A DNA stretch of 64,000 bases, taken from contig DAHXMA010000011.1 of the NCBI GenBank assembly GCA_027365725.1, positions 3,591-67,590 on the forward strand, in the 5' to 3' direction. Shown here piece by piece: positions 1 through 64,000 of this stretch (the stretch's first letter is position 1; each line of letters opens with the position of its first letter). The notes beneath the pieces are model-generated. The model did no database searches and had not been told where the DNA came from. It saw only the letters and a list, made by a program, of their open reading frames with translations. Origin of the DNA: Candidatus Micrarchaeota archaeon (GTDB lineage: Archaea; Micrarchaeota; Micrarchaeia; Micrarchaeales; CABMGC01). A program made the translations under genes and the position numbers.

Positions 1-909
1 ATGGGCCTTTTTCACCCTTCTTATGTATTCCTCTGATTCCTGCAGGTCCTGCTTTACATTTGAAACATAAAACGTGTCCTGGGCATCCCTGGCAGGATGA
101 TCTTGCGGCACGAAGAGGGAATCGAAAACCCAGAAAGACGACTCCACTGCAGGGCCGGACACCTCCTTGAAGCCCATGCTAAGATATGCGTCCTTTATGC
201 TTGAGATTGCGATCTTTAGCGGATGCCGCATTGCAGGGGCGCGCCTTTCCACATTTACGTTGACATCGTAGCGCTTGAACTTCTTCCCTTCCCAAGAGCC
301 GGTTGCAATAATGCTGCGGTCTATGGCGCCCACATATTCGCCGCCGCTATCTTCACTTTGCTGGGCTTCCCCTGCAGCCGTAAGTCTTATGCTTTTTATC
401 GCATTGCGTTCGCTTAGCTCTATTAGCCCCCTCCTTGAAAGATCTGAAATCGTTTCCTTCTCGCGCGCTGCCGTTTCTTTGGCATAATTGCCTGACGCAA
501 GCTTCTTGAGCACTGTGCCTGCTTTCAATTCTGTGCCTGCCTTCTCCTTTCCCTGCGTAGTGAGCAAAACACTGCCGCCGCTTATGCTGACCAGTCCCAG
601 TTTTTTTGCCCACTGCAAGCCTATCTTTTCGCTTTCGTCGAGCTCGGATACGCGCAGTGGCCGCTTTGCCAAGGTTGCTATGAGCCGCTCTTCTGGAAGG
701 CCTTTGTCTGCGTATTCCGCACCTTCAGGGTTTACCTTTATAGAAGCAACCTTTTCATATTCTATTTGTATCATTCCCTTTGTCTTGAGACCCTCAAGAG
801 CCCAGGAGACCTCTGCAGCCCCAAGCTTGCACAGGGAAGCCAGCTTTGCCTCGGTGGACCAGCCATGTTCCTTTAGCGCGTTTAGTACAGCAATCTCATA
901 TTTATGCAA
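1..909 (-). CDS. pheS: phenylalanyl-tRNA synthetase alpha subunit (N-terminal part; gene runs off the left edge)
   Basis: Minus-strand frame is open from 909 to the window edge, so it has no stop here and is absent from the ORF track. The translation contains RHPLKIAISSIKDAYLSMGFKEV and FWVFDSLFVPQDHPARDAQDTFY, typical of the PheRS-alpha catalytic core entry. The in-frame start candidate is TTG at 907-909. Confidence 0.85.
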   Translation of the reverse strand, partial: MHKYEIAVLNALKEHGWSTEAKLASLCKLGAAEVSWALEGLKTKGMIQIEYEKVASIKVNPEGAEYADKGLPEERLIATLAKRPLRVSELDESEKIGLQWAKKLGLVSISGGSVLLTTQGKEKAGTELKAGTVLKKLASGNYAKETAAREKETISDLSRRGLIELSERNAIKSIRLTAAGEAQQSEDSGGEYVGAIDRSIIATGSWEGKKFKRYDVNVNVERRAPAMRHPLKIAISSIKDAYLSMGFKEVSGPAVESSFWVFDSLFVPQDHPARDAQDTFYVSNVKQDLQESEEYIRRVKKAH

Positions 910-921
910 TTAAAACACCTG

Positions 922-1686
922 CTATGCAAACACTTTGACTGCAATGTAAACCACGAGTATGCCTGAAAGCATTATTAAAAGCAGGTATATCTGCTGGGTA
1001 AAATTCTGGTACATGCTTGAAAAGTAGCTTGTGACCTCGTCCTGCAGGGATTGTGTGACAAGGTACGAAAAGCCAAATTCGGTCAAAGGCTCCCCTTCGT
1101 ACCATGAAAACAGGGTTGCATTGTTGTAGTTCCCAACAAAATTGGGGTATGGATAATCAGGCTCAGGGTATACCGACACCAGGGACGTGCCTTTTGGTAT
1201 GATTATATTGAACCTTGCATTGAGAGGTAGGGCTTCGCCGCTCTTTGTATGCTCGAAATTTAGTGCCGAGCTCGTGAACGTGTACACGAACTTCCTTGGC
1301 CCTATGTTCCTTGACGTAGTCACATTGTACGCCAGGTATCTCATTGTGAGTATTGCCTGCGCCGTCTGGCTGTTTCTGTTTATTATCGGGCCGGGAAGGA
1401 ATGTGAAGTTGGATATGCTGGAGTTGGGATTGAATATGTGCTGTATGAGCAGGTCGGTGTGCAGCGCGCTGCTCCAGTCGCTAAGGGTAAGGTTTATTGC
1501 CTGCCTGTACTGCAGGTACTGGCCGATGGATGAGTTACTCATGTTGACTATTAGGGTCTCAACAACCTGGGCAGTTGAGCTCTTGTTTAATATGACTGTG
1601 GTGTTTAGGTAGGTTACATTTATGTATGCAAAAACGTTGGTTGAGAGCAGGCAGATAGGGATTATAAAAAGTAAAAGTTTCCTCAT
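922..1686 (-). CDS. hypothetical secreted/membrane-anchored glycoprotein
   Basis: Signal-peptide-like N-terminus MRKLLLFIIPICLLSTNVFA, C-terminal hydrophobic anchor LLLIMLSGILVVYIAV, and more than 10 N-x-S/T sequons. No family recognised. Confidence 0.6.
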   Translation of the reverse strand: MRKLLLFIIPICLLSTNVFAYINVTYLNTTVILNKSSTAQVVETLIVNMSNSSIGQYLQYRQAINLTLSDWSSALHTDLLIQHIFNPNSSISNFTFLPGPIINRNSQTAQAILTMRYLAYNVTTSRNIGPRKFVYTFTSSALNFEHTKSGEALPLNARFNIIIPKGTSLVSVYPEPDYPYPNFVGNYNNATLFSWYEGEPLTEFGFSYLVTQSLQDEVTSYFSSMYQNFTQQIYLLLIMLSGILVVYIAVKVFA

Positions 1687-1854
1687 AAAAATCCTGTTTT
1701 TTGGCTTGCATTTATAGTACTGTCATTATTATAATTTAAAGCTTTCTGAAGCGATGGCATGGAATAAAAGGGGCATGGAAGGTGCTGACAGCGCATTCAG
1801 TAATATTAAAAAAGGTTTAGAATCAATTAGATACGATTTACAAGGTCTTAATTT

Positions 1855-2280
1855 ATGAAATCTGACTTGGACAATAAGCTTGTTGCAGTGGTGCGGGTTC
1901 GCGGCAGGATTGGCGTGAGGCGCGGGATAAACGAGACGCTGAATAGGCTTGGACTTAAGCGGGTGAACAGCGTGGCGCTATTATTCGGGAATGCGCCTAA
2001 CCTTGGCATGATAAGGAAGTGCAATGATTTTGTTACATATGGCGAGATAAACCTGAAGGTGCTCGAAAAAGTGGCCTCCAAGTCCGGAACAAAGCTGGGC
2101 AAGGATGATGCAGAAGCGCTGCTGAGCGGAAAGAAGAAAATAAGCGAAAGCATAAAGCTGCCCATAAGGCTTAAGCCCCCAAGGCACGGATATGAGAGCA
2201 CAAAGCTTGGGTACTCGAACGGAGGGGCTCTTGGGTATAGGGGCGATGGGATAAACGAGCTGCTTGGGAGAATGTCGTGA
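1855..2280 (+). CDS. rpl30p: 50S ribosomal protein uL30 (L30P)
   Basis: VAVVRVRGRIGVRRGINETLNRLGLKRVN is typical of archaeal L30. The size is about 140 aa and uL15 follows directly. Confidence 0.85.
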   Translation: MKSDLDNKLVAVVRVRGRIGVRRGINETLNRLGLKRVNSVALLFGNAPNLGMIRKCNDFVTYGEINLKVLEKVASKSGTKLGKDDAEALLSGKKKISESIKLPIRLKPPRHGYESTKLGYSNGGALGYRGDGINELLGRMS

Positions 2281-2284
2281 TATT

Positions 2285-2671
2285 ATGGTTATAAGGCAAA
2301 AGAGCAAGAGCAGGAAATTCCTCGGTGCCAGGAGGTGGGGCGCAGGAAACATAAAGAACAGGAGAGGATCTGGAAGCCGCGGGGGAGTGGGACGCGCAGG
2401 AAAGAAGCACAAGTTCACCAGGATAGTAAAATATGAAAAGGAAAGGCTGCACCACAGGGGCTTTGTGCCATATGGCAAGGTAAAGGCGGGCATTGTAAAC
2501 CTGGACTATGTCTCTACTGCCGCAGAAGGAAAGGGCGAGATAAGCCTTAAGGGGCTCAAGGTTCTGGGGGGCGGATCCATCTCCAGGCCGATAAATGTAA
2601 GTGCCAGCGGATTTTCAAAGAAGGCTGCGGAAAAAATTGAAAAGGCGGGCGGGAAAGCGATAAAGCTGTAG
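2285..2671 (+). CDS. rpl15p: 50S ribosomal protein uL15 (L15P)
   Basis: Gly/Arg-rich uL15 signature RKFLGARRWGAGNIKNRRGSGSRGGVGRAGKKHKF. ATG 2285 is preferred over the track's TTG 2264, which overlaps rpl30p. Confidence 0.85.
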   Translation: MVIRQKSKSRKFLGARRWGAGNIKNRRGSGSRGGVGRAGKKHKFTRIVKYEKERLHHRGFVPYGKVKAGIVNLDYVSTAAEGKGEISLKGLKVLGGGSISRPINVSASGFSKKAAEKIEKAGGKAIKL

Positions 2672-2678
2672 TGTGCGC

Positions 2679-3854
2679 ATGGATGGCATAAGGATAGCAT
2701 TTTTCACAGACTCGTATCTTCCTGCCGTTGACGGCGTTGTGACATCTATATTGAATTTCAGGGAGGAGCTTAAGCGCCGCGGGCATCGGGTATTTGTGTT
2801 CGCAAGCGCAAAGAGGAATTACCTGCGGAAATATTCCAGCAATGACACTTTCCTGTATCCTGGAATAGAGTTCAAGCCCTATCCGCAGTACAATGTTGCC
2901 ATATTCCCTTACAACTCCGTGTTCAAGCTTGGCGAGCTTGATGTTGACATAGTGCACTCCCAGACCCCGATGGTCATGGGATTTGCGGGGCTTATAGGGG
3001 CAAAGGTGCTGAAATGCAGGACAGTTGGAACGTACCACACAAACGTCACGAACAGGCCGGTTGTAAACGCGTATTACCCCAAAAACAGGCACATGAGCAG
3101 GCTTGCCGCGTCGTACATGACCAAATATATGCGCTTCTTCTACAACAGCTGCGACAGGGTCATATCGCCTTCTGAAACAATTAAAAGGATGCTGATAAGG
3201 AACGGGATAGAGAATGTCGGCGTCGTGCCGAACTGCATAGACATATCGAGATTCAATGCGCAGGTGAACGGAGACTCGATCAGGGAGGCGCTTGGAATAA
3301 GGCCTTCGGAAAAGATGGTGCTGTACCTTGGAAGGATAAGCAAGGAGAAAAGGATAGAGATACTTCTCAAGGCCGCCAGCCTTCTGATGCGAAAGGACGA
3401 ACGCGTGAGGCTGGTGATAGGCGGGACAGGGCCTGCCACTGAGCATTACCGCGCCATCGCGTCTAAGCTCGGCATAAGCCATAAAACAAAATTCATCGGT
3501 TTCGTTAAGGAAAAGTCGCTGCCAGAACTTTACGCGGCCTGCGACGCGTTCTGCCTTCCGTCAACGTTTGAGACGCAGGGAATAGTCGTAATAGAGGCAA
3601 TGGCTATGGGTAAGCCTGTGGTCGGGGCGGATTATATGGCAATAAAGGAGCTGATAAAGCCAGGAGTTAATGGCGAGAAATTCAGGCCCGGGGATTATAC
3701 TGGATGTGCAAAAAAAATAGATAAGGTTTTAAATAATGCCGGACGTTATAGACACGCTGCAATAAGGACTGCAGCAGAATTCTCGAGGGAGAAAGCAACG
3801 GACAGATTACTTGACACGTATAATAGAGTCTTGTCAAATAAGGCGATTAACTGA
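2679..3854 (+). CDS. glycosyltransferase, GT4 (group 1) family
   Basis: N-terminal IAFFTDSYLPAVDGV and C-terminal FCLPSTFETQGIVVIEAMAMGKPVV (E-x7-E region) are typical of GT-B retaining glycosyltransferases. Start is ATG 2679 or GTG 2673. Confidence 0.75.
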   Translation: MDGIRIAFFTDSYLPAVDGVVTSILNFREELKRRGHRVFVFASAKRNYLRKYSSNDTFLYPGIEFKPYPQYNVAIFPYNSVFKLGELDVDIVHSQTPMVMGFAGLIGAKVLKCRTVGTYHTNVTNRPVVNAYYPKNRHMSRLAASYMTKYMRFFYNSCDRVISPSETIKRMLIRNGIENVGVVPNCIDISRFNAQVNGDSIREALGIRPSEKMVLYLGRISKEKRIEILLKAASLLMRKDERVRLVIGGTGPATEHYRAIASKLGISHKTKFIGFVKEKSLPELYAACDAFCLPSTFETQGIVVIEAMAMGKPVVGADYMAIKELIKPGVNGEKFRPGDYTGCAKKIDKVLNNAGRYRHAAIRTAAEFSREKATDRLLDTYNRVLSNKAIN

Positions 3855-3868
3855 CTGAGGATATTGGC

Positions 3869-4564
3869 TTGGGCGTTTCTTCAACAAACACTGCTGAAGC
3901 GAAGGCGCAGGCTGAGCCGGGCAGGACGGAGGCTTCAAATAAGGCAGTCTCCGGGGAAACGGCAAAGGCAGGGCCAGAGAGCAGGGAGGACCTGTTAAAG
4001 AAGCAGATAGAAGAGGAGAGGAAGAAGAGGTTTGAGATAATACGCGACGTGAAATTCGCGCGCAACAGGCTGGCTTACAAGATAGCTGACAAGGCGGCGA
4101 TATCGCAGCTCTCCGACATTAGCAGGACAGGAACCAAGAGCATCGGCTTTCTTAGGAGGAGAAAGGAGCAGCTCGAATTCCGCATATCGACAGAGGCTTT
4201 CACCCTTGATGAGGAAAGGGAGCTGATAAGGAAAAAGGGCGAGATAGAGGCAGAGCTCGCACAGGCGCTAAAAAGCTTCAGGCTCAGGAAGAAGCTGGAA
4301 TTTATAAACGGAGACATAGAGTCGCTAACAAAGCGGATCGACGAGTCGGAAAAAAAGATAAAGGAATCGGACAAGAGGCTCGACGAGCTGTATTCCAGGC
4401 TTAGGGAGATGACGGGCGAGGCTAGGAAGAGGCTTAAGCCTGAAAAGAAGGCCAGGGACCAGGCAAAGCCAAGGGAGGTAAGCCTTGCAGACATAGCTGT
4501 AATAAAGGAGAGGAAGGAGGATAAGCAGGACCAACAGGAAATTGACGAATCGGTGCTTAATTGA
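3869..4564 (+). CDS. charged coiled-coil protein (archaeal COG1340-like)
   Basis: Heptad-rich, highly charged sequence (QIEEERKKRFEII, LTKRIDESEKKIKESDKRLDELYSRLREM). There is no in-frame ATG near the 5' end, so a TTG start is inferred. The stop overlaps the next gene start (TTGA). Confidence 0.55.
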   Translation: MGVSSTNTAEAKAQAEPGRTEASNKAVSGETAKAGPESREDLLKKQIEEERKKRFEIIRDVKFARNRLAYKIADKAAISQLSDISRTGTKSIGFLRRRKEQLEFRISTEAFTLDEERELIRKKGEIEAELAQALKSFRLRKKLEFINGDIESLTKRIDESEKKIKESDKRLDELYSRLREMTGEARKRLKPEKKARDQAKPREVSLADIAVIKERKEDKQDQQEIDESVLN

Positions 4565-5880
4565 AGGTAACTTTTTTTGGAGCCGCCCATGAAGTTGGGA
4601 GGAGCTGCATAATGATAGAGGGCAATGGGACAAAGGTGCTGCTCGATGCCGGCATAAAGCTTGGCAGGGAGGTGGAGATGCCGCTGATCACTGACGAGGA
4701 GATTAGGACTGTGGATGGAATAGTGATAAGCCACGCCCATCTCGACCACTCAGGCTACCTGCCCCACATATACTCCGCAGGATACCGTGGAAGCACGTTT
4801 GCAACAAAGCCCACATTCGAGCTTACAAACGTGCTTGTGAACGATTATATGCGCATATCAAAGCCCAGGAGCGTAACAAAGGAGGGCATGGCTGCAATGC
4901 AGAAAGGATGGACGATGGTGGAATATTCGGAGGAATTCTCAATCAAGGGCCTCAGATTCAGGCTGTTCGAGGCAGGGCACATACTTGGGAGCGCAATGAT
5001 ACATGCAAGCGACTCTGAGAACTCGCTGCTTTATACCGGCGATGTGAACTTCAGGGCAACGAAGCTTCTTGACCCTGCAAGGACCGAGGGCCTGGTTGCA
5101 GACACGCTTATAACAGAGTCCACATACGGCGGCATTAAAGACGTGTTCCAGCCTGAGAAAAAGGTCATAGATGCAATGCTTGCAAGCATAAAGGATACAA
5201 TAAGCGCAGGCGGGAAGGTGATAATACCAAGTTTCGGGGTCGGCAGGGCGCAGGAGGTCATGCTTGTGCTGGACGATTATATGAAATCCGGAGTGCTGCC
5301 AAAGACAAAGATATACATGGACGGAATGATCGGAAAGGCCATGCGCATACACAGGCACAACGTGATATACTGCAGAGAGGAGCTTCAGAAAAGGATATTG
5401 ATGAATGACGATGATCCGTTCAAGAGCGTGAACTTCCACAACGTTGTGACAAGGCATCAGAGGAACAGGATAATGTTTGGGGACGAGCCATCGATAATCG
5501 TGACCACGAGCGGGATGATGACCGGAGGCCCTGTGCTGTCGTATCTTGAGGGGATGGCGAAGGCGCACGAAAACAAGCTCATACTTGTAGGGTATCAGGC
5601 AGAAGGCACACTGGGAAAAGCGATACAGGATGGCGCCAGGGAGGTGCAGATCGACGGAAAGAAGGTTGAGGTGAATATGAAGGTGGAGAAATACCATCTC
5701 TCCGCCCACGCAGACAGGCAGCAGCTGCTATCGTTTGTCGGTAGGGTAAAGGGGCTTAAAAGGATATTCATAGTGCACGGTGAGCCCGAAAGGTCAAAGG
5801 AGCTTCAGGAGAGCCTGAGCGGAAAATACTCCGCAGATGTGCCGGAACTTGCAGCGCAGGCAGATCTCAAGGCCGGCTAG
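4561..5880 (+). CDS. beta-CASP metallo-beta-lactamase ribonuclease (aCPSF2-like, no KH domains)
   Basis: HxHxDH motif (SHAHLDHSG) and a beta-CASP C-terminal region with HADRQQL and VHGE. The conserved N-terminus FFGAAHEVGRSC is only included with the TTG 4561 start. Confidence 0.85.
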   Translation: MKVTFFGAAHEVGRSCIMIEGNGTKVLLDAGIKLGREVEMPLITDEEIRTVDGIVISHAHLDHSGYLPHIYSAGYRGSTFATKPTFELTNVLVNDYMRISKPRSVTKEGMAAMQKGWTMVEYSEEFSIKGLRFRLFEAGHILGSAMIHASDSENSLLYTGDVNFRATKLLDPARTEGLVADTLITESTYGGIKDVFQPEKKVIDAMLASIKDTISAGGKVIIPSFGVGRAQEVMLVLDDYMKSGVLPKTKIYMDGMIGKAMRIHRHNVIYCREELQKRILMNDDDPFKSVNFHNVVTRHQRNRIMFGDEPSIIVTTSGMMTGGPVLSYLEGMAKAHENKLILVGYQAEGTLGKAIQDGAREVQIDGKKVEVNMKVEKYHLSAHADRQQLLSFVGRVKGLKRIFIVHGEPERSKELQESLSGKYSADVPELAAQADLKAG

Positions 5881-6161
5881 ATTATCTGAAATGAATCGAA
5901 GTCTATCTCTGCCCTGTTGCCTTCGTCGTTTTCGTATTGCTTTTCTATATGCATGACCTCCATGCCGCGCTTTGGCGATATTTTCAGGGCTTTTTCGAAT
6001 TTTTCGATGTCTGCGCCAGGTGCCTGCGCTATTATAAGCACGGACCCGTCTTCCTGGTTCATCACTATGCCGCCTATCCCTAATTTTTCGGCCAGGCCCT
6101 TTACGTATGCGCGGTATCCTACGCCCTGGACAAAACCATGAACCACGTATGTCGCCTTCAT
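5877..6161 (-). CDS. acyP: acylphosphatase
   Basis: 94 aa with the VHGFVQGVGYRAYV acylphosphatase signature. Confidence 0.85.
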   Translation of the reverse strand: MKATYVVHGFVQGVGYRAYVKGLAEKLGIGGIVMNQEDGSVLIIAQAPGADIEKFEKALKISPKRGMEVMHIEKQYENDEGNRAEIDFDSFQII

Positions 6162-6682
6162 GCTATATTCGCTCTTTTTTTGAATTCGTTACTCTCGTAT
6201 TCGAATATTATCCATTTGTCGTCAGCAACTTTTTTGGCGTATATGTCGGGCCTTATCGCAGACCTTGGCTTGTAGAATATTGTGCATGTAACTATCCTGC
6301 CTCTGTATCTTTTGCGTATCTGCGCCGATACGCTGGCAAGGGTCTTTCCTGTATCAGCCACGTCGTCCACAAGCAGTATGTACGAGCGGCTTTTTCTAAG
6401 TGCAGGCATTGCCCCTATCTTCACCCTTTTTGCCCTCCTTGCAATTCCGATGTAATATCCGGCCCTTACGCCCGCAACATCCTTAACACCAAGCATGTCG
6501 CTTAGCAGCCTTGCTGCAATCATTCCTCCGCGCTCTATGTACACTATCTGGCTTGGCCTGCCGTACTTCCTGCGCACCTCGTTTGCGACTGCCCTTGAGT
6601 ATGAAAGCAGCTGGCCAAGGCTTACCCTTACGAACCTCCTACCATGCAGGAATTTGTCCACTACGCCCATTTCAACGACCAT
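6158..6682 (-). CDS. type I phosphoribosyltransferase (purine PRTase-like)
   Basis: PRPP-binding loop ILLVDDVADTGKTL. The track ORF extends to 6901, but that extension overlaps tpiA and looks non-coding. Likely starts are ATG 6682 or ATG 6670. Confidence 0.75.
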   Translation of the reverse strand: MVVEMGVVDKFLHGRRFVRVSLGQLLSYSRAVANEVRRKYGRPSQIVYIERGGMIAARLLSDMLGVKDVAGVRAGYYIGIARRAKRVKIGAMPALRKSRSYILLVDDVADTGKTLASVSAQIRKRYRGRIVTCTIFYKPRSAIRPDIYAKKVADDKWIIFEYESNEFKKRANIA

Positions 6683-7430
6683 AAATTGATAGTGACCTAT
6701 ATATCCGTTCAAATTCAGAGCTGTCCGTGCCTGCCCTGCCAATAAGCACACCGTCCACAATGCCGCTTGAGAGGTAGTACATGATATTTCTATGGTCAAC
6801 GCTGCCGCCGTAGAGGAACCTGCGCATTCTTGCATTGCCTGCGGCTTTTTTAATTGATTGAAGCGCGATTGATACGTGCTCGATGCTGCAGGGCTCTGCA
6901 TTCTCGGAGGAGCTTATGGACCATATTGGCTCGTATGCCAGTGTTATCCTCTCGATTTCGCTTTTTTTAAGCAGCGATGTGGCAGACCTGAACTGCCTTG
7001 ATATGGACAGCGCAGACTTTCCGGCCCTCTTCTCCGCAGCGCCCTCGCCCAGGCACAGCACTGGCGTGATGCCATGGTCAATGCATGAGCGCATCTTCAT
7101 TGCTATAAGGCTAGCGCTTTCTCCGCACCTTGGCGCATGCCTATGCCTGGCCTCGGAGTGGCCTATTATAGCGTACCTGCACCCTGCATCCTTGAGGTCC
7201 TCTATTGACACATCCCCGGTGTGCGCCCCTCTTGATTCAGAGTAGTCGAAGCCCTGTGCACATAGGCTCACGCCGGCGCTCCTTAGCTTGCTTGACATGG
7301 CATATATCGAAATCTGCGGAGGGGCTATTACGACTTCGAACCTGCTTCCAAGGGCCGCAATTCTCGAGGCAGCCCTTAGGGCTTTTTCCGCACTTACATA
7401 TGTCTTGAAGTTGAATATAAGGGTGGGCAC
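6672..7430 (-). CDS. tpiA: triosephosphate isomerase (archaeal type)
   Basis: FNFKTY N-terminus, IIGHSEARH, AYEPIWSI and GGSV motifs. Confidence 0.85.
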   Translation of the reverse strand: MPTLIFNFKTYVSAEKALRAASRIAALGSRFEVVIAPPQISIYAMSSKLRSAGVSLCAQGFDYSESRGAHTGDVSIEDLKDAGCRYAIIGHSEARHRHAPRCGESASLIAMKMRSCIDHGITPVLCLGEGAAEKRAGKSALSISRQFRSATSLLKKSEIERITLAYEPIWSISSSENAEPCSIEHVSIALQSIKKAAGNARMRRFLYGGSVDHRNIMYYLSSGIVDGVLIGRAGTDSSEFERIYRSLSIYGR

Positions 7431-7553
7431 GCGCTTGCACCAGTCATATTATTACAGCAAGATTAATAGGCATATGCAGATGTGCGCGGTGGGCCGGGGC
7501 TTTGCGGGCAAGCCTTTTTTAACCTTTAATAAGAAGGATATTTTGGGGGATTC

Positions 7554-8588
7554 ATGATAAGGGTTGGCATAAACGGCTACGGTGTCATAGGCAAGAGGGT
7601 CGCATATGCGGTCTCGATGCAGGATGACATGGAGCTTGTGGGGATCTGCAAGCAGCAGCCGGACTATAAGGCAAGGATGGCTGCAAAAAAAGGCATTAAG
7701 ATATACGCTTCGGGGGATGAAGGCGCTTTTAAGGATAGCGGATTGGAGATAAGCGGAGCGCTTAGCGACCTGGTCGAAAACGTTGACGTGATGGTGGATG
7801 CCACTCCGGGAGGGATAGGCATCAGGAATAAGGCGGCTTATGAGAAGGCAGGTATAAAGGCAGTGTGGCAGGGCGGAGAAAGCCATTCAATCGCAGGCCT
7901 GTCATTCAATGCATATGCAAACTACGGCGCAGCCGTAGGCGCGCGGTATGCACGGGTAGTGTCATGCAACACCACCGGACTTATACGCACGTTATTCCCG
8001 CTCGACAAGGCATTCGGCATCTCAAGGGTGAACGCCACGCTGGTCAGGCGCGGAGCCGATCCTTCTGAGACTGGCAAGGGACCGATAAACGCGCTTGAAG
8101 TTGACAAGCACATGCCTTCGCATCACGGCGACGATGTAAAGACGGTGATGCCGAATCTTGACATAGGCACTGTGGCGATAAAGGCTTCTACCACTCTGAT
8201 GCATCTTCATTCAGTGACTGTAGAACTAAGAAAAGAGGCCACCAGGGAAGACGTTATTGAGGCATATGGACAATACAGGAGGATACGGATTGTCTCACTT
8301 GCAGACGGCATATCGTCAACTGCGCAGGTAATGGACATTGCAAGGGATCTTGGGCGCGGCAGCGGGGACATGTATGAGATTGCAGTATGGAAGGAGATGA
8401 CGGTCAGGGGCAGGGAGCTGCATTATTTCCAGGCAGTGCACCAGGAATCTGATGTGGTGCCTGAGAACATAGACGCGATACGCGCAATGGCTGGGGAGAA
8501 GGACCAGGATAGGTCGATAGGCAAGACGGATTCAAGCCTTCATATTGGTGAATTATATGAAAATTACGGTAACAGCGATAAAAGCTGA
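7554..8588 (+). CDS. gap: glyceraldehyde-3-phosphate dehydrogenase, archaeal type
   Basis: Rossmann N-terminus VGINGYGVIGKRVA and catalytic-Cys motif VSCNTTGL. About 344 aa. Confidence 0.9.
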   Translation: MIRVGINGYGVIGKRVAYAVSMQDDMELVGICKQQPDYKARMAAKKGIKIYASGDEGAFKDSGLEISGALSDLVENVDVMVDATPGGIGIRNKAAYEKAGIKAVWQGGESHSIAGLSFNAYANYGAAVGARYARVVSCNTTGLIRTLFPLDKAFGISRVNATLVRRGADPSETGKGPINALEVDKHMPSHHGDDVKTVMPNLDIGTVAIKASTTLMHLHSVTVELRKEATREDVIEAYGQYRRIRIVSLADGISSTAQVMDIARDLGRGSGDMYEIAVWKEMTVRGRELHYFQAVHQESDVVPENIDAIRAMAGEKDQDRSIGKTDSSLHIGELYENYGNSDKS

Positions 8589-9639
8589 CATAGGATCAAT
8601 AGGCGGCCACACCAGGCCAAGCGAGGAAGTGCTCAGGGCAGTTGAGGGGTTCGTGAGGAAGGGCATGAAGGCGGCTGGCATAATAGACCTGTTTGTAGGA
8701 TATACGGGCGATGACATCCATCTCCTCATGTCCCATAAGAACGGCGTGGGCAGCAGCAAGGTGCACAAGCTTGCGTGGGATGCTTTCAAGGAGGGGGCCG
8801 AAGTGGCAAAGGGCCAGGGCCTTTACGGTGCTGGGCAGGACCTGCTTAAGGATTCCTTCTCCGGGAATGTGAAGGGAATGGGTCCTGGAGTTGCAGAAAT
8901 GGAATTTGAAGAAAGAAAGAACGAGGCTTTTGTCTTGTTTACAATGGACAAGACCGAGCCTGGTGCGTTCAATTACCCTATGTACAGGCTGTTCTGCGAG
9001 CCTTCAGCAAACACTGGGCTTATAGTGAACCCAAAGCTCTCTAGCGGAGTTCGGATGACAATAATGGATGTGATGGAAAACAAGAAGGCAGAGATGGAGA
9101 TACCATCTGACAACTTCCTCATAGCAGGGCTGCTCATGTACCCTGGAAGGTATGTGATAGACTCGGTTAGGAACGCAGACGAGCCGATAATGGCAGCCAC
9201 AACCGACAGGCTGCACAATGTTGCAGGCACATATGTGGGAAAAGACGACCCTGCTGCGATAATGAGGCTGCAGAAGGATTTCCCCGCGACTGAAGAGGCG
9301 TGCTCCGTATTCAAGGTCACGCACTATGTTGCAGGAGACACGCGCGGGAGCCACCATATGCCGCTTATGCCGGTTAAGGCAAGGTCTGCGGCTAGCTCCA
9401 ATTTCTGCATACCCATAGTAAGCGCATTGCTCTTTAGCATGCACAACGGCGTATTTACCGCGCACATTGACGCATTCGATACCGTTGACTGGGATTTCTA
9501 CAGGAACAGGGCGGTAAAGAAAGCGGAATTCATGAGGGAGCAGGGCTTTGTTCACCCGGCAACCCTGATTCCGGAAGAGCTGGAATACAGCAATGGCTAC
9601 AAGGCCATGATGTCAGAAGCAAGGAAGAGATTCAAGTGA
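8557..9639 (+). CDS. fbp: bifunctional fructose-1,6-bisphosphate aldolase/phosphatase (class V FBPase)
   Basis: N-terminus MKITVTAIKADIGSIGGHTRP and a length of about 360 aa match the archaeal class V FBPase family. It overlaps the gap 3' end by 32 nt. Confidence 0.85.
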   Translation: MKITVTAIKADIGSIGGHTRPSEEVLRAVEGFVRKGMKAAGIIDLFVGYTGDDIHLLMSHKNGVGSSKVHKLAWDAFKEGAEVAKGQGLYGAGQDLLKDSFSGNVKGMGPGVAEMEFEERKNEAFVLFTMDKTEPGAFNYPMYRLFCEPSANTGLIVNPKLSSGVRMTIMDVMENKKAEMEIPSDNFLIAGLLMYPGRYVIDSVRNADEPIMAATTDRLHNVAGTYVGKDDPAAIMRLQKDFPATEEACSVFKVTHYVAGDTRGSHHMPLMPVKARSAASSNFCIPIVSALLFSMHNGVFTAHIDAFDTVDWDFYRNRAVKKAEFMREQGFVHPATLIPEELEYSNGYKAMMSEARKRFK

Positions 9640-10871
9640 TATACGCAGACAACCTCTCCGGCTGCCTTGCAAGCAGGGTGCTGGGCAAGGTAAGGGGCAA
9701 GGCGCTCGTAAGGGCAGATATAAACGTGCCGGTCAAGGAAGGAAAGGTTAGCAGCAGCAACCTAAGATTCAAGGAGTTCGCGCGCAGCATTGAGGAGTAC
9801 TCAAGAAACGGCATAATACCGATTATAATAAGCCATCAGGGAAGGGCCGGGGATCCTGACTATCTTGAAAGCATGCAGCAGCATGCAGAGGTGCTTGGGC
9901 AGATTGCAAGGAATGTGAGGGTAAAATACTGCGACAGCCTTGGAGGCAGGGAGCTTGAGGACTATGTTGCAGGGCTGGTAGACGGCGATGCGCTCGTGCT
10001 TAAAAACATACGCAGCAGCGTAGACGAGAAGAGGAAGTATGAGTCCATATCTGAAATGTCTAAGTCCGGGCTCATTGCTTCCTTGTCCAAGGTTGCTGAT
10101 TTCTACATAAACGACGCCCCTGCAACCATGCACAGGCAGGATGCATCCCTGATGGGCTTCATACCGGTAATGCCTTCTTACATCGGCCTGCAGATGGAAA
10201 GGGAGCTGCGCATACTTGAGGAGATATACGGCCACCTCAAATCTGGAAAGAGGTCTGCCATAATATTCGGCGGTAAGAAATGGGAGAAATTTGATTACAT
10301 ATACGAGATTGCCAAAAACGAAAATGTCCGGATACTATGCGGCGGAGTGCCTGGGCAGTCGATAGCCTATGTCGGCAACAGGGGAAGCTTTGACCGGAAG
10401 AATGCAGAGTATATAGAAGGCACCGGAAGCCTTGATACGGCATCCAAGCTGGCTAGCGAATTTGGGGACAGGATCTTTGCGCCTGACGACTTCGTGCTCG
10501 AAGGAGGCAGATGCGCAACAATTTCGGAGCTAAGAGAGAGCGGTAGGACAATAGCGGACATAGGCGACGCAACCATAGGGCGCTTCTTTGGCGCCATAGA
10601 CACCTCTGAAATGATAATCTATGCAGGGCCGGTAGGAATGTACGAAAAGGGATATAACCAGACGCTTAGGCTGATAACTAGGTTTATGGGGGAAAAGGCC
10701 CTGAACTATACGTTTGGAGGAAATTCAGCAGACTCTATGGATGACATAGGGCTTGACAGGGCTTACGAGGCCCTTGGCGGAAAGCGCATAACAAGCGGAG
10801 GCTCCGCACTCGCATTCATAGCAGGGCACGAGCTTTCAGTGCTTAAGGCATTCCTTGAACAGGCACGATAA
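9636..10871 (+). CDS. pgk: phosphoglycerate kinase
   Basis: RADINVPV and ISHQGR motifs, about 410 aa. The GTG start overlaps the fbp stop (GTGA). Confidence 0.85.
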   Translation: MIYADNLSGCLASRVLGKVRGKALVRADINVPVKEGKVSSSNLRFKEFARSIEEYSRNGIIPIIISHQGRAGDPDYLESMQQHAEVLGQIARNVRVKYCDSLGGRELEDYVAGLVDGDALVLKNIRSSVDEKRKYESISEMSKSGLIASLSKVADFYINDAPATMHRQDASLMGFIPVMPSYIGLQMERELRILEEIYGHLKSGKRSAIIFGGKKWEKFDYIYEIAKNENVRILCGGVPGQSIAYVGNRGSFDRKNAEYIEGTGSLDTASKLASEFGDRIFAPDDFVLEGGRCATISELRESGRTIADIGDATIGRFFGAIDTSEMIIYAGPVGMYEKGYNQTLRLITRFMGEKALNYTFGGNSADSMDDIGLDRAYEALGGKRITSGGSALAFIAGHELSVLKAFLEQAR

Positions 10872-10885
10872 CCAGCCAGACGCGG

Positions 10886-11758
10886 TCACTCGCCGTCTGA
10901 GCGCTTGTTCATATCCTTCCTGTATTCGAATATGCGCGACCTTACAAAAGATGCGATATACTCTATGGAGCCGCGCACGTCCTTCTCCTGGAAGACTGGG
11001 GAAATGGTACATGTAGACTTTATCTCTACGTAGCCTGCGCAGTATGGCAAGTCTGAGAAGGAGAGATTGCGGATGAACTCTGCGCTCGGCCTTTTCCCAA
11101 GTATCTTGTAAATGTCATCTGCTATTTCCTCCTTCTTGGCGTTAAATGTGTTTTGTGCCTCGGCGAGCTCAATTCCAGACCTTATGGTGATTCTTGACAC
11201 GTATTCAAATACTCTTGATCCGTCACTGCGGTTTATGGCTGTTGAAGCCGTTCTTGGCACGCCGGAAACTATTTCGTCCCGGGCAGAGGGCATGGACATT
11301 TGCTCTGCCTTCGTCGCTTTCTTCGGCTGGACGTTGTCAGGCTGCTCCTGAACTTGACTAACGCTTTCGCCAAGCCCAGTCAGTATCCTTCTTGCATATG
11401 ACAGCTCATAGGTGTCTTCTGCCTTCTGTGCGACGATGGACAACAATGTTGCAACGTATTTTGCAGCGGGCTCGTTATCCGGGCTTGTGAAAAATAGTCT
11501 CTTGCCGCGAAGGTTTGGGCTGGTGAAATGGGCAATGCCCTGCAGCAGGGAATGATATTCATTGATTGCGGTTTTTATGTCGTTGCCCTCGAGTGCGCGC
11601 CTTCCCGACTCTATGCATTCCATCACTCCTTTTCTATGCCACAATTCCGCAGGTACGGGAGGCAGCCTTAACGCATGCTCGTCCTTCCTTAGTATGGATG
11701 CCCATACCGTGTGGAAATCTGACCTTTGCGCAGTTGGCTTTGGCGCTACTTCTTTCAT
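10886..11758 (-). CDS. hypothetical protein
   Basis: Long ORF with coding-like composition and no family recognised. ATG 11758 (MKEVAPKP) is preferred over the longer track ORF, which starts in the promoter region next to tRNA-Phe. Confidence 0.5.
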   Translation of the reverse strand: MKEVAPKPTAQRSDFHTVWASILRKDEHALRLPPVPAELWHRKGVMECIESGRRALEGNDIKTAINEYHSLLQGIAHFTSPNLRGKRLFFTSPDNEPAAKYVATLLSIVAQKAEDTYELSYARRILTGLGESVSQVQEQPDNVQPKKATKAEQMSMPSARDEIVSGVPRTASTAINRSDGSRVFEYVSRITIRSGIELAEAQNTFNAKKEEIADDIYKILGKRPSAEFIRNLSFSDLPYCAGYVEIKSTCTISPVFQEKDVRGSIEYIASFVRSRIFEYRKDMNKRSDGE

Positions 11759-11888
11759 GAAGCAGTAGGTGAGAATGAACGTTATTAAACTTTTTCTGCT
11801 AATTTGGCTGATGGAATGCGCAGGGAGTGCGCCTTTAGGTGGACAAAGGTTTATATAAAACGGCACTGGAATTGTTCTGCTGTAATGC

Positions 11889-11962
11889 GCCGCAGTAACT
11901 CAGTCTGGGAGAGTGTCCGGCTGAAGACCGGAATGTCGTCGGTTCAAATCCGACCTGCGGCA
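11889..11962 (+). tRNA. tRNA-Phe (GAA)
   Basis: Manual cloverleaf: acceptor GCCGCAG/CTGCGGC, D arm ACTC-AGTCTGGGA-GAGT, anticodon arm TCCGG-CTGAAGA-CCGGA, T arm GTCGG-TTCAAAT-CCGAC, discriminator A. No encoded CCA. Confidence 0.9.
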
Positions 11963-12195
11963 AATTACCGACTATGATTTGTTAAGGGGCCGTGGGGTGG
12001 CTTTGCCTGCTCTGCTTATATGAAACGTGCCGGTTTGCGCTTAGGCCAGTGATTAAAAAGGCATGCGCCGCAGCTTAAGGCAGCGTATATATAACTGTGC
12101 CACAACATCTATTTTGTTGGTGCATGCAGCTGTACGCAAGCCGCCAGAGTTTGGCGCGTCTTGCAGGGATGCGCCCTGGCATTGCCTGAGTAAAA

Positions 12196-12981
12196 GTGGC
12201 ATGGATGACCGTACCTAGGATAAAGGAAAAGCACAAATTGAAGCCCATGTTCAGCGTTGGCTTCCTGATGAGGTCACTTCCGCAAGGCCTCAAGCTGCCT
12301 GGCAGTGCAATTGTAATATATGCAAACAGCATTGAAGAGCTTTTTGCCAGCAAGCTTGATTTGGAGAGGATGAAAGACCTGGAAGAAGCCATAGTCAACT
12401 ACAACACGCTGTCCATATATAAGTCCAGAAAATACGACCTGATTGTAATAAGGCTTGCGATAGGCGCGCCGCTTACGGCCATGATCGCGGAAGATATTAT
12501 AAGGCTTGGGGTTAAACGGCTGCTGATAATCGGCGAAGCCGGAGGCATAAACCAGGCCCTCTCTCCGGGCAATATAGTGCTGTGCACTAAGGCTATGAGG
12601 GACACTGGCACCTCTGAACATTATCTTGGGAAGGGGAAGTACGTGAATACTGATAAATGGCTTACTAAGAGCATGAAGAAGGCACTTGGTAAGGAGGGAA
12701 TAGAATTCGTTTCTGGCGCTACATGGAGCATAGATGCGCCCTATACTGAGACCAGGGAAGAGGTTGAGAATTACAGCAAGGCAGGCATAATGACTGTGGA
12801 GATGGAATCTGCAGGGCTTTTTGCAGTGGCTATGAAAAGGGGCGTGCAGGCTTCTGCCGTATTCATAGTATCCGATGTACTTAGGCTTGACTCTGGATGG
12901 AGCGGCTTTGACAGCGGGGAGGCATACGCAAAAGGCTTTGCAAAGCTGCCGAAGATAGCTGAGGTTTTCGCTTCGCTATAG
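12196..12981 (+). CDS. nucleoside phosphorylase family protein (PNP/UDP_1 superfamily)
   Basis: LLIIGEAGGINQAL, MRDTGTSEHY and the MTVEMESAGLFAVA motif are typical of purine/uridine/MTA phosphorylase family 1. The exact start is uncertain. Confidence 0.7.
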   Translation: MAWMTVPRIKEKHKLKPMFSVGFLMRSLPQGLKLPGSAIVIYANSIEELFASKLDLERMKDLEEAIVNYNTLSIYKSRKYDLIVIRLAIGAPLTAMIAEDIIRLGVKRLLIIGEAGGINQALSPGNIVLCTKAMRDTGTSEHYLGKGKYVNTDKWLTKSMKKALGKEGIEFVSGATWSIDAPYTETREEVENYSKAGIMTVEMESAGLFAVAMKRGVQASAVFIVSDVLRLDSGWSGFDSGEAYAKGFAKLPKIAEVFASL

Positions 12982-13015
12982 GATGCGCATAAATTGGCAT
13001 TTTATACTATAGGCT

Positions 13016-13831
13016 ATGTCTCGCATGTCTCAAATGTGGATGGAAGAGTGTTTGGCAATGGAGGAAGAGAAAATAAGGATACCGTCATCGTTTGGCAAAC
13101 TTTCTGCAGTAATAAATTACAATGGCAAGAAGGAGGGCAAGCTTGCAATATTATGCCCTGGGTATTTGAATTCGAAGGACTATGAAGATTTGGCAGGGCT
13201 TGCTCTGGCCCTAGCTGAGCACGGCTATACTGCAATAAGATTTAATCCGACTGGGACATGGGACAGCGAAGGAGACATTTCACAATACAATTCCACGCAA
13301 TACCTTAAGGATATAGGAAACGTATTGGACTACATGCTAGGGCTGTCGCATTTCAAGAGAATACTTATCGGGGGGCACAGCAGAGGAGGCGATATTTCAT
13401 TGATATATGCTGCACGTGACAGCCGCGTTTCTTGCGCAGTGGCAATAATGCCAGGATCAAAACGGGCAACACTTCAGGCCAAAAATGATGATTGGGAGAA
13501 AACTGGTTTTCAGAAATCTTACAGGGATATTCCAGGGCAAAAGGATAAAAATGTGCAATTTGATGTGCCGCTTTCGCAACTAGAGGACTATCTCAAATAT
13601 GATGTAGAGAAGGAAGTAGGTAAAGTACATGTGCCTGTTATATTCATTGCTGGTGAATTGGACAGTGTATGCCCTGTGGGAACAATAAGGGAGATATTTA
13701 ACAGGTCCAATGAACCAAAGAGATTTGCCATAATTCCTGGGGTGGGGCATGACTACAGGCGCAATGCAAACGAAGTCAGGATGGTTAATGCTGCAGTTAT
13801 AAGGCTGATGGATGAATTAGGCATTCTATGA
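13016..13831 (+). CDS. alpha/beta-fold hydrolase
   Basis: Nucleophile elbow GGHSRGG and C-terminal GVGHDY (catalytic His region). The start is ambiguous among several N-terminal Met codons. Confidence 0.65.
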   Translation: MSRMSQMWMEECLAMEEEKIRIPSSFGKLSAVINYNGKKEGKLAILCPGYLNSKDYEDLAGLALALAEHGYTAIRFNPTGTWDSEGDISQYNSTQYLKDIGNVLDYMLGLSHFKRILIGGHSRGGDISLIYAARDSRVSCAVAIMPGSKRATLQAKNDDWEKTGFQKSYRDIPGQKDKNVQFDVPLSQLEDYLKYDVEKEVGKVHVPVIFIAGELDSVCPVGTIREIFNRSNEPKRFAIIPGVGHDYRRNANEVRMVNAAVIRLMDELGIL

Positions 13832-13909
13832 TAAGGATAATATTAATGGTATAGGACTTGAATAACACAGGTTTTATAAATTTGCAGTCATAATGCAGTA
13901 GGCCGATTT

Positions 13910-14989
13910 ATGGCAATTGTTGAGGTAAAGGCGCCGTCCAATATAAAAATATCCGGAGAGCATTCGGTAGTCTATGACGGGCCATGCCTTTCTGCTGCAA
14001 TACCGTTATATGCAACCGCGTCTGTTAATGATGCAGATACAGGAAAATTAGCCATTGTGCTTGAGGACTTGGGCGTTTCAGCCTCGTTTGACGGCCCAGC
14101 GCTAAGGAGTTTGTACGCAGAATACGGCAAGAGGAGCACTGCTCCAAAAGCAGCAGGGGATACTTCCCCTACGGATTTAGTCAGATATATAGATGGGCAC
14201 GGCGAGATTAAGAGGGAGGTTTTGCCGTATGCCACTATTGCTGCAAGGATGCTAGTAGAGTATGGCATCGATGCGCTAGGTAAGGAAGTGCTTATCCATT
14301 CTGAAGTTCCCATAGGAAAAGGGTATGCAAGCAGCGCTGTATGCTCTACCGCTTTCACCGCCGTGCTTTTGAAAGCCACAGGCAGCAAGCTGGATGACCA
14401 GACTACTATTGATATTTCCCGCGACGGCGAAAGAATTGTGCACAGGATAGAAACCGGCGGAAGAATAGACGCAGGGCCCGTGTATTTTGGCGGATATGTG
14501 ACTTATAGCAAAGATGAAGGCATAAGGCGGCAGGATATTCCAGCCGCTATAAATGTGGTAGTTATGGATACAGGCCTAAAACCGCCGACATCCAAAATGG
14601 TCCAAAAAGTTAGAGATAGGCGCGCAGCTGACCAGGCCGGCACGGATAAGATACTTAGGGCAATAGACTCATGCGTCTTGCAAGGGCTTACGGCCTTGAA
14701 AATGGAAAATTTTGAGGAGCTAGGAAGGCAAATGACAAGAAACCACGAGCTTCTTAGAGAACTGGGTGTCTCATCTGAAGGATTGGATATGGCCGTTAAA
14801 TTGGCAACTTCCAGTGGCGCCCTTGGAGCAAAGCTTTGCGGAGGTGGCGGAGGCGGGATGGGCATTGCATTGGTAAAGGATAGCGCAACTTCTAAAACAG
14901 TAATAAGCTCCCTTGTAGAACACGGGTTTGACGGATTCAGCACAAAGGTAACCCTAAACGGCGCAAAGTACTTTTTAAAGAATGGCTAG
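13910..14989 (+). CDS. mvk: mevalonate kinase (GHMP kinase)
   Basis: N-terminal APSNIKISGEHSVVYDGPCLSAAI, GHMP motif PIGKGYASSAV, and C-terminal Gly-rich KLCGGGGGG. Confidence 0.8.
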   Translation: MAIVEVKAPSNIKISGEHSVVYDGPCLSAAIPLYATASVNDADTGKLAIVLEDLGVSASFDGPALRSLYAEYGKRSTAPKAAGDTSPTDLVRYIDGHGEIKREVLPYATIAARMLVEYGIDALGKEVLIHSEVPIGKGYASSAVCSTAFTAVLLKATGSKLDDQTTIDISRDGERIVHRIETGGRIDAGPVYFGGYVTYSKDEGIRRQDIPAAINVVVMDTGLKPPTSKMVQKVRDRRAADQAGTDKILRAIDSCVLQGLTALKMENFEELGRQMTRNHELLRELGVSSEGLDMAVKLATSSGALGAKLCGGGGGGMGIALVKDSATSKTVISSLVEHGFDGFSTKVTLNGAKYFLKNG

Positions 14990-15107
14990 GTATAAAGTCT
15001 TGGCTTTTTTAGAATATGAGGGCTGTCTGGGCCTAAGGCATTAGAAACGGATAAATCTTCATTGGTTGAATCAGAGATTTGGGCCTGCCTGATTGGTGAA
15101 TCAAAAA

Positions 15108-15180
15108 TGCGAGTGCCGGGATTTGAACCCGGGCTCTTGACTTGGCAAGCCAAAGTCCTACCAGGCTAGACTACACTCGC
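15108..15180 (-). tRNA. tRNA-Gly (GCC)
   Basis: Reverse complement folds as acceptor GCGAGTG/CACTCGC, anticodon arm TTGGC-TTGCCAA-GTCAA, T arm CCGGG-TTCAAAT-CCCGG, discriminator A. No CCA. Confidence 0.9.
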
Positions 15181-15316
15181 ATTTAAGCTAGGATATAGCA
15201 ATTTATGTATTTAATAATTTTGTGATTTGCATCCCGGACTGCAGGTATGCCACTAAAAAGCTGCACTTGCGGCATTGCACCTGCGCATTTGAAGCGCCGA
15301 GGTTGTGCATGCTGCA

Positions 15317-15481
15317 TTAGAACGTTACTGGAGTGCACGTGGTTGCACAGTTAGGGCAGTGGTTTGTGTTGTTATCCCCGGGTATCGTGCAGGTCCAGCA
15401 CAGGTATCCGCCGCAACCGTCACAATAAAATGAAGGCCCGCTGAGCACCTTTGCACATGACATGCATTTTGTTTCGGACAT
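15317..15481 (-). CDS. small Cys-rich zinc-ribbon protein
   Basis: 54 aa: MSETKCMSCAKVLSGPSFYCDGCGGYLCWTCTIPGDNNTNHCPNCATTC, with several CxxC pairs. The internal ATG is preferred over the 83-aa track ORF. Confidence 0.5.
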   Translation of the reverse strand: MSETKCMSCAKVLSGPSFYCDGCGGYLCWTCTIPGDNNTNHCPNCATTCTPVTF

Positions 15482-15660
15482 ATTATACGCTATATTATAG
15501 TGCAGTATTTGATATATAAAACTGCATTGCTTGAATGACGCCTGCCCCGGAGTAGGAATTGAGTTCAAAAAGCCTAAAATGCGGTGTATTCATACCAAGT
15601 AATTTAAATTTATATGCTAGATATATTTAGGTATAGCGATTATGCTTGGGTTGTGTATTT

Positions 15661-16398
15661 ATGCTGGATCTTCTGCTTAGCTCTGTTCTTGTCAACGCCA
15701 CGGTAAACCCTTCAAGCATAGTCACCGCAGGCTCAATATACACAGAGAACACTGTCACCGTGCTAATAGAGATACTTGTAGTGCTTGCAATATCAATGCA
15801 GATTGCGCGCGGATACTTTCTAAGGGTGCTCAGGAAATTCACGCTAAGGCTTGCAGCGGATATATGGTGGCTACTTTTCGTCATACTGCGTGACGCAAGC
15901 ATATTCCTTGTGCTGTTTCTTGGGGTAAGCCTTTTCTGGCCTGGCGCTTACCAGGATTATCCTGTTGCAGTGCCGTTCCAGCTCCTTGCAATAGATTTCT
16001 TCGCATTTGCGCTGGTGCTTATACTGGTAAAGGATACGGACGAGGAGCCTAAATGGAACAATATACTCACATGGCTTGTGCTAATAGGAGGAATGCTTTA
16101 CATGTTTGGCACGGTTTTCGTCACCGAAAGCGCGGTGGCGCTTGCTGTGCTTCCGCCAACAGTGTCCCTTAGCGCAAGCAATCCGTGGGGATTCATGAAC
16201 ACATACTTCAACTCTGAGAACGACCCTGCCCTGAGCATATACTCGTTCTATGTATGCCTGGCGCTGCTGGTGATAGCCGGCGGGATAGCGGTTTCTGCTT
16301 CGTTTACCAGGGCGGCTAACGAGCCAAAGCAGGAAATACGTGTGCAGCCAAATCCCATTATAAAACAGCCGGCTCCTCCCACCCAGCAGGGCAAGTGA
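15661..16398 (+). CDS. polytopic membrane protein, unknown family
   Basis: At least 6 hydrophobic helices and a Pro/Gln-rich C-terminal tail. ATG 15661 is preferred over TTG 15646. Confidence 0.6.
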   Translation: MLDLLLSSVLVNATVNPSSIVTAGSIYTENTVTVLIEILVVLAISMQIARGYFLRVLRKFTLRLAADIWWLLFVILRDASIFLVLFLGVSLFWPGAYQDYPVAVPFQLLAIDFFAFALVLILVKDTDEEPKWNNILTWLVLIGGMLYMFGTVFVTESAVALAVLPPTVSLSASNPWGFMNTYFNSENDPALSIYSFYVCLALLVIAGGIAVSASFTRAANEPKQEIRVQPNPIIKQPAPPTQQGK

Positions 16399-16408
16399 CA
16401 GTGATATA

Positions 16409-16852
16409 GTGCCATACAAATTCTCATTTGACAATGAAGTATGCATACAGTGCGGAATGTGCGGAGATGTGTGCCCGGTGAATACCCTTGACTTCACAAG
16501 GCCGATTCATAAGAACGTTGAAGATGACAGGGAGACTTCTGATAATGCAGAGGACATGACGGAATATCCTATACAGGTAAACAAGTGCATCGGCTGCCTT
16601 ATATGCCAGGAAGAGTGCCCTGTGTCCTGCATAACAATACTTAAAGTTGATTCCGAGCCCAAATATTTCCCTGTCCAGGGGCCTAAGGTCACCGAGGAGC
16701 CGACAAAGGACACGTTTGAGCTTTCCAAATACACTAAATTGCGGCCTACAAAGGTAAAGGTAAAGGATCCTTGGGGCCATGAATATATCTATAGGCCCAA
16801 GAGGAGGAAATCTGCCACAGAGACCTGGGAGGGAATGGACAGGCAGCAGTAA
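16409..16852 (+). CDS. 2x[4Fe-4S] ferredoxin-domain protein with C-terminal extension
   Basis: Two CxxCxxCxxxCP motifs (CIQCGMCGDVCP, CIGCLICQEECP). A GTG start is required to keep the first cluster. There is a C-terminal Lys/Pro-rich extension of about 70 aa. Confidence 0.75.
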   Translation: MPYKFSFDNEVCIQCGMCGDVCPVNTLDFTRPIHKNVEDDRETSDNAEDMTEYPIQVNKCIGCLICQEECPVSCITILKVDSEPKYFPVQGPKVTEEPTKDTFELSKYTKLRPTKVKVKDPWGHEYIYRPKRRKSATETWEGMDRQQ

Positions 16853-16863
16853 TGCAGCGCGGC

Positions 16864-18189
16864 TTAGCCGAATCCTTCTATCGTCTTCCTGTAGGCGCTT
16901 GCTATGAGGTCGCTGGTGTTTGACGCATAGCATGCCTTTGCAATGCCTCTTGCACTATCGCCCATGTAGTTTGCAAGCTTCTCGTCCATTATCAGATTGT
17001 CGATCCTTTCTGCAAGGTCCCTGTATTTGCCTGGAGCAAAGGTGAATCCGTTCAGGCCATTCATTATCAGTTCGGATACTCCGGCTCCTTCGCTTACTAT
17101 TGCAGGAGTCCCGTAAAGCCACGATTCTACAACGACAAGCCCAAAGCCTTCGATCTTTGAAGGCAGCACAAATAAGTCTGCCCTGGAATATGCGCACTCT
17201 AGGTCCTCGTGGCCAAGGTTGCCTGCAAATATGACCCTGTCTTCGACCCCTAGCCTTCTTGCTATTGACCTGAGCCTGTGCGTCCATATCCTGCCCTTCG
17301 GATGCCCAAGCTCTTTGCTGGTGAAGCTGCTGCCCCCTACAAGCATTAGCCTTGCGCGCTTATCCTTTACCAATGCAAAAGCCTTTATCAAATCATCCTG
17401 TGACTTTATCATGTCCATCCGAGCAACGTTCAGTATAAGGAAGTGCTCGTCCTTTATTCCGAACCTGTGCTCAAATGAGCTGCGCCTTGCCTTCCCTGGC
17501 TTACGCCACAGAGTATTGTCTATATGCGGGTATATCTGATACGCGCTGCCCTTGAAGCCGGCCTTAATAAGGCCTTCAAGGTCCCTTTTTGTGCTGACTA
17601 TTACCGCATCGTTGCCTTCCATGCCGTTGACTATGAATTTTCTTATCTTGCTGTTAAGCAGCTCTGGCATGAACGGGGCATGCCAGCGCAGTATTGAGGG
17701 GAATGCAGGCCCAAGCATCGCGCCGAGCAGGAGCTGCTGGAAATCGTGTATCTCGAACAGGTCTATCTTTTCTGTGTCGTGAAGGATTATGCTGGCAAGC
17801 TTTGAATTGTATCTGAAGTATCCCAGGTATTCCTCAACGGTAAAATCATCTGACCTTATGTTGTGGATGCCCTTCCAGACCTTTTCTTTGAACTCGGTAT
17901 ATAGCTTGCTATTACCCTCTTCCATGTACACGCTCACGGATTTCACCCCCTCTGAGAGCTCTATGCTCTTTGGCGCTCCGGGATTGAGGGAAAACCATGT
18001 AGCATTGCTGACAAATCCTCTTCGCATGAGCTCGTTGAGTTCTGAAGTTATTAGGGGAGCTACTCCGCCTACGGTATTGGAATACTCATCTTTGCTTAGG
18101 TCGGACAGTTTTAGCCTGTCTCCATAGTGGTTTGCAATAAGCCTTACGGGAGGGGTCTGTGAAACTATGCCTACGCTTATCTTATTCAT
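16864..18189 (-). CDS. GT4-family glycosyltransferase (TreT/sucrose-synthase-like layout)
   Basis: C-terminal GT-B signature VLPSKIEGFGLVVVESWLYGTPAIVSEGAGVSELI and mid-region NVARMDMIKS. Overall order resembles trehalose glycosyltransferring synthases, but specificity is not determinable. Confidence 0.65.
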   Translation of the reverse strand: MNKISVGIVSQTPPVRLIANHYGDRLKLSDLSKDEYSNTVGGVAPLITSELNELMRRGFVSNATWFSLNPGAPKSIELSEGVKSVSVYMEEGNSKLYTEFKEKVWKGIHNIRSDDFTVEEYLGYFRYNSKLASIILHDTEKIDLFEIHDFQQLLLGAMLGPAFPSILRWHAPFMPELLNSKIRKFIVNGMEGNDAVIVSTKRDLEGLIKAGFKGSAYQIYPHIDNTLWRKPGKARRSSFEHRFGIKDEHFLILNVARMDMIKSQDDLIKAFALVKDKRARLMLVGGSSFTSKELGHPKGRIWTHRLRSIARRLGVEDRVIFAGNLGHEDLECAYSRADLFVLPSKIEGFGLVVVESWLYGTPAIVSEGAGVSELIMNGLNGFTFAPGKYRDLAERIDNLIMDEKLANYMGDSARGIAKACYASNTSDLIASAYRKTIEGFG

Positions 18190-18198
18190 AATGCATGG

Positions 18199-18564
18199 TC
18201 ACCTGCTTGACTTTGGAGTATACCTAAGACACAATGTCGATGGGCTTGATTTGCGTATCTCTTCCAGGTTATCCTCATTGTCATCTATCATTAGGCTTAT
18301 TTTGTGCTTTATGCACAGCTTCGCCTTTCCCTGGGGTATTGGGTCCAGGGCGAAAAATAACCCGTCATGCCTTATGCCCCAGGCATTGAGTTTTTCTTCT
18401 TTGGTTTTCCTTTCATCGTCAATGAATGGCTCTGTCTGCCTGTCGCACGAGGATATTATGTATATTTTGTCGTTGGGGCTTAGTGTGGATGAGAAATTCT
18501 TGAATAGTTCCGGGTCATCGGCTATTGTGTCGTCGAAGTCTATGCCTATGTTCATGTTGCTCAT
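18199..18564 (-). CDS. small HAD-superfamily hydrolase-like protein
   Basis: N-terminal DxDxT motif (IGIDFDDTIADD) and a later MIDDNEDN acidic motif. 121 aa. Confidence 0.55.
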   Translation of the reverse strand: MSNMNIGIDFDDTIADDPELFKNFSSTLSPNDKIYIISSCDRQTEPFIDDERKTKEEKLNAWGIRHDGLFFALDPIPQGKAKLCIKHKISLMIDDNEDNLEEIRKSSPSTLCLRYTPKSSR

Positions 18565-18601
18565 TTAACGTATAATATGACGCGCTATGTTAAAAAGCAT
18601 G

Positions 18602-18623
18602 GCGTTGGCAGGTCTGCCAACGC
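18602..18623 (-). terminator. perfect 10-bp-stem hairpin downstream of the DUF1059-like ORF
   Basis: GCGTTGGCAG-GT-CTGCCAACGC. On the minus strand it is preceded by a T7 run and followed by CTTTTT. It sits between the stop at 18633 and the next gene. Confidence 0.35.
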
Positions 18624-18632
18624 ACAAAAAAA

Positions 18633-18806
18633 CTACTGCGCTTCACGTATGTTTGCGCGTATCTTTGCCCTGGTTTCTTCTCCTCTTTGCATGTTGTGGG
18701 CAGATGCTGCATGTTCTTCAGCTTTTGCCAGAACTTCTTCCTCTGTTTCAGCCTGTGCGCTGAAAGGGCATTCCTGGCCAAGGCTCCTGCACTCAAATCT
18801 TTTCAT
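18633..18806 (-). CDS. small metal-binding-like protein (DUF1059-like), 57 aa
   Basis: Not in the ORF track because it is under 60 aa. Translation: MKRFECRSLGQECPFSAQAETEEEVLAKAEEHAASAHNMQRGEETRAKIRANIREAQ. This fits the DUF1059 pattern (K-x-x-C-x-D/S-x-G-x-x-C-x-F, then EEEvl..a..HA...H). Confidence 0.6.
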   Translation of the reverse strand: MKRFECRSLGQECPFSAQAETEEEVLAKAEEHAASAHNMQRGEETRAKIRANIREAQ

Positions 18807-18848
18807 TAAATCACATAGGTTTTATGCAGGCGGAGCATATATTGATTG

Positions 18849-19310
18849 TCAATCTGGGACAGAATCTACAAACATATGTCCAGGATACTCTTCGCACAGG
18901 AGGTTTCTTAGCCTAACGATTGCCAAGAATGCGTCTGTGTCTGAATGAAGGCGCTCGGCAGTTTTGTACCCGATATATTTGCCGCTTATTGCAGACAATA
19001 AAACGACCATATATGCCATTTTGCGGCTGCTGGCGCCGAGAAGCTTCTGAAGAACAAGGATTGTTACCTTTTGACTAAGGTCAAGCGCCGGTTTCCTGCC
19101 AGGCCTTCTTGCGCGCGCGGCGTCAGACGAAGCCTTGTCTATAAGCGGTTTTATCTTGAGCATGGCCAGCTTCATCTGGTGCGCCCTCCTTTGGTGATAT
19201 GTGCGCCAGTCCGCCCTCTTTGATGCAGAATTGCCAGACAATAGCTCTGAACGGATTATGGCTTCTATTTCTTCAAGTAGCTTTTTCATTTTGCGTTCTG
19301 TGGATTCCAT
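18849..19310 (-). mobile_element. transposase N-terminal fragment (IS5/IS1182 DUF772-like), probable IS remnant
   Basis: RPGRKPALDLSQKVTILVLQKLLGASSRKMAYMVVLLS resembles the GRP-x-x-D...LL...S-x-R HTH module at the N-terminus of IS5-type transposases. The ORF stops at 153 aa and no DDE domain follows. Confidence 0.4.
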
Positions 19311-19390
19311 GATATGTTATATTGGCAAAATTATATTTTGCTTTGGTATTGTTTGATATACCTTGATTCACCTGACTGGCCAAACTAAAC

Positions 19391-21028
19391 TTACATTGAG
19401 GCGCGGCTGCGCCATAGCCAGACAAGTACAAATGCTATCACCACAACAGCTGCTACTGCAGCTATCTCAAGTGGCACGCTATCTTGGCTGCCCTGAGCCT
19501 TCGCCTGTGGAGCAACAGTTGTGGTTGCATTTGCCTTTGGCTTGGGCAGAGCGGTTGTAGTAGAAATCGTTGAACGCAGCGTTGACGGAGTGGTGTTTAG
19601 GGCCTGCTGGGGTGTAAGGATTTGTATGCTGTATGTGGTTGTATTTACTCCCTCGGATATATCGTCTACTGATGCTTTGTAAATGCCGGGAGGGAGGCAT
19701 GAAGAAGCGCCTGGTTTAGGGCACATTGTATATGAGACAGTGCCTGTGTTATTTGAGACTCTTGTGCCATTGATTAGTACGCTTATCTGATCGCTATAAT
19801 ACGGAGCCGATCCGTTAATTGTGATGGGCTCACCTTCAACTGCCTGGATTGCTGATAATTCTATCTTTGGGGCTGCCCTATGCACGGTTATGGTGAGGTT
19901 TGGGGCATATAGTTTTTCCACGCTGTCGTATGCAGATACGTTGTTAACTCCGACTGGAAGGCACGGGGTAGACTGCACCGCGCTGCATATCGTATATGAT
20001 ACATGGCCTGAGCCTGAGGCAACCTGGGATCCGTCTATTGATATGTCTATGCTGTCGTTTGGATTCGGCGCATAGGCATTTATTGTATCTAGCAGGCCGT
20101 ATGTTATGTTTAGGTGCGATATGTCCAGGGTGGCTATTGCAGGTGTTATTGTTAGGTTCTGCTTTGAAGAGTTGACGTTTTCAGTTCCGTCATACGCATA
20201 AACGATATAGTTTGATGGGGATATGCACTGCTGGCTTGAGGATCCGCATATTGTATATGAAACATTGCCTGTTCCGCTGGCTATGTCTGTTGAGTTTAGT
20301 ACTATGCTTATGGCATCTGTGGAGAGCGGAGCGCTTGCCGTTATATTATCCCGGTATCCGTACTGTATGCTCTGATATTGGATATTTAGTTTAGGCAGCA
20401 CCGGAGTTATGGTAATGCTCTTGTTGTATTTCGCGCCAACACCTTCTGATGAATCGAAAACCGTTACGTTGTATAGCCCTGCAGGGAAGCACTGCTGCCC
20501 CATTGAAGCATTTCCGCAGATGGTGTATGTAGTTACTCCCTGGCCTGATACGACCTGCGCCCCGTCAACCAATATCGACATTGTATCATTATAGAACCCA
20601 GGATATGCTGTTATTATGTCGGTGCTGCCGTATTCCAGCGTGCTGTATTGTACGGACAGGGTAGGGTACGTAGGGTTTATTACAAGGTTTTCCTCGGACG
20701 TTGCGCCAGTTGTATTGTCTATTGCGGTTATTGCGTATGTACCAGGGACGAGGCAGGGGCCGCTTGTGCATATGGTATAGTTTGCGCTGAACTTGCGCGG
20801 GCCTGCTACAAGGTTGCTGTTTATATAAAGCGTTACCAGATCGGATGGAGTAGAAGCTGTTGCGGTTATTTTGTCATTCTGGCCATAGGTTCCTGGGTTT
20901 GAGGCAATTGTTATGGTAGGTGGAGAGGACGATGCAAAGGCTATCCCCGGGGCGGTTGATATGAGAAGGGCCAGCATGAGCATCGAGAATATTGCGATCT
21001 CATTTTTAATAGTCATTGATTCGGGCAT
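19391..21028 (-). CDS. surface protein with five tandem ~88-aa Cys-pair repeats, Thr-rich stalk and C-terminal TM anchor
   Basis: Signal-like N-terminus. There are five repeats of the pattern ITITP..P.L.....YG..D.I.A......D.ISI...G..VASG.G.VSYTIC.....C.P..Y.V.A.D. A Thr/Pro/Ala/Lys linker follows, then LEIAAVAAVVVIAFVLVWLW-RSR. Many N-x-S/T sequons. Confidence 0.75.
   Translation of the reverse strand: MPESMTIKNEIAIFSMLMLALLISTAPGIAFASSSPPTITIASNPGTYGQNDKITATASTPSDLVTLYINSNLVAGPRKFSANYTICTSGPCLVPGTYAITAIDNTTGATSEENLVINPTYPTLSVQYSTLEYGSTDIITAYPGFYNDTMSILVDGAQVVSGQGVTTYTICGNASMGQQCFPAGLYNVTVFDSSEGVGAKYNKSITITPVLPKLNIQYQSIQYGYRDNITASAPLSTDAISIVLNSTDIASGTGNVSYTICGSSSQQCISPSNYIVYAYDGTENVNSSKQNLTITPAIATLDISHLNITYGLLDTINAYAPNPNDSIDISIDGSQVASGSGHVSYTICSAVQSTPCLPVGVNNVSAYDSVEKLYAPNLTITVHRAAPKIELSAIQAVEGEPITINGSAPYYSDQISVLINGTRVSNNTGTVSYTMCPKPGASSCLPPGIYKASVDDISEGVNTTTYSIQILTPQQALNTTPSTLRSTISTTTALPKPKANATTTVAPQAKAQGSQDSVPLEIAAVAAVVVIAFVLVWLWRSRASM
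19628..20923 (-). repeat. five tandem in-frame coding repeats (period about 84-90 codons)
   Basis: Cys pairs at aa 87/92, 171/180, 261/268, 348/356 and 436/444 of the 545-aa protein. Repeats are diverged at nucleotide level. Confidence 0.7.
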
Positions 21029-21101
21029 TGCAGACTTAGCTCAATTAAATATTAAAATGGTTTGCATTATAAAACCCAGCGACATAGCATGTCCAGCTTA
21101 A

Positions 21102-22259
21102 TTATTGGCTTAGGAAATTTATGAATGCACCAACGGTCCAGGCCTGCGGATCGCAAGGCCTTATGCGCATGTCGCTAGGCTTTATCAGATCGCCTTTGAA
21201 TGAGACCCCGAAGAACTCCGCAGAGGACATAGTCTCTCGATATATTCTAAGTGTGCTTTCCCTTAGCAGTTCGTACTCCTTCTTGTATGAATCCCTGAGC
21301 CCTTGGGCGATTATCCAGTTGTCATGCGGCCAGACAGAGCCTAGCTGGTAGGATCTTTCGTCAAAATCTGGTTCTGATGAAGAATGGGTGCGTATGCCAT
21401 ACCTTGTGAGCATTTCTGGGCTGAAGAGCTTTTTTACCACTGCGTCGGCCTTTTCCTTGTCCAGTATTCCGGTGAATAGGAGGTGACCTGGATTGCTTGT
21501 TATCTCAGATATCTTAGATCCGTCTCCACCTATTGCAAGGTGAAAGAAGCCGCTTTCCCTGTTCCAAAACTCCGAGTCAAATTTTTCCTTTAGCTTTGCA
21601 GCTGCATCCTGCATGCTGCTTGACAAGGATCTGCCTAATTCATTGCCCATGACCATAGGCAGCATTGTAAAAGCGCAATAAGTATATCCCTGTACTTCAA
21701 CGGGCGCTACGGGTCCTTTGAGGTCGTCCATTAATTTGCCTATGCCATCTTTCCAGCTTTCTGTTAGCAAACCCTGTCCTTCTGGTGGTTTGTCGTACCT
21801 AGCAAGTCCTCCGCGTATGCTTTCCATTGTCCATTCTGCAGCGCTTGCGATGCTCTTTCCAAGGAGCTCTATCGTTGAAATGTCGCCAGTCTGGTTCAAG
21901 TATTTCCCAGCCAAAATCAGGAAAAGTGGGGTAGAATCGGCTGAGAAGTAGTATGGGGTGTCTAAGCGCCACCAGGATATGTCCTTCTTTAGCAGCGCAA
22001 CTGATTTTTCTTCGCAGTATTCGTGTATTATCATGCCGTTATCTGCCTGCAGCCTAGCCAGCTCGATTAAAGTGTTTTTTGCAATGCGCGGATCTTGGCC
22101 TAGGAGCTGCCATGCAGATATTATTGCGTCCCTCCCAAACAGCTCCTTGAAATGAGGCAATCCTGCATACAAGTATCCTTTAGGGCTTAAAAGCGAGGCT
22201 AAATCTGATTGAAGCTTTTGGGGGATTACTGCGCCATTTTGTTTTAATTTAAGGGCCAT
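21102..22259 (-). CDS. amylo-alpha-1,6-glucosidase / glycogen-debranching-enzyme C-terminal-like (six-hairpin glycosidase)
   Basis: HFKELFGRDAIISAWQLL, YFSADSTPLFLIL and LGSVWPHDNW are typical of the GDE_C family. Confidence 0.7.
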   Translation of the reverse strand: MALKLKQNGAVIPQKLQSDLASLLSPKGYLYAGLPHFKELFGRDAIISAWQLLGQDPRIAKNTLIELARLQADNGMIIHEYCEEKSVALLKKDISWWRLDTPYYFSADSTPLFLILAGKYLNQTGDISTIELLGKSIASAAEWTMESIRGGLARYDKPPEGQGLLTESWKDGIGKLMDDLKGPVAPVEVQGYTYCAFTMLPMVMGNELGRSLSSSMQDAAAKLKEKFDSEFWNRESGFFHLAIGGDGSKISEITSNPGHLLFTGILDKEKADAVVKKLFSPEMLTRYGIRTHSSSEPDFDERSYQLGSVWPHDNWIIAQGLRDSYKKEYELLRESTLRIYRETMSSAEFFGVSFKGDLIKPSDMRIRPCDPQAWTVGAFINFLSQ

Positions 22260-22394
22260 TACTAAACCTGCAATTTATCCCGTTTTGCAGCAATCTTATT
22301 AAAGTTTTTGTTGAAGAGGCGCTCTGGAAAAGGCCCGTGCCTGGCAGGATTTTTGCGGAGAAGGTTTAAATATAAAAGGCATGCCCATAGTAGC

Positions 22395-24839
22395 ATGGAA
22401 TTTGAACGCATCAGGGCACATTTGAAAAGGGACAATGCACAATCAAAAGCACAGGATGTCGCAGCCTCGGGCCGTGGGGCGGATGCGGGGTATGCACGTG
22501 CGAATGGCATAGCTTATGCAGCTGATTCACTGGCCTTCAAGACGTTGGGAAGGAAAATCGCAAAGACAAGGATATCTGAAACTGAGGCCGTAGCGCTTGA
22601 GGCGGGGGACGTAAGCATAGAGCGCGGATATTTCGACGGGCGCCCCAAGTGGGATGAGATGCGCTCGCTTCCGGCGGCAAAACTGTCTGATGAAGAGAGG
22701 TTATTCATAGATGGACAGGTAAGCACGCTTGCATCTAGGGTGAATCCTGTAGAGATAAACAAGCTAAAGGACCTGCCGCCTGATGTGTGGAACACGATAA
22801 GAAAGAGCAACATTCTAGGAGCAATAATAGAAAAGAAATATGGCGGGCTGGGATTCTCGCCGACGGCCCACTCGGAAATGCTAATAAAGCTTGGGTCCAT
22901 GAGCACTGCTGCAGTAGTTTCGGTTATGGTTCCGAACTCGCTTGGACCCGGAGAGCTTCTGATGAGATACGGGACAGAGGCACAAAAGGACAAGTGGCTT
23001 CCAAGGCTTGCTGATGGTACAGATATACCGTGCTTCGCACTTACATCTATAACAGGAGGCTCTGATGCAACAGGGGGAATGATTAACAGCGGGACTGTGT
23101 TCAGGGGAGATGACGGCAGGCTGAAAGTGCGCATGGATATATCGAATAGGTACATAACACTTGCGCCTGTGGCTACGCTTGCAGGAATTGCATTTAAATT
23201 AAAGGACCCAAAAAATCTCCTGGGAAAGGGGCCTGAACCTGGAATAACAATTGCAATAGTTCCGCGCGACACGCCAAACCTTATTATGGGGCCAAGGCAC
23301 AACCCGATGGATGTGCCGTTCCAAAACGGAACCATACGAGGAAGGAACGTTGTCATAGACATTGAAGAAAACATAATAGGCGGGGGGCAGCAGGTTGGAA
23401 ATGGATGGAAGATGCTCATGGAAAGCCTGTCTGTGGGCAGGTCTATATCGCTGCCTGGGCTTTCTACAACTGCAGGCAAAGTTGCGTCGCAGTACGTGGG
23501 CTCTTACGCGCGGATAAGGAGGCAGTTCAATACGGAGATAAGCAACTTCCAGGGAGTGGATGAGGCCCTTGCAAGGATAGCGGGTTATACATACATAATG
23601 GACTCGGCGCGCAGGACCACTCTGCAGATGCTTGAGGACGGGAAGAAGCCGACGATACCATCCGCAATAATCAAGTACCACCTTACGGAAATGATGAGGA
23701 AGGTGTGCAACGACGGGATGGACATACTCGCAGGCTCAGGGGTGATGAACGGGCCTAGGAATGTGCTTGCAGATCTTTACAAAGCTGCGCCAATAGCAAT
23801 AACGGTCGAGGGTGCTAACATAATGACGCGCACGTTCATAATATTCGGCCAAGGGCTGATGAGGGCGCATCCAAACCTTTACCCGATGATAAAGGCGGCA
23901 AAGGAAGAGGACAGTGCAGAATTCGGGAGGCTATTTAGGAAACATGTAGGGGATATGACAAGATACTTCGTTTCAAGCGAGCTTGGAATAGGCAGCAACG
24001 CAGGCATTCCTGAAGGCGTACCTAAGGAAATCAAGAAATATTACCGGCAGATAAACAGGCTTAGCGCAGGGTTTGCCTTCTCAGCAGCAGTCATATCGGG
24101 AATCTACCAGGACAAGCTTAAATCTGAGGAGGACATAAGCAAGAGGCTGGGCGACGTCCTAAGCAACCTTTATCTTGCGACTTCGGTGCTCAACCGCTTC
24201 GAGCAGGATGGAATGCAGAAGGGCGACCTGCCCCTCGTGCACTGGTCTTGCCAGCACCTTATCCACAACGTCGACAATGCTTTCAGGGACCTGATGGATA
24301 ATTTTCCAAGCAGGCCGGTTGCCTGGCTCCTTAAAGATGCAGTCCTTTCGCGCAGATCCAGGTACAAGGGACCTGATGACCGGCTGGGCAGGGAAGTGGC
24401 AAGGATACTTACAAGCCCAAGCGAAACTAAGGAGCGGCTGACGGCAGGAATATACCGGCCAAGGCCCGGAGAGACATTTGTCTATGCCAAGCCAGACGGG
24501 TCGATTGCTGATACCGGGATGATAAAGCCGCAGGCGATGCTTGAGGATACGCTTCCGTTCGCTATAGCTTCTGAGCCGGTGGAGATGAAGCTTGCAAAGG
24601 TGGTGAGGGCCGCCGAGAGAGCGAAAATGGGTGGCAGCGCCGATAATGGCTCTAAGGTCGCTGCGCTTGTGAACAGTGGCAAGGCAGACAATCGCGGCGC
24701 GCTTCTGAGCGCAGCGCTTGCGGATGGAATATTAAGCAGGGATGAATTCGACCTGCTAAGGCTTGTAGACAACATGCGCAACGAAGTGCTGCAAGTAGAC
24801 ACATTCACGCAGAATATGACGCTGCTTCATAGGAAATGA
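22395..24839 (+). CDS. fadE: large FadE-type acyl-CoA dehydrogenase (with DUF1974-like C-terminal region)
   Basis: ISETEAVALEAGDV, YGGLGFS, VPNSLGPGELLMRYGTEAQKDKWLPRLADGTDIPCFALTSITGGSDATG align closely by eye with E. coli FadE. 814 aa from ATG 22395. Confidence 0.8.
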   Translation: MEFERIRAHLKRDNAQSKAQDVAASGRGADAGYARANGIAYAADSLAFKTLGRKIAKTRISETEAVALEAGDVSIERGYFDGRPKWDEMRSLPAAKLSDEERLFIDGQVSTLASRVNPVEINKLKDLPPDVWNTIRKSNILGAIIEKKYGGLGFSPTAHSEMLIKLGSMSTAAVVSVMVPNSLGPGELLMRYGTEAQKDKWLPRLADGTDIPCFALTSITGGSDATGGMINSGTVFRGDDGRLKVRMDISNRYITLAPVATLAGIAFKLKDPKNLLGKGPEPGITIAIVPRDTPNLIMGPRHNPMDVPFQNGTIRGRNVVIDIEENIIGGGQQVGNGWKMLMESLSVGRSISLPGLSTTAGKVASQYVGSYARIRRQFNTEISNFQGVDEALARIAGYTYIMDSARRTTLQMLEDGKKPTIPSAIIKYHLTEMMRKVCNDGMDILAGSGVMNGPRNVLADLYKAAPIAITVEGANIMTRTFIIFGQGLMRAHPNLYPMIKAAKEEDSAEFGRLFRKHVGDMTRYFVSSELGIGSNAGIPEGVPKEIKKYYRQINRLSAGFAFSAAVISGIYQDKLKSEEDISKRLGDVLSNLYLATSVLNRFEQDGMQKGDLPLVHWSCQHLIHNVDNAFRDLMDNFPSRPVAWLLKDAVLSRRSRYKGPDDRLGREVARILTSPSETKERLTAGIYRPRPGETFVYAKPDGSIADTGMIKPQAMLEDTLPFAIASEPVEMKLAKVVRAAERAKMGGSADNGSKVAALVNSGKADNRGALLSAALADGILSRDEFDLLRLVDNMRNEVLQVDTFTQNMTLLHRK

Positions 24840-24911
24840 ACACGGACATTTGCCTCGCTTGGGCAGGCGGCGCTTATGGAGTTCATATTTGCAAGCAAAG
24901 GATATAGAGGT

Positions 24912-25406
24912 TCAGTCTAAAAACCTGATGTAGATTCTGCGGTACTGCAACAGAACCGACACAATCAAGATGGCAATTATTGCAAAGTACACGTATAGAA
25001 GCGGAGAGGCGGCATTTCCCTTTGCGCTGGAGCCTATACTTATTGCTAGGATCAAGCTCAACAGGCCCAGGAAGGCTATCACCAATGCATGAACAGTGAA
25101 TATCATGCTGAATGCGATGCTCTTGTTATTTGTGCCTTTGCGCTCTTTTATGCGGTAGAATAATGATGGCAGGTTCATCAGGTATGGATATTTCTCAAAT
25201 AGAGTATACCTATATCTTATTACCAGGAGCAGCAGCGCTGAAACGCATGTGAATATGAGCGGAACTATAAACAGTACTGCTTTGCCGCTGATCCCAAAAT
25301 AATAGATGCCTACGAACCATGAAAAAAGGACAAGCAGCAGCCCGGCTGCGATCAGGGCCTTGGCCATGCCTTCAAGCCCATATCTCTTAAGAGATCTGAC
25401 GGCCAT
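24912..25406 (-). CDS. 4-TM membrane protein, unknown family
   Basis: 164 aa with four clear hydrophobic helices. Confidence 0.55.
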   Translation of the reverse strand: MAVRSLKRYGLEGMAKALIAAGLLLVLFSWFVGIYYFGISGKAVLFIVPLIFTCVSALLLLVIRYRYTLFEKYPYLMNLPSLFYRIKERKGTNNKSIAFSMIFTVHALVIAFLGLLSLILAISIGSSAKGNAASPLLYVYFAIIAILIVSVLLQYRRIYIRFLD

Positions 25407-25465
25407 AACTGTATTGCTATGAAAATATGCTTATTAATGTGTGCATAGCCAACGCATCTTTCTGG

Positions 25466-26084
25466 TCATGGCGTTTTGAGCAGATGCACAGGTATGGCGC
25501 TTGCTGCAACGAATACTGCCAGAAGGCTGCCGAATATTATGGCTATTAGGAATGCGACTACCAGTACCACCCACCATACAGACCTGTTCCTGACACCGGA
25601 AGTCGCCCTATCAAACATTATCGTCATTGGATAGCTCAGCACTCCGGCCAGGCCGAATAAAGAATACAGGCCGAGAAGCGCGATCGGCACTGTGGTAAGC
25701 CCGATATTGTACCCCACGATACCATAGTAGATGGTGACTAGTCCTATCAGCAGGCCGAAGAATCCTACATGCTGTGTGTCAAGATCGGAACGCATCGCCC
25801 ATGAAAGGCTTATGAACAGGAGTCCCATTAGCGTATATACATCATAGAAGATAGAAGAGTATGTTAAAGCTTCCTGGCAGCGGCCACGTGAGCTGCCCAT
25901 AAAGACCTGTCACAAAAGCGTATATTCCAAGCACGGTTAGTGGCAGAGCGCCTGCCTTGAAATTGCTGTGGTGTTTCCTGCCGCTCTTGTACAAAAGCAT
26001 TTACCGGATGGTTATGCTGGCAACCAGCAATCCTATGAACCCAAGTACGAACAGCTGGCTTGTCAAAAGGTCTATGAAAGTCAT
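25466..26084 (-). pseudogene. disrupted polytopic membrane-protein gene (in-frame TAA plus 7-bp tandem duplication frameshift)
   Basis: Three collinear minus-strand pieces. Piece 1 is 26084-26004 (MTFIDLLTSQLFVLGFIGLLVASITIR), followed by TAA at 26003-26001. Piece 2 is 26000-25845 (MLLYKSGRKHH...LTWPLPGSFNILFYLL), followed by TGA. Piece 3 is the track ORF 25900-25466 in another frame. ATAGAAG is duplicated in tandem at 25844-25850 and 25851-25857. Deleting one copy fuses pieces 2 and 3 as ...GSFNILFYDVYTLMGLLF... Confidence 0.65.
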
Positions 26085-26650
26085 TCCAACACCATTTAAT
26101 ACAGTAAATGCCTAAATTTATAGCCTCGCAGCAGATTGCAGGTTATTGTGTTGTGGAAATTATCTATTGTTTGTCAAGGAAAGATAATGCCTAGTAAATG
26201 ACAATGCTTGCGGATGCGCACCTAGTTACGAGCACCTAACCACACCGCTTCCGGCCTGACGGCCGGATTCTTATGACGTTCTGGCTGGTGCTCCCTCTCC
26301 AGCCGGGCCAGTAGTATAGTGCTATTACTATATATGCCAGCTACACGGAATAATACGCAACGTCCAAAAATAGGGGTTATTATACTTTGAACGTGATGTA
26401 TAATCAAAGTGAAAAACATGGCAAAGAAAACAACACATAAGAAAAGTGCAAAGGGGCACAAGAAATCAGGCAGGAAAAGGTAACGGTTTAAGGACTGCCA
26501 ATGCATATGCAATAAATGCAGCACAATCGGGCCGTGCAAAATACACGGCTTGCATATGCAAAAGATTTATTCCTTTAAATTCCCGCGCATTTTATAATTT
26601 GTAACAATTAATAGCCCACGAAGTGGACGGGCTTTTATATTGAATAGAAT

Positions 26651-26722
26651 AGCCCCGAGAGGGGATCGAACCCCCGACCTCTTGTTTACGAAACAAGCGC
26701 TCTACCACTGAGCTAACGGGGC
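26651..26722 (-). tRNA. tRNA-Thr (CGU)
   Basis: Reverse complement is GCCCCGTTAGCTCAGTGGTAGAGCGCTTGTTTCGTAAACAAGAGGTCGGGGGTTCGATCCCCTCTCGGGGCT. D arm GCTC/GAGC, anticodon arm CTTGT-TTCGTAA-ACAAG, T loop TTCGATC. No CCA. Confidence 0.85.
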
Positions 26723-26786
26723 GCTGGTGCTGGTAAATTATAAATAAGTATCATAAGATATAAACTTAACTAACTGATGTTTACCT

Positions 26787-29700
26787 ATGCCTGACAATCC
26801 GAGCCCGCAGGGCACAAGCCAGACTCCTGGTGGTAACGCTCCGCCAAATGCTGGCCAGCAGCCACCTGAAGGTGGGCAGCAGCCAACGCCATCTGAATCG
26901 CAACAGCCGCAGCAAACGCAGAGTGAAGAGCCTGCTGGAAGCTCAGAAAGCGCAGCGGCAGGCGAAGGGCAGGGAACCGGCAAAGGTCCAGGTGCTTCGC
27001 AGACATGGCAGCAGGTCAGCGGCGAGGACGAGCACGAAGGCGGCAGGTCTAATACACAGGAGGAAGAGGAGGTCATAACCAAAAAGACGCTTCATGATTT
27101 TAACATAGAGAAAGCTTCAGAGAAAACAAGGATAATAATAGCCGCAGTTATAATACTTGCAATAGGGGCAGTCGCATACAAGTTCGTTGTGATGAAACCT
27201 GCAGTTGCAGTGGCGACAACGACAGTGATGCCAACGTCATTTAGCATAAGTTCATGCACTGCGATATCCTCTCCAGGCACATATTATTTGACGTCAAATA
27301 TCAGCACGTCTGCGATAAACGGGCCGTGCATAGACATATCATCAGGCGGGGTAAAGCTTGTAGGCGAAGGATACTCAATAGTTGGTGACGGCCCATTCAC
27401 GATAAATGGCCCCAGCTCGTATGGCATAAGCATAAGTTCAAAGCCGGGCGTGAACGTAACCGATTTGAGCTTGGCGAAGTTCTCTTATGGAGTGTACGTG
27501 AATGGATCGAGCAATGCCTATCTGGGCAATATAACAGTATCTAACTCTACGCTTGCGGGGATATATCTCAAATATTCAAGCGGAATAGAGATTTATGATG
27601 ACCATGTTAAGAGCTCAGGGGTGTACGGCGCAATCAATATTACTGGTGGAGGCAACAACACAGTGCAGGGAAGCGTCACCCAGTACAACTCGTACACAGG
27701 GATATCGATAATTAACTCTTCAGGGAACAGGGTGCTGGGCAGCTCTTCGACAGGGAATCCAATTGATCTCGCATGCTCTGGAAGCGCAGTGTACAGCGAC
27801 GCTAACAGATATTCGAACTCATCGTGCTATGTTAACAGCCACTGCAACTTTGCATACTGCACGCAGCAGAACAACCAGACGGTGATATCTGGCATACACC
27901 TTTACAACCCGATAAGCTCGTGTGGAAGCATAGATTATGGCGGATCGTACGAGCTGTCGCGCGACCTTTCCCTATCCAACTATATGAATGTCACGCTTCC
28001 ACAGGGCACAGGTATACCTTGCCTTCTGATAAACTCGTCTAACGTATACATATATTGCAATGGGCATAGCATCGACAATTCATACTATGGCATACTAAGC
28101 AACAGGGGGGCATACAACATAACACTGGATGGATGCACGATGAGAAACGACACGTATGGCACGTACCTGCAGAATGTGATAAAATTCCGCCTAGCGTCAG
28201 TCTCTGCGCTCGACAATAAATACGGCATATACCTAATGGGCTCTACAGATGGCAACGTCACAAATTCAACTGCGGAAAGGAACTCTTTCGGGATATACCT
28301 GAACGACACCACATATGCAGATGTTGGAGGATTCAGGGTAACGAACAACACATACGGCATATCGATAGACAATTCCACTGACATATATATGAGCAAAGGA
28401 ATAGCCCAGTCCAGCGCTTATGCCGACATATACTGCGCTGCAAACACATACAACTCCACGCTCCTATCGCTGTCGAACAGCCAGTGCACGAGCACAGACT
28501 GCACATGGGCAACAGAATGCCCTGTGAAGAGGCTTCCGAACCTTGTAACGTACCCGGTTACCGGATGCACGACAATAACCGTGCCGGGCCAATACGCACT
28601 GCGCACGAACATACTGTATTCGAAATCTGGCACATGCTTTGACATAAAGTCGGATTTTGTCAGCTTCACATGCACCGCCTCAATGACATCTGTCAGCGGC
28701 GCGGGCACTGCATTTGCAGTCAATAACGCATCAAACGTAAGCATAAGCGGCTGTACGATGTCAGATTTCGCAAATGGCTTTGTGGTCAGCAATGCCACAG
28801 GGACTGTGATAAACGGATCTGTGATAAACTCTCCCGGAACTGGAGTGGTGGTGAATAATAGCAAGTACACTGTAGTCTCAAACAGCGTTGTCTCAGGGTT
28901 CAAGGACAACGGATTCTTATTCGAGGGAAGCAATGAGAGCACAGTGGTATATGACCATTCCAGATCGGCCTCGGTTGGAAGGGGCTTTTCGTTCGGCGGA
29001 GTGTATGGTAGCATGATTGAAAGCGACACAGCCAATTCGAGCGCGTATGGGTTCTATTTCAACGATTCGATGCACAATTACATTTTCAATAATTCGGCAA
29101 TATCGAGCTCGCAGTATGACTACTTCTGCGCGCCTGACTCAGGAGGCATATTCAGCCAATATGGCAGGGTAAATTACGGGGATACAAAGGCAGGATGCAG
29201 GTGGATGGTAGAGGTGCCTTATGCAAATGCGCAGACTTACTGCAGCTACATAAACAGCCCAAGCACGATATCGATGACCCACGACCTTCTATACACATTC
29301 GGGGACAAATGCTTTACGCTGTACTCCAATGCGTCGGTATCGGCTTCCGGCACAACAATAAACTGCAACGGGCACACGGTCGTCGCGACTCATGGAGGCT
29401 CATTCGTCTACTCGTACAATACAAGCTCCGTGACGCTTGAGAACTGCATACTTGTAGGGTTTACGGACCCGGTGGTGTTCGTATCCGGGTCTTCGCCTTC
29501 CGGCATAGACATCCTTAATAACACAATTGCAAATACGGCAGGGAATGCGATATACGTAAGCGGGGCGCAGGTATCTAAAGTGATGTATAATAACCTGACA
29601 AACACTACGGGATATGGCATATCCCTTTACAGGTTCAACAGCAGCGAGGTAACGCTTAACAGGATAACCGACGCGCATGCGGGGATATCGATAAACGAGA

Positions 29701-29816
29701 GCGTATCGACATCCATAACCAACAATACGGTAAATGGGGTATTTTCAGGTGTAAGCGCACAGAATTCGCAGTATGTCACGCTATCTGACAATAACGTAAC
29801 AAACTCGGCAACATGA
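26787..29816 (+). CDS. 1009-aa membrane-anchored parallel beta-helix (PbH1/NosD-like) repeat surface protein
   Basis: A Pro/Gln/Gly/Glu-rich low-complexity N-terminus of about 110 aa, then a single TM (IIIAAVIILAIGAVAYKFVVM). After that there are more than 15 degenerate repeats of about 22 aa of the type N.S.N..YGIYL..S....V..N/C, many Cys residues and many N-x-S/T sequons. Confidence 0.75.
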   Translation: MPDNPSPQGTSQTPGGNAPPNAGQQPPEGGQQPTPSESQQPQQTQSEEPAGSSESAAAGEGQGTGKGPGASQTWQQVSGEDEHEGGRSNTQEEEEVITKKTLHDFNIEKASEKTRIIIAAVIILAIGAVAYKFVVMKPAVAVATTTVMPTSFSISSCTAISSPGTYYLTSNISTSAINGPCIDISSGGVKLVGEGYSIVGDGPFTINGPSSYGISISSKPGVNVTDLSLAKFSYGVYVNGSSNAYLGNITVSNSTLAGIYLKYSSGIEIYDDHVKSSGVYGAINITGGGNNTVQGSVTQYNSYTGISIINSSGNRVLGSSSTGNPIDLACSGSAVYSDANRYSNSSCYVNSHCNFAYCTQQNNQTVISGIHLYNPISSCGSIDYGGSYELSRDLSLSNYMNVTLPQGTGIPCLLINSSNVYIYCNGHSIDNSYYGILSNRGAYNITLDGCTMRNDTYGTYLQNVIKFRLASVSALDNKYGIYLMGSTDGNVTNSTAERNSFGIYLNDTTYADVGGFRVTNNTYGISIDNSTDIYMSKGIAQSSAYADIYCAANTYNSTLLSLSNSQCTSTDCTWATECPVKRLPNLVTYPVTGCTTITVPGQYALRTNILYSKSGTCFDIKSDFVSFTCTASMTSVSGAGTAFAVNNASNVSISGCTMSDFANGFVVSNATGTVINGSVINSPGTGVVVNNSKYTVVSNSVVSGFKDNGFLFEGSNESTVVYDHSRSASVGRGFSFGGVYGSMIESDTANSSAYGFYFNDSMHNYIFNNSAISSSQYDYFCAPDSGGIFSQYGRVNYGDTKAGCRWMVEVPYANAQTYCSYINSPSTISMTHDLLYTFGDKCFTLYSNASVSASGTTINCNGHTVVATHGGSFVYSYNTSSVTLENCILVGFTDPVVFVSGSSPSGIDILNNTIANTAGNAIYVSGAQVSKVMYNNLTNTTGYGISLYRFNSSEVTLNRITDAHAGISINESVSTSITNNTVNGVFSGVSAQNSQYVTLSDNNVTNSAT

Positions 29817-29869
29817 CCGACAATGCAAATGCACAATCATTTTAATACTGCAAATGGGAGGCTTTGTTA

Positions 29870-30175
29870 ATGGAAAAAATAAGAATTGATGATGTAGTAA
29901 AAGCGCTAAAGGGATGCGTTGACCCTGAGATAGGGATAAACGTGGTAGACCTGGGGCTCATACAGGGAATAAACATTGACGAAAATAACAACATTAAATT
30001 GAGGCTTACAATGACAAGCCCCATGTGCCCTGTGACCAGCGTCATACTTGCGGACGTCCAGCTAAGGCTGGAGCATATTCAGGACTGCGGCATCGTTGAC
30101 ATAGACCTTGTCTGGGATCCGGCATGGACGCCGGAGATGATAAGCGATGAGGCAAGGATGAGCATGAACGTTTAG
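29870..30175 (+). CDS. DUF59/MIP18-family Fe-S cluster assembly protein (SufT/PaaD-like)
   Basis: VVKALKGCVDPEIGINVVDLGLI...LTMTSPMCPV...W.PAWTPEMISDEAR is the canonical DUF59 pattern. Confidence 0.8.
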   Translation: MEKIRIDDVVKALKGCVDPEIGINVVDLGLIQGINIDENNNIKLRLTMTSPMCPVTSVILADVQLRLEHIQDCGIVDIDLVWDPAWTPEMISDEARMSMNV

Positions 30176-30197
30176 CTTATGAAGTATTACGCAGCTG

Positions 30198-30413
30198 CTA
30201 TTTCTCGCTTTTTAGCTTGCGTATCCTTTCCTCGACTCCCTTTGCCTCGTTCTCCAGCCCCTTCTTGTATTCCTCAAGCATTTCTATCTTCTCGGCCTTT
30301 GTAAGGAAATTTCTCATGCCTGAGCCGCCGCTGCCTGCGCAGCCGCATCCGCCGTGGCCTGAGCCGCCGCACCCGCAACCTCCGTGATTTCCGCATTCGC
30401 ACTCGTCTTCCAT
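30198..30413 (-). CDS. small Cys/Gly/His-rich protein with C-terminal coiled coil (DUF5320-like)
   Basis: 71 aa: MEDECECGNHGGCGCGGSGHGGCGCAGSGGSG followed by FLTKAEKIEMLEEYKKGLENEAKGVEERIRKLKSEK. The internal ATG 30413 is preferred over the track start. Confidence 0.55.
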   Translation of the reverse strand: MEDECECGNHGGCGCGGSGHGGCGCAGSGGSGMRNFLTKAEKIEMLEEYKKGLENEAKGVEERIRKLKSEK

Positions 30414-30482
30414 AAAATCCACAAATATAGTATATCCTATATACATATATAAATATTGTGCCTGGGATATAATACTGAGAGT
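30414..30482. promoter_or_regulatory. AT-rich divergent promoter region between the Cys-rich mini-gene and the padR-like gene
   Basis: TATATCCTATATACATATATAAATATT contains several TATA-box-like elements, positioned about 20-40 nt from both divergent starts. Confidence 0.3.
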
Positions 30483-30785
30483 ATGGCATATGTTGACAAG
30501 TGCGACATGAGGGGATTCCTTTCCTTCCAGGTGCTCTGGCTCCTTTCCAGAAGGAGCATGTGCGGCGAGGACCTTGCGGAGGAGCTCATGCGCAGGCGGG
30601 GAGAAAAGCCCAAGCCGGGCACGCTCTATCCTGCGCTAAAGGACCTGCGCGAGCGCGGCCTGATACGCGGCAAAAGATCCGGCAACATGATCAAGTATGA
30701 CCTAACTGACGAAGGGAAGGAGGCCGTGAGGCGCGCTAAGATATATTTCGTCAGGTGTTTTGGAGAGATATTTGCCGAAGGATAA
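30483..30785 (+). CDS. PadR-family winged-helix transcriptional regulator
   Basis: FQVLWLLSRRSMCGEDLAEEL....GEKPKPGTLYPALKDLRERGLI is the PadR signature. Confidence 0.75.
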   Translation: MAYVDKCDMRGFLSFQVLWLLSRRSMCGEDLAEELMRRRGEKPKPGTLYPALKDLRERGLIRGKRSGNMIKYDLTDEGKEAVRRAKIYFVRCFGEIFAEG

Positions 30786-30786
30786 G

Positions 30787-31350
30787 TCAGCCGTACATAG
30801 AGGCCTCATCGGCCCTGCGGTAGCTCATTATCTCCTGGCCGGAGAACCATACCTTTATCTCCTTTTCTGCGATATCGGAATTCTCTGATACGTGCACTAT
30901 GTTTCGCACCGGCCTCTTCTTTAGGTCTGCAAGGGAGTAGCTGTCGCCAGAGTACATGCCCCTTATCGAGGAAGGGTCTGCCTTGCGCGGCTCTGTGCTG
31001 CCGGCGATCTTCCTTGCAACTTCTGCTGCGGAATTGCCCTCAAGCACAAATGCGACCACAACGCCTTTTGTAAGCTCCTTTATTAGAAGTGACCTTATCC
31101 TGTTCCCTATCTCCATCTCGGACTCGCTGACCTTCTCTCCCTTGTCCATCGCAGCCTGCCTTGCCTTCTTGCCCACGCTTAGCAGCCACTCTTTGTCGTC
31201 TGCGTAGTGCAGGCCGACAAGCTTCTCCGTTGGCTTAAGCATCTTAAGCGCGGTCACTTTCAAGCCTGCCTCTTCGAACCTGCGTATCACTGCGCCTATA
31301 AGCGCCCTTTCCACCCCGTCAGGCTTCACAAGAACAAGTGCCCTGTCCAT
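30787..31350 (-). CDS. ndk: nucleoside diphosphate kinase (long variant with internal insertion)
   Basis: LVLVKPDGVERALIGAVIRRFEEAGLKV and the catalytic-His region NIVHVSEN. At 187 aa it exceeds the usual ~150 aa, because of an extra segment after HYADDKEW. Confidence 0.8.
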   Translation of the reverse strand: MDRALVLVKPDGVERALIGAVIRRFEEAGLKVTALKMLKPTEKLVGLHYADDKEWLLSVGKKARQAAMDKGEKVSESEMEIGNRIRSLLIKELTKGVVVAFVLEGNSAAEVARKIAGSTEPRKADPSSIRGMYSGDSYSLADLKKRPVRNIVHVSENSDIAEKEIKVWFSGQEIMSYRRADEASMYG

Positions 31351-31428
31351 TATCTCGCCATCTTTAAATATTATGCGCAGATTATATAGTGGGAAAGATT
31401 ATTATAAAGCTTCCCGAGTTGTGCGAAG

Positions 31429-33186
31429 ATGATAAGGCAGCCCATAATAACTGTGATGGGCCATGTGGACCACGGAAAGACGTCGCTGCTTGACAGGATA
31501 AGGAACACCACAATGGCCGGCAGGGAGGCGGGACGTATAACCCAGCACATAGGCGCAAGCGAAGTCCCGATAGATGTTGTTAAGAGGATATGCGGCCCGC
31601 TTATGAGCAAGATGGGGGCTGACATAACCATACCCGGACTGCTCTTCATAGACACCCCGGGCCATGAGGCATTCACAAACCTGAGGCGGCGCGGAGGATC
31701 TATGTCAGACCTTGCGATACTTGTGGTGGACATAACAAAGAACCTTGAGCCGCAGACATACGAAGCAATAGAAATACTAAAAGAGTACAAAACTCCGTTC
31801 ATAGTCGCAGCGAACAAGATAGACCTGATGACTGGATGGATCAAACAGGACACAAACTGCTTCTCTGACTCCTTCCCAAAACAGTCTAAGAGCGTGCAGG
31901 AAGAGCTTGAGGCCAAGATATACACGCTTATAGGCACCCTTAGCGAGGCTGGGTTTGCGAGCGAAAGGTTCGACCGGGTAGTGGACGTCAAGAAGGAGCT
32001 GTCCATAGTGCCGATAAGCGCCAAGACAGGCGAGGGCGTGGCCGAGCTACTGATGTTTGCCGCAGGGCTGTCGCAGAAATTCCTGGGGAAGAGGCTTGAG
32101 ATAGACCCGGGTGAGCCTGGAGTGGGAGGCATAATAGAGAAGAAGGAGGAGAAGGGGCTTGGCATAACCATTGACGTTATACTCTACAACGGCACGCTAC
32201 GGGTCAATGACAATGTGGCATTTGCTGCGCAGGGAGGGGTGAAAACCGCGAAGATAAGGGCGCTGCTAAGGCCAAGGCCCCTGCAGGAGCTGCGCGAATC
32301 GTCCGGGAAATTTATCTACGTTGAAGAGGTTAGCGCTGCTGCTGGGATAAAGCTTAGCGGCAGCGGGATGGAGGAGGCGCTACCTGGCTCCATGATAATA
32401 TCTACGGACAAGGAAGGGTATGAAAACGACATTGAAGCTGAATTAAAGGAGGTATTCACTTCTGACAAGACCGGAATAGTCCTCAAGGCGGATACGATAG
32501 GGAGCGTAGAGGCGCTCTCGAAGCTTCTTGGCGCATCTGGAGTGAAGATAAGCAAGAAGGGCCTTGGAAACGTCACAAAAAGGGACGTGCTTGACGCATT
32601 CTCGATGAGGGCCACAGATCCGTCCAATGCGGTGATAATAGCGTTCAATGTGGGGATGGAGGAGGATGCAGAGCTTGAGAGCCATGCAGCCGGCATAGAC
32701 GTGCTCAGGGCAGACATAATATACAAGCTTATGGACGACCTAAAGGAGTGGATGGAAAGGCAGAGGCAGGGCGAGAGAAAGATGCTGGAGCAAACACTCA
32801 CGTTCCCTGGCATGGTTCTCGTGCTGCCCAATGCGGCATTCCGTATGTCTCACCCTGCAGTTTTCGGAGTGGACGTACTGGCAGGCAGGATAAAGCCCTC
32901 GTATAGGCTTATGAAGGAAAACGGCGAGGTGGTCGGGAGCATAAAGGAAATACAGGACAACGGCATAGGAAAGCAGGAGGCAAGGAAGGGGGAGAGTGTG
33001 GCGATATCGATGGACGGCATCACGTTCGGCAGGCAGATAAGGGCAGAGGACAGGCTATATACGTACATAAGCAGCGACGAAATACGGGAGCTGAAGTTCA
33101 AGCATGCGGATATGCTCGGAGGCGAAGACATCGAGCTGCTTGACAGGCTTGCCGACATAAACAGGCTGGCAAGGGAAAGGAGCTGA
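31429..33186 (+). CDS. infB: translation initiation factor aIF5B (IF2-like GTPase)
   Basis: G motifs GHVDHGKTSLLD, DTPGH and NKID. About 585 aa with the archaeal aIF5B domain order. Confidence 0.9.
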   Translation: MIRQPIITVMGHVDHGKTSLLDRIRNTTMAGREAGRITQHIGASEVPIDVVKRICGPLMSKMGADITIPGLLFIDTPGHEAFTNLRRRGGSMSDLAILVVDITKNLEPQTYEAIEILKEYKTPFIVAANKIDLMTGWIKQDTNCFSDSFPKQSKSVQEELEAKIYTLIGTLSEAGFASERFDRVVDVKKELSIVPISAKTGEGVAELLMFAAGLSQKFLGKRLEIDPGEPGVGGIIEKKEEKGLGITIDVILYNGTLRVNDNVAFAAQGGVKTAKIRALLRPRPLQELRESSGKFIYVEEVSAAAGIKLSGSGMEEALPGSMIISTDKEGYENDIEAELKEVFTSDKTGIVLKADTIGSVEALSKLLGASGVKISKKGLGNVTKRDVLDAFSMRATDPSNAVIIAFNVGMEEDAELESHAAGIDVLRADIIYKLMDDLKEWMERQRQGERKMLEQTLTFPGMVLVLPNAAFRMSHPAVFGVDVLAGRIKPSYRLMKENGEVVGSIKEIQDNGIGKQEARKGESVAISMDGITFGRQIRAEDRLYTYISSDEIRELKFKHADMLGGEDIELLDRLADINRLARERS

Positions 33187-33193
33187 TAAGCGC

Positions 33194-33949
33194 ATGGAGG
33201 CATTTCTTGACATAGACGGGGAGCGCATACGGGCGGAGTTCATCAGGAAGCCCTGGATAAAGAACAGCTACCTCAGATTTCAGGGAGAGAGGCTGATTGT
33301 GGTTTCAAGGAATGGCAAGCTTATGGACCGCTTAGTGGCATCGCACAGGAGATGGATAGCAAAGCATTACAGGCAGGTAAGGGATAGCATAAGGCTTTTC
33401 GGGGAAAATTCACTGTTCTACGTTGACGGGATGCGCAATGCCAGGTGCCAGATATCTGAATCGGCTGCAAGACCCAGGGTAGAGATCTTGGAGGGAGGTG
33501 TTATAGTGCATGCAAAAAGCCCTGAAGCCGCGGAAAGGGCGCTTGACAGGATGATTATTAGGACTACAGAATCGGCTGCTGCCGGACTTGCCAAGGCAAA
33601 GGCGCAGCTTATAGGAAAGCATCCTTCGCAGGTAAGGGCGCGCAGGTACAGGAAGTGGGGAATGTGCAGCGCAGGCGGGCGAATAAGCGTAAATTACTGC
33701 ATGTGCCTGCTGCCACAAGAGCTGCAGGATTACATAGTTTCGCATGAGGTTGCACATCTTAAGGAGATGAACCACTCGGCAAGGTTCTGGAGCACAGTGG
33801 CCCTGCTATGCCCCGAATACAGAAGACTAAGGAATGAGCTAAAGAGATATGACAACTCAAGGAAGCGCGTATTTGGCGAGGCATGTGCAGTTGCAGGCAA
33901 TGTTGGGGGCTCCGTAGGCATTGCACCACAGACAATATCGTCTAGATAG
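33194..33949 (+). CDS. DUF45/YgjP-like (M48/WLM-type) zinc metallohydrolase
   Basis: HExxH in SHEVAHLKEMNHSARFW, which is typical of the DUF45 family. Confidence 0.7.
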   Translation: MEAFLDIDGERIRAEFIRKPWIKNSYLRFQGERLIVVSRNGKLMDRLVASHRRWIAKHYRQVRDSIRLFGENSLFYVDGMRNARCQISESAARPRVEILEGGVIVHAKSPEAAERALDRMIIRTTESAAAGLAKAKAQLIGKHPSQVRARRYRKWGMCSAGGRISVNYCMCLLPQELQDYIVSHEVAHLKEMNHSARFWSTVALLCPEYRRLRNELKRYDNSRKRVFGEACAVAGNVGGSVGIAPQTISSR

Positions 33950-34024
33950 AAGCCGGGCGAATTTGGCGATAAGCAGGCTTCGTAAAGCTTTAATATGAAT
34001 TAGCAGCAACATATATCGAAAACC

Positions 34025-34525
34025 ATGAGCAACTTGGAATTAAGGGGACCTACCGGGAGATCTGCGGCCAGAATTGTATTGCCTGGAGATTTAGGAAGCT
34101 TTGATGAGGCTATGTCTTTGGCTGCACGCAGCGGCATGAGGTTGCCTACACTCAAAGATTTCATAAAAGCCCTTGATGAGAACAAAAATTTCCAGGGAGA
34201 GGTGGTTGACAGTTGGTACTGGGTTTCAGATGCAGGAGGACTTAAAATTAAAGGCTTCTGCGGAATAGACTACGGTAAAGGAACGCTTTACGAGTGCGAA
34301 GAATGGAATGTGCTTGAAAAGAAATATGTTGCATATGCAACGTATGGGCCTGGGCCAATAAGCATTAAATTCATGGGAGATGATGGGAAAGCTTTCATTG
34401 CAGCAAACGCAGATGAAGGATTGCGGCATATGCCAATGAATATTGCCCTGGCAGATTACAATTATTTGATTGGAAAGGGCGCGGATTCGATTAGAAGGCT
34501 TAAAAGGAGCATGAGGCACGATTGA
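34025..34525 (+). CDS. paralogue 1 (long form, 166 aa) of an uncharacterised RLPTL-WYW / C-terminal RLKRxMR family
   Basis: FDEAMSLAARSGMRLPTLKDFIKAL...SWYWVSD...GPGPISIKFMGDDGKAFIAANAD...IRRLKRSMRHD. No signal peptide or TM. Confidence 0.7.
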   Translation: MSNLELRGPTGRSAARIVLPGDLGSFDEAMSLAARSGMRLPTLKDFIKALDENKNFQGEVVDSWYWVSDAGGLKIKGFCGIDYGKGTLYECEEWNVLEKKYVAYATYGPGPISIKFMGDDGKAFIAANADEGLRHMPMNIALADYNYLIGKGADSIRRLKRSMRHD

Positions 34526-34527
34526 AC

Positions 34528-34932
34528 ATGGAAACAAAAACTAGCTCAAATGCAGGCCATAACAACGCCTTGAGAATGACCATATTTGTAGAAAAGGAAA
34601 TGACATTTGGTGAGGCGAAGGTGCTTGCAAAGAGTAGGATGGGCCGCTTACCGACACTATCAGAATTCATACGAGTGCTTAAATCTGATCAAGAGCTTTA
34701 CAACAAGGCCGCAGGACATTGGTATTGGCTTGCCGGCGAAGCTGGAGAGGATAGCGTTTCTATTGCGTTTATACCTAGTAAAAATTGGGACAAGGTGCAG
34801 ACCAGAATAAACCCTGTTCCGGGGCTTAAGATTGGAAGTACTGCAAGAGCTGTTGTCGTTGATGATTTTGAAGTAACTCTAAAGGATATACAAATAAAAA
34901 TTGACAAGCTGAAGAAAGCAATGAGGAAATAA
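34528..34932 (+). CDS. paralogue 2 (short form, 134 aa) of the same family
   Basis: FGEAKVLAKSRMGRLPTLSEFIRVLKSDQELYNKAAGHWYWLAGE...IDKLKKAMRK. The ATG lies 3 nt after the paralogue 1 stop. Confidence 0.7.
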   Translation: METKTSSNAGHNNALRMTIFVEKEMTFGEAKVLAKSRMGRLPTLSEFIRVLKSDQELYNKAAGHWYWLAGEAGEDSVSIAFIPSKNWDKVQTRINPVPGLKIGSTARAVVVDDFEVTLKDIQIKIDKLKKAMRK

Positions 34933-35105
34933 AAGCATGGCAAGCATGCCAATCGGAAAGCATTTTGCAAATATGGTGAAGCAGAATGGCCCAAAGCTTG
35001 GAAGAAAAGGCGCAGCAGATTGCACTATTCCGCCAAGAGTGGAGGCGAGACTAGAAGGTAGGCTAGAGGCATATTCTTCATAAGAAGATAATTGAAGTGG
35101 ATTGA

Positions 35106-35294
35106 ATGGAGAGTTTTGAGAAGATAATGTATTATTTGCTATCTGGTTATTTGGTACTGATGCTGTTTCTTTACCCATCCCTTGTAAGGATAACTGTTCA
35201 CCAAGAATTGGTATATACTGCCCTCCCGCTACTTGGGTGGCTAGTCCTGACTGCGTATTACCTTGTGAGATGGTCTGGGCGGAGAAGGGGTTAG
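35106..35294 (+). CDS. 62-aa two-TM mini membrane protein embedded in the paralogue array
   Basis: MESFEKIMYYLLSGYLVLMLFLYPSL...ALPLLGWLVLTAYYLVRWSGRRRG. The stop lies 3 nt before the paralogue 3 ATG. Confidence 0.45.
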   Translation: MESFEKIMYYLLSGYLVLMLFLYPSLVRITVHQELVYTALPLLGWLVLTAYYLVRWSGRRRG

Positions 35295-35297
35295 TTT

Positions 35298-35675
35298 ATG
35301 GAATCTCGTAGAAATTATAAAACTGCTCCTAAGGTAAGGATTGAGTACAGGCGTTTCACTTTTCTAGAAGCTGAATTGTTTGCAAAATCTATAGGTGGCA
35401 GGCTGCCCGGATTTTCGGAGTTCAGAAAATTGCTGTCAATGGATAATGAATTGCACCAGAAAGCCAGGGGGTACACATATTGGGTCATGGTTGGAAAGGA
35501 TATGAGCGTGCCAGGGCAGGCTTACGTTAAAGCGGAGCGGAGTGGCGATATTGTTATAGCTTTGATTAACGCCACAAACAACACCGCGTCCGTAATGACA
35601 ATTGACATACTTGAGGATACTGTTAGTAAAGGGCGTACATCGATTGAAAGGCTTAAGAAGGGCATGAGAAGCTGA
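35298..35675 (+). CDS. paralogue 3 (short form, 125 aa) of the same family
   Basis: FLEAELFAKSIGGRLPGFSEFRKLLSMDNELHQKARGYTYWVMVG...IERLKKGMRS. Confidence 0.7.
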   Translation: MESRRNYKTAPKVRIEYRRFTFLEAELFAKSIGGRLPGFSEFRKLLSMDNELHQKARGYTYWVMVGKDMSVPGQAYVKAERSGDIVIALINATNNTASVMTIDILEDTVSKGRTSIERLKKGMRS

Positions 35676-35676
35676 T

Positions 35677-36189
35677 TTGGTGGTGGAATTTATTAAAAAG
35701 ACTGGCATAGAAAAAGGGCATGTTCCAGTAAAGGTGCTTTACGTCAATGCCTCCTTTGACAGGGCGAATGAAATTGCAATGGAGAACAAAAGCAGGCTGC
35801 CTACGCTTTCGGAGTTCATAGGCGCGCTGCGGGATTCGCCTGAAATGTACAGGAAAGACAAAGGCAGATGGTGGTACTGGCTAGGTGACGCGCCTGGCCT
35901 TTCAATATTTGGAAAATGCAGGATAAACTATGACGCGTGCAGTATAGAGAAGGTTGCGCCTGAAGTGTACGCAGCGCTGCCAAAGAATGAACGAGCTCAT
36001 GCAATAAGTGGAAATGGGCCTATTGCAATTATAGTATACGGGGATGACTCTGACAAGCTTATTAATGTGATAGCTGATTGCCGGATGGAAGAAACAGCTC
36101 GCGTTTCAGTAATTGACACTGACGCAATTATGGCTGAGAGCCGCTCCGCGCTTGGAAGACTCAAAAGGAGCATCAGAAAGAATTATTGA
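35677..36189 (+). CDS. paralogue 4 (long form, 170 aa) of the same family
   Basis: FDRANEIAMENKSRLPTLSEFIGALRDSPEMYRKDKGRWWYWLGD...GNGPIAIIVYGDDSDKLINVIAD...LGRLKRSIRKNY. The TTG start lies 1 nt after the paralogue 3 stop. Confidence 0.7.
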   Translation: MVVEFIKKTGIEKGHVPVKVLYVNASFDRANEIAMENKSRLPTLSEFIGALRDSPEMYRKDKGRWWYWLGDAPGLSIFGKCRINYDACSIEKVAPEVYAALPKNERAHAISGNGPIAIIVYGDDSDKLINVIADCRMEETARVSVIDTDAIMAESRSALGRLKRSIRKNY

Positions 36190-36207
36190 CCATATATGCC
36201 TAAGTGA

Positions 36208-36723
36208 CTAGTGCAGGAATGATACATAGAACAGGGTTGCCGCAATCGTCTTTGCGTCAGTTATCCGGTTTGACTTTATCATTTCCAGCAAATTCCCAAT
36301 ACTTAGCTCCCTGGTAGTTATTATCTCACCCGGATCTGGGGAGGGCTTGCCCTTCTTAAGCCCGGTTGCAAGAAAAAACGTAAGCAGCTCGGTATCTAGG
36401 CCTGGGGATTTATACGCAGAGAACATGTGGCTTAGCATGCCTGCGCGGTAGCCCGTTTCCTCTTTCAGCTCCCGCATAGCTGCGCTCTCCATCCGCTCTC
36501 CCTTTTCCGCATGGCCGGCAGGTATTTCGTATACGTATTTTCTTATTGCGGGCCTATACTGCCTTTCGATGACTATTTTCCCTGAAGCTGTTATTGGCAG
36601 TATTGCAACGGAATCCGGTTCCACTATCCTGTAGAAATGCTTTTCGGGACCGCGCTTGCTGAAATCGAACCTCTCAAGTAGGAACATGCCTGTATCGAAT
36701 ATCGTCTCTGGCACTGCTTTCAC
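36208..36723 (-). CDS. NUDIX hydrolase (ADP-ribose pyrophosphatase-like)
   Basis: Nudix box GHAEKGERMESAAMRELKEETGY. Confidence 0.8.
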   Translation of the reverse strand: MKAVPETIFDTGMFLLERFDFSKRGPEKHFYRIVEPDSVAILPITASGKIVIERQYRPAIRKYVYEIPAGHAEKGERMESAAMRELKEETGYRAGMLSHMFSAYKSPGLDTELLTFFLATGLKKGKPSPDPGEIITTRELSIGNLLEMIKSNRITDAKTIAATLFYVSFLH

Positions 36724-37409
36724 TTCTTGTTCTGCTGCTGCTCCTTTCCAAGCGTGTACATCTCCGAAGACAGCTTGAACCTTGATACGCTGTGTGTGAG
36801 AAGCCGCCCATTTCCCTCAAACTTCGCCAGGAAGAGGCCGACACCTCCGAACATCGCAGTGCGTATGTTGTCAACGAACCTGACCTTGTACTTTAGATTG
36901 GAGTCGAATCCTGCAACATGGCCGGGCTCTATCTCTACCGGCTCCTGATCTGATACTGTATGCATTATCACGTCTCCGACCACATGCACAAATACGTTGC
37001 CAGGACCGACTAGCTCCTGCAGGTAAAACCCGGATCCGGCGAACACCGCGGCTCCGAGGTTCATCATCTGTATCGTATATTTCACTGTCGAATCCGCAGC
37101 TAGGAACGAATAGCGCTCTATTGTGAAGCGCTCGCCCGCGCCCAATGTTAGCTGGAATACCTTGCCGGGGAAGACACCTGCCACTGAAACGATTCCTTCC
37201 CCGTCCTTTGGAGTGAATTCGGTGAGCATCGCAGTTGCGCCTGTGGCCTTTCGCTCCAGGGCGCTTATTATCCCGCCTACAAGCTTAGGTGTCATGACTA
37301 TGTTCTGGGACTTGCTTACAAGCATGCCCGAATCCGCATATATCTTCTCTCCCTGCTGAAGGGTTACCTTAAGATGCTGCATGTCCGATCCTATTATCTC
37401 GTATTTCAT
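36720..37409 (-). CDS. AIM24/DUF124 (TIGR00266) family protein
   Basis: MKYEIIGSDMQHLKVTLQQGEKIYADSGMLV... and ...GFYLQELVGPGNVFV... fit the AIM24 family pattern. There are 4-nt overlaps with both neighbours. Confidence 0.7.
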   Translation of the reverse strand: MKYEIIGSDMQHLKVTLQQGEKIYADSGMLVSKSQNIVMTPKLVGGIISALERKATGATAMLTEFTPKDGEGIVSVAGVFPGKVFQLTLGAGERFTIERYSFLAADSTVKYTIQMMNLGAAVFAGSGFYLQELVGPGNVFVHVVGDVIMHTVSDQEPVEIEPGHVAGFDSNLKYKVRFVDNIRTAMFGGVGLFLAKFEGNGRLLTHSVSRFKLSSEMYTLGKEQQQNKK

Positions 37410-39280
37410 TTTCCAACACCTATTATAGCGCTTAGCTCGTCTCCGTCCACGTTAAGTCTGTGCTTTGACATTATCTCCTTTATTATATCCTTTCCGCCTG
37501 ACGATTCAATAGATTTCACTTCCCTGATAAGCTGCTCTTTTGTCATTTTGGCAAGAGAATGCTCTTTTATTATCAGGTCTACTGCGTCGGGTGATTTTGG
37601 GGACAGCCGCAGTATCTCGCCTATTGCTGCCTTTGTTATCTTGCCTGATGCGTATTTATTGAATATTTCAACAAGGACACCCCTGTCGGTTTCTGTAGCG
37701 GCGCCGGAGCGCTCAAGCTCTTTCATCTTCTCGAGCAAGGTTGTTGCAACAACAAGGTTAACGCCCTTGACCTTTGATGTGATGTATTCATATAGCTGCA
37801 GCTTTGGCGACATTGCCATCTGGCCGGCTATCTGCCTGTTGTTGATATCAGAATTGAGACGCTCGATGCGTTCTGATGGATATACTGTCTGCTTTTTTAT
37901 GCTTTCGTAGTATTCCCTGCTTACTCCGATCGGAGTTGAGTCTGTCTCAGGATACATCCTTGAGCCGCCTGGAAGAGGGCGCATGAACCTGGTCGTGCCA
38001 AGTTTTGTGTCTGCAACGGATCTTGTTTCTGGCGGCACTTCGGAAAGCGACATTCTGGCCCTTGACAGAGCAAATTCGATCGCTGCGCTGCACGCGGCCT
38101 TTTCAGCGACTATTATTATGAATGCGTCGCTGCTTAAAGCGCCAATGGCATTATTTATCTCAAGTCGCAGGCTCTCGCCTATCCCATACTTTGACAGGTC
38201 CTCGTCGCTGTGTATTATTCCGTTGACCCCTGCCATCTTTGCATAGTCGCTTATTTCGCTTCCAAGCCTGCGCCCTGGATTTATCTCCTCCCCAAGCAGG
38301 CCTGAGAATCCGCCAAGAAGCGCGGCAAGGGCTATCCCGCCAGAGGACAGTGCGCCTGAGATTACCTTGCCTGATGCCTTTGAGAGCAGGCTGGTGACAT
38401 CCTTTGGCATGCGGGAGACCTCTGCGCCACGGGATTTGAGCTTTTTTTGTATTTCTATGAGCCTTCTCTGGCGCTCGACCTCGTTCTCTATGAAAAGATC
38501 CATCAGCTCGACTTCCTGCAGCCCTTTTATCTCAACGCGCGTGCCGCCAGAAATTGAAACGTTTACATCCTGCCTTATTGTGCCTATGCCACGCATTGCG
38601 CCGCCGGATATCCCGTGTTCGCCTTTCTTCCCAGTCAGCCGCAGCGCAGATCCTATTGCAAGAGCGACTGCCTTTGCCTCTTCAGGGGTTGATATCGAAG
38701 GCGCGGTGTCTATCTCTATCAGCGGAACGCCTATGCGGTCTATGCTGTAAAACACAGTATTGCCTTCTGTGCGTTCTATCCCGCTTGATTCCTCTTCAAG
38801 GAATATTGATGTTATTGGTATGCGCGAATTTCCCGCACTTATTTCGCCGCCGTAGGCGACCATCATGCTCCTTTGGAACGCACTTGGGTCGCTGCCATCT
38901 ACCACTTCCTTGCGCATTGGTTCTATCTCGTCAGGCACAGAAGCCCCGAAAGCGGATGCAAACATTAAAGCAGTTTCTACAGCTTCGCGATTTACCTCGT
39001 GGGGCGGCTCTTCATCTATGTCCACCAGGCATGATGACATGTTGAAAACGCTGTATACAAACTTCCTGCCCCTGCTGCTCTCAAAGCTTGTCGACCTGTC
39101 AATGCGCCCCATCTCACCTGCAACGGCCCTCTGCCTGCGCTCCACCCTTGCTATTACCAGGTCTCCTTGCGCATTGGTGCTGCATTTGCAAAATAGCTTT
39201 TCTGCTGTTGCAAGGCGCTGGTGTATTTCTAGCCCGCACTTGAAACCTAGTTTCGAATAGTATTCCTTGTCGTGCATCAT
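37406..39280 (-). CDS. gatE: Glu-tRNA(Gln) amidotransferase subunit E
   Basis: N-terminus YSKLGFKCGLEIHQRLAT..KLFC, about 624 aa, directly downstream of gatD. Confidence 0.9.
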   Translation of the reverse strand: MMHDKEYYSKLGFKCGLEIHQRLATAEKLFCKCSTNAQGDLVIARVERRQRAVAGEMGRIDRSTSFESSRGRKFVYSVFNMSSCLVDIDEEPPHEVNREAVETALMFASAFGASVPDEIEPMRKEVVDGSDPSAFQRSMMVAYGGEISAGNSRIPITSIFLEEESSGIERTEGNTVFYSIDRIGVPLIEIDTAPSISTPEEAKAVALAIGSALRLTGKKGEHGISGGAMRGIGTIRQDVNVSISGGTRVEIKGLQEVELMDLFIENEVERQRRLIEIQKKLKSRGAEVSRMPKDVTSLLSKASGKVISGALSSGGIALAALLGGFSGLLGEEINPGRRLGSEISDYAKMAGVNGIIHSDEDLSKYGIGESLRLEINNAIGALSSDAFIIIVAEKAACSAAIEFALSRARMSLSEVPPETRSVADTKLGTTRFMRPLPGGSRMYPETDSTPIGVSREYYESIKKQTVYPSERIERLNSDINNRQIAGQMAMSPKLQLYEYITSKVKGVNLVVATTLLEKMKELERSGAATETDRGVLVEIFNKYASGKITKAAIGEILRLSPKSPDAVDLIIKEHSLAKMTKEQLIREVKSIESSGGKDIIKEIMSKHRLNVDGDELSAIIGVGK

Positions 39281-39281
39281 A

Positions 39282-40628
39282 TTACCCTACAGGGAAATCG
39301 AATTCGGTTCGTGCGGTTATCTCGCCTGCGATATTTGTTGTGAGCATCTTTGCCGCCCCTTCCATGCCGTAGTTTCCTATCAGGAATCCGAGCTTGACAT
39401 ATGCAACCTCTGGAAGCATGTCCTCGCAGTGTACAGCTCCGGCATCGCTGAGCAGCCTCAGGTTCCTATACACGCTCTTATTTGCCCTTCCGTAAAGGCA
39501 TTGGGATGTTATTCCCACCACAACACCAGAATCTACTGCCGCCTTTACCCCGCCAATCCATGACAGCCCTGCTATGCTTGGGGCGCTTGGGACATGGCCA
39601 AGCCCCGTGCCCTCTATTATAATTCCCTTGTAGCCCTTATTCACGTAGTAGTCGATAATGGCCGGGTCGGAGTTGGGATACGCCTTAAGCAGTGCCACTT
39701 TTGGCTCGAACCCGGTTATCGCTGATACCCTGTCCTTAGGCTTGTCTAAGGCGTGGCGATATTCGCTTATGTACTCTATCATCCCGTGCTCGTCTATTGT
39801 GCATATTGGGTGGTTGTTTACAGGCTTAAATGCATCCCTGCGCGACGTATGCATCTTTCTTGCCTTCGTGCCGCGTATCAGGTTGTTCTTGTCGTCAGAG
39901 CTGCTGCTGTGCATGCATATTGACACTTCTGCCACATCAGAGCGGGTTGCCGCTATGCATGAACATATGAGATTATAGAAGGCATCGCTTGATCCCCTGT
40001 CGCTGCTTCGCTGCGAGCCTGTTATCACAACCGGTGAGTTTAATCCCTTTAGCATGAATGAGAGCGCGGCTGAAGTGTAGTGCATTGTGTCTGTTCCGTG
40101 GGTTATGACAACCCCGCGGGCGCCGCCATTAAGCGCCTTGGCCGTTTCTTCTGCGATCTTTGCCCATTCGATGTATGTCATGTCTTCGCTGGCTATGCTC
40201 ATCAGGTTGCTTATATTTACGTTGGCTATTCCGCCAAGTTCTGGGACTTCGTGAAGCAGTTCCTCTGGCTTGGTAAGCATGTACACCCCGCCAGTAGAAT
40301 AGTCGACCTTGCTGCCTATGGTGCCGCCAGTGTATATCATGCTTATTTTTGGGAGGCCTGGGCCCTGCGCCACTCCGGAAGAGGGGAATGAGAACTCCGG
40401 CTTTCCGGAAGCAGTTTTCTCTATCCTCATTCCGGCCCTGTATCTGATTCCTATATTGTACCCGTCCTTGCGCTTTATTATTAGTATGCTGCTGTCACCT
40501 GCGCCAGACCTTGGCATGAGTATCCCCTCCTGAAAGTCACTACCTAAGGCTACAGATATGCTGTCGCCAACATTTATGCCGAGCTTTGACAGAATGCCCT
40601 GTACCTCTGCCGAATACATGAATAACAT
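39282..40628 (-). CDS. gatD: Glu-tRNA(Gln) amidotransferase subunit D (asparaginase-like)
   Basis: Asparaginase motifs TGGTIGS, VITHGTDTM and IIEGTGLGHV. About 448 aa. Confidence 0.9.
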   Translation of the reverse strand: MLFMYSAEVQGILSKLGINVGDSISVALGSDFQEGILMPRSGAGDSSILIIKRKDGYNIGIRYRAGMRIEKTASGKPEFSFPSSGVAQGPGLPKISMIYTGGTIGSKVDYSTGGVYMLTKPEELLHEVPELGGIANVNISNLMSIASEDMTYIEWAKIAEETAKALNGGARGVVITHGTDTMHYTSAALSFMLKGLNSPVVITGSQRSSDRGSSDAFYNLICSCIAATRSDVAEVSICMHSSSSDDKNNLIRGTKARKMHTSRRDAFKPVNNHPICTIDEHGMIEYISEYRHALDKPKDRVSAITGFEPKVALLKAYPNSDPAIIDYYVNKGYKGIIIEGTGLGHVPSAPSIAGLSWIGGVKAAVDSGVVVGITSQCLYGRANKSVYRNLRLLSDAGAVHCEDMLPEVAYVKLGFLIGNYGMEGAAKMLTTNIAGEITARTEFDFPVG

Positions 40629-40667
40629 TAAGCCTTTGTTAAATTTAAACCCTTTTGTTGGCGCTAA

Positions 40668-41756
40668 TTACTGCCGCTTTATTTCGTACCTTCTTCCTCT
40701 CCATGAGATATGCCTCATGCGGCTGGCATATACAAGGTTTGCAAGGTAAAAGAAGGGCATCAACACCACTATCAGGGCTATGGCAGGATCCGCGCTTTCG
40801 GCACGAATGTAGGTCTTTGCCTCGCTCTTTAAAAAGTGCAGAAGCAGTATAATGAATGCAGGCGACACCGCAGCAGCAAGCGCTATTCCTGAAATGAAGA
40901 GCGTTATTTCGCCTAGGTAAAAGGCTATTCCGTAATAAAATGCCTTGCGATAACCGAGCAGCGTGAGGGCGGTCTGCCTGTTTGACCATTCAATAAGCAT
41001 CGGTAGGTTTTCATATGAATATACGGATGGCTGTATGCCCTTTACGTATGCTATCCCAAGGCCCGCAGACTTGGCAGCCTTTGTTATGGATATATCATCT
41101 GACACAGAATACCGGGAAGATTTGAGGAACGCTAAGGCTTGGCCGGATAGCAGGCTTCTCCTGAACGCCATTGACCCGCCCCATCCAAACCGTGTACCCT
41201 CATTCTCCATCAGGCCTTCCCCTACGAATCCCCATACCAGCTTGACCTTTGACCAGAAGCCTCTGCGTGGAACGAACTTAGGAAATGTGGTTGAAAGACC
41301 TATTGAGCCAATTGATAGTGGAGCTATGAGGCCGGAAAGCCAGTTTGGGCCAACGCGTATGTCAGAGTCGGCTATGACATATGCGCCGTAGCGCGGGTAT
41401 TTTTTTATAGCAAATAGTATTGCAGCTACCTTGCCGCTGCGGCTCGACTTCCTGTAGTTGGAGGAAATGCACTCTATTCCTGCAGATCTTATGTGCTTGG
41501 CAGCAGGATCCGAGGCGCTGTCCACAACTGCTACCACTTTGTACTGTCCATACGACTGGTGTGCTATGGAACGCAGGTTCTCCTCCAGATGCGGGTCGAT
41601 GCCCTTGCAAGGCACTATTACCAGCGCTGCTGGCTTATACCGGTTTGCTCGCGCAGGCTTTTCCCTGCGCCTTGTTAGCTGCGAGGCGTCGAGTGCAAGC
41701 ATGCCGATAAATACCAATACGGCAAAGGCTTCGTATGCATAAAGCAATGCGCCCAC
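40668..41756 (-). CDS. membrane-bound GT2/GT21-like glycosyltransferase (ceramide-glucosyltransferase/HpnI-like layout)
   Basis: N-terminal TM, VIVPCKGIDPHLEENLRSIAHQSY, a DxD-like IADSD motif, and C-terminal TM helices. Confidence 0.65.
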   Translation of the reverse strand: MGALLYAYEAFAVLVFIGMLALDASQLTRRREKPARANRYKPAALVIVPCKGIDPHLEENLRSIAHQSYGQYKVVAVVDSASDPAAKHIRSAGIECISSNYRKSSRSGKVAAILFAIKKYPRYGAYVIADSDIRVGPNWLSGLIAPLSIGSIGLSTTFPKFVPRRGFWSKVKLVWGFVGEGLMENEGTRFGWGGSMAFRRSLLSGQALAFLKSSRYSVSDDISITKAAKSAGLGIAYVKGIQPSVYSYENLPMLIEWSNRQTALTLLGYRKAFYYGIAFYLGEITLFISGIALAAAVSPAFIILLLHFLKSEAKTYIRAESADPAIALIVVLMPFFYLANLVYASRMRHISWRGRRYEIKRQ

Positions 41757-41821
41757 CTAAATCCCAATCTAAGATTGGGCGAGAGATTTAATAGCGTTTC
41801 TAGGCTAATAGATTCTGCTGT

Positions 41822-41907
41822 GCGGGGATGGCGGAGCTTGGCCAAACGCGATAGGTTCAGGGCTTATTTCCTTTGTGGATGCGAGAGTTCAAATCTCTCT
41901 CCCCGCA
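41822..41907 (+). tRNA. tRNA-Leu (CAG), long variable arm
   Basis: Acceptor GCGGGGA/TCCCCGC, anticodon arm ATAGG-TTCAGGG-CTTAT, a variable arm of about 15 nt, T arm GAGAG-TTCAAAT-CTCTC, discriminator A. No CCA. Confidence 0.85.
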
Positions 41908-42107
41908 TTTTCTATGAACGGCAAAATCTGCTTGGGATGGGGCGCTATGCTAAAATCATTTGGAGGTATCCGGAAGGCTGCTGCACATCTCACACGCAGA
42001 AGGCCGTTATGAGCTGGCCAGGCCGGGATCTGAGCTGCGGCATGCGGTTTGCATGGCCGGCAGCTGCAGCGCTCCGAAAGAGTTAAAATGTTTAACAAAG
42101 ATAGGGT

Positions 42108-42404
42108 ATGGTGAATTTGATGCCTGAAAAACAAAGCGCATCCAGAGTTGTTGTTGTAGACCCAAAGCTTCTTATGGAGCGCATGCTGCGTTACCGCGAG
42201 AGCCACAGGGGATGGCACATATTCAGGACAATGTACTGGAGCATATATTTCATTGTTATAGGGGCGCTGCTCATATACTACAATGTCATAGGGTTCTCGG
42301 TGACTGTGTTCCTTGGATCCGCTTTTATAATATTTGCCGTAATGCTTATATTGTACGGGCTTACTGAAGCACTGCACCACAAGTTCATGAAAAAATACGG
42401 CTGA
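42108..42404 (+). CDS. small 2-TM membrane protein
   Basis: WSIYFIVIGALLIYYNVIGFSVTVFLGSAFIIFAVMLILYGL. The opposite-strand 176-aa ORF looks non-coding. The start is uncertain (42108, 42120 or 42174). Confidence 0.45.
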   Translation: MVNLMPEKQSASRVVVVDPKLLMERMLRYRESHRGWHIFRTMYWSIYFIVIGALLIYYNVIGFSVTVFLGSAFIIFAVMLILYGLTEALHHKFMKKYG

Positions 42405-42421
42405 TGCTGCCTTAAGCACCG

Positions 42422-43588
42422 ATGATGCCCATGGAATTATCCATTCCGAATATATATGCCCATAAGAACCTGAAGCTGCTTATAGCTGTGCCGCTGATCC
42501 TTATGGTACTGGGCATATATTTTTCAAGCGGAATAATACTGGATTCCACACTTAGCGGAGGGGTTAGCCTCACGCTTCAGGCAAACACCACGATGACTCC
42601 GGCGCAAATAGCCTCTGCCATGTCAAGCAGGTATGGAATTGCAGGTACCTCGGTGCAGGTCAGCCAGGGGCAGGTGCTGATAACGGTTCCAGAAAACAAG
42701 AGCCTTTCTGAAGCGGAAGGATACCTACTGCAGATATACCAATACCACTCAAACTATACGCAGGACGTGGTGAACGCCACCGCATACGGGTTTGCACTTT
42801 CAAAGAGCCCGTCTAACAAGACCATACAAGGGCTTTACAGCCAGGCTGCAATCGGAGAGAATGATTCCCTGATACAGATAAGGAAGTACCTTGCGCTTGA
42901 AATTCAGTCTCTGCATCCGTTCGTGGGCAATGCCGCAGGCAACATGACAAGCGCAGATTCAATGCTTGCCTCGGCCCAAGGGCTTTATTCCAATGCAAGC
43001 AATGCGTACAAAAGCACTCTGCTTGCAGATGTAGCTTCGATAGTGCCGTTCAAATCGTACTCGTACCAGGAGATTACTGTGCTGCAGAGCTCCTACTTCC
43101 TTTCCCAGCTGCAGACAATAATAATAGTCGCATTCGTGATGATATCCATAGTAGTATTCATAATATTCCGCTCGCCGGTGCCCTCCTTTGCGGTCGTATT
43201 CGGAGCTGCAAATGACATAATAGTGGCGCTTGGGGCAATGGCCATATTGAAGATACCGCTTGGGATAGCAAGCATTGGCGGGCTCCTGATGCTGCTCGGA
43301 TACTCCATAGACACTGACGTGCTCACTGCAATAAGGATACTAAAGAGGCATGAGGGAACGCCTGAGGAAAGAGCCTACGGATCGATGAAGACGGGTATGA
43401 CTATGACCCTTACTGCAATAGTGTCTTTTGCTGTGCTATTTGCAATATCGTATGTAGAATACGTGCCTACATATTATGAGATTGCAGGCGTTGTGCTTTT
43501 CGGCCTGATCGGAGACCTAGCAACTACGTGGCTTGGCAATGCATCAATAATACTGTGGTATGTGAACAGGAAGAATAGGGGGAACTGA
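42422..43588 (+). CDS. secF: protein-export membrane protein SecF (archaeal)
   Basis: C-terminal 6-TM domain with GYSIDTDVLTAIRILKR (SecF-type motif). Immediately upstream of and overlapping secD. Confidence 0.75.
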   Translation: MMPMELSIPNIYAHKNLKLLIAVPLILMVLGIYFSSGIILDSTLSGGVSLTLQANTTMTPAQIASAMSSRYGIAGTSVQVSQGQVLITVPENKSLSEAEGYLLQIYQYHSNYTQDVVNATAYGFALSKSPSNKTIQGLYSQAAIGENDSLIQIRKYLALEIQSLHPFVGNAAGNMTSADSMLASAQGLYSNASNAYKSTLLADVASIVPFKSYSYQEITVLQSSYFLSQLQTIIIVAFVMISIVVFIIFRSPVPSFAVVFGAANDIIVALGAMAILKIPLGIASIGGLLMLLGYSIDTDVLTAIRILKRHEGTPEERAYGSMKTGMTMTLTAIVSFAVLFAISYVEYVPTYYEIAGVVLFGLIGDLATTWLGNASIILWYVNRKNRGN

Positions 43589-45189
43589 TGTCTTTCTTTG
43601 ATTATGTTAAGGACAGGCGCATACTCGCGCTGATAGTGGTAGTGCTTGCTTTGATGGTGCTTGACTATAGATTTGGCCTGCATCTTGGGATAGAGTTTGC
43701 AGGAGGCACGCAGATACCGGTAACGCTTGAGCACAGCGTGAACCCGAACCAGACCACCCAGATAATATCGATACTGCAGCAAAGGCTTTCGACGTTCGGC
43801 CTCAAGGAGATTACTGTTGAGGGCATAGGCAGCTCGGAAATGCTTATAGAGATCCCGACGGTGAACCAGAGTGAGATACAGAGCACGATAAACCTAATAC
43901 AGAGCCAGGGGCAGTTCCAGGGAATAGTGAATGGCAAGGTGGCGCTTGACGGCACATCAATACTCAGTGGCAGCGTTGGCGCTAGCCAGCCAGTGGTATC
44001 AGGCAATAATGTATCGTGGTCGGTGAACTTCTACATAACGCAGCAGGCCGCAGAGCAGTTTGCCAAGGTCGTGCTGGGGCAGGCAAACAAGCCGATATAC
44101 ATGTTCCTTGACAGGCCGTCTTCCGCAATTATACTGCTCAACTCTTCTTTGCTTGGAAGCGCACTTGGAACATCGCAGCAGCAGGAAATAACCGACCTGC
44201 AGAATGTGCTTCAGCTCGGCAACCAGACAATTCCGCTCGAGGTAGCCAACCCAGGATACAGCAACTGGAAAGAGCTTTATCCTTTCTTCCAGGCAAATAG
44301 GGATAAATACAGAAACGTGCTGCTTCAGAACAATACGCCAGGATACATAGTATCGAACCTGACTGCACTGAATTACACGATAAATAACGTAACTGGAGTG
44401 AATATGACACCGTCTTTCCAGGCAGTGTCAAATGCCACGATAGGCAGCATAGAGGTGCTTAACTCTTGGCCTGCAGTTGGCCTGCTTACAGCGCCGATAC
44501 TTAATCCTGGGATAACTAACGGCAACCTTAGCGAGAGCTACACAATATCAGGCGCTGCGCCTTCCACGCTGTCGCTGCCTGCCCAGGTGACATATGCGGA
44601 CCAGCAGTCAAAGCTGGTGCAGAGCGTGCTTACTGGAGGCGCATTGCCTGTGCAGGTAATAGTTGGTACGCCTACGGTAACGCAGCCAACGCTCGGGGCG
44701 CAGTTCGAAAGGATAAGCATAATTGCGCTTGTACTTGCAGTAGTGGCAGTATCGATAGTGATAGCATTGCGGTATAGGAAAGGCTTCCTTATAGCTCCGA
44801 TACTGCTTACCACGCTTGCTGAGCTATTCATAATACTGTCTGTAATAGGGCTTATAGGCACAATAGACCTTGCCGCGATAGCCGGAATGATTGCGGTAAT
44901 AGGCACCGGGGTCGATGCCCAGATAATAATATCCGACGAGATACTTAGAAGGGGCAGCGACTCTACAATGAAGATAAGGCTTAACAATGCCTTCTATGTC
45001 GTATATGCTGATGCCTTCCTCTTGATGATAGCCATGCTGCCTCTATTCTTCTCCACTTCGCTTGTATCTGTCATAGGATTCTCCGAATCCACAATAATAG
45101 GGGCACTGCTTGGCGCGTTCGTTACCAGGCCATCATATGGCGCAATATTGAGCAGGCATTATTCTAATGAGGTTGGGAAAAATGCCTAG
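43588..45189 (+). CDS. secD: protein-export membrane protein SecD (archaeal)
   Basis: N-terminal TM, a large extracytoplasmic domain, and a C-terminal 6-TM domain with VIGTGVDAQIIISDEIL (SecD-type motif). Confidence 0.75.
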   Translation: MSFFDYVKDRRILALIVVVLALMVLDYRFGLHLGIEFAGGTQIPVTLEHSVNPNQTTQIISILQQRLSTFGLKEITVEGIGSSEMLIEIPTVNQSEIQSTINLIQSQGQFQGIVNGKVALDGTSILSGSVGASQPVVSGNNVSWSVNFYITQQAAEQFAKVVLGQANKPIYMFLDRPSSAIILLNSSLLGSALGTSQQQEITDLQNVLQLGNQTIPLEVANPGYSNWKELYPFFQANRDKYRNVLLQNNTPGYIVSNLTALNYTINNVTGVNMTPSFQAVSNATIGSIEVLNSWPAVGLLTAPILNPGITNGNLSESYTISGAAPSTLSLPAQVTYADQQSKLVQSVLTGGALPVQVIVGTPTVTQPTLGAQFERISIIALVLAVVAVSIVIALRYRKGFLIAPILLTTLAELFIILSVIGLIGTIDLAAIAGMIAVIGTGVDAQIIISDEILRRGSDSTMKIRLNNAFYVVYADAFLLMIAMLPLFFSTSLVSVIGFSESTIIGALLGAFVTRPSYGAILSRHYSNEVGKNA

Positions 45190-45820
45190 GTTCTGCCCAA
45201 CCTGCGGCAATTCAAGCGACAAAGAGAAGTTTTACGGCAATTTCTGCATGAGCTGCGCAAGGGGCATGCTTAAGGAAAGGCTTCCCAAGGCTGCGGAAAT
45301 ACGGGCATGCAAGAGGTGCGGGAGCATAAAGGTTGCGGGGAGATACATGCCGGATAGCGCAAGGAGCATTGAAGGCGCGATAAAGCCCTTTTTTGGAAGG
45401 ATGGGATTGAAGGTGCTGCGCTATAAAGGCGGCTCTGCCGACATAGAAGTGTCAGAGGCTTCTGAACATGGGAATCTTTCTGTGGAGTATGAAATAGAGA
45501 TAGATCAGAAGCGCTCGCTTTGCGACACCTGCTACAAGAAGGCGTGCAGCTACTATGAGGCGGTCATACAGCTGCGCGGCAATAATTACAAGATAGCAAG
45601 GTTTATAGAAAGGGTTACAAGGTTCCTTGACATAAATAATGGATTTGTAACTAAGGTCGAGAGGAACGACAACGGCTCCGACGTATACGTTAGCAGCAAG
45701 AAGCTTGCCTCGGCCTTCATATCTAGGATGAGGATTCATCCGACAGCTTCGTACACCCTTGCTGGGGTCAAAAACGGCAAGAGGATATACAAGAATACGT
45801 ATGCCATAAGGTACGAATAG
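45182..45820 (+). CDS. NMD3-family protein (archaeal homologue of the 60S export adaptor)
   Basis: CPTCG...FC.SC...C.RCG and CDTCYKKACSYYEAVIQLRG match the NMD3 N-terminal zinc-cluster pattern. Confidence 0.7.
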   Translation: MPRFCPTCGNSSDKEKFYGNFCMSCARGMLKERLPKAAEIRACKRCGSIKVAGRYMPDSARSIEGAIKPFFGRMGLKVLRYKGGSADIEVSEASEHGNLSVEYEIEIDQKRSLCDTCYKKACSYYEAVIQLRGNNYKIARFIERVTRFLDINNGFVTKVERNDNGSDVYVSSKKLASAFISRMRIHPTASYTLAGVKNGKRIYKNTYAIRYE

Positions 45821-45870
45821 TTATTATGCAGGCATTTGACGCAATAGAATGATGCAGGTGTTTGCCAGGT

Positions 45871-46560
45871 ATGAAAGGCAAAATAATGAGCGCGGGAATG
45901 GTATCAATCGTCATACCTACGCTAAACGAGGAGCAGAGCATAGGCAAGGTGATAGGCGGAGTGAGAAGGGCGCTGGGACATGGGAGGTATGAAATAATAG
46001 TTGTCGATGGCCATTCAACTGACTTCACAGTTAGGGAAGCAAGGAGAAACGGCGCTAGGGTGATATATGATGGGGTTGGAAAAGGATCCGCGCTGAGGAA
46101 AGGGCTGCGCAACGCGAAGGGCACGGTAATAGTGGCCATGGACGCTGACCTCTCAACAGACCCAAAGGAGCTTAGGTTGATGATAGACAGCATACGTATC
46201 GGCTATGACATATGCATGGGATCGCGCTTTATGGCAGGAGGAAGGTCAGAGGACATATCAGTGCTGCGCAGGATAGGCAACAGATTTTTTGTGATGCTTG
46301 TTAATTTGCTGTTCGGCGCCAATTACAGCGACATGTGCTATGGGTACAGGGCATTTAGGAGGGACGCCATAGGAAAATTAAGGCTTACCGAAGGAGGGTT
46401 TGGAATAGAAACAGAAATAAGCATAAAGGCTGCGAAGGCCGGCCTTAAGGTAATAGAAGTTCCAAGCGTGGAAAAGAGCAGGGTAGTCGGGGAAGGCAAG
46501 CTGAGGACTTTCAGGGATGGATACGCAATACTACGGACTATAATCAATAATATTGAATGA
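45871..46560 (+). CDS. GT2 glycosyltransferase (dolichyl-phosphate sugar synthase-like)
   Basis: VSIVIPTLNEEQSIGKVI, VVDGHSTDFT, DxD motif MDADLS. Confidence 0.75.
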   Translation: MKGKIMSAGMVSIVIPTLNEEQSIGKVIGGVRRALGHGRYEIIVVDGHSTDFTVREARRNGARVIYDGVGKGSALRKGLRNAKGTVIVAMDADLSTDPKELRLMIDSIRIGYDICMGSRFMAGGRSEDISVLRRIGNRFFVMLVNLLFGANYSDMCYGYRAFRRDAIGKLRLTEGGFGIETEISIKAAKAGLKVIEVPSVEKSRVVGEGKLRTFRDGYAILRTIINNIE

Positions 46561-46568
46561 GTGCTTGG

Positions 46569-46946
46569 TTATCTTTTAACTGATATGAATATGTCGGTAG
46601 AGTTTTCCTCCTCGTTTACATTCACCGATGTATTATTCCTGCTGCCGCTGACCTTTATCTCTACGGAATTGTCCTGCGGCTGGCTTTCGCAGCAAGGCTT
46701 GTTTATGCCGCATGCATTGTCGGTGTTGAGCTCCCTTCTGATTATGTGCACTGTGCCAACTACCAGAGGCGCAACAAGCGCGGCTATTGCCTCGTTCTTG
46801 TTGCTGAAGTTTGTATTGCCAAGCAGGCCGGCGACTGCCGCAGCTGTTGCGTATGCAGCGCCTATCAACTCGGTCTGATGCGTATACTTCACTATGTTCT
46901 GACTCTTTCCGCCTACATCGTTTTGCCTGAATCTCATGCCAATCAC
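46569..46946 (-). CDS. hypothetical small protein with Gly/Ala-rich hydrophobic segments
   Basis: ELIGAAYATAAAVAGLLG and AIAALVAPLVVGTV look glycine-zipper-like. This strand is preferred over the overlapping plus-strand ORFs by composition only. Confidence 0.35.
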   Translation of the reverse strand: MIGMRFRQNDVGGKSQNIVKYTHQTELIGAAYATAAAVAGLLGNTNFSNKNEAIAALVAPLVVGTVHIIRRELNTDNACGINKPCCESQPQDNSVEIKVSGSRNNTSVNVNEEENSTDIFISVKR

Positions 46947-47035
46947 TGTGTGATAACAGTAGGGTGGTCAGCTTTTATCATATATAAAACTGCCTGTTCT
47001 TGCGCGAGAGCGGGGCGAAGAATGCGCCGCGACAT

Positions 47036-49273
47036 TTATGTTGCAGTAAACGTTATGTTGTTGAATCCGTATGTTAGATATTCCTGCTGCAGGGAGCTTG
47101 CAGTGCTATTTGAGTAGAATCCTATTTCACTGAATCCTTGCGGAGCTGTGAAGTTTAAATGATACGATGACTCCCTGCCGTATACCGGGATGTAGCCTGC
47201 AATGTTGCTGCCCAGATATACCTGCACGACTGTGCCGTTTGTAAGTGACATTGAATTTAGTGACATTTTTATCCGCTGGGCCTTTGGCGAGAAAAGCACT
47301 ATGGCCCTTGGATTCTGGCCCCACCACATGCTTGCAAGGGTTTGGTTGCATTGCTGATACGGATTGCATAGGGAATACCCGGGAGTCCAGTTACCTGAAA
47401 TATAGGATACTATCGACTTGCCGGCATATTTGCGCACAGCCCCCTCTGTGGAGAACATTGCAGTTTCTTCCGTGGAGTTATAGTATACGGGCTGCCCGAA
47501 GGCGCTGCTTAGGTACCCGAGCAGTTGAGCCTGGGATGTGGCATTATAAGCTGCGAGCTGCACCGATATGAAAGCAGTATTGTAGTTGGCAAGCCAGAGC
47601 ATTGTCAAGTTCGTTATGTTCTCTGATATCGGGGAGGGATATACAAGGCCGTCGCCCTGCTCTAGATATGCGGCGGAGAGCGAGAGCGGCATTAGGGAGA
47701 CTGAAAGCGATTCGTTGGCAGTCTCCCGGCTCGTGTATCCGCCTATTATGGGTTTTTTCATTGCGGTTACATAGTATGTCGCAAGGCCGGGGTAATAGGC
47801 AGGAGTGGCAGAGGAATTTGGTATGTCTGGCAGTATCAGGACAGAGAAATTTCCAGGTATCTTACCGATCTGGCTGTATGCTACAGGTATGTTTGTAGAT
47901 GTAATAAGCTGGCTTGCGAATGATCCTGACAGAGGCATGCCGTTGTACTCTATAAGTATTATTATTGATACGGCAACCATTGCCCTGAACGCGTGCTTCT
48001 TCTCTTTCCCAGAAGTGAGTGTTACGAAGCCATATGCGGCAAGCATTGCTATGCATATCGTTGTTATCATGTCAAACCTTCCGGGTTCGCGTATTATGTT
48101 GAATATGGGAAGTGCGCGGTACAGCATGTATATTGTAGGTATTCCGCTTACAGTGCCGTATATCTGAAGGTATGGGCCAAGGGACATCCACGCAAAGAAC
48201 AGGCCTAGCGCAAGCCATATTCCCACGTTCTTGAGCCTGTGCCTTTTATAGTCGGCATATACTGCAAGTGCAGAAAGCGCAAGGGCTGCATAGCCTACAT
48301 AGGATACCCTCTCGGCAACGTTAGTCTGGTAGCTTACGCCTTTGTATGTTAGCGCGTATATCTGCTGGGTATATGACAAAGATAGGGAATGGAATAAGCC
48401 ATTGTAATAGCTGGGCAGGAAGAAGGATAGGAGATTGTCGCTCCACATCATGTTGCTTACTACTGCCGAATTCTGCTGTGCGGCGCTGAAGACACCTGCA
48501 GTAAGGTAGGGATACATTGCTAGCAGGAACGGAGACGACAGCAGTAAAGTGATAACGACAAGCAGCCCTATGTTCATAAGCGCCTTTCTGTTAAGCAGCT
48601 TGCTTCTGTCAAACAGGAGATAAAGGAGCGTGAAGACAATAGTCGCAAACAGCACCATTATCCCCTGCTCTATGTCACCCATGAACGTTAGGAAAAGGAA
48701 GCTTATGGCGCCAAATACAGCATATCTTGCCTTTTGCTCATTTATAGTGCGCACGTAAAAGTACAGGAAGAGCGGTACCCATTCTATTATAGTCCAGTCA
48801 AGGTGGCTATATGACTGCGCTATGTGCATTGGGCTGAAGGCAAATATCAGTCCTGCTATGAACGCAGCATATCTATTTTTGACGAAATAGTTCGCAAGGG
48901 CGAACATGAATATTCCTGAAAGGGCGAAGCTGCTGAAAAAAAGGAAGTTGTATGCAAACGCAGACCCAAGCGCCTGGAGTGGCAGGGAGAATATGCCTGC
49001 AAGCGGGGTCAGGGTCTGCGTGACCAGCTCTGCGCCTATTGGATAGAAAAGGAAATTGGTGAAGTAAGGCGACTGATGCAGCACGAATATCGAATATGGG
49101 GTCCACCATAGGTTGAACATGCTCTGGTATACATCCCCATATCCGTTTACAACGCTGCTAAAGAAGTTTATTGTAACTTCCCAGAACATTACCAATGATA
49201 TTATAAGGTAGATTAGAAGCGGCTTTAGATACTGCCGCTTTGTAATCGCATATTCCTTTATCTTCTGCTTCAA
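47036..49273 (-). CDS. large polytopic membrane protein, GT-C-fold glycosyltransferase-like (YfhO/ArnT-like)
   Basis: About 13 N-terminal TM helices, then a sequon-rich soluble domain of about 280 aa. No AglB WWDxG motif seen. Located in a glycosylation gene cluster. Confidence 0.5.
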   Translation of the reverse strand: MKQKIKEYAITKRQYLKPLLIYLIISLVMFWEVTINFFSSVVNGYGDVYQSMFNLWWTPYSIFVLHQSPYFTNFLFYPIGAELVTQTLTPLAGIFSLPLQALGSAFAYNFLFFSSFALSGIFMFALANYFVKNRYAAFIAGLIFAFSPMHIAQSYSHLDWTIIEWVPLFLYFYVRTINEQKARYAVFGAISFLFLTFMGDIEQGIMVLFATIVFTLLYLLFDRSKLLNRKALMNIGLLVVITLLLSSPFLLAMYPYLTAGVFSAAQQNSAVVSNMMWSDNLLSFFLPSYYNGLFHSLSLSYTQQIYALTYKGVSYQTNVAERVSYVGYAALALSALAVYADYKRHRLKNVGIWLALGLFFAWMSLGPYLQIYGTVSGIPTIYMLYRALPIFNIIREPGRFDMITTICIAMLAAYGFVTLTSGKEKKHAFRAMVAVSIIILIEYNGMPLSGSFASQLITSTNIPVAYSQIGKIPGNFSVLILPDIPNSSATPAYYPGLATYYVTAMKKPIIGGYTSRETANESLSVSLMPLSLSAAYLEQGDGLVYPSPISENITNLTMLWLANYNTAFISVQLAAYNATSQAQLLGYLSSAFGQPVYYNSTEETAMFSTEGAVRKYAGKSIVSYISGNWTPGYSLCNPYQQCNQTLASMWWGQNPRAIVLFSPKAQRIKMSLNSMSLTNGTVVQVYLGSNIAGYIPVYGRESSYHLNFTAPQGFSEIGFYSNSTASSLQQEYLTYGFNNITFTAT

Positions 49274-49356
49274 TTATACACTCTCGGGCATATCCAAAAT
49301 AAACATTAATGTGCGATAATATAAAGCTTTATTTTTATATTGTTTCTGGTTTAGTG

Positions 49357-50961
49357 ATGGATGGGATTGAAGAAGACAGCGTGGGCGCCAAAGCCGCCAA
49401 CATACTTTATCCCCTGTTAATAGGCCAGGTATTTGGGGTTGCGGTAACATCCATTACTTTCATAATAGTTGCTAGGCTACTTGGCCCTACGAGCTACGGA
49501 ATATACACTTTTGCATTCGGGTTCTCCGCAGTGGTGAACGGGTTCCTTGCGTTTGGGGTAGGTGCGTACCTGAGCACCAACATAGCAAGGCTGATGTACA
49601 AGAGCGACTATGAAGGCGTTATCAGGGCAGTGGCTGCAGGTTACGTTATAGCAGGAACTGCAAGCCTATGCCTTACGGTGCTGGGCATAGGCATAAGCGG
49701 TTATATTGCAGGCATGTTTGCAAGGGTTGGAGTGAGTCCGGATATACTGATGATAGCCGCAGGGACCATAGTCTTCAGCATAATGACATCGATAGCGGTA
49801 AGCGCACTCATAGGCTTCTCCAGATCCGGGCTTGCTGCGCTCGTAAATATAATAGTGGATTTGATACAACTTTCGCTGAGCGTAATACTTACATTGAAAT
49901 TTGGCGTGGTTGGGGCAGTCTCTGCTATGCTGATAGGATACATAGCAGGGGGCCTTGTCGGAGGGTATCTGGTTTATCGTGCCATGTCCAGGCATTTCAG
50001 GTTCAGGATATATGTGCCTACAAGCAGTGATCTTATGCAAATTGCCGGAGTGACCTGGCCTCTTGCAGCTACCAATTTCCTCAATAACGGCGTGCAGAAC
50101 CTCTCCATAGTGCTGCTTGGAATATACATAAGCGCGTCTGCTCTTGGTAATTACGGCGTGGCGTTCAAGGGGCTTGCGCTTATAGCCATGATATACAGCA
50201 CTTTTGGCAGCGGATTGCTGCCCATATTCGGCACGGCAAAAGCAATGGAGATGGGAGAGAAGACGAACAGGGTATACAATATGATAATAAACTTTGCGCT
50301 GATGCCAATGCTGCCGGTAATAGTCTACGTTGGCGCAATGGCAGTTCCTGGGCTTCACCTGCTTGTGGGCAATAATTATGGCGCAGCTCCATATTTCCTT
50401 TCGCTGATAGCGGCAGGAAGCACGATAGGGCTTTTCAGCGCATATATGCACCAGTTATTTATCTCCGGGTCTAAGACCAAAAGCGTACTTAAGATAAATG
50501 CGATATCGGGGGTTGTGCAAGTCGCACTGCTTGTGGCATTGCTTCCGAAATTTGCCGTAATAGGGGCCATAGCGGCAATATTTTTCTTCGGTAACATAAT
50601 AGAGGTTGTGCTTTTTGCAATTGATGCGAAGAAGCATTTTGGCCTGCGGCTTGAGACGCAGAAGCTGCTCAAGCTGTATCTCTGCAATGCCTTCCTGTGG
50701 ATAATAGTTTTTGCAGTGTACTCTGCAAGCGGATTCCTGCTGCAATCGGTGCAGTCTCCGGCCAAGGATCTGATAGAGCTTGCCGCAGGGCTTGTTGTGG
50801 CGGTATTGATATATCCTGTGATGCTAATAGCATTCAGGGCAGTTGACCGCATCGACATAGAGCGGATGAAAAAAGCCACAGCGAAGCTGGGCCGCATAAG
50901 CTATATATTCGGCGGGTTCTTCGCCTATTCGGAGCGCATCTACAGCGCGATAATAAGGTAG
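49357..50961 (+). CDS. polysaccharide/oligosaccharide flippase (MOP/Wzx superfamily)
   Basis: About 14 TM helices with the layout typical of Wzx-type polysaccharide biosynthesis proteins. ATG 49357 is preferred. Confidence 0.6.
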   Translation: MDGIEEDSVGAKAANILYPLLIGQVFGVAVTSITFIIVARLLGPTSYGIYTFAFGFSAVVNGFLAFGVGAYLSTNIARLMYKSDYEGVIRAVAAGYVIAGTASLCLTVLGIGISGYIAGMFARVGVSPDILMIAAGTIVFSIMTSIAVSALIGFSRSGLAALVNIIVDLIQLSLSVILTLKFGVVGAVSAMLIGYIAGGLVGGYLVYRAMSRHFRFRIYVPTSSDLMQIAGVTWPLAATNFLNNGVQNLSIVLLGIYISASALGNYGVAFKGLALIAMIYSTFGSGLLPIFGTAKAMEMGEKTNRVYNMIINFALMPMLPVIVYVGAMAVPGLHLLVGNNYGAAPYFLSLIAAGSTIGLFSAYMHQLFISGSKTKSVLKINAISGVVQVALLVALLPKFAVIGAIAAIFFFGNIIEVVLFAIDAKKHFGLRLETQKLLKLYLCNAFLWIIVFAVYSASGFLLQSVQSPAKDLIELAAGLVVAVLIYPVMLIAFRAVDRIDIERMKKATAKLGRISYIFGGFFAYSERIYSAIIR

Positions 50962-50966
50962 CAACC

Positions 50967-51671
50967 ATGGATTACCGGGAATTCACAGTCGTGCTTCCTA
51001 CGCTTAATGAGGAAAAGACAATAGGCGTGCTGATACGCAGGCTACTTGGGGAATACAAGGGCATAAGCGTTTTTGTGGCTGACGACGGCTCAAAGGACAG
51101 GACCAAAGACGTGGTTACTGCAATATCTAAGAGGAACGGGAAGGTCAGGTTCATTGATAGGAGCAGGGCGGGGCTTGAAAAGGGGCTTAGCGCAAGCGCA
51201 ATAGACGGAATATTGGGAAGCAAAACAAGGTTCGCAATCGTGATGGACGCTGATCTTCAGCATCCGCCTGAAGTTGTGGGAAGGCTCGCTCGCAGGCTGT
51301 CGCAGGGATGCAAGATCTCGGTAGCGGTAAGGGCCACAGTCAAGGGTTGGGAGCTGCACAGAAAGCTCATCTCAAAGGCTCTCATATCGATAGGGTACGC
51401 GATGCTCATGGCAACTGGAAAGAGCAGGTGCGGCGACATATTCTCAGGGTTTTTCGGAGTTGAGCGGAAGCTTTTCGAACAGACATACCACAAAAACAGG
51501 CGCAGGTTTGTCGGAGGCGGGTACAAGATCCTGTATGACCTTCTTAAATGCATAGCAAACGGCAGTGTGGTTATTGGGGAGGTGCCTTACTCGTTCGGAG
51601 TCAGGGAGTATGGGAAGTCAAAGGCAGGGCTCAGGCAGGGCCTTTACCTGTTCAAGTCCTTCCTTACGTGA
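50967..51671 (+). CDS. GT2 glycosyltransferase (dolichyl-phosphate glucose/mannose synthase-like)
   Basis: FTVVLPTLNEEKTIGVLI, FVADDGSKDRT, DxD motif MDADLQHPPE. Confidence 0.75.
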   Translation: MDYREFTVVLPTLNEEKTIGVLIRRLLGEYKGISVFVADDGSKDRTKDVVTAISKRNGKVRFIDRSRAGLEKGLSASAIDGILGSKTRFAIVMDADLQHPPEVVGRLARRLSQGCKISVAVRATVKGWELHRKLISKALISIGYAMLMATGKSRCGDIFSGFFGVERKLFEQTYHKNRRRFVGGGYKILYDLLKCIANGSVVIGEVPYSFGVREYGKSKAGLRQGLYLFKSFLT

Positions 51672-53269
51672 TTTTCCTTTGCTGCGGCAATAAGGCTTGC
51701 AAACAGCGGTGCTGGACGGCCAAATCTAGATTTAAGCTCCGGGTGGGACTGAGTTCCTATACCGAACCCCGTGCTCCATTCTATGAACTCCACAAGCTTC
51801 CTGTCCTTCGTCACTCCGGTTATTTTCAGCCCGCACTTCTTGAGCGTAGTTGCATATCTGTTATTGAATTCATACCTGTGCCTGTGGCGCTCGCTGATCA
51901 TGCCTGTCCCGTATGATTTGTACGCTATTGAAGACCTCTCAAGCAGCACGCATTCCTGGGCTCCAAGCCGCATCGTGCCGCCTTTCTGTGTTATGCGCTT
52001 CTGGGAATCGAGCAGCACTATTATCCTGTGCCTTGCTTCTTTGTCGAATTCTGTGGAATTTGCACCTTGCAGGCCAGCTACGTTTCTGGCATATTCAACT
52101 GCCATTAGCTGCATTCCAAGGCACAGGCCCAGATAAGGAACATGATTCTCCCTTGCGTGCCTGATTATGTTTATCATCCCTTCAGTGCCGCGGTTTCCAA
52201 AGCCACCGGTTACTATTATTGCATCGCTTCTGGACAGCGCAGAGTAGTCGCAGCCCTTCTTTTCAAAATCTGAGGATTCTATCCAGGATATGTTCGCCCG
52301 CACATCATTAATTGAGGCTGCATGCACTATGGCCTCCTTTACGCTTGCATAAGAGTCCCTTAGGTGCGTGTACTTGCCGACCAAGGCTATGTTAACCTCG
52401 CCTTTAGGGGAGACCGTCTTCCTGACATTCTCCTTCCATTCGCTTGACTTGCGCCGATCAAGCCGCTTGACATTTAGGCCGAGGTCGCTAAGGAGCAGCC
52501 TGTCGAAGCCTGTAGCAATAAAATGCAAAGGCAGGTTGTAGAGCGTTGCCTGGTCCTGGTCGTCTATTATCCTTTCCTTGTCGAGATTCGCGAAGAGCGC
52601 CAGTTTTTCCTTTGTAGAATCGAGGAGCTTTGATGCTGTCCTGCATATTATAAAGTTGGGGCGTATTCCATCCTGCAGGAGCAGCCGAAGGCCTATCTGC
52701 GCAGGCTTGGTTTTCTGCTCCCCTACTACGTCAAGGGTTGGGAGGTATGTGAGGTTTATGAACACGACTTCGTGGGAGAGCGAAAGCTGCCTCATTGCCT
52801 CTATGAAATAGCTGTTCTCTATGTCGCCTACCGTCCCTCCTACTTCTACTACAAAGACATCTGGCTTCTTTGCCTTTGCTATATTCTCTATATTGCGTAT
52901 TATCTGGTCGGTAAGATGTGGTATTATCTGCACAGTTTCGCCCAGGTATTTTCCCTGCCTCTCCTTTGATATTATTGAGCCGAACAGCTTGCCGCCGGTT
53001 ATTGACAGGTCTCCGGTAAGGCTCCTTCCAAGGAACCGCTCATATATCCCAAAATCCATGTCGACTTCGCTGCTGTCGTCTAGGACAAAGACCTCGCCAT
53101 GCTGGTATGGATTCATTGTGCCGCAGTCGAAGTTTAGGTAACCGTCGAACTTTATGGGGAGCGCGGAGTATCCGTAAAGATCAAGTATCCTCAGTATCGA
53201 TGCCGTAAGCACGCCCTTCCCTAGCCCGCTCATTAGCGAACCGAGTATTACGACATATTTAGTAGCCAT
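51644..53269 (-). CDS. pyrG: CTP synthase
   Basis: N-terminus KYVVILGSLMSGLGKGVLTASI and glutaminase domain GLCLGMQ. 541 aa. Confidence 0.9.
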   Translation of the reverse strand: MATKYVVILGSLMSGLGKGVLTASILRILDLYGYSALPIKFDGYLNFDCGTMNPYQHGEVFVLDDSSEVDMDFGIYERFLGRSLTGDLSITGGKLFGSIISKERQGKYLGETVQIIPHLTDQIIRNIENIAKAKKPDVFVVEVGGTVGDIENSYFIEAMRQLSLSHEVVFINLTYLPTLDVVGEQKTKPAQIGLRLLLQDGIRPNFIICRTASKLLDSTKEKLALFANLDKERIIDDQDQATLYNLPLHFIATGFDRLLLSDLGLNVKRLDRRKSSEWKENVRKTVSPKGEVNIALVGKYTHLRDSYASVKEAIVHAASINDVRANISWIESSDFEKKGCDYSALSRSDAIIVTGGFGNRGTEGMINIIRHARENHVPYLGLCLGMQLMAVEYARNVAGLQGANSTEFDKEARHRIIVLLDSQKRITQKGGTMRLGAQECVLLERSSIAYKSYGTGMISERHRHRYEFNNRYATTLKKCGLKITGVTKDRKLVEFIEWSTGFGIGTQSHPELKSRFGRPAPLFASLIAAAKENHVRKDLNR

Positions 53270-53330
53270 GCGTTAATACTTGACTTGAAACATTAAATAC
53301 CTTATATGTGCGCTTCGCGGGCTTGGGGAT

Positions 53331-53927
53331 ATGCCAGTTTTGCAGGCGCTGCCTTATTTGTTGGAAAAGTTTTTAAATTTTGTCTGGGATACGCTTACGG
53401 TGCATAGTTTGTTAAACGTTGAAGCTGGAGCAGATGCTCCAAAGAAGGTTACGGCATTCGTGGAGATACCAAAGGGAAGCAACATAAAATACGAATATGA
53501 CGAGCATACGGGGATCATAAAAGTCGACAGGATCTTACATACCTCCATGGTATACCCGTACAACTATGGTTTCATACCAGGCACGCTGGGCGAAGACGGG
53601 GACCCGATAGACATAATGGTCATAAGCAATTCTGCATTTGCATCTGGGACCACCGTGTCAGTAAGGCCGATAGGCGCCCTGCTGATGAGGGACGAGGAGG
53701 GCGTGGATACAAAGATAATGGCTGTGCCGATAGAGAAGATAGACCCTGATTTTGCACAGGTAAAGGACGCATCGGATCTTGGAGAGCATACCAAGGCGAT
53801 AATAGGGCACTTCTTCTCATTCTACAAAAGCATAGAGCCTGGGAAGTGGGCCAAAGTTGAAGGATGGGTAGGCGCAGAGAAGTCGCATGAGCTTATAAGC
53901 AAGGCCATTGAAAGAAGGAAGAAATAG
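53331..53927 (+). CDS. ppa: inorganic pyrophosphatase (family I)
   Basis: VEIPKGSNIKYEYD, YPYNYGFIP and DGDPIDIMV motifs. The start is uncertain: ATG 53331 gives an unusually long N-terminus, and the alternatives are GTG 53400 and TTG 53409. Confidence 0.85.
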   Translation: MPVLQALPYLLEKFLNFVWDTLTVHSLLNVEAGADAPKKVTAFVEIPKGSNIKYEYDEHTGIIKVDRILHTSMVYPYNYGFIPGTLGEDGDPIDIMVISNSAFASGTTVSVRPIGALLMRDEEGVDTKIMAVPIEKIDPDFAQVKDASDLGEHTKAIIGHFFSFYKSIEPGKWAKVEGWVGAEKSHELISKAIERRKK

Positions 53928-53948
53928 AGTTTAGCAGTGCAGCAGGAA

Positions 53949-55163
53949 TTATAGTATTATGCGTATGCGCTTTCCATAATTCGCTTCGAATGCGGCCTCT
54001 ATCTGTCCTTTTAGTTCATTCATCGACTTTGATACGGATAATGACTTTGACTTAAGCGCATCTGCCTCTTGCGCAGCATCGGTGACCTTGCGCTTTGCAG
54101 AGCTTATCAATCCAATCTCATTCTCAAGCGACCGGATTTCAGACTCTGTCTCGCTTTTCTTGGCTTTGAGGGACTTTAGCATCTCTATCGATTCGTAGAT
54201 TCCGGATTCTTCCAGCTCTGATGCTGCAGCTGCAACATATTCGGCGTTCTTCAAGTCTATGCTTCCGGATATAAGGGCCTTTGAAAAGTCAACCATGAGG
54301 GACTTGAATTCAGCATACGCGCTTTCGCTGGACAGTGTATTTATCGGGTCTAACAAAAACCTCGATAGAGGCTTCCTGCCCAGAGTCATGTGGTCGAATT
54401 TCTTCGATGCCCTCTCAAGCGGGGCGGTCAATGAATTTATCTTCTTTGAGGTTTCTGATATCTTGCCGGATATGTCATTTAGCTCCTCCCTTTTTCTTGC
54501 AAGCGATTCGGCGGCAAATGCGTTGGCCTTCTCGAAATTGTCAGCTGGAGCGGTGCCGGGCTTGCCAATTGCGCCGATATCCTTCTCCAAGGATGCAAGC
54601 TCTTGGACGTATGCAGAGAGCTGCGAAATCTTCCGCCCCACATCAAGGTATGCATTGTAGTCTGCGGAGTGGCTGTCCAGCTCTGACTTAAGAGAAGAGG
54701 AGAGGCGGTCTATTTGCGCCATTGTTTTCTTGAAGGCGCCAAGGTGCTTTGAATAGCAGTAGAACGCCTGCTTGAACGTCGCATTTGTCCTAAGGACCCT
54801 TCCTGAAAGCTCAGAGATTGAGGAAAGGATTGCCATGTATCTTTCGTAAGCAACAGGCAGAGGGGAGACGATGAGGCTGCATTCGTCGGCTATCCCCATA
54901 AGCGCGCTTGCATACTGCTGCTTTTGCTTCTTTATCGAATTTATGTTGGGCATCCAGAGGTCTTCAGTATACGGCTCTGCATTGAGTTCCATGAATGATG
55001 TGCATGCGGACCTGAACTCCTGGATTGCTGCGGAGAGGCCGCTTGCAATTGCTGCAGCCCTTGAATCAAGCTTCGACATCTTCTTATCAAAGCATGAATC
55101 CGAAAGTCGCTGCAGGCTGCCTGAGCTTACCTCTTCCACACCACCTCCTTTTCCGAAAAACAT
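53949..55163 (-). CDS. 404-aa alpha-helical/coiled-coil protein, unknown family
   Basis: Long ORF with helical, heptad-like segments (LKSLKAKKSETESEIRSLENEIGLISSAKRK). No family recognised. Confidence 0.5.
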   Translation of the reverse strand: MFFGKGGGVEEVSSGSLQRLSDSCFDKKMSKLDSRAAAIASGLSAAIQEFRSACTSFMELNAEPYTEDLWMPNINSIKKQKQQYASALMGIADECSLIVSPLPVAYERYMAILSSISELSGRVLRTNATFKQAFYCYSKHLGAFKKTMAQIDRLSSSLKSELDSHSADYNAYLDVGRKISQLSAYVQELASLEKDIGAIGKPGTAPADNFEKANAFAAESLARKREELNDISGKISETSKKINSLTAPLERASKKFDHMTLGRKPLSRFLLDPINTLSSESAYAEFKSLMVDFSKALISGSIDLKNAEYVAAAASELEESGIYESIEMLKSLKAKKSETESEIRSLENEIGLISSAKRKVTDAAQEADALKSKSLSVSKSMNELKGQIEAAFEANYGKRIRIIL

Positions 55164-55174
55164 TCATAGACCCA

Positions 55175-55954
55175 TTATGTACCTGTTATTGAAGCTCCTC
55201 CGGGAGGTAGACGCTGCATTATATAGTCTATGTCATCGAATTTAAGCCTTGACGCTATTTCCTTGGCGGCGTCGGACTTCTTCATGTTTCCCGGCTTTAG
55301 AGTCAGGTGCTTTTTTATACCCAGGGCAACGCAGGTTGAAATTGGGACTATGTCCAGCTGCTGCCCCTGCTCAGAGCTGCGCACAAAGGCGCATAGCTCA
55401 AGCGGCACTCCCTTGAACCATTCCCGTTCCCCTGCCAGCAGGAAGCTTCCAGTTCCAAGGGATCCCTTCTCTTTTGATTTTGACACCTGATCCCTCTTGA
55501 GCGCATATGCATTTGCTGAAGCCATTCCGCCTTCCCATGCCCTTGAGAAGCATACGGCAAATTGTGCAGCCTCAAACTTTATCTCGTGCGCTGAGCCTAC
55601 GCCGCCCTTTAGTATCACTACCGAGGCGCCGAATACGTCTGCATGGAAAAAAAGGTCCTGGTTGTCGAAATGCCTTGAATTTAGCTGCTCGTTCTGTATT
55701 GCGCTGCGCCCGCCTATAACAAGCATTGAATTGCTTGTTGTGAACCAATTGAACTTCTCGTACCATTTCCTCTGGGTTATCTCCCTTATAAGCTTCTGCT
55801 TCTTTGGAGCTGCGCTTGCTATTAGGCGCTGTTCCTCCAGCCGCTTTATCGCAGCCCTTGCTCCTTCGGCCTTTCTTTTAAGCTTTTTTGACATGCTGAA
55901 GCAGTAGTCTGCATTCTCCTGCGCGGACTTGGTATAATCTATGTCTATTTCCAT
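55175..55954 (-). CDS. NFACT-R (DUF814) domain protein, corresponding to the C-terminal half of RqcH/NEMF-like factors
   Basis: WYEKFNWFTTSNSMLVIGGRSAIQNEQL...DLFFHADVFGASVVILKGG is the DUF814 signature. ATG 55954 is preceded by GGTGA. There is no NFACT-N region. Confidence 0.65.
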   Translation of the reverse strand: MEIDIDYTKSAQENADYCFSMSKKLKRKAEGARAAIKRLEEQRLIASAAPKKQKLIREITQRKWYEKFNWFTTSNSMLVIGGRSAIQNEQLNSRHFDNQDLFFHADVFGASVVILKGGVGSAHEIKFEAAQFAVCFSRAWEGGMASANAYALKRDQVSKSKEKGSLGTGSFLLAGEREWFKGVPLELCAFVRSSEQGQQLDIVPISTCVALGIKKHLTLKPGNMKKSDAAKEIASRLKFDDIDYIMQRLPPGGASITGT

Positions 55955-55980
55955 CCGTTCACCCTGGATTGCGCCTTTTG

Positions 55981-56184
55981 TCAAGGAGTCGCAAGTATAA
56001 CGTTGTTTATTATAAGGTATATTACGAATCCGAGTATGCCGAGCAGGATTACGCCTACAAGCACCACCTTGAGGGTCCTTTTGAAGGTATCCGTATCGGG
56101 CTTGTAGCTTACGCTCATTACGTGCCTTGAGTCAGAGACGAAGTTCCGCAGCGATCTTATTATGTCCAGCTTCATCTCACTCAT
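55981..56184 (-). CDS. secE: preprotein translocase subunit SecE (Sec61-gamma)
   Basis: About 65 aa with a basic N-terminus, YKPDTDTFKRTLKVVLVGVILLGILGFVIYLI, and a single C-terminal TM. It sits in the conserved position just after ftsZ. Start is ATG 56184 or 56175. Confidence 0.65.
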   Translation of the reverse strand: MSEMKLDIIRSLRNFVSDSRHVMSVSYKPDTDTFKRTLKVVLVGVILLGILGFVIYLIINNVILATP

Positions 56185-57244
56185 CAAAGATCTTGTCCAG
56201 GTCAATATCCTGGTTTTCTGATACCTTTGCCCTTATCCCTTCCTCGGTGTATTCTGGGAACTCTACGCCGCTAAGCACAACCATAACCTTAAGAGAGCTC
56301 TTTTGCATCTTTGGCTCTATCCTTGCACCCCACTTCAAAAGCGCATCCTTGCTTATCCTGCTTGACACGTTCTGGAATATGCTTTCGGCTTCCCTTAAGG
56401 TAAGGTCCTCTCCGCCCACTATGTTTACAAGCGCTTTCTTCGCAGTCGATATGTCTACATCAAGCAGCGGGCTCCTTAGCGTGTTATCTATTGCTATTGT
56501 GGCCCTGTCTGCAGTCTGGCCGGAGTTTGCCTCCCCCATCCCTATCACTGCGTACCCTGAGTCCTTGAGCACGCTGCGCAGGTCTGCAAAATCCAAATTG
56601 ACCATGCCTGGCTTTGTTACCATCTCTATTATTCCCTTTGTTGCATTTGCAAGTATCTCGTCGCTTATCTTGAACGCCATGTTGAGCGGAAGGTCTGGCG
56701 CTACGGTCAGCAGCTTGTCGTTTGGTATTATTATAGTTGTGTCGGTTGACCTGCGCAGCCTTGAAAGCCCTTCAAGAGCGTTCCTCATCCTGGGCCTGCC
56801 TTCGCTTGAAAACGGGAGCGTGACAACGCCAACTGTCAGCGCACCTAGCTCTTTTGATTCGTGGGCGATTATTGGAGCAGATCCTGTACCGGTGCCGCCG
56901 CCCAAGCCGCATGTAACGAACACAAGCTGCGCGTCGCTTAGCAGGTGCCTTATCTCCTCCTTGCTCTCCAGCGCGGATTCCTCGCCTATCTTCGGGTCGC
57001 TGCCTGCGCCAAGCCCCCTGGTAACCTTCTTTCCAAGCAGCACCTTCCTGTGTGATTTTGTATGCGCAAGGTGAGGCGCATCTGTATTCATCGCTATTAC
57101 GGAAGCTCCCTCTATATTGAGCTCCGACATGCGCGTTGCGGTGTTGGATCCGCTGCCTCCCGAACCTACAACATATATCTTTGGCTTTGCCGATTCTATG
57201 AACTTTAGCAGCTCTTCGTCGTCTTGTGATAAAGTGTCAGGCAT
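56177..57244 (-). CDS. ftsZ: cell division GTPase FtsZ
   Basis: GSGGSGSNT, tubulin signature GLGGGTGTGSAPI, and NLDFADL. Confidence 0.9.
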   Translation of the reverse strand: MPDTLSQDDEELLKFIESAKPKIYVVGSGGSGSNTATRMSELNIEGASVIAMNTDAPHLAHTKSHRKVLLGKKVTRGLGAGSDPKIGEESALESKEEIRHLLSDAQLVFVTCGLGGGTGTGSAPIIAHESKELGALTVGVVTLPFSSEGRPRMRNALEGLSRLRRSTDTTIIIPNDKLLTVAPDLPLNMAFKISDEILANATKGIIEMVTKPGMVNLDFADLRSVLKDSGYAVIGMGEANSGQTADRATIAIDNTLRSPLLDVDISTAKKALVNIVGGEDLTLREAESIFQNVSSRISKDALLKWGARIEPKMQKSSLKVMVVLSGVEFPEYTEEGIRAKVSENQDIDLDKIFDE

Positions 57245-57329
57245 ATTTGCATCGCCAGATATATAGTATTAGGGAAGAAATAAAAAGAGTGCTATGCATT
57301 AGGCATAGTACAAAGGTATCGTTTATACG

Positions 57330-58121
57330 ATGGTGCTCATGGATGACATTAGGCTTGTGGCATTTGATGTTGACGGAGTTATAAGGGACGCGTCAAGGCT
57401 GTTTTACGAATGCCACATGAAGGCCGCCCAGGCCGTTGGGCTGCAGGAGGATTTGTCATCAAGCTTTGGGGTCAAGGACATATGGCACTTCAAGGGCCTT
57501 GGGAGGTTCAACAACAAAAGGGAATCCCTCAGCGCAATATACGCAATGGCAAAGGCGGGCAGGCTAAGGGATATAAGGGAATTAATATACAGAAATGACG
57601 CAGAAAAGGAGATATCGGAAGTGATTGCTTCATGCAGCGCGTATGTAGTAAGCGGCGACATTGATAGGATGGTGGACGCGTATGTTGGCGAGGCAACGTC
57701 TAATTACGCACACAGGCTGGTGTCCCTTTATCCTGGCGCGGCGAAGGCGATACGCAGGCTCAAGGATAGCGGTATGCGTATAGCCATAGTCTCGAACTCT
57801 GACATAATGACCATAGAGAGGGATCTGCGCGACCTCTTGCCGGTATTTGACCATGTGGTAAGCTCGAAGGACGTGAAGGAGCTAAAGCCTTCCGGAGAAG
57901 GCCTGCGGCTGGTAGCCGGCGCAAGCGGCATTGAACCTAAACGCATGCTTTACGTGGGGGATACGGTAGTGGATATAAAGGCTGCAAATGACGCAGGGTG
58001 CATGCCAGTGTCTGTGCTCTCGGGAATGGGTTTAAGGCAGCATCTGGAAAGGGAGCGGCCGGCGCGGATTTTTGACGGGATCGCTGATGTGGTCGAGTGG
58101 GTGCTTGGAAGGAAGACCTAG
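57330..58121 (+). CDS. HAD-superfamily hydrolase (phosphoglycolate phosphatase-like)
   Basis: Motif I VAFDVDGVIRD, motif II IVSNS, motif III/IV K....YVGDTVVDIKAANDAG. Confidence 0.7.
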   Translation: MVLMDDIRLVAFDVDGVIRDASRLFYECHMKAAQAVGLQEDLSSSFGVKDIWHFKGLGRFNNKRESLSAIYAMAKAGRLRDIRELIYRNDAEKEISEVIASCSAYVVSGDIDRMVDAYVGEATSNYAHRLVSLYPGAAKAIRRLKDSGMRIAIVSNSDIMTIERDLRDLLPVFDHVVSSKDVKELKPSGEGLRLVAGASGIEPKRMLYVGDTVVDIKAANDAGCMPVSVLSGMGLRQHLERERPARIFDGIADVVEWVLGRKT

Positions 58122-58882
58122 ACAACTGCAAGGTAATTTACAATAAATGCTGCTATGAAACCGGCCAATATGCCAATGTATGTTCGCCAGACAAGCCTGT
58201 CCTGCTCTTTTCTGTCTTCAACCCTTCCCCTGATTATATTTACGTGGAATAAGACAAGCACTACATAAAGTATCGCGGCGCTGGCAAGCGCATCGAAGAT
58301 GATTATCGCTGTGCTTGAAAAAAACACAAGGCCCACGAAAGTGCCGATAAGGGTTGGCAGGCCGCTGAGAAGGAATGCGAATGACACAAAGCGCTTCTTT
58401 ATCCTGTGGCCTGAGGCCAGGAGCGGAGCAACTATAGGGAATCCCTCGGTCATGTTCTGGAACGTGAATCCTATCACAGAGACGGCGTATATTGATAACA
58501 GGCCTGCGGATGCCGCAGACCCGAATAGCAGCCCTTCAGTGAGGTTCTGCAGACCTATACCTATCGCAGATAGGATCGATGTCCTTCTTGGGTTTTCCTC
58601 CGGATCTCTGCTGGCCTTCGGCATCACGAAGAACGCGAAAGCCGCAGCGAATACTATCAGGAATATAAGGACCGGGAGAGATGCCAGTGTGCCGTTGCCG
58701 AAAGCTGCGGAAACGTCACCGTAGATATCCATAAGCAGAAATACGAGTATGCCTATTGCTATTGCATTGAAGAACAGGGTCTTCTTTAGGTCAAGCTTTT
58801 TGTAGAATATAAGCGGCATTGAAAGGAATACGGAAAAACTCATCAGCAGTGCCAGTGCTGTGGTAAGATATATGCTCGTCAT
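58118..58882 (-). CDS. ZIP-family divalent metal transporter (ZupT-like)
   Basis: 8 TM helices, with GLQNLTEGLLFG and FQNMTEGFPIV motifs. Confidence 0.7.
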   Translation of the reverse strand: MTSIYLTTALALLMSFSVFLSMPLIFYKKLDLKKTLFFNAIAIGILVFLLMDIYGDVSAAFGNGTLASLPVLIFLIVFAAAFAFFVMPKASRDPEENPRRTSILSAIGIGLQNLTEGLLFGSAASAGLLSIYAVSVIGFTFQNMTEGFPIVAPLLASGHRIKKRFVSFAFLLSGLPTLIGTFVGLVFFSSTAIIIFDALASAAILYVVLVLFHVNIIRGRVEDRKEQDRLVWRTYIGILAGFIAAFIVNYLAVV

Positions 58883-58971
58883 TTGCCTTCATAGGATAAT
58901 TGTGCGTGCATATTTATATAACTCGGTTATTGCAGCGGGCTTGGAAGAAATCGCAGGCGCGTAGCGTCATA

Positions 58972-60036
58972 TTAAGCCGGCTGTCCAAACAGCTTGAGGA
59001 GGTCTGACTTCTGGTGCCTGAATTTTGATGATATGGGCTGCATTATGCTGCACAGCGCAGATGCGACAGCATTCTTTAGGTCTGCAGGATGCAACTTGCT
59101 TGATGAGAAGCTGCGCGAGAGCTCTTGGTAGGAAGCGTAGCTTACATTGCCCCCGTACTTGCTGCTGCGCTCCACATCCAGCCTGCCATAGATTGGGAAT
59201 ATAACATACCTGCACAGCTCCATTACAGGGTTCCCTTCCACGGCGGCCTCAGGGCACCATGCGGTACGCATTATGGCCCTTATCTCAGCTTCGTCAGCAA
59301 GTATTGGTATTGCAGATCCCTGGCGCGACTTGCTCATCTTCATTGCCGCTACTATCTCCTCCTTCTCTGCGCCTTCGCGCACCTTTGGCTGTTCTGCGAG
59401 GCTTGGCAGGAGATGGTGGTGAATCGGCACTATCTTCTTCATGCCCATGTCTGCAAACACCTCCTTTGCAAGCACATGAATGCGCCTTTGGTCCATTCCG
59501 GCATGGGGTATGTCTACATCTAGCGCGTGTATGTCCGCGGCCTGCATTATTGGGTAGATGTACTGCGAAACGTGCAGCGTTTCGCGCTCGCTGCGGCCCT
59601 GGATCACCAGCGTGCGCGTTGCCCTGGCCATGGTGGTGCGCCGGGCTATCTGAACTACAAGCTTCCAGTAGTCATCATTGCCATGATACAAATCTGAGCC
59701 GAGGACTATCCTGGTATTTGGGCATACGGTATTGAAAAGGGCCTTGTAGAAGTTTGATGCGCGTATTATCCTATCCCAGTCTCCGTCAAGCTTGTTGTTT
59801 GCCACTGTATGCCAGTCCGCAAGCAGCACCTGTGTCTTAACGCCCGCTTTGTCAAGGTCGTTTATCTTCTTGCCCGCTACGAGTATGTGGCCTATGTGTG
59901 GCATGCCGCTTATTTCTATTCCGAGATAGTGCTTTGGGCTGCCGTTGGTCTCTAGCAAAGAACGCATGTCCTGCTCTGTTATAATCTCCTCTAATGGCTC
60001 GGACTTTATAAGCTCAAGCTTTGTCTCAATATCCAT
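58972..60036 (-). CDS. tyrS: tyrosyl-tRNA synthetase (archaeal type)
   Basis: HIGH motif (MPHIGH), YIYPIMQAADIHALDVDIPHAGMDQRRIHVLAKE, KMSKS. Confidence 0.8.
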   Translation of the reverse strand: MDIETKLELIKSEPLEEIITEQDMRSLLETNGSPKHYLGIEISGMPHIGHILVAGKKINDLDKAGVKTQVLLADWHTVANNKLDGDWDRIIRASNFYKALFNTVCPNTRIVLGSDLYHGNDDYWKLVVQIARRTTMARATRTLVIQGRSERETLHVSQYIYPIMQAADIHALDVDIPHAGMDQRRIHVLAKEVFADMGMKKIVPIHHHLLPSLAEQPKVREGAEKEEIVAAMKMSKSRQGSAIPILADEAEIRAIMRTAWCPEAAVEGNPVMELCRYVIFPIYGRLDVERSSKYGGNVSYASYQELSRSFSSSKLHPADLKNAVASALCSIMQPISSKFRHQKSDLLKLFGQPA

Positions 60037-60124
60037 CTAGGCACATTTAAGTATTGCAATGCGCATTTTTAATATTACCTGGGGCAGGGCGCAAGTGACC
60101 TGCCTTCTGCGCAATGGGATTTGG

Positions 60125-60709
60125 ATGGAAAGCATGAGTTTTGAGTACCTTGGCAGGAAATTCGCATATTTCAGTTCAGCAGGTACCAAAGGAAGCATCA
60201 TGCTCATGCACGGATACAGCTTTAACTCGGCAGTGTGGTATGAAATAGGGCTTGTGGATGCGCTTAACAAACTTGGATTCAAAACAGTATGCCTCGACGT
60301 GCCAGGCTATCCGCAAAGCTTGAATAAGCTAGCCATTGATGAAAATGGGCTGGTGGGCTTGCTTGCGAAGATGGCCGGCACGCTTCAAAGGCCCTTGTTT
60401 ATCCTTGGATCCAGCGCAAGCGCGCACACTGCGCTGAAATTTGCGCAGGGAAGGCAAGGGCTTGACGGAGTAATAGCCGTGGCTCCGGTAAGTTTCAGGG
60501 GAATAAAACCAGAAAGCATACGCACAAGGGCGCTTGCAATATGGGGCAGCAATGATGACATATCTCCGCCGTATATTAACGCGGATCAGATGCAAAGGAT
60601 ACCAGGAGCAAGGGTGGAGATAATGGAAGGGGCGGGGCATGCGTGCTACCTGAATAATCCAAAAGCATTTATAAAGTTAATATCAGAGTTCATAAGCGTA
60701 GATAAATGA
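60125..60709 (+). CDS. alpha/beta-fold hydrolase
   Basis: MLMHGYSF (oxyanion region), nucleophile elbow-like LGSSAS, and C-terminal GAGHACYL. The start is either 60059 or 60125. Confidence 0.55.
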   Translation: MESMSFEYLGRKFAYFSSAGTKGSIMLMHGYSFNSAVWYEIGLVDALNKLGFKTVCLDVPGYPQSLNKLAIDENGLVGLLAKMAGTLQRPLFILGSSASAHTALKFAQGRQGLDGVIAVAPVSFRGIKPESIRTRALAIWGSNDDISPPYINADQMQRIPGARVEIMEGAGHACYLNNPKAFIKLISEFISVDK

Positions 60710-61414
60710 TTGGTGGTTTGCATTAAGGCTGTTGTGCTTGCAGGAGGATACGGTAAACGGCTAAGGCCCTTGACGGACACGATCCCTAAGCCGCTTGTTG
60801 AAGTGGCAGGTAAGCCAATAATAGAATGGCAGGTAGAGTGGCTAAAGTCGCACGGCATAACTTCGTTCGTATTCCTAGTGGGCTATCTGAAGGAGAAGGT
60901 CATAGAATATTTCGATTCGCGCATGGGCGAGCTCGGCATAGAGGCAGAATATTCTTACGAGAGCGTACCTCTTGGGACGGGCGGGGCGCTCAAAAACGCG
61001 CAGAAGCTGCTTTCAGGAGAGAAGAGTTTCTTCATGCTGAACGGGGACAACATAACCAACATCGAGATAAGCAAAATGAAGCTCGACGGAAGCATTGCAT
61101 CGATAGCTCTTGTTCCGCTTAGGAGCACATACGGAATAACGCACCTTGAAGGGGACAGGATATCGCGGTTTGACGAAAAGCCCATACTGCCGGAGTACTG
61201 GATGAACTCCGGCATATACCTGATGACGAATGAAATATTCAGGCACCTCCCGGAATCAGGCAACATGGAAAGCACCACATTCGTAGAGCTTTCGGCAAGC
61301 AGGAAGCTGATGGGGCTAAAGTTCCCGAACGCATACTTCAAGGGAGTCGACTCGTTGAAGGACATGGAAGAGGCAACTGCTGACATAAAAGCAGGCAAGG
61401 TATTCGTAAACTGA
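60710..61414 (+). CDS. sugar-1-phosphate nucleotidyltransferase
   Basis: VVLAGGYGKRLRPLTDTIPKPLVEVAGKPII is the NTP-transferase signature. TTG/GTG start immediately after the upstream stop. Confidence 0.8.
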   Translation: MVVCIKAVVLAGGYGKRLRPLTDTIPKPLVEVAGKPIIEWQVEWLKSHGITSFVFLVGYLKEKVIEYFDSRMGELGIEAEYSYESVPLGTGGALKNAQKLLSGEKSFFMLNGDNITNIEISKMKLDGSIASIALVPLRSTYGITHLEGDRISRFDEKPILPEYWMNSGIYLMTNEIFRHLPESGNMESTTFVELSASRKLMGLKFPNAYFKGVDSLKDMEEATADIKAGKVFVN

Positions 61415-61502
61415 GAACCGCCCCTAAAAACCTATCGGATTATTTAATTGCTGTTGCAAATACTTCTATTGTGGTTTTACGAAGGTAAACCTTGCTAGCG
61501 AA

Positions 61503-62867
61503 GTGGACGTCGACGCAGAGGCCATAATGACTGGTAGGGGGTGCATAATGGGCCAGAGCGGCTCAGGGAAGTCGTTCCTTGCCGGCGTGCTGCTGGAGGA
61601 GCTGTGCAGGCTCAAGCTGCCTTTTTGCGTGATAGACACTGAAGGAGAATACAGCGCGCTCAAGGACATAGCTCCGGTAATAGTGGTTGCCGAGGAAGGC
61701 GGAGACATAGGCTTTGGCGTGGATTTCGATGAGCTTTTCCTTAGGAGCATAGACAATGACATACCCGTAGTCATAGACGTCTCTGACACGGAGGACAAGA
61801 AAGGCGCAGTGTACAGGTCGCTTCAAGCGCTTTACTCGGTAGAAAGCCGTATGCGCAGGCCTTATCTGGTTGTCATTGAGGAAGCGGACAAATTTGCGCC
61901 GCAGGTGGTGCGCAAAGACCATAACATTATAGAGGAGCTTAGCGTCAGGGGCAGAAAGGGGGGGGTGGGGCTCCTTGTGGCGACTCAGCGGCCGGCGAAC
62001 ATAAGCAAAAACGTGCTTTCCCAATGCTCGTATGGATTCGTAGGCAAGCTTACTATAGAGAACGACCTTAACGCGATAAGGATACTTTTTGGGAGGAAGC
62101 AGGCGCTGGAGAACATAACAAGGCTGGGCACAGGGGAGTTCGTCTCCTTCGGGCTTGGCATTGAAAACAGTTTCAGGATAAAGGAGAGGGTTACAAAACA
62201 TGCTGGCGCTACCCCTGAGATAGGGGGCGAGGTAAAGCGGGGCAGGATTGAAAGCGTCCTGAAGGACCTTAGGGGCATTGGGAATACCGGCAGCAATCGC
62301 TCAGGCAGGAAAAGCGCGGTAAAATCTCAAAGCGTGCGCGCATTGCATATGGGTTTTGGCCTTGATGACGCAAAAGGCTATGCGCAGAAAATAGCAAAGA
62401 AAAGGTTCTTGCTGTTCGGCAATGCTACCGAGAGGATAGATTCGGTTGAATTGAAATATATGCCGATCGGGCAGTGTTCATTTAGGATTCCTACAAGGCA
62501 CAAGAACGAATACCTTGAATATTATGCATTGTTCGACTTGAAGTACCGCCTTGTAAGGATTGACAATGGAATTCGCACCCTGGATGTTGAGACGGCAGGG
62601 AAAGGGAGGACTGTAAATTACATGCCCTGGCTTAGGAAAGAACCCCTGGATACTGAAGAGGTAAAATTGGTTAAAGAGGACATGATAGAAGGCGCATTGA
62701 GCGAAAGGAAGGCCTTTAGCCTGATACGCAGAAGGTTTCCAGAAGCGATGCCTTCGGGATTTCTACAGGCACTAATGCCCATTTACATAATAACCCTTAA
62801 GAATGGCAATAGGATAAGGGAATTTGTTCTGGACGGACTGTTCGGAAGGCAGGTGAATTTTAAGTGA
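61503..62867 (+). CDS. HerA/FtsK-superfamily P-loop ATPase (DUF87-like) lacking a HAS barrel, with an uncharacterised ~230-aa C-terminal region
   Basis: Walker A GQSGSGKS within 16 aa of the earliest possible start, Walker B LVVIEEADKF, and LLVATQRPANISKNVLSQC. The C-terminal half has no motif I recognise. Confidence 0.65.
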   Translation: MDVDAEAIMTGRGCIMGQSGSGKSFLAGVLLEELCRLKLPFCVIDTEGEYSALKDIAPVIVVAEEGGDIGFGVDFDELFLRSIDNDIPVVIDVSDTEDKKGAVYRSLQALYSVESRMRRPYLVVIEEADKFAPQVVRKDHNIIEELSVRGRKGGVGLLVATQRPANISKNVLSQCSYGFVGKLTIENDLNAIRILFGRKQALENITRLGTGEFVSFGLGIENSFRIKERVTKHAGATPEIGGEVKRGRIESVLKDLRGIGNTGSNRSGRKSAVKSQSVRALHMGFGLDDAKGYAQKIAKKRFLLFGNATERIDSVELKYMPIGQCSFRIPTRHKNEYLEYYALFDLKYRLVRIDNGIRTLDVETAGKGRTVNYMPWLRKEPLDTEEVKLVKEDMIEGALSERKAFSLIRRRFPEAMPSGFLQALMPIYIITLKNGNRIREFVLDGLFGRQVNFK

Positions 62868-62876
62868 TAGCGGGGC

Positions 62877-63149
62877 CTAGCGCTTTCTGTACTCACAGTA
62901 GCATGCGGCCTTTGCGGGCCTGCCTCCGGTAATGCCGGATATCTCTTTGCTGACCGAATCCGCTTCAGACTTTCCCATGGCCGTGGTTGCCTTTACGACA
63001 AATCCATATTCTCCCTCTGTTATAACCACTTCTCTTACCTGTCGTACCTTCATCAGTTTCTTTGCAGCGTCATGCACACTACCTAGCCTATTTGGCTTTA
63101 CAAAAAAGTAATGGTACTCGCTCGCGTTGTTTTTTATTTTGGTGGACAT
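62877..63149 (-). CDS. stand-alone Lrp/AsnC ligand-binding (RAM)-like domain protein
   Basis: 90 aa. YFFVKPNRLGSVHDAAKKLMKVRQVREVVITEGEYGFVVKA fits the AsnC_trans_reg pattern (a.v.v......v...l..i.eV.ev..vtGeyD.iv.v). Confidence 0.45.
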   Translation of the reverse strand: MSTKIKNNASEYHYFFVKPNRLGSVHDAAKKLMKVRQVREVVITEGEYGFVVKATTAMGKSEADSVSKEISGITGGRPAKAACYCEYRKR

Positions 63150-63458
63150 TTATGCACCAGGATTAAGTGGCGGTGTTGGGATGGGAAGGGGATATGCGCT
63201 CTGGAAAGCAGGATGGGATGCGCTGACCAGGATAGAATGCGAATAATAATCTACAAATAATTTATGCTCCATATCCCCAAAACCCATGAGTACTTGTTAT
63301 GCCCATGCTACTATTTATATTTAGGTTTAGATAAATCGCCTGAAGTGGATAAATAGTATAAATTCTATAATAATATCTAATTTTTAAATGAAAATAATAA
63401 AATTTCAATCGTATTTTTATATCTTCTCCAATATATTATATAATATATGGGATAAATT

Positions 63459-64000
63459 ATGAATATAGAATACCTGCCTAAAGAGGTAGTAAGTACAATT
63501 GAGGGAATTAGAAAAACCCACAAACACCATATTGAAGTTAAGCTGATTAACCAGAGGTGTTATTTGTATGAATCTACGAGCGTGTGGGATAAAGAGCGAA
63601 AGGTTGTTAGGAAAATATCGAAATACATAGGCAGAATTGGCGGGGACGGAGTATTTGTAGAGGCTTCTAGAAGAATACCTAAACTTGAAAGTAGTATAAA
63701 TAAAGAAAGGGAAAGGAGGACTCCGAAGAATATATATCTTAGCACAAAATTTGAGGCAGATATACTAAAAGAACTTAGCACAGATGGTACTTTAAGAAAT
63801 AAGGAATTGGCAAATAAGTTTGGTATAAATTTGGGTAGGATTAATAAATACAGGAAAAACTTAGAAACAAAGTACGGAATAAAATATTATAGTATAATAT
63901 CACCCAACGCGCTTGGTTTTACTAGGTTTATGGTTTTTATAAATTTCTTTAATAAAAAACCTTCTTTGAGAGAGCTAAATGAAATCCTTTTAAATGAACC
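63459..64000 (+). CDS. Lrp/AsnC-type HTH protein with N-terminal extension (partial; runs off the right edge), in AT-rich DNA
   Basis: Frame is open from ATG 63459 to the window end, so it is not in the ORF track. EADILKELSTDGTLRNKELANKFGINLGRINKYRKNLETKYGIKYYS is an AsnC-type HTH. It is preceded by about 90 aa containing CYLYESTSVWDKERKVVRKISKYIGRI. Confidence 0.55.
   Translation, partial: MNIEYLPKEVVSTIEGIRKTHKHHIEVKLINQRCYLYESTSVWDKERKVVRKISKYIGRIGGDGVFVEASRRIPKLESSINKERERRTPKNIYLSTKFEADILKELSTDGTLRNKELANKFGINLGRINKYRKNLETKYGIKYYSIISPNALGFTRFMVFINFFNKKPSLRELNEILLNE

Follow-up and report, generated by a model that had tools for sequence, protein, structure and literature searches.

We present here four genes, A through D, encoded in a 64-kb window (the whole stretch of DNA analyzed) of Candidatus Micrarchaeota. 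They are true paralogues that diverged long ago, and they belong to an uncurated family of single-domain proteins of ~165 aa. Their domain is modeled as a highly derived C-type-lectin-like domain (CTLD), nearest by sequence profile to DUF1566/Lcl_C. Few recognition folds are reused as widely as the CTLD, and the family is a modest addition to this well-known superfamily. On balance, we lean toward a role for the four proteins as intracellular, nonenzymatic lectin-fold binding modules that would assemble with one another, as an accessory family of Micrarchaeota.

Array layout, paralogy, and family spread

The features of the array are given in Table 1. The initial annotation had described a tightly packed, translationally coupled array. 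The ORFs were found where it had placed them, with gaps of 1 to 4 nt within groups, but B and tm2 lie 173 nt apart, so that the genes form two coupled groups (A-B and tm2-C-D) rather than an unbroken chain. The A stop (34525) and the B ATG (34528) are separated by 2 nt, and an alternative B start, TTG 34522, would overlap the A stop; the tm2 stop (35294) and the C ATG (35298) are separated by 3 nt. D starts 1 to 4 nt downstream of the C stop (35675), either at TTG 35677, which would yield 170 aa, or, more likely, at GTG 35680, which is favored because it aligns with the ATG of the sister lineage. The candidate TATA box TTTAATAT is located ~33 nt 5′ of the A start codon, inside the 75-nt gap 3′ of a YgjP-like gene, and a transcript from it would possibly be near-leaderless. 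The array is AT-richer than its flanks, as had been judged by eye, with GC of 0.41 to 0.47 versus 0.51 to 0.54 and GC3 of 0.39 to 0.48 versus 0.53 to 0.66.

Table 1. Features of the array, with positions in the 64-kb window
Feature	Position	Strand	Description and evidence
Candidate archaeal TATA box TTTAATAT	33989..33996	+	Read from sequence; promoter role inferred
Gene A	34025..34525	+	166 aa, full-length member (scaffold, long-loop region, and basic C-terminal helix); ORF, orthologue, family HMM E = 1e-43
Gene B	34528..34932	+	134 aa, compact form; ORF, alignment, family HMM E = 2e-25
Antisense ORF	34879-35178		99 aa, partly in spacer; no coding constraint (dN/dS range over both frames, 0.74-1.9)
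Spacer	34933..35105	.	173 nt, between B and tm2
Gene tm2	35106..35294	+	62 aa, two TM segments; separate family of small membrane proteins
Gene C	35298..35675	+	125 aa, compact form, sister paralogue of B; family HMM E = 3e-24
Gene D	35680..36189	+	169 aa, full-length, copy modeled; family HMM E = 4e-55
D residues 17-68	35728..35883	+	Conserved scaffold (strand 1, helix 1, RLPT, helix 2, WYW strand); predicted secondary structure, family conservation; part aligned to DUF1566 by hhalign
D residues 147-167	36118..36180	+	C-terminal amphipathic basic helix (…SALGRLKRSIRK); predicted helix, pLDDT ~95

The proposal that the four ORFs are paralogues was borne out by BLASTP (database size, 1e6), which connects the copies with E values of 2e-19 (A-D), 2e-14 (B-C), 1e-7 (B-D), and 4e-5 (A-B). 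The C-D (0.009) and A-C (~2) pairs are weak alone, and C therefore joins the group via B. The motifs claimed for the four proteins align properly in MAFFT, with invariant columns at F26, A29, A33, R39-L40-P41, F46, L50, Y65-W66, and L159-K160..R164; the G[PN]GPI..GDD core common to A and D and the basic tail RLK[RK]x[MI]R of all four copies were both recovered.

A sister lineage has an orthologue of each copy in the matching position. The A, C, and D orthologues share 77%, 73%, and 80% identity with dN/dS values of 0.30, 0.58, and 0.29, respectively, and the B orthologue has a dN/dS of 0.33 overall, with 0.09 in the scaffold and 1.0 in the C-terminal half. Orthologues under such constraint (0.29 to 0.58) mark A through D as real genes, and the A protein is identical in two assemblies. 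The copies are old paralogues, as had been proposed: each has its own sister-lineage orthologue, and the family tree places A, D, and (B,C) on deep branches, with B and C as sister copies within a tail-bearing subclade. The dN values of the array genes are 3 to 30 times those of flanking genes. For A and D, the substitution pattern reflects ordinary purifying selection, and positive selection was not detected; strain single-nucleotide polymorphisms (SNPs), 3 of which fall inside the array, are neither enriched nor clustered there.

The family was called unassigned in the initial annotation and is so: neither A through D nor the family profiles gave a significant match in Pfam, NCBIfam, PHROGs, PADLOC, or PDB sequences. 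A word-indexed homologue search returned only the eight proteins of the array's own lineage, and a broad profile added little. An exhaustive HMMER search of 1.8 billion sequences yielded 103 matches at E ≤ 1e-3, 40 of them at E ≤ 1e-10; 76 of the matches outside the lineage are single-domain proteins, mostly of 140 to 215 aa. The family HMM is defined by alignment A3, and A through D carry the family signature (A33, RLPTLxEF, L50, (W)YW, and C-terminal L-[KR]). Residues A33, L40, E45, F46, L50, and W67 are conserved family-wide, as is L161 of the C-terminal helix (D numbering) at 83%.

Among named genomes, members were found only in Candidatus Micrarchaeota by a scan with one exact peptide pattern, which recovered 2 genome loci and 1 metagenome locus. 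The family is so far confined to Micrarchaeota-type DPANN archaea, and its range is poorly sampled because the scan used a single pattern. At one relative locus (L015), a pair of family genes lies between CTP synthase and GT2 genes, and the corresponding site in the window is empty. Loci L015-L018 and L013 carry coupled tandem pairs, and two proteins (P0009 and P0030) are two-module fusions. Comparison of the family loci revealed no conserved gene neighborhood pointing to a pathway, and the suggested linkage to the DUF45/YgjP neighbor did not hold, since the other loci lack that gene. A viral or plasmid origin was ruled out by the absence of relatives in IMG/VR, INPHARED phages, and PLSDB. The genes are accessory, as seen in their fast evolution, low GC3, differing loci in related genomes, and repeated tandem duplication.

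A derived C-type-lectin-like fold

The RLPT..EF...WYW signature had been read as the start of a CTLD of the FGE-sulfatase/DUF1566 kind, and structural and profile comparisons agree with that reading. Two independent AlphaFold2 models were obtained, with pLDDT values of 76 and 92; the model of D from a 63-sequence alignment has a pLDDT of 92.3 and a pTM of 0.84. The Foldseek comparison proposed in the initial annotation, run with both models, returned CTLDs alone among the top 50 PDB matches, with probabilities mostly of 0.8 to 0.99, and nearly all of the named top BFVD (viral) matches are also CTLDs. The TM scores to solved CTLDs are 0.35 to 0.5 with rmsd values of 7 to 9 Å, so the fold call rests on consistent but weak matches together with the profile evidence. 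In the D model, the order of secondary structure (strand 1, helices 1 and 2, a WIGL-type strand 2, and strands 3 to 5) fits the CTLD topology, taken as that order with the N- and C-terminal strands paired.

Profile comparison with hhalign against bona fide Lcl_C domains gave 92% probability (E = 6e-7) in an alignment that takes in helix 1, the RLPT motif, and helix 2 as well as the W-containing strand and xIDYxxG hairpin. The tail matches of the family profile among the 1.8 billion sequences carry C_Lectin-clan domains (Lcl_C, Lectin_C, FGE-sulfatase, Xlink, or Intimin_C; E = 5e-7 to 5e-4). Direct Pfam searches of A through D and 63 family members gave no match to Lectin_C (PF00059; E ≤ 1 for A through D) and none to Lcl_C/DUF1566 (PF07603; gathering score, 34.9 bits). 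The EPN/QPD and WND motifs are absent from A through D, as are conserved disulfide cysteines; B and C are cysteine-free, and the long-loop region, which forms three strands and one helix in D, is ~34 residues shorter in them.

DUF1566/Lcl_C is the best profile-profile match. Lcl-CTD is a disulfide-free, motif-free CTLD whose basic surface binds sulfated polyanions (PMC11162425). Both it and the new family are CTLD-like without disulfides or Ca2+/carbohydrate motifs, and both have basic surface residues with possible polyanion contact. They differ in that no new-family member reaches the Pfam model, and the new family has ~55 additional residues between the hairpin and the last strand and a C-terminal helix. 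DUF1566 domains are secreted or surface attached, usually within larger proteins, whereas the new proteins stand alone without an export signal. Lcl-CTD forms a homotrimer.

Animal CTLDs (langerin, LOX-1, CLEC9A, and NKR-P1B; Lectin_C) account for all top structural matches (probabilities, 0.82 to 0.99) and follow the same A-x3-A…G-x-L-x-x-I/L…E-x-x-F/L and WIGL-like (WYWL) sequence logic, but the TM scores stay at 0.35 to 0.5, and the new family is archaeal and presumably cytoplasmic and lacks EPN/QPD/WND and conserved cysteines. The missing loop of B and C recalls the compact CTLDs (Link/Xlink and the intimin/invasin C terminus), which are likewise reduced relative to canonical CTLDs, and Xlink and Intimin_C are among the Pfam matches of the profile-tail proteins. 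By alignment, B and C became compact through deletion within the family and have no direct kinship to Link or intimin.

The variable proteins of diversity-generating retroelements (DGRs; AvpA in DPANN archaea, Mtd and TvpA in phages and bacteria) resemble the new family as small stand-alone lectin folds of DPANN archaea whose variation centers on the C-terminal part of the fold (PMC5006420), but AvpA-like sequence similarity was not detected, and the new family owes its diversity to gene duplication and ordinary substitution and not to retro-mutagenesis. The hallmarks of a DGR are a template/variable repeat pair of ~100 to 150 nt that differs specifically at adenines and a reverse transcriptase close by. 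The 64-kb window contains no direct repeat of ≥40 nt, and the annotated 24 kb surrounding the locus contains no RVT domain; the array as a DGR target was ruled out by the absence of repeats and of SNP clustering.

The basic C-terminal motif had been suggested to act as a docking or membrane-targeting peptide. It is present in A through D, and in D it forms a predicted amphipathic helix (hydrophobic moment, 0.53) as confidently modeled as shown in Table 1. It is, however, a subclade feature, found in 20 of 92 family representatives, and we infer from the model that the helix belongs to the fold and is not a floppy docking peptide. Since most members lack the tail and the family median pI is 7.9, near neutral, polyanion binding cannot be a function of the family as a whole. 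The ESCRT-III MIM1 consensus is (D/E)xxLxxRLxxL(K/R). A MIM1-like role of the tail was rejected on sequences read by eye: the spacing does not fit, and RLKRG[LI] has Gly/Asn at the MIM1 Leu.

The small membrane protein gene and the spacer

The two-TM ORF, tm2, which had been described as embedded in the array, is a real gene, but it represents an independent family that is unlinked to lectin-fold genes elsewhere. Its ORF is kept in four divergent versions, its homologues form 65 clusters, and its codon-position variation (0.22/0.17/0.32 for positions 1/2/3) favors the plus frame. The protein has a conserved TM2 (ALPxLGWLVLTAYYLVRWSG), a hypervariable N-terminal half, and a basic C terminus. 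An S/T/P-rich antisense ORF opposite tm2 is open at many loci, but it was rejected as a gene because of the same codon-position variation. At no family locus outside the array's own lineage was tm2 seen beside lectin-fold genes; it is a neighbor from another family, not a conserved component of the array.

The possible 48-aa ORF (34937-35083) of the initial annotation shows no sign of coding, with the dN/dS range given in Table 1 for the antisense ORF that partly shares the spacer. Strain-level similarity stops at 35048, inside the spacer. An RNA gene or structured element was ruled out there, with no Rfam match at E ≤ 1 and an unremarkable folding z-score of −0.87.

Proposed function, alternatives, and significance

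In the role that we lean toward for A through D, the conserved N-terminal half, from strand 1 to the WYW strand (Table 1), would be a scaffold, and the variable C-terminal half, partly lost in B and C, would be the recognition surface. The C-terminal helix is predicted to pack on the domain and could display an Arg/Lys strip for contact with a polyanion or partner protein. Translational coupling of neighboring copies would supply them in matched amounts, and adjacent copies probably assemble, since some genomes fuse two modules in one polypeptide; hetero-assembly of the paralogues is suggested by these fusions and the coupling together. The lack of EPN/QPD/WND motifs, and of cysteines in B and C, counts toward a nonenzymatic, noncanonical nature.

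By analogy, the array and tm2 might instead constitute a conflict or symbiosis module in which the lectin-fold proteins would sense viral or host-derived molecules and tm2 would be a membrane-permeabilizing effector, which we consider unlikely. Rapid evolution, low GC3, and shifting genomic location speak for such a module, as do swaps of the tm2 N-terminal half as a cassette between strains with 99.8% identical flanks, tm2 relatives that adjoin DUF4145/AAA_22 genes (loci L025/L026) or follow an SLT lytic-transglycosylase gene (L019-L024), and a marginal match of tm2 to the PADLOC "2TM effector" (E = 0.049). Such a module would recall the C-type-lectin antigen sensors of bacterial STAND conflict systems, and cytoplasmic C-type-lectin sensors do occur in conflict systems (PMC10907252). 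The lectin-fold copies, however, match none of the PADLOC-DB defense models, their genes never neighbor tm2 outside the lineage, and no NTPase, nuclease, or protease effector lies near the array. The ordinary purifying selection on A and D, the lack of SNP enrichment, and the failure to find relatives among phages, plasmids, or IMG/VR entries also weigh against it. Improbable, too, is a panel of germline-encoded, diversified lectin-fold modules, perhaps with tm2, for cytoplasmic recognition of viral or host-derived molecules in DPANN archaea; its diversity would arise through duplication, loop deletion, and cassette exchange and not through a DGR.

Nonclassical export, with the proteins as adhesins or host-contact lectins of an episymbiotic DPANN cell, would parallel the role of extracellular DUF1566/Lcl-type domains in bacteria but is distinctly unlikely. 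Micrarchaeota depend on host contact, and CTLDs are classic surface recognition domains, both of which count in its favor. DUF1566/Lcl_C, the nearest family by sequence, acts outside the cell in adhesion (PMC11162425). Against export, none of the four copies has a signal peptide, TM segment, or pilin-like N terminus; their maximum 19-residue Kyte-Doolittle means are 0.59 to 1.08, versus 1.76 for tm2, and a TM-like hydrophobic stretch occurs in only 4 of 76 relatives. Cysteines that would stabilize an extracellular protein are missing, and secretion genes are not adjacent. Lacking export signals, A through D are presumably cytoplasmic, which upholds the initial annotation, as does their being shorter than FGE-sulfatase/DUF1566 domains.

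An FGE-sulfatase-type role of A and D, with metal binding or redox activity via C80, is very unlikely. Cys80, Asp83, and Tyr84 are moderately conserved (73 to 82%) among full-length members and may form a small-molecule or metal site, and 3 of 63 members show faint matches to FGE-sulfatase (PF03781; best E = 0.015). These matches are far below the gathering score, however; B and C lack both cysteine and the region of the C80-Y84 partner strands, the proteins have ~165 aa against a 255-position profile, and no substrate or partner genes are nearby. That the ORFs are spurious or decaying remnants, as the lack of library annotation, the low GC, and the relaxed constraint in C (0.58) and the B C-terminal half (1.0) could suggest, is scarcely credible and effectively refuted for A, B, and D by four frames intact across several lineages at dN/dS well below 1, a confident AlphaFold model, and ~100 homologous clusters.

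To our knowledge, prokaryotic CTLDs are almost entirely secreted or surface modules, enzymes (FGE and EgtB), or targets of retroelement hypermutation. New here is a compact, disulfide-free, stand-alone CTLD family with no export signal that is repeatedly tandem duplicated, sometimes fused, and includes natural loop-deleted forms; it adds a well-delimited uncharacterized family to the superfamily and no new principle. Proteins of 125 to 170 aa with a confident model offer a small, experimentally tractable way to study organisms that do not grow by themselves, and if the ligand is host or virus derived, the family would bear on how DPANN archaea recognize their partners or parasites.

Organization and gene status of the array

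The array comprises four small genes, A to D, and tm2, an ORF with two transmembrane (TM) segments. The junction spacers, read from the sequence, are 2 nt between A and B, 3 nt between tm2 and C, and 1 to 4 nt between C and D. The coordinates and the close packing of co-directional ORFs described in the initial annotation therefore stand; B and tm2, however, lie 173 nt apart, which makes two tightly coupled groups rather than one chain. The GC content is 0.41 to 0.47 in the array and 0.51 to 0.54 in the flanks, with GC3 values of 0.39 to 0.48 and 0.53 to 0.66, respectively; the AT-richness first noted by eye is thus present at synonymous sites too.

ORFs of the array, from the ORF table (positions along the window)
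Feature	Position	Strand	Product	Remark
Gene A	34025-34525	+	166 aa	
Gene B	34528-34932	+	134 aa	Alternative TTG start at 34522
48-aa ORF	34937-35083	Co-directional with A to D	48 aa	
tm2	35106-35294	+	62 aa	
Gene C	35298-35675	+	125 aa	
Gene D	35677 or 35680 to 36189	+	170 or 169 aa	

Pairwise BLASTP E values, computed at a database size of 1e6, were 2e-19 (A-D), 2e-14 (B-C), 1e-7 (B-D), and 4e-5 (A-B). The values for C-D (0.009) and A-C (about 2) are weak by themselves; it is via B that C is tied to the group. In a multiple alignment, the motifs from which four paralogues had been proposed form invariant columns. Among 5.8 billion proteins, an indexed search recovered no more than eight sequences, the four of the window and one diverged orthologue of each from a sister lineage. 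On contigs from several metagenomes, these orthologues are found at the corresponding position, flanked by a YgjP-like (DUF45) gene and a NUDIX-AIM24-GatE/D block. Relative to them, dN/dS (Nei-Gojobori) is 0.30 for A, 0.33 for B, 0.58 for C, and 0.29 for D, and dN is 0.10 to 0.18 compared with 0.004 to 0.046 in flanking genes, which indicates purifying selection yet much faster evolution than in the neighbors. By region, the folded parts of A and D are constrained (0.19 to 0.39), the scaffold of B is tightly constrained (0.09), the C-terminal half of B is neutral (1.0), and C is relaxed throughout (0.5 to 0.8). Comparison with the near-identical strain L001 revealed no SNP enrichment in the array (3 of 48 differences over 9 kb). 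Judged by sequence comparison, A to D are real, paralogous genes.

Parts of the array also have a higher dS relative to the sister lineage (0.24 to 0.56; 0.40 to 0.56 in A and B) than the flanking genes (0.15 to 0.23), which points to greater allele age, recombination with a more distantly related donor, or weaker constraint on codon use. The minus strand at 36208-40628 carries the NUDIX, AIM24, GatE, and GatD chain. NUDIX, AIM24, and GatE overlap by 4 nt at each of their two junctions (36720-36723 and 37406-37409), and a single nucleotide separates GatE from GatD; AIM24 shows extreme conservation relative to the sister lineage (dN/dS, 0.02). A 1,009-aa ORF at 26787-29816 (+) is probably a large surface protein, given the repeated NosD/Beta_helix Pfam matches annotated on the near-identical contig L002.

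Family, fold, and C-terminal tail

As single proteins and as profiles, A to D had no match in Pfam, NCBIfam, PHROGs, PADLOC, or PDB sequences, in agreement with their original designation as an unassigned family. An exhaustive HMMER search with an eight-sequence profile against 1.84 billion cluster representatives yielded 103 proteins at E ≤ 1e-3, 40 of them at E ≤ 1e-10. Outside this lineage, 76 matches are single-domain proteins of 140 to 215 aa with the same layout. Conserved family-wide (D numbering) are A33, (G)RLPTLxEFI, L50, G62, (W)YWL, G78-x-C-x-I-D-Y-E-K-G, and W97, together with the elements LP, RA, GxGP, ARVAxV, and a C-terminal L161. The weak end of the list consists of multi-domain proteins assigned by Pfam to Lcl_C/DUF1566, Lectin_C, FGE-sulfatase, Xlink, and Intimin_C, all of which are C-type lectin clan families.

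AlphaFold2 modeled D with a pLDDT of 76 from eight sequences and with a pLDDT of 92.3 and a pTM of 0.84 from a 63-sequence alignment (all five models ≥89.6). Foldseek, suggested at the outset as a check on such models, placed exclusively C-type lectin-like domains (CTLDs) in the PDB top 50 for both (langerin, CLEC9A, LOX-1, TC14, NKR-P1B, and others; best E value, 2.5e-3; probabilities, 0.82 to 0.99). Matches in a viral structure library were herpesvirus and poxvirus lectins and one phage DUF1566 protein. TM scores against CTLDs are only 0.35 to 0.5, and the fold is thus strongly derived. With hhalign, the family profile aligned with four bona fide Lcl_C domains, distinct from the stretches it had matched earlier, at 92% probability (E = 6e-7) over 66 columns covering the RLPT turn, both helices, the W-strand, and the xIDYxxG hairpin. 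The C-type-lectin-like signature recognized in the initial annotation is borne out by both searches.

A to D are lectin-fold proteins without export signals, disulfides, or lectin motifs. The EPN/QPD and WND motifs are absent from all four, B and C contain no cysteines, and no hydrophobic segment was found in any copy, consistent with the earlier report of no signal peptide or TM segment. Compared with D, B and C are missing about 34 residues (one hairpin strand, helix 94-99, and two strands), corresponding to the long-loop region that divides canonical from compact CTLDs.

Of 92 single-domain representatives, 20 carry the RLK[RK] tail; outside this lineage, the count is 12 of 84, and the consensus there is A-L-x-R-L-K-R-[GN]-[LI]-[PR]. 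In a rough neighbor-joining tree, the tail-bearing members form one subclade, of which A, D, and the sister pair B+C are deep branches. Residues 147 to 167 of D are a predicted helix (pLDDT of about 95 in the 63-sequence model), and L161 is conserved in 83% of the family. We infer from the model that this helix would be part of the fold, with the hydrophobic stripe L158, L161, and I165 packed and the Arg/Lys side exposed.

Distribution and the tm2 gene

In a genome scan with one exact peptide pattern, only two species-representative genomes contain a relative, both labeled Candidatus Micrarchaeota. The window sequence matches MAG GCA_027364475.1. Two MAGs of the same assembly series, L019 and L022, share a Cdc6-aIF1A-aIF2β block with one relative-bearing Micrarchaeota contig (58 to 75% identity) and have a pyrophosphatase (59%) and the tm2 family in common with the window. 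Together, these matches make a Micrarchaeota (DPANN) origin likely, if only indirectly. A closer relative, L015 (GCA_964878345.1), has a 79.5% identical CTP synthase and three more genes syntenic with window 47-53 kb. Between its CTP synthase and GT2 genes lies a coupled pair of full-length paralogues (L015 4134-5233; 173 and 184 aa; 4-nt overlap); in the window, CTP synthase and GT2 converge and overlap at 51644-51671 with nothing between them, which marks this junction as a site where family members were gained or lost. At other loci of the family, the neighbors are unrelated housekeeping genes, and the family genes have a GC3 below that of most neighboring genes. Three tandem matches lie on 1.2 kb in L013, and the proteins P0009 (319 aa) and P0030 (328 aa) each fuse two complete family modules in one chain, the first module of P0009 having lost its C-terminal helix. 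No relative was found in IMG/VR, phage, or plasmid collections. The family is accessory in behavior and prone to tandem duplication.

For the 48-aa ORF initially considered possible, as for a 99-aa ORF antisense to it, dN/dS is about 0.74 to 1.9, which does not uphold it; the B-tm2 spacer, with no Rfam match and unremarkable RNA folding (z = -0.87), is treated as non-coding. Conservation indicates that tm2 is a real gene, since an ORF with two hydrophobic segments is kept in all four very different versions, an indexed search gave 65 clusters of relatives (64 to 106 aa), and, across nine homologues, plus-frame codons vary most at position 3 (0.32) and least at position 2 (0.17). Its second segment is nearly invariant (ALPxLGWLVLTAYYLVRWSG). 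The opposite strand (34879-35178, -) is open in every locus examined, at the same position in L002, L003, L004, L019, L022, L025, and L027, and would encode an S/T/P/Q/N-rich peptide; this frame was rejected as a shadow ORF, the codon-position variation being the reverse of the antisense prediction. The surroundings of tm2 homologues in L019 to L027 contain no lectin-fold gene, and those of lectin-fold genes in L011 to L018 contain no tm2. The embedded two-TM ORF of the initial annotation is thus retained as a gene, but it is not part of the conserved context of the lectin-fold family.

Similarity between the window and L002, otherwise 99.8% identical, breaks at 35048, and the tm2 N-terminal halves differ. 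At least four N-terminal types recur across genomes (window/L019/L022; L002/L025; L003/L027; L004/L025b), each combined with one and the same conserved second TM segment. The pattern at this stretch (window 35048-35220; L002 11024-11353; L003 2941-3162; L004 2445-2654) resembles cassette exchange affecting a polymorphic small membrane protein. On the sister-lineage contig L003, a Thr/Pro-repeat-rich open frame (3162-3745, -; …PTTTIQPTTTIQ…) of >300 codons follows tm2 instead of C and D and runs off the contig, reflecting either real structural variation or a chimeric assembly. In related MAGs (L019 to L024, 3086-4240), an SLT (lytic transglycosylase, PF01464) domain gene is followed after about 190 nt by the tm2 homologue, an order that recalls an endolysin-holin pair and is odd in an archaeon; the uncalled 1-kb gap beyond the L019 homologue contains the archaeal SRP RNA (Rfam RF01857; L019 4447-4709). 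In L025 (3763-8177) and L026 (1273-5687), a pair of tandem 2-TM paralogues (75 and 74 aa) precedes two DUF4145 genes separated by a gene for an AAA_22-like protein of 593 aa, in what looks like a defense island.

Proposed function

On balance, we favor A to D as intracellular, non-enzymatic binding modules, likely co-assembled, their classification being much firmer than their function. The N-terminal half would serve as a scaffold and the C-terminal half as a specificity surface, as the latter varies from one paralogue to another, has undergone deletion in B and C, and evolves neutrally in B. Coupled neighboring paralogues are probably co-assembled, given the Rosetta-stone fusions and matched translation. 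Among sequence relatives, Lcl-CTD has been studied best; it too is a CTLD without disulfides or motifs, binds sulfated polyanions via a basic surface, and forms trimers (PMC11162425). By analogy, polyanion or partner contact via the basic helix is plausible in the tail-bearing subclade but not for the whole family, whose median pI is 7.9 and in which one tail in three is not basic. The likeness to AvpA-type archaeal diversity-generating retroelement (DGR) proteins is a functional analogy only (PMC5006420); DGR targeting was excluded at the A-D locus.

A module for conflict or sensing in which tm2 acts as the effector would suit the accessory behavior of the lectin-fold genes, the tm2 cassette polymorphism, and the defense-like or lysis-like character of some tm2 neighborhoods, but we consider it unlikely, as PADLOC, linkage, and selection tests do not support it. 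Non-classically exported adhesins are somewhat less probable still, a reading at odds with the complete absence of export features from A to D, and the cysteine-free copies B and C make FGE-like enzymes very improbable. Spurious ORFs, refuted by the conservation of A to D, merit almost no credence.

The initial observation and its interpretation were essentially correct. The array is not a new kind of system; its lectin-fold proteins represent a new family of narrow distribution that belongs to a known fold superfamily and includes unusual stand-alone and compact forms. The family presents no surprising mechanism and is well delimited, confidently modeled, and experimentally tractable.
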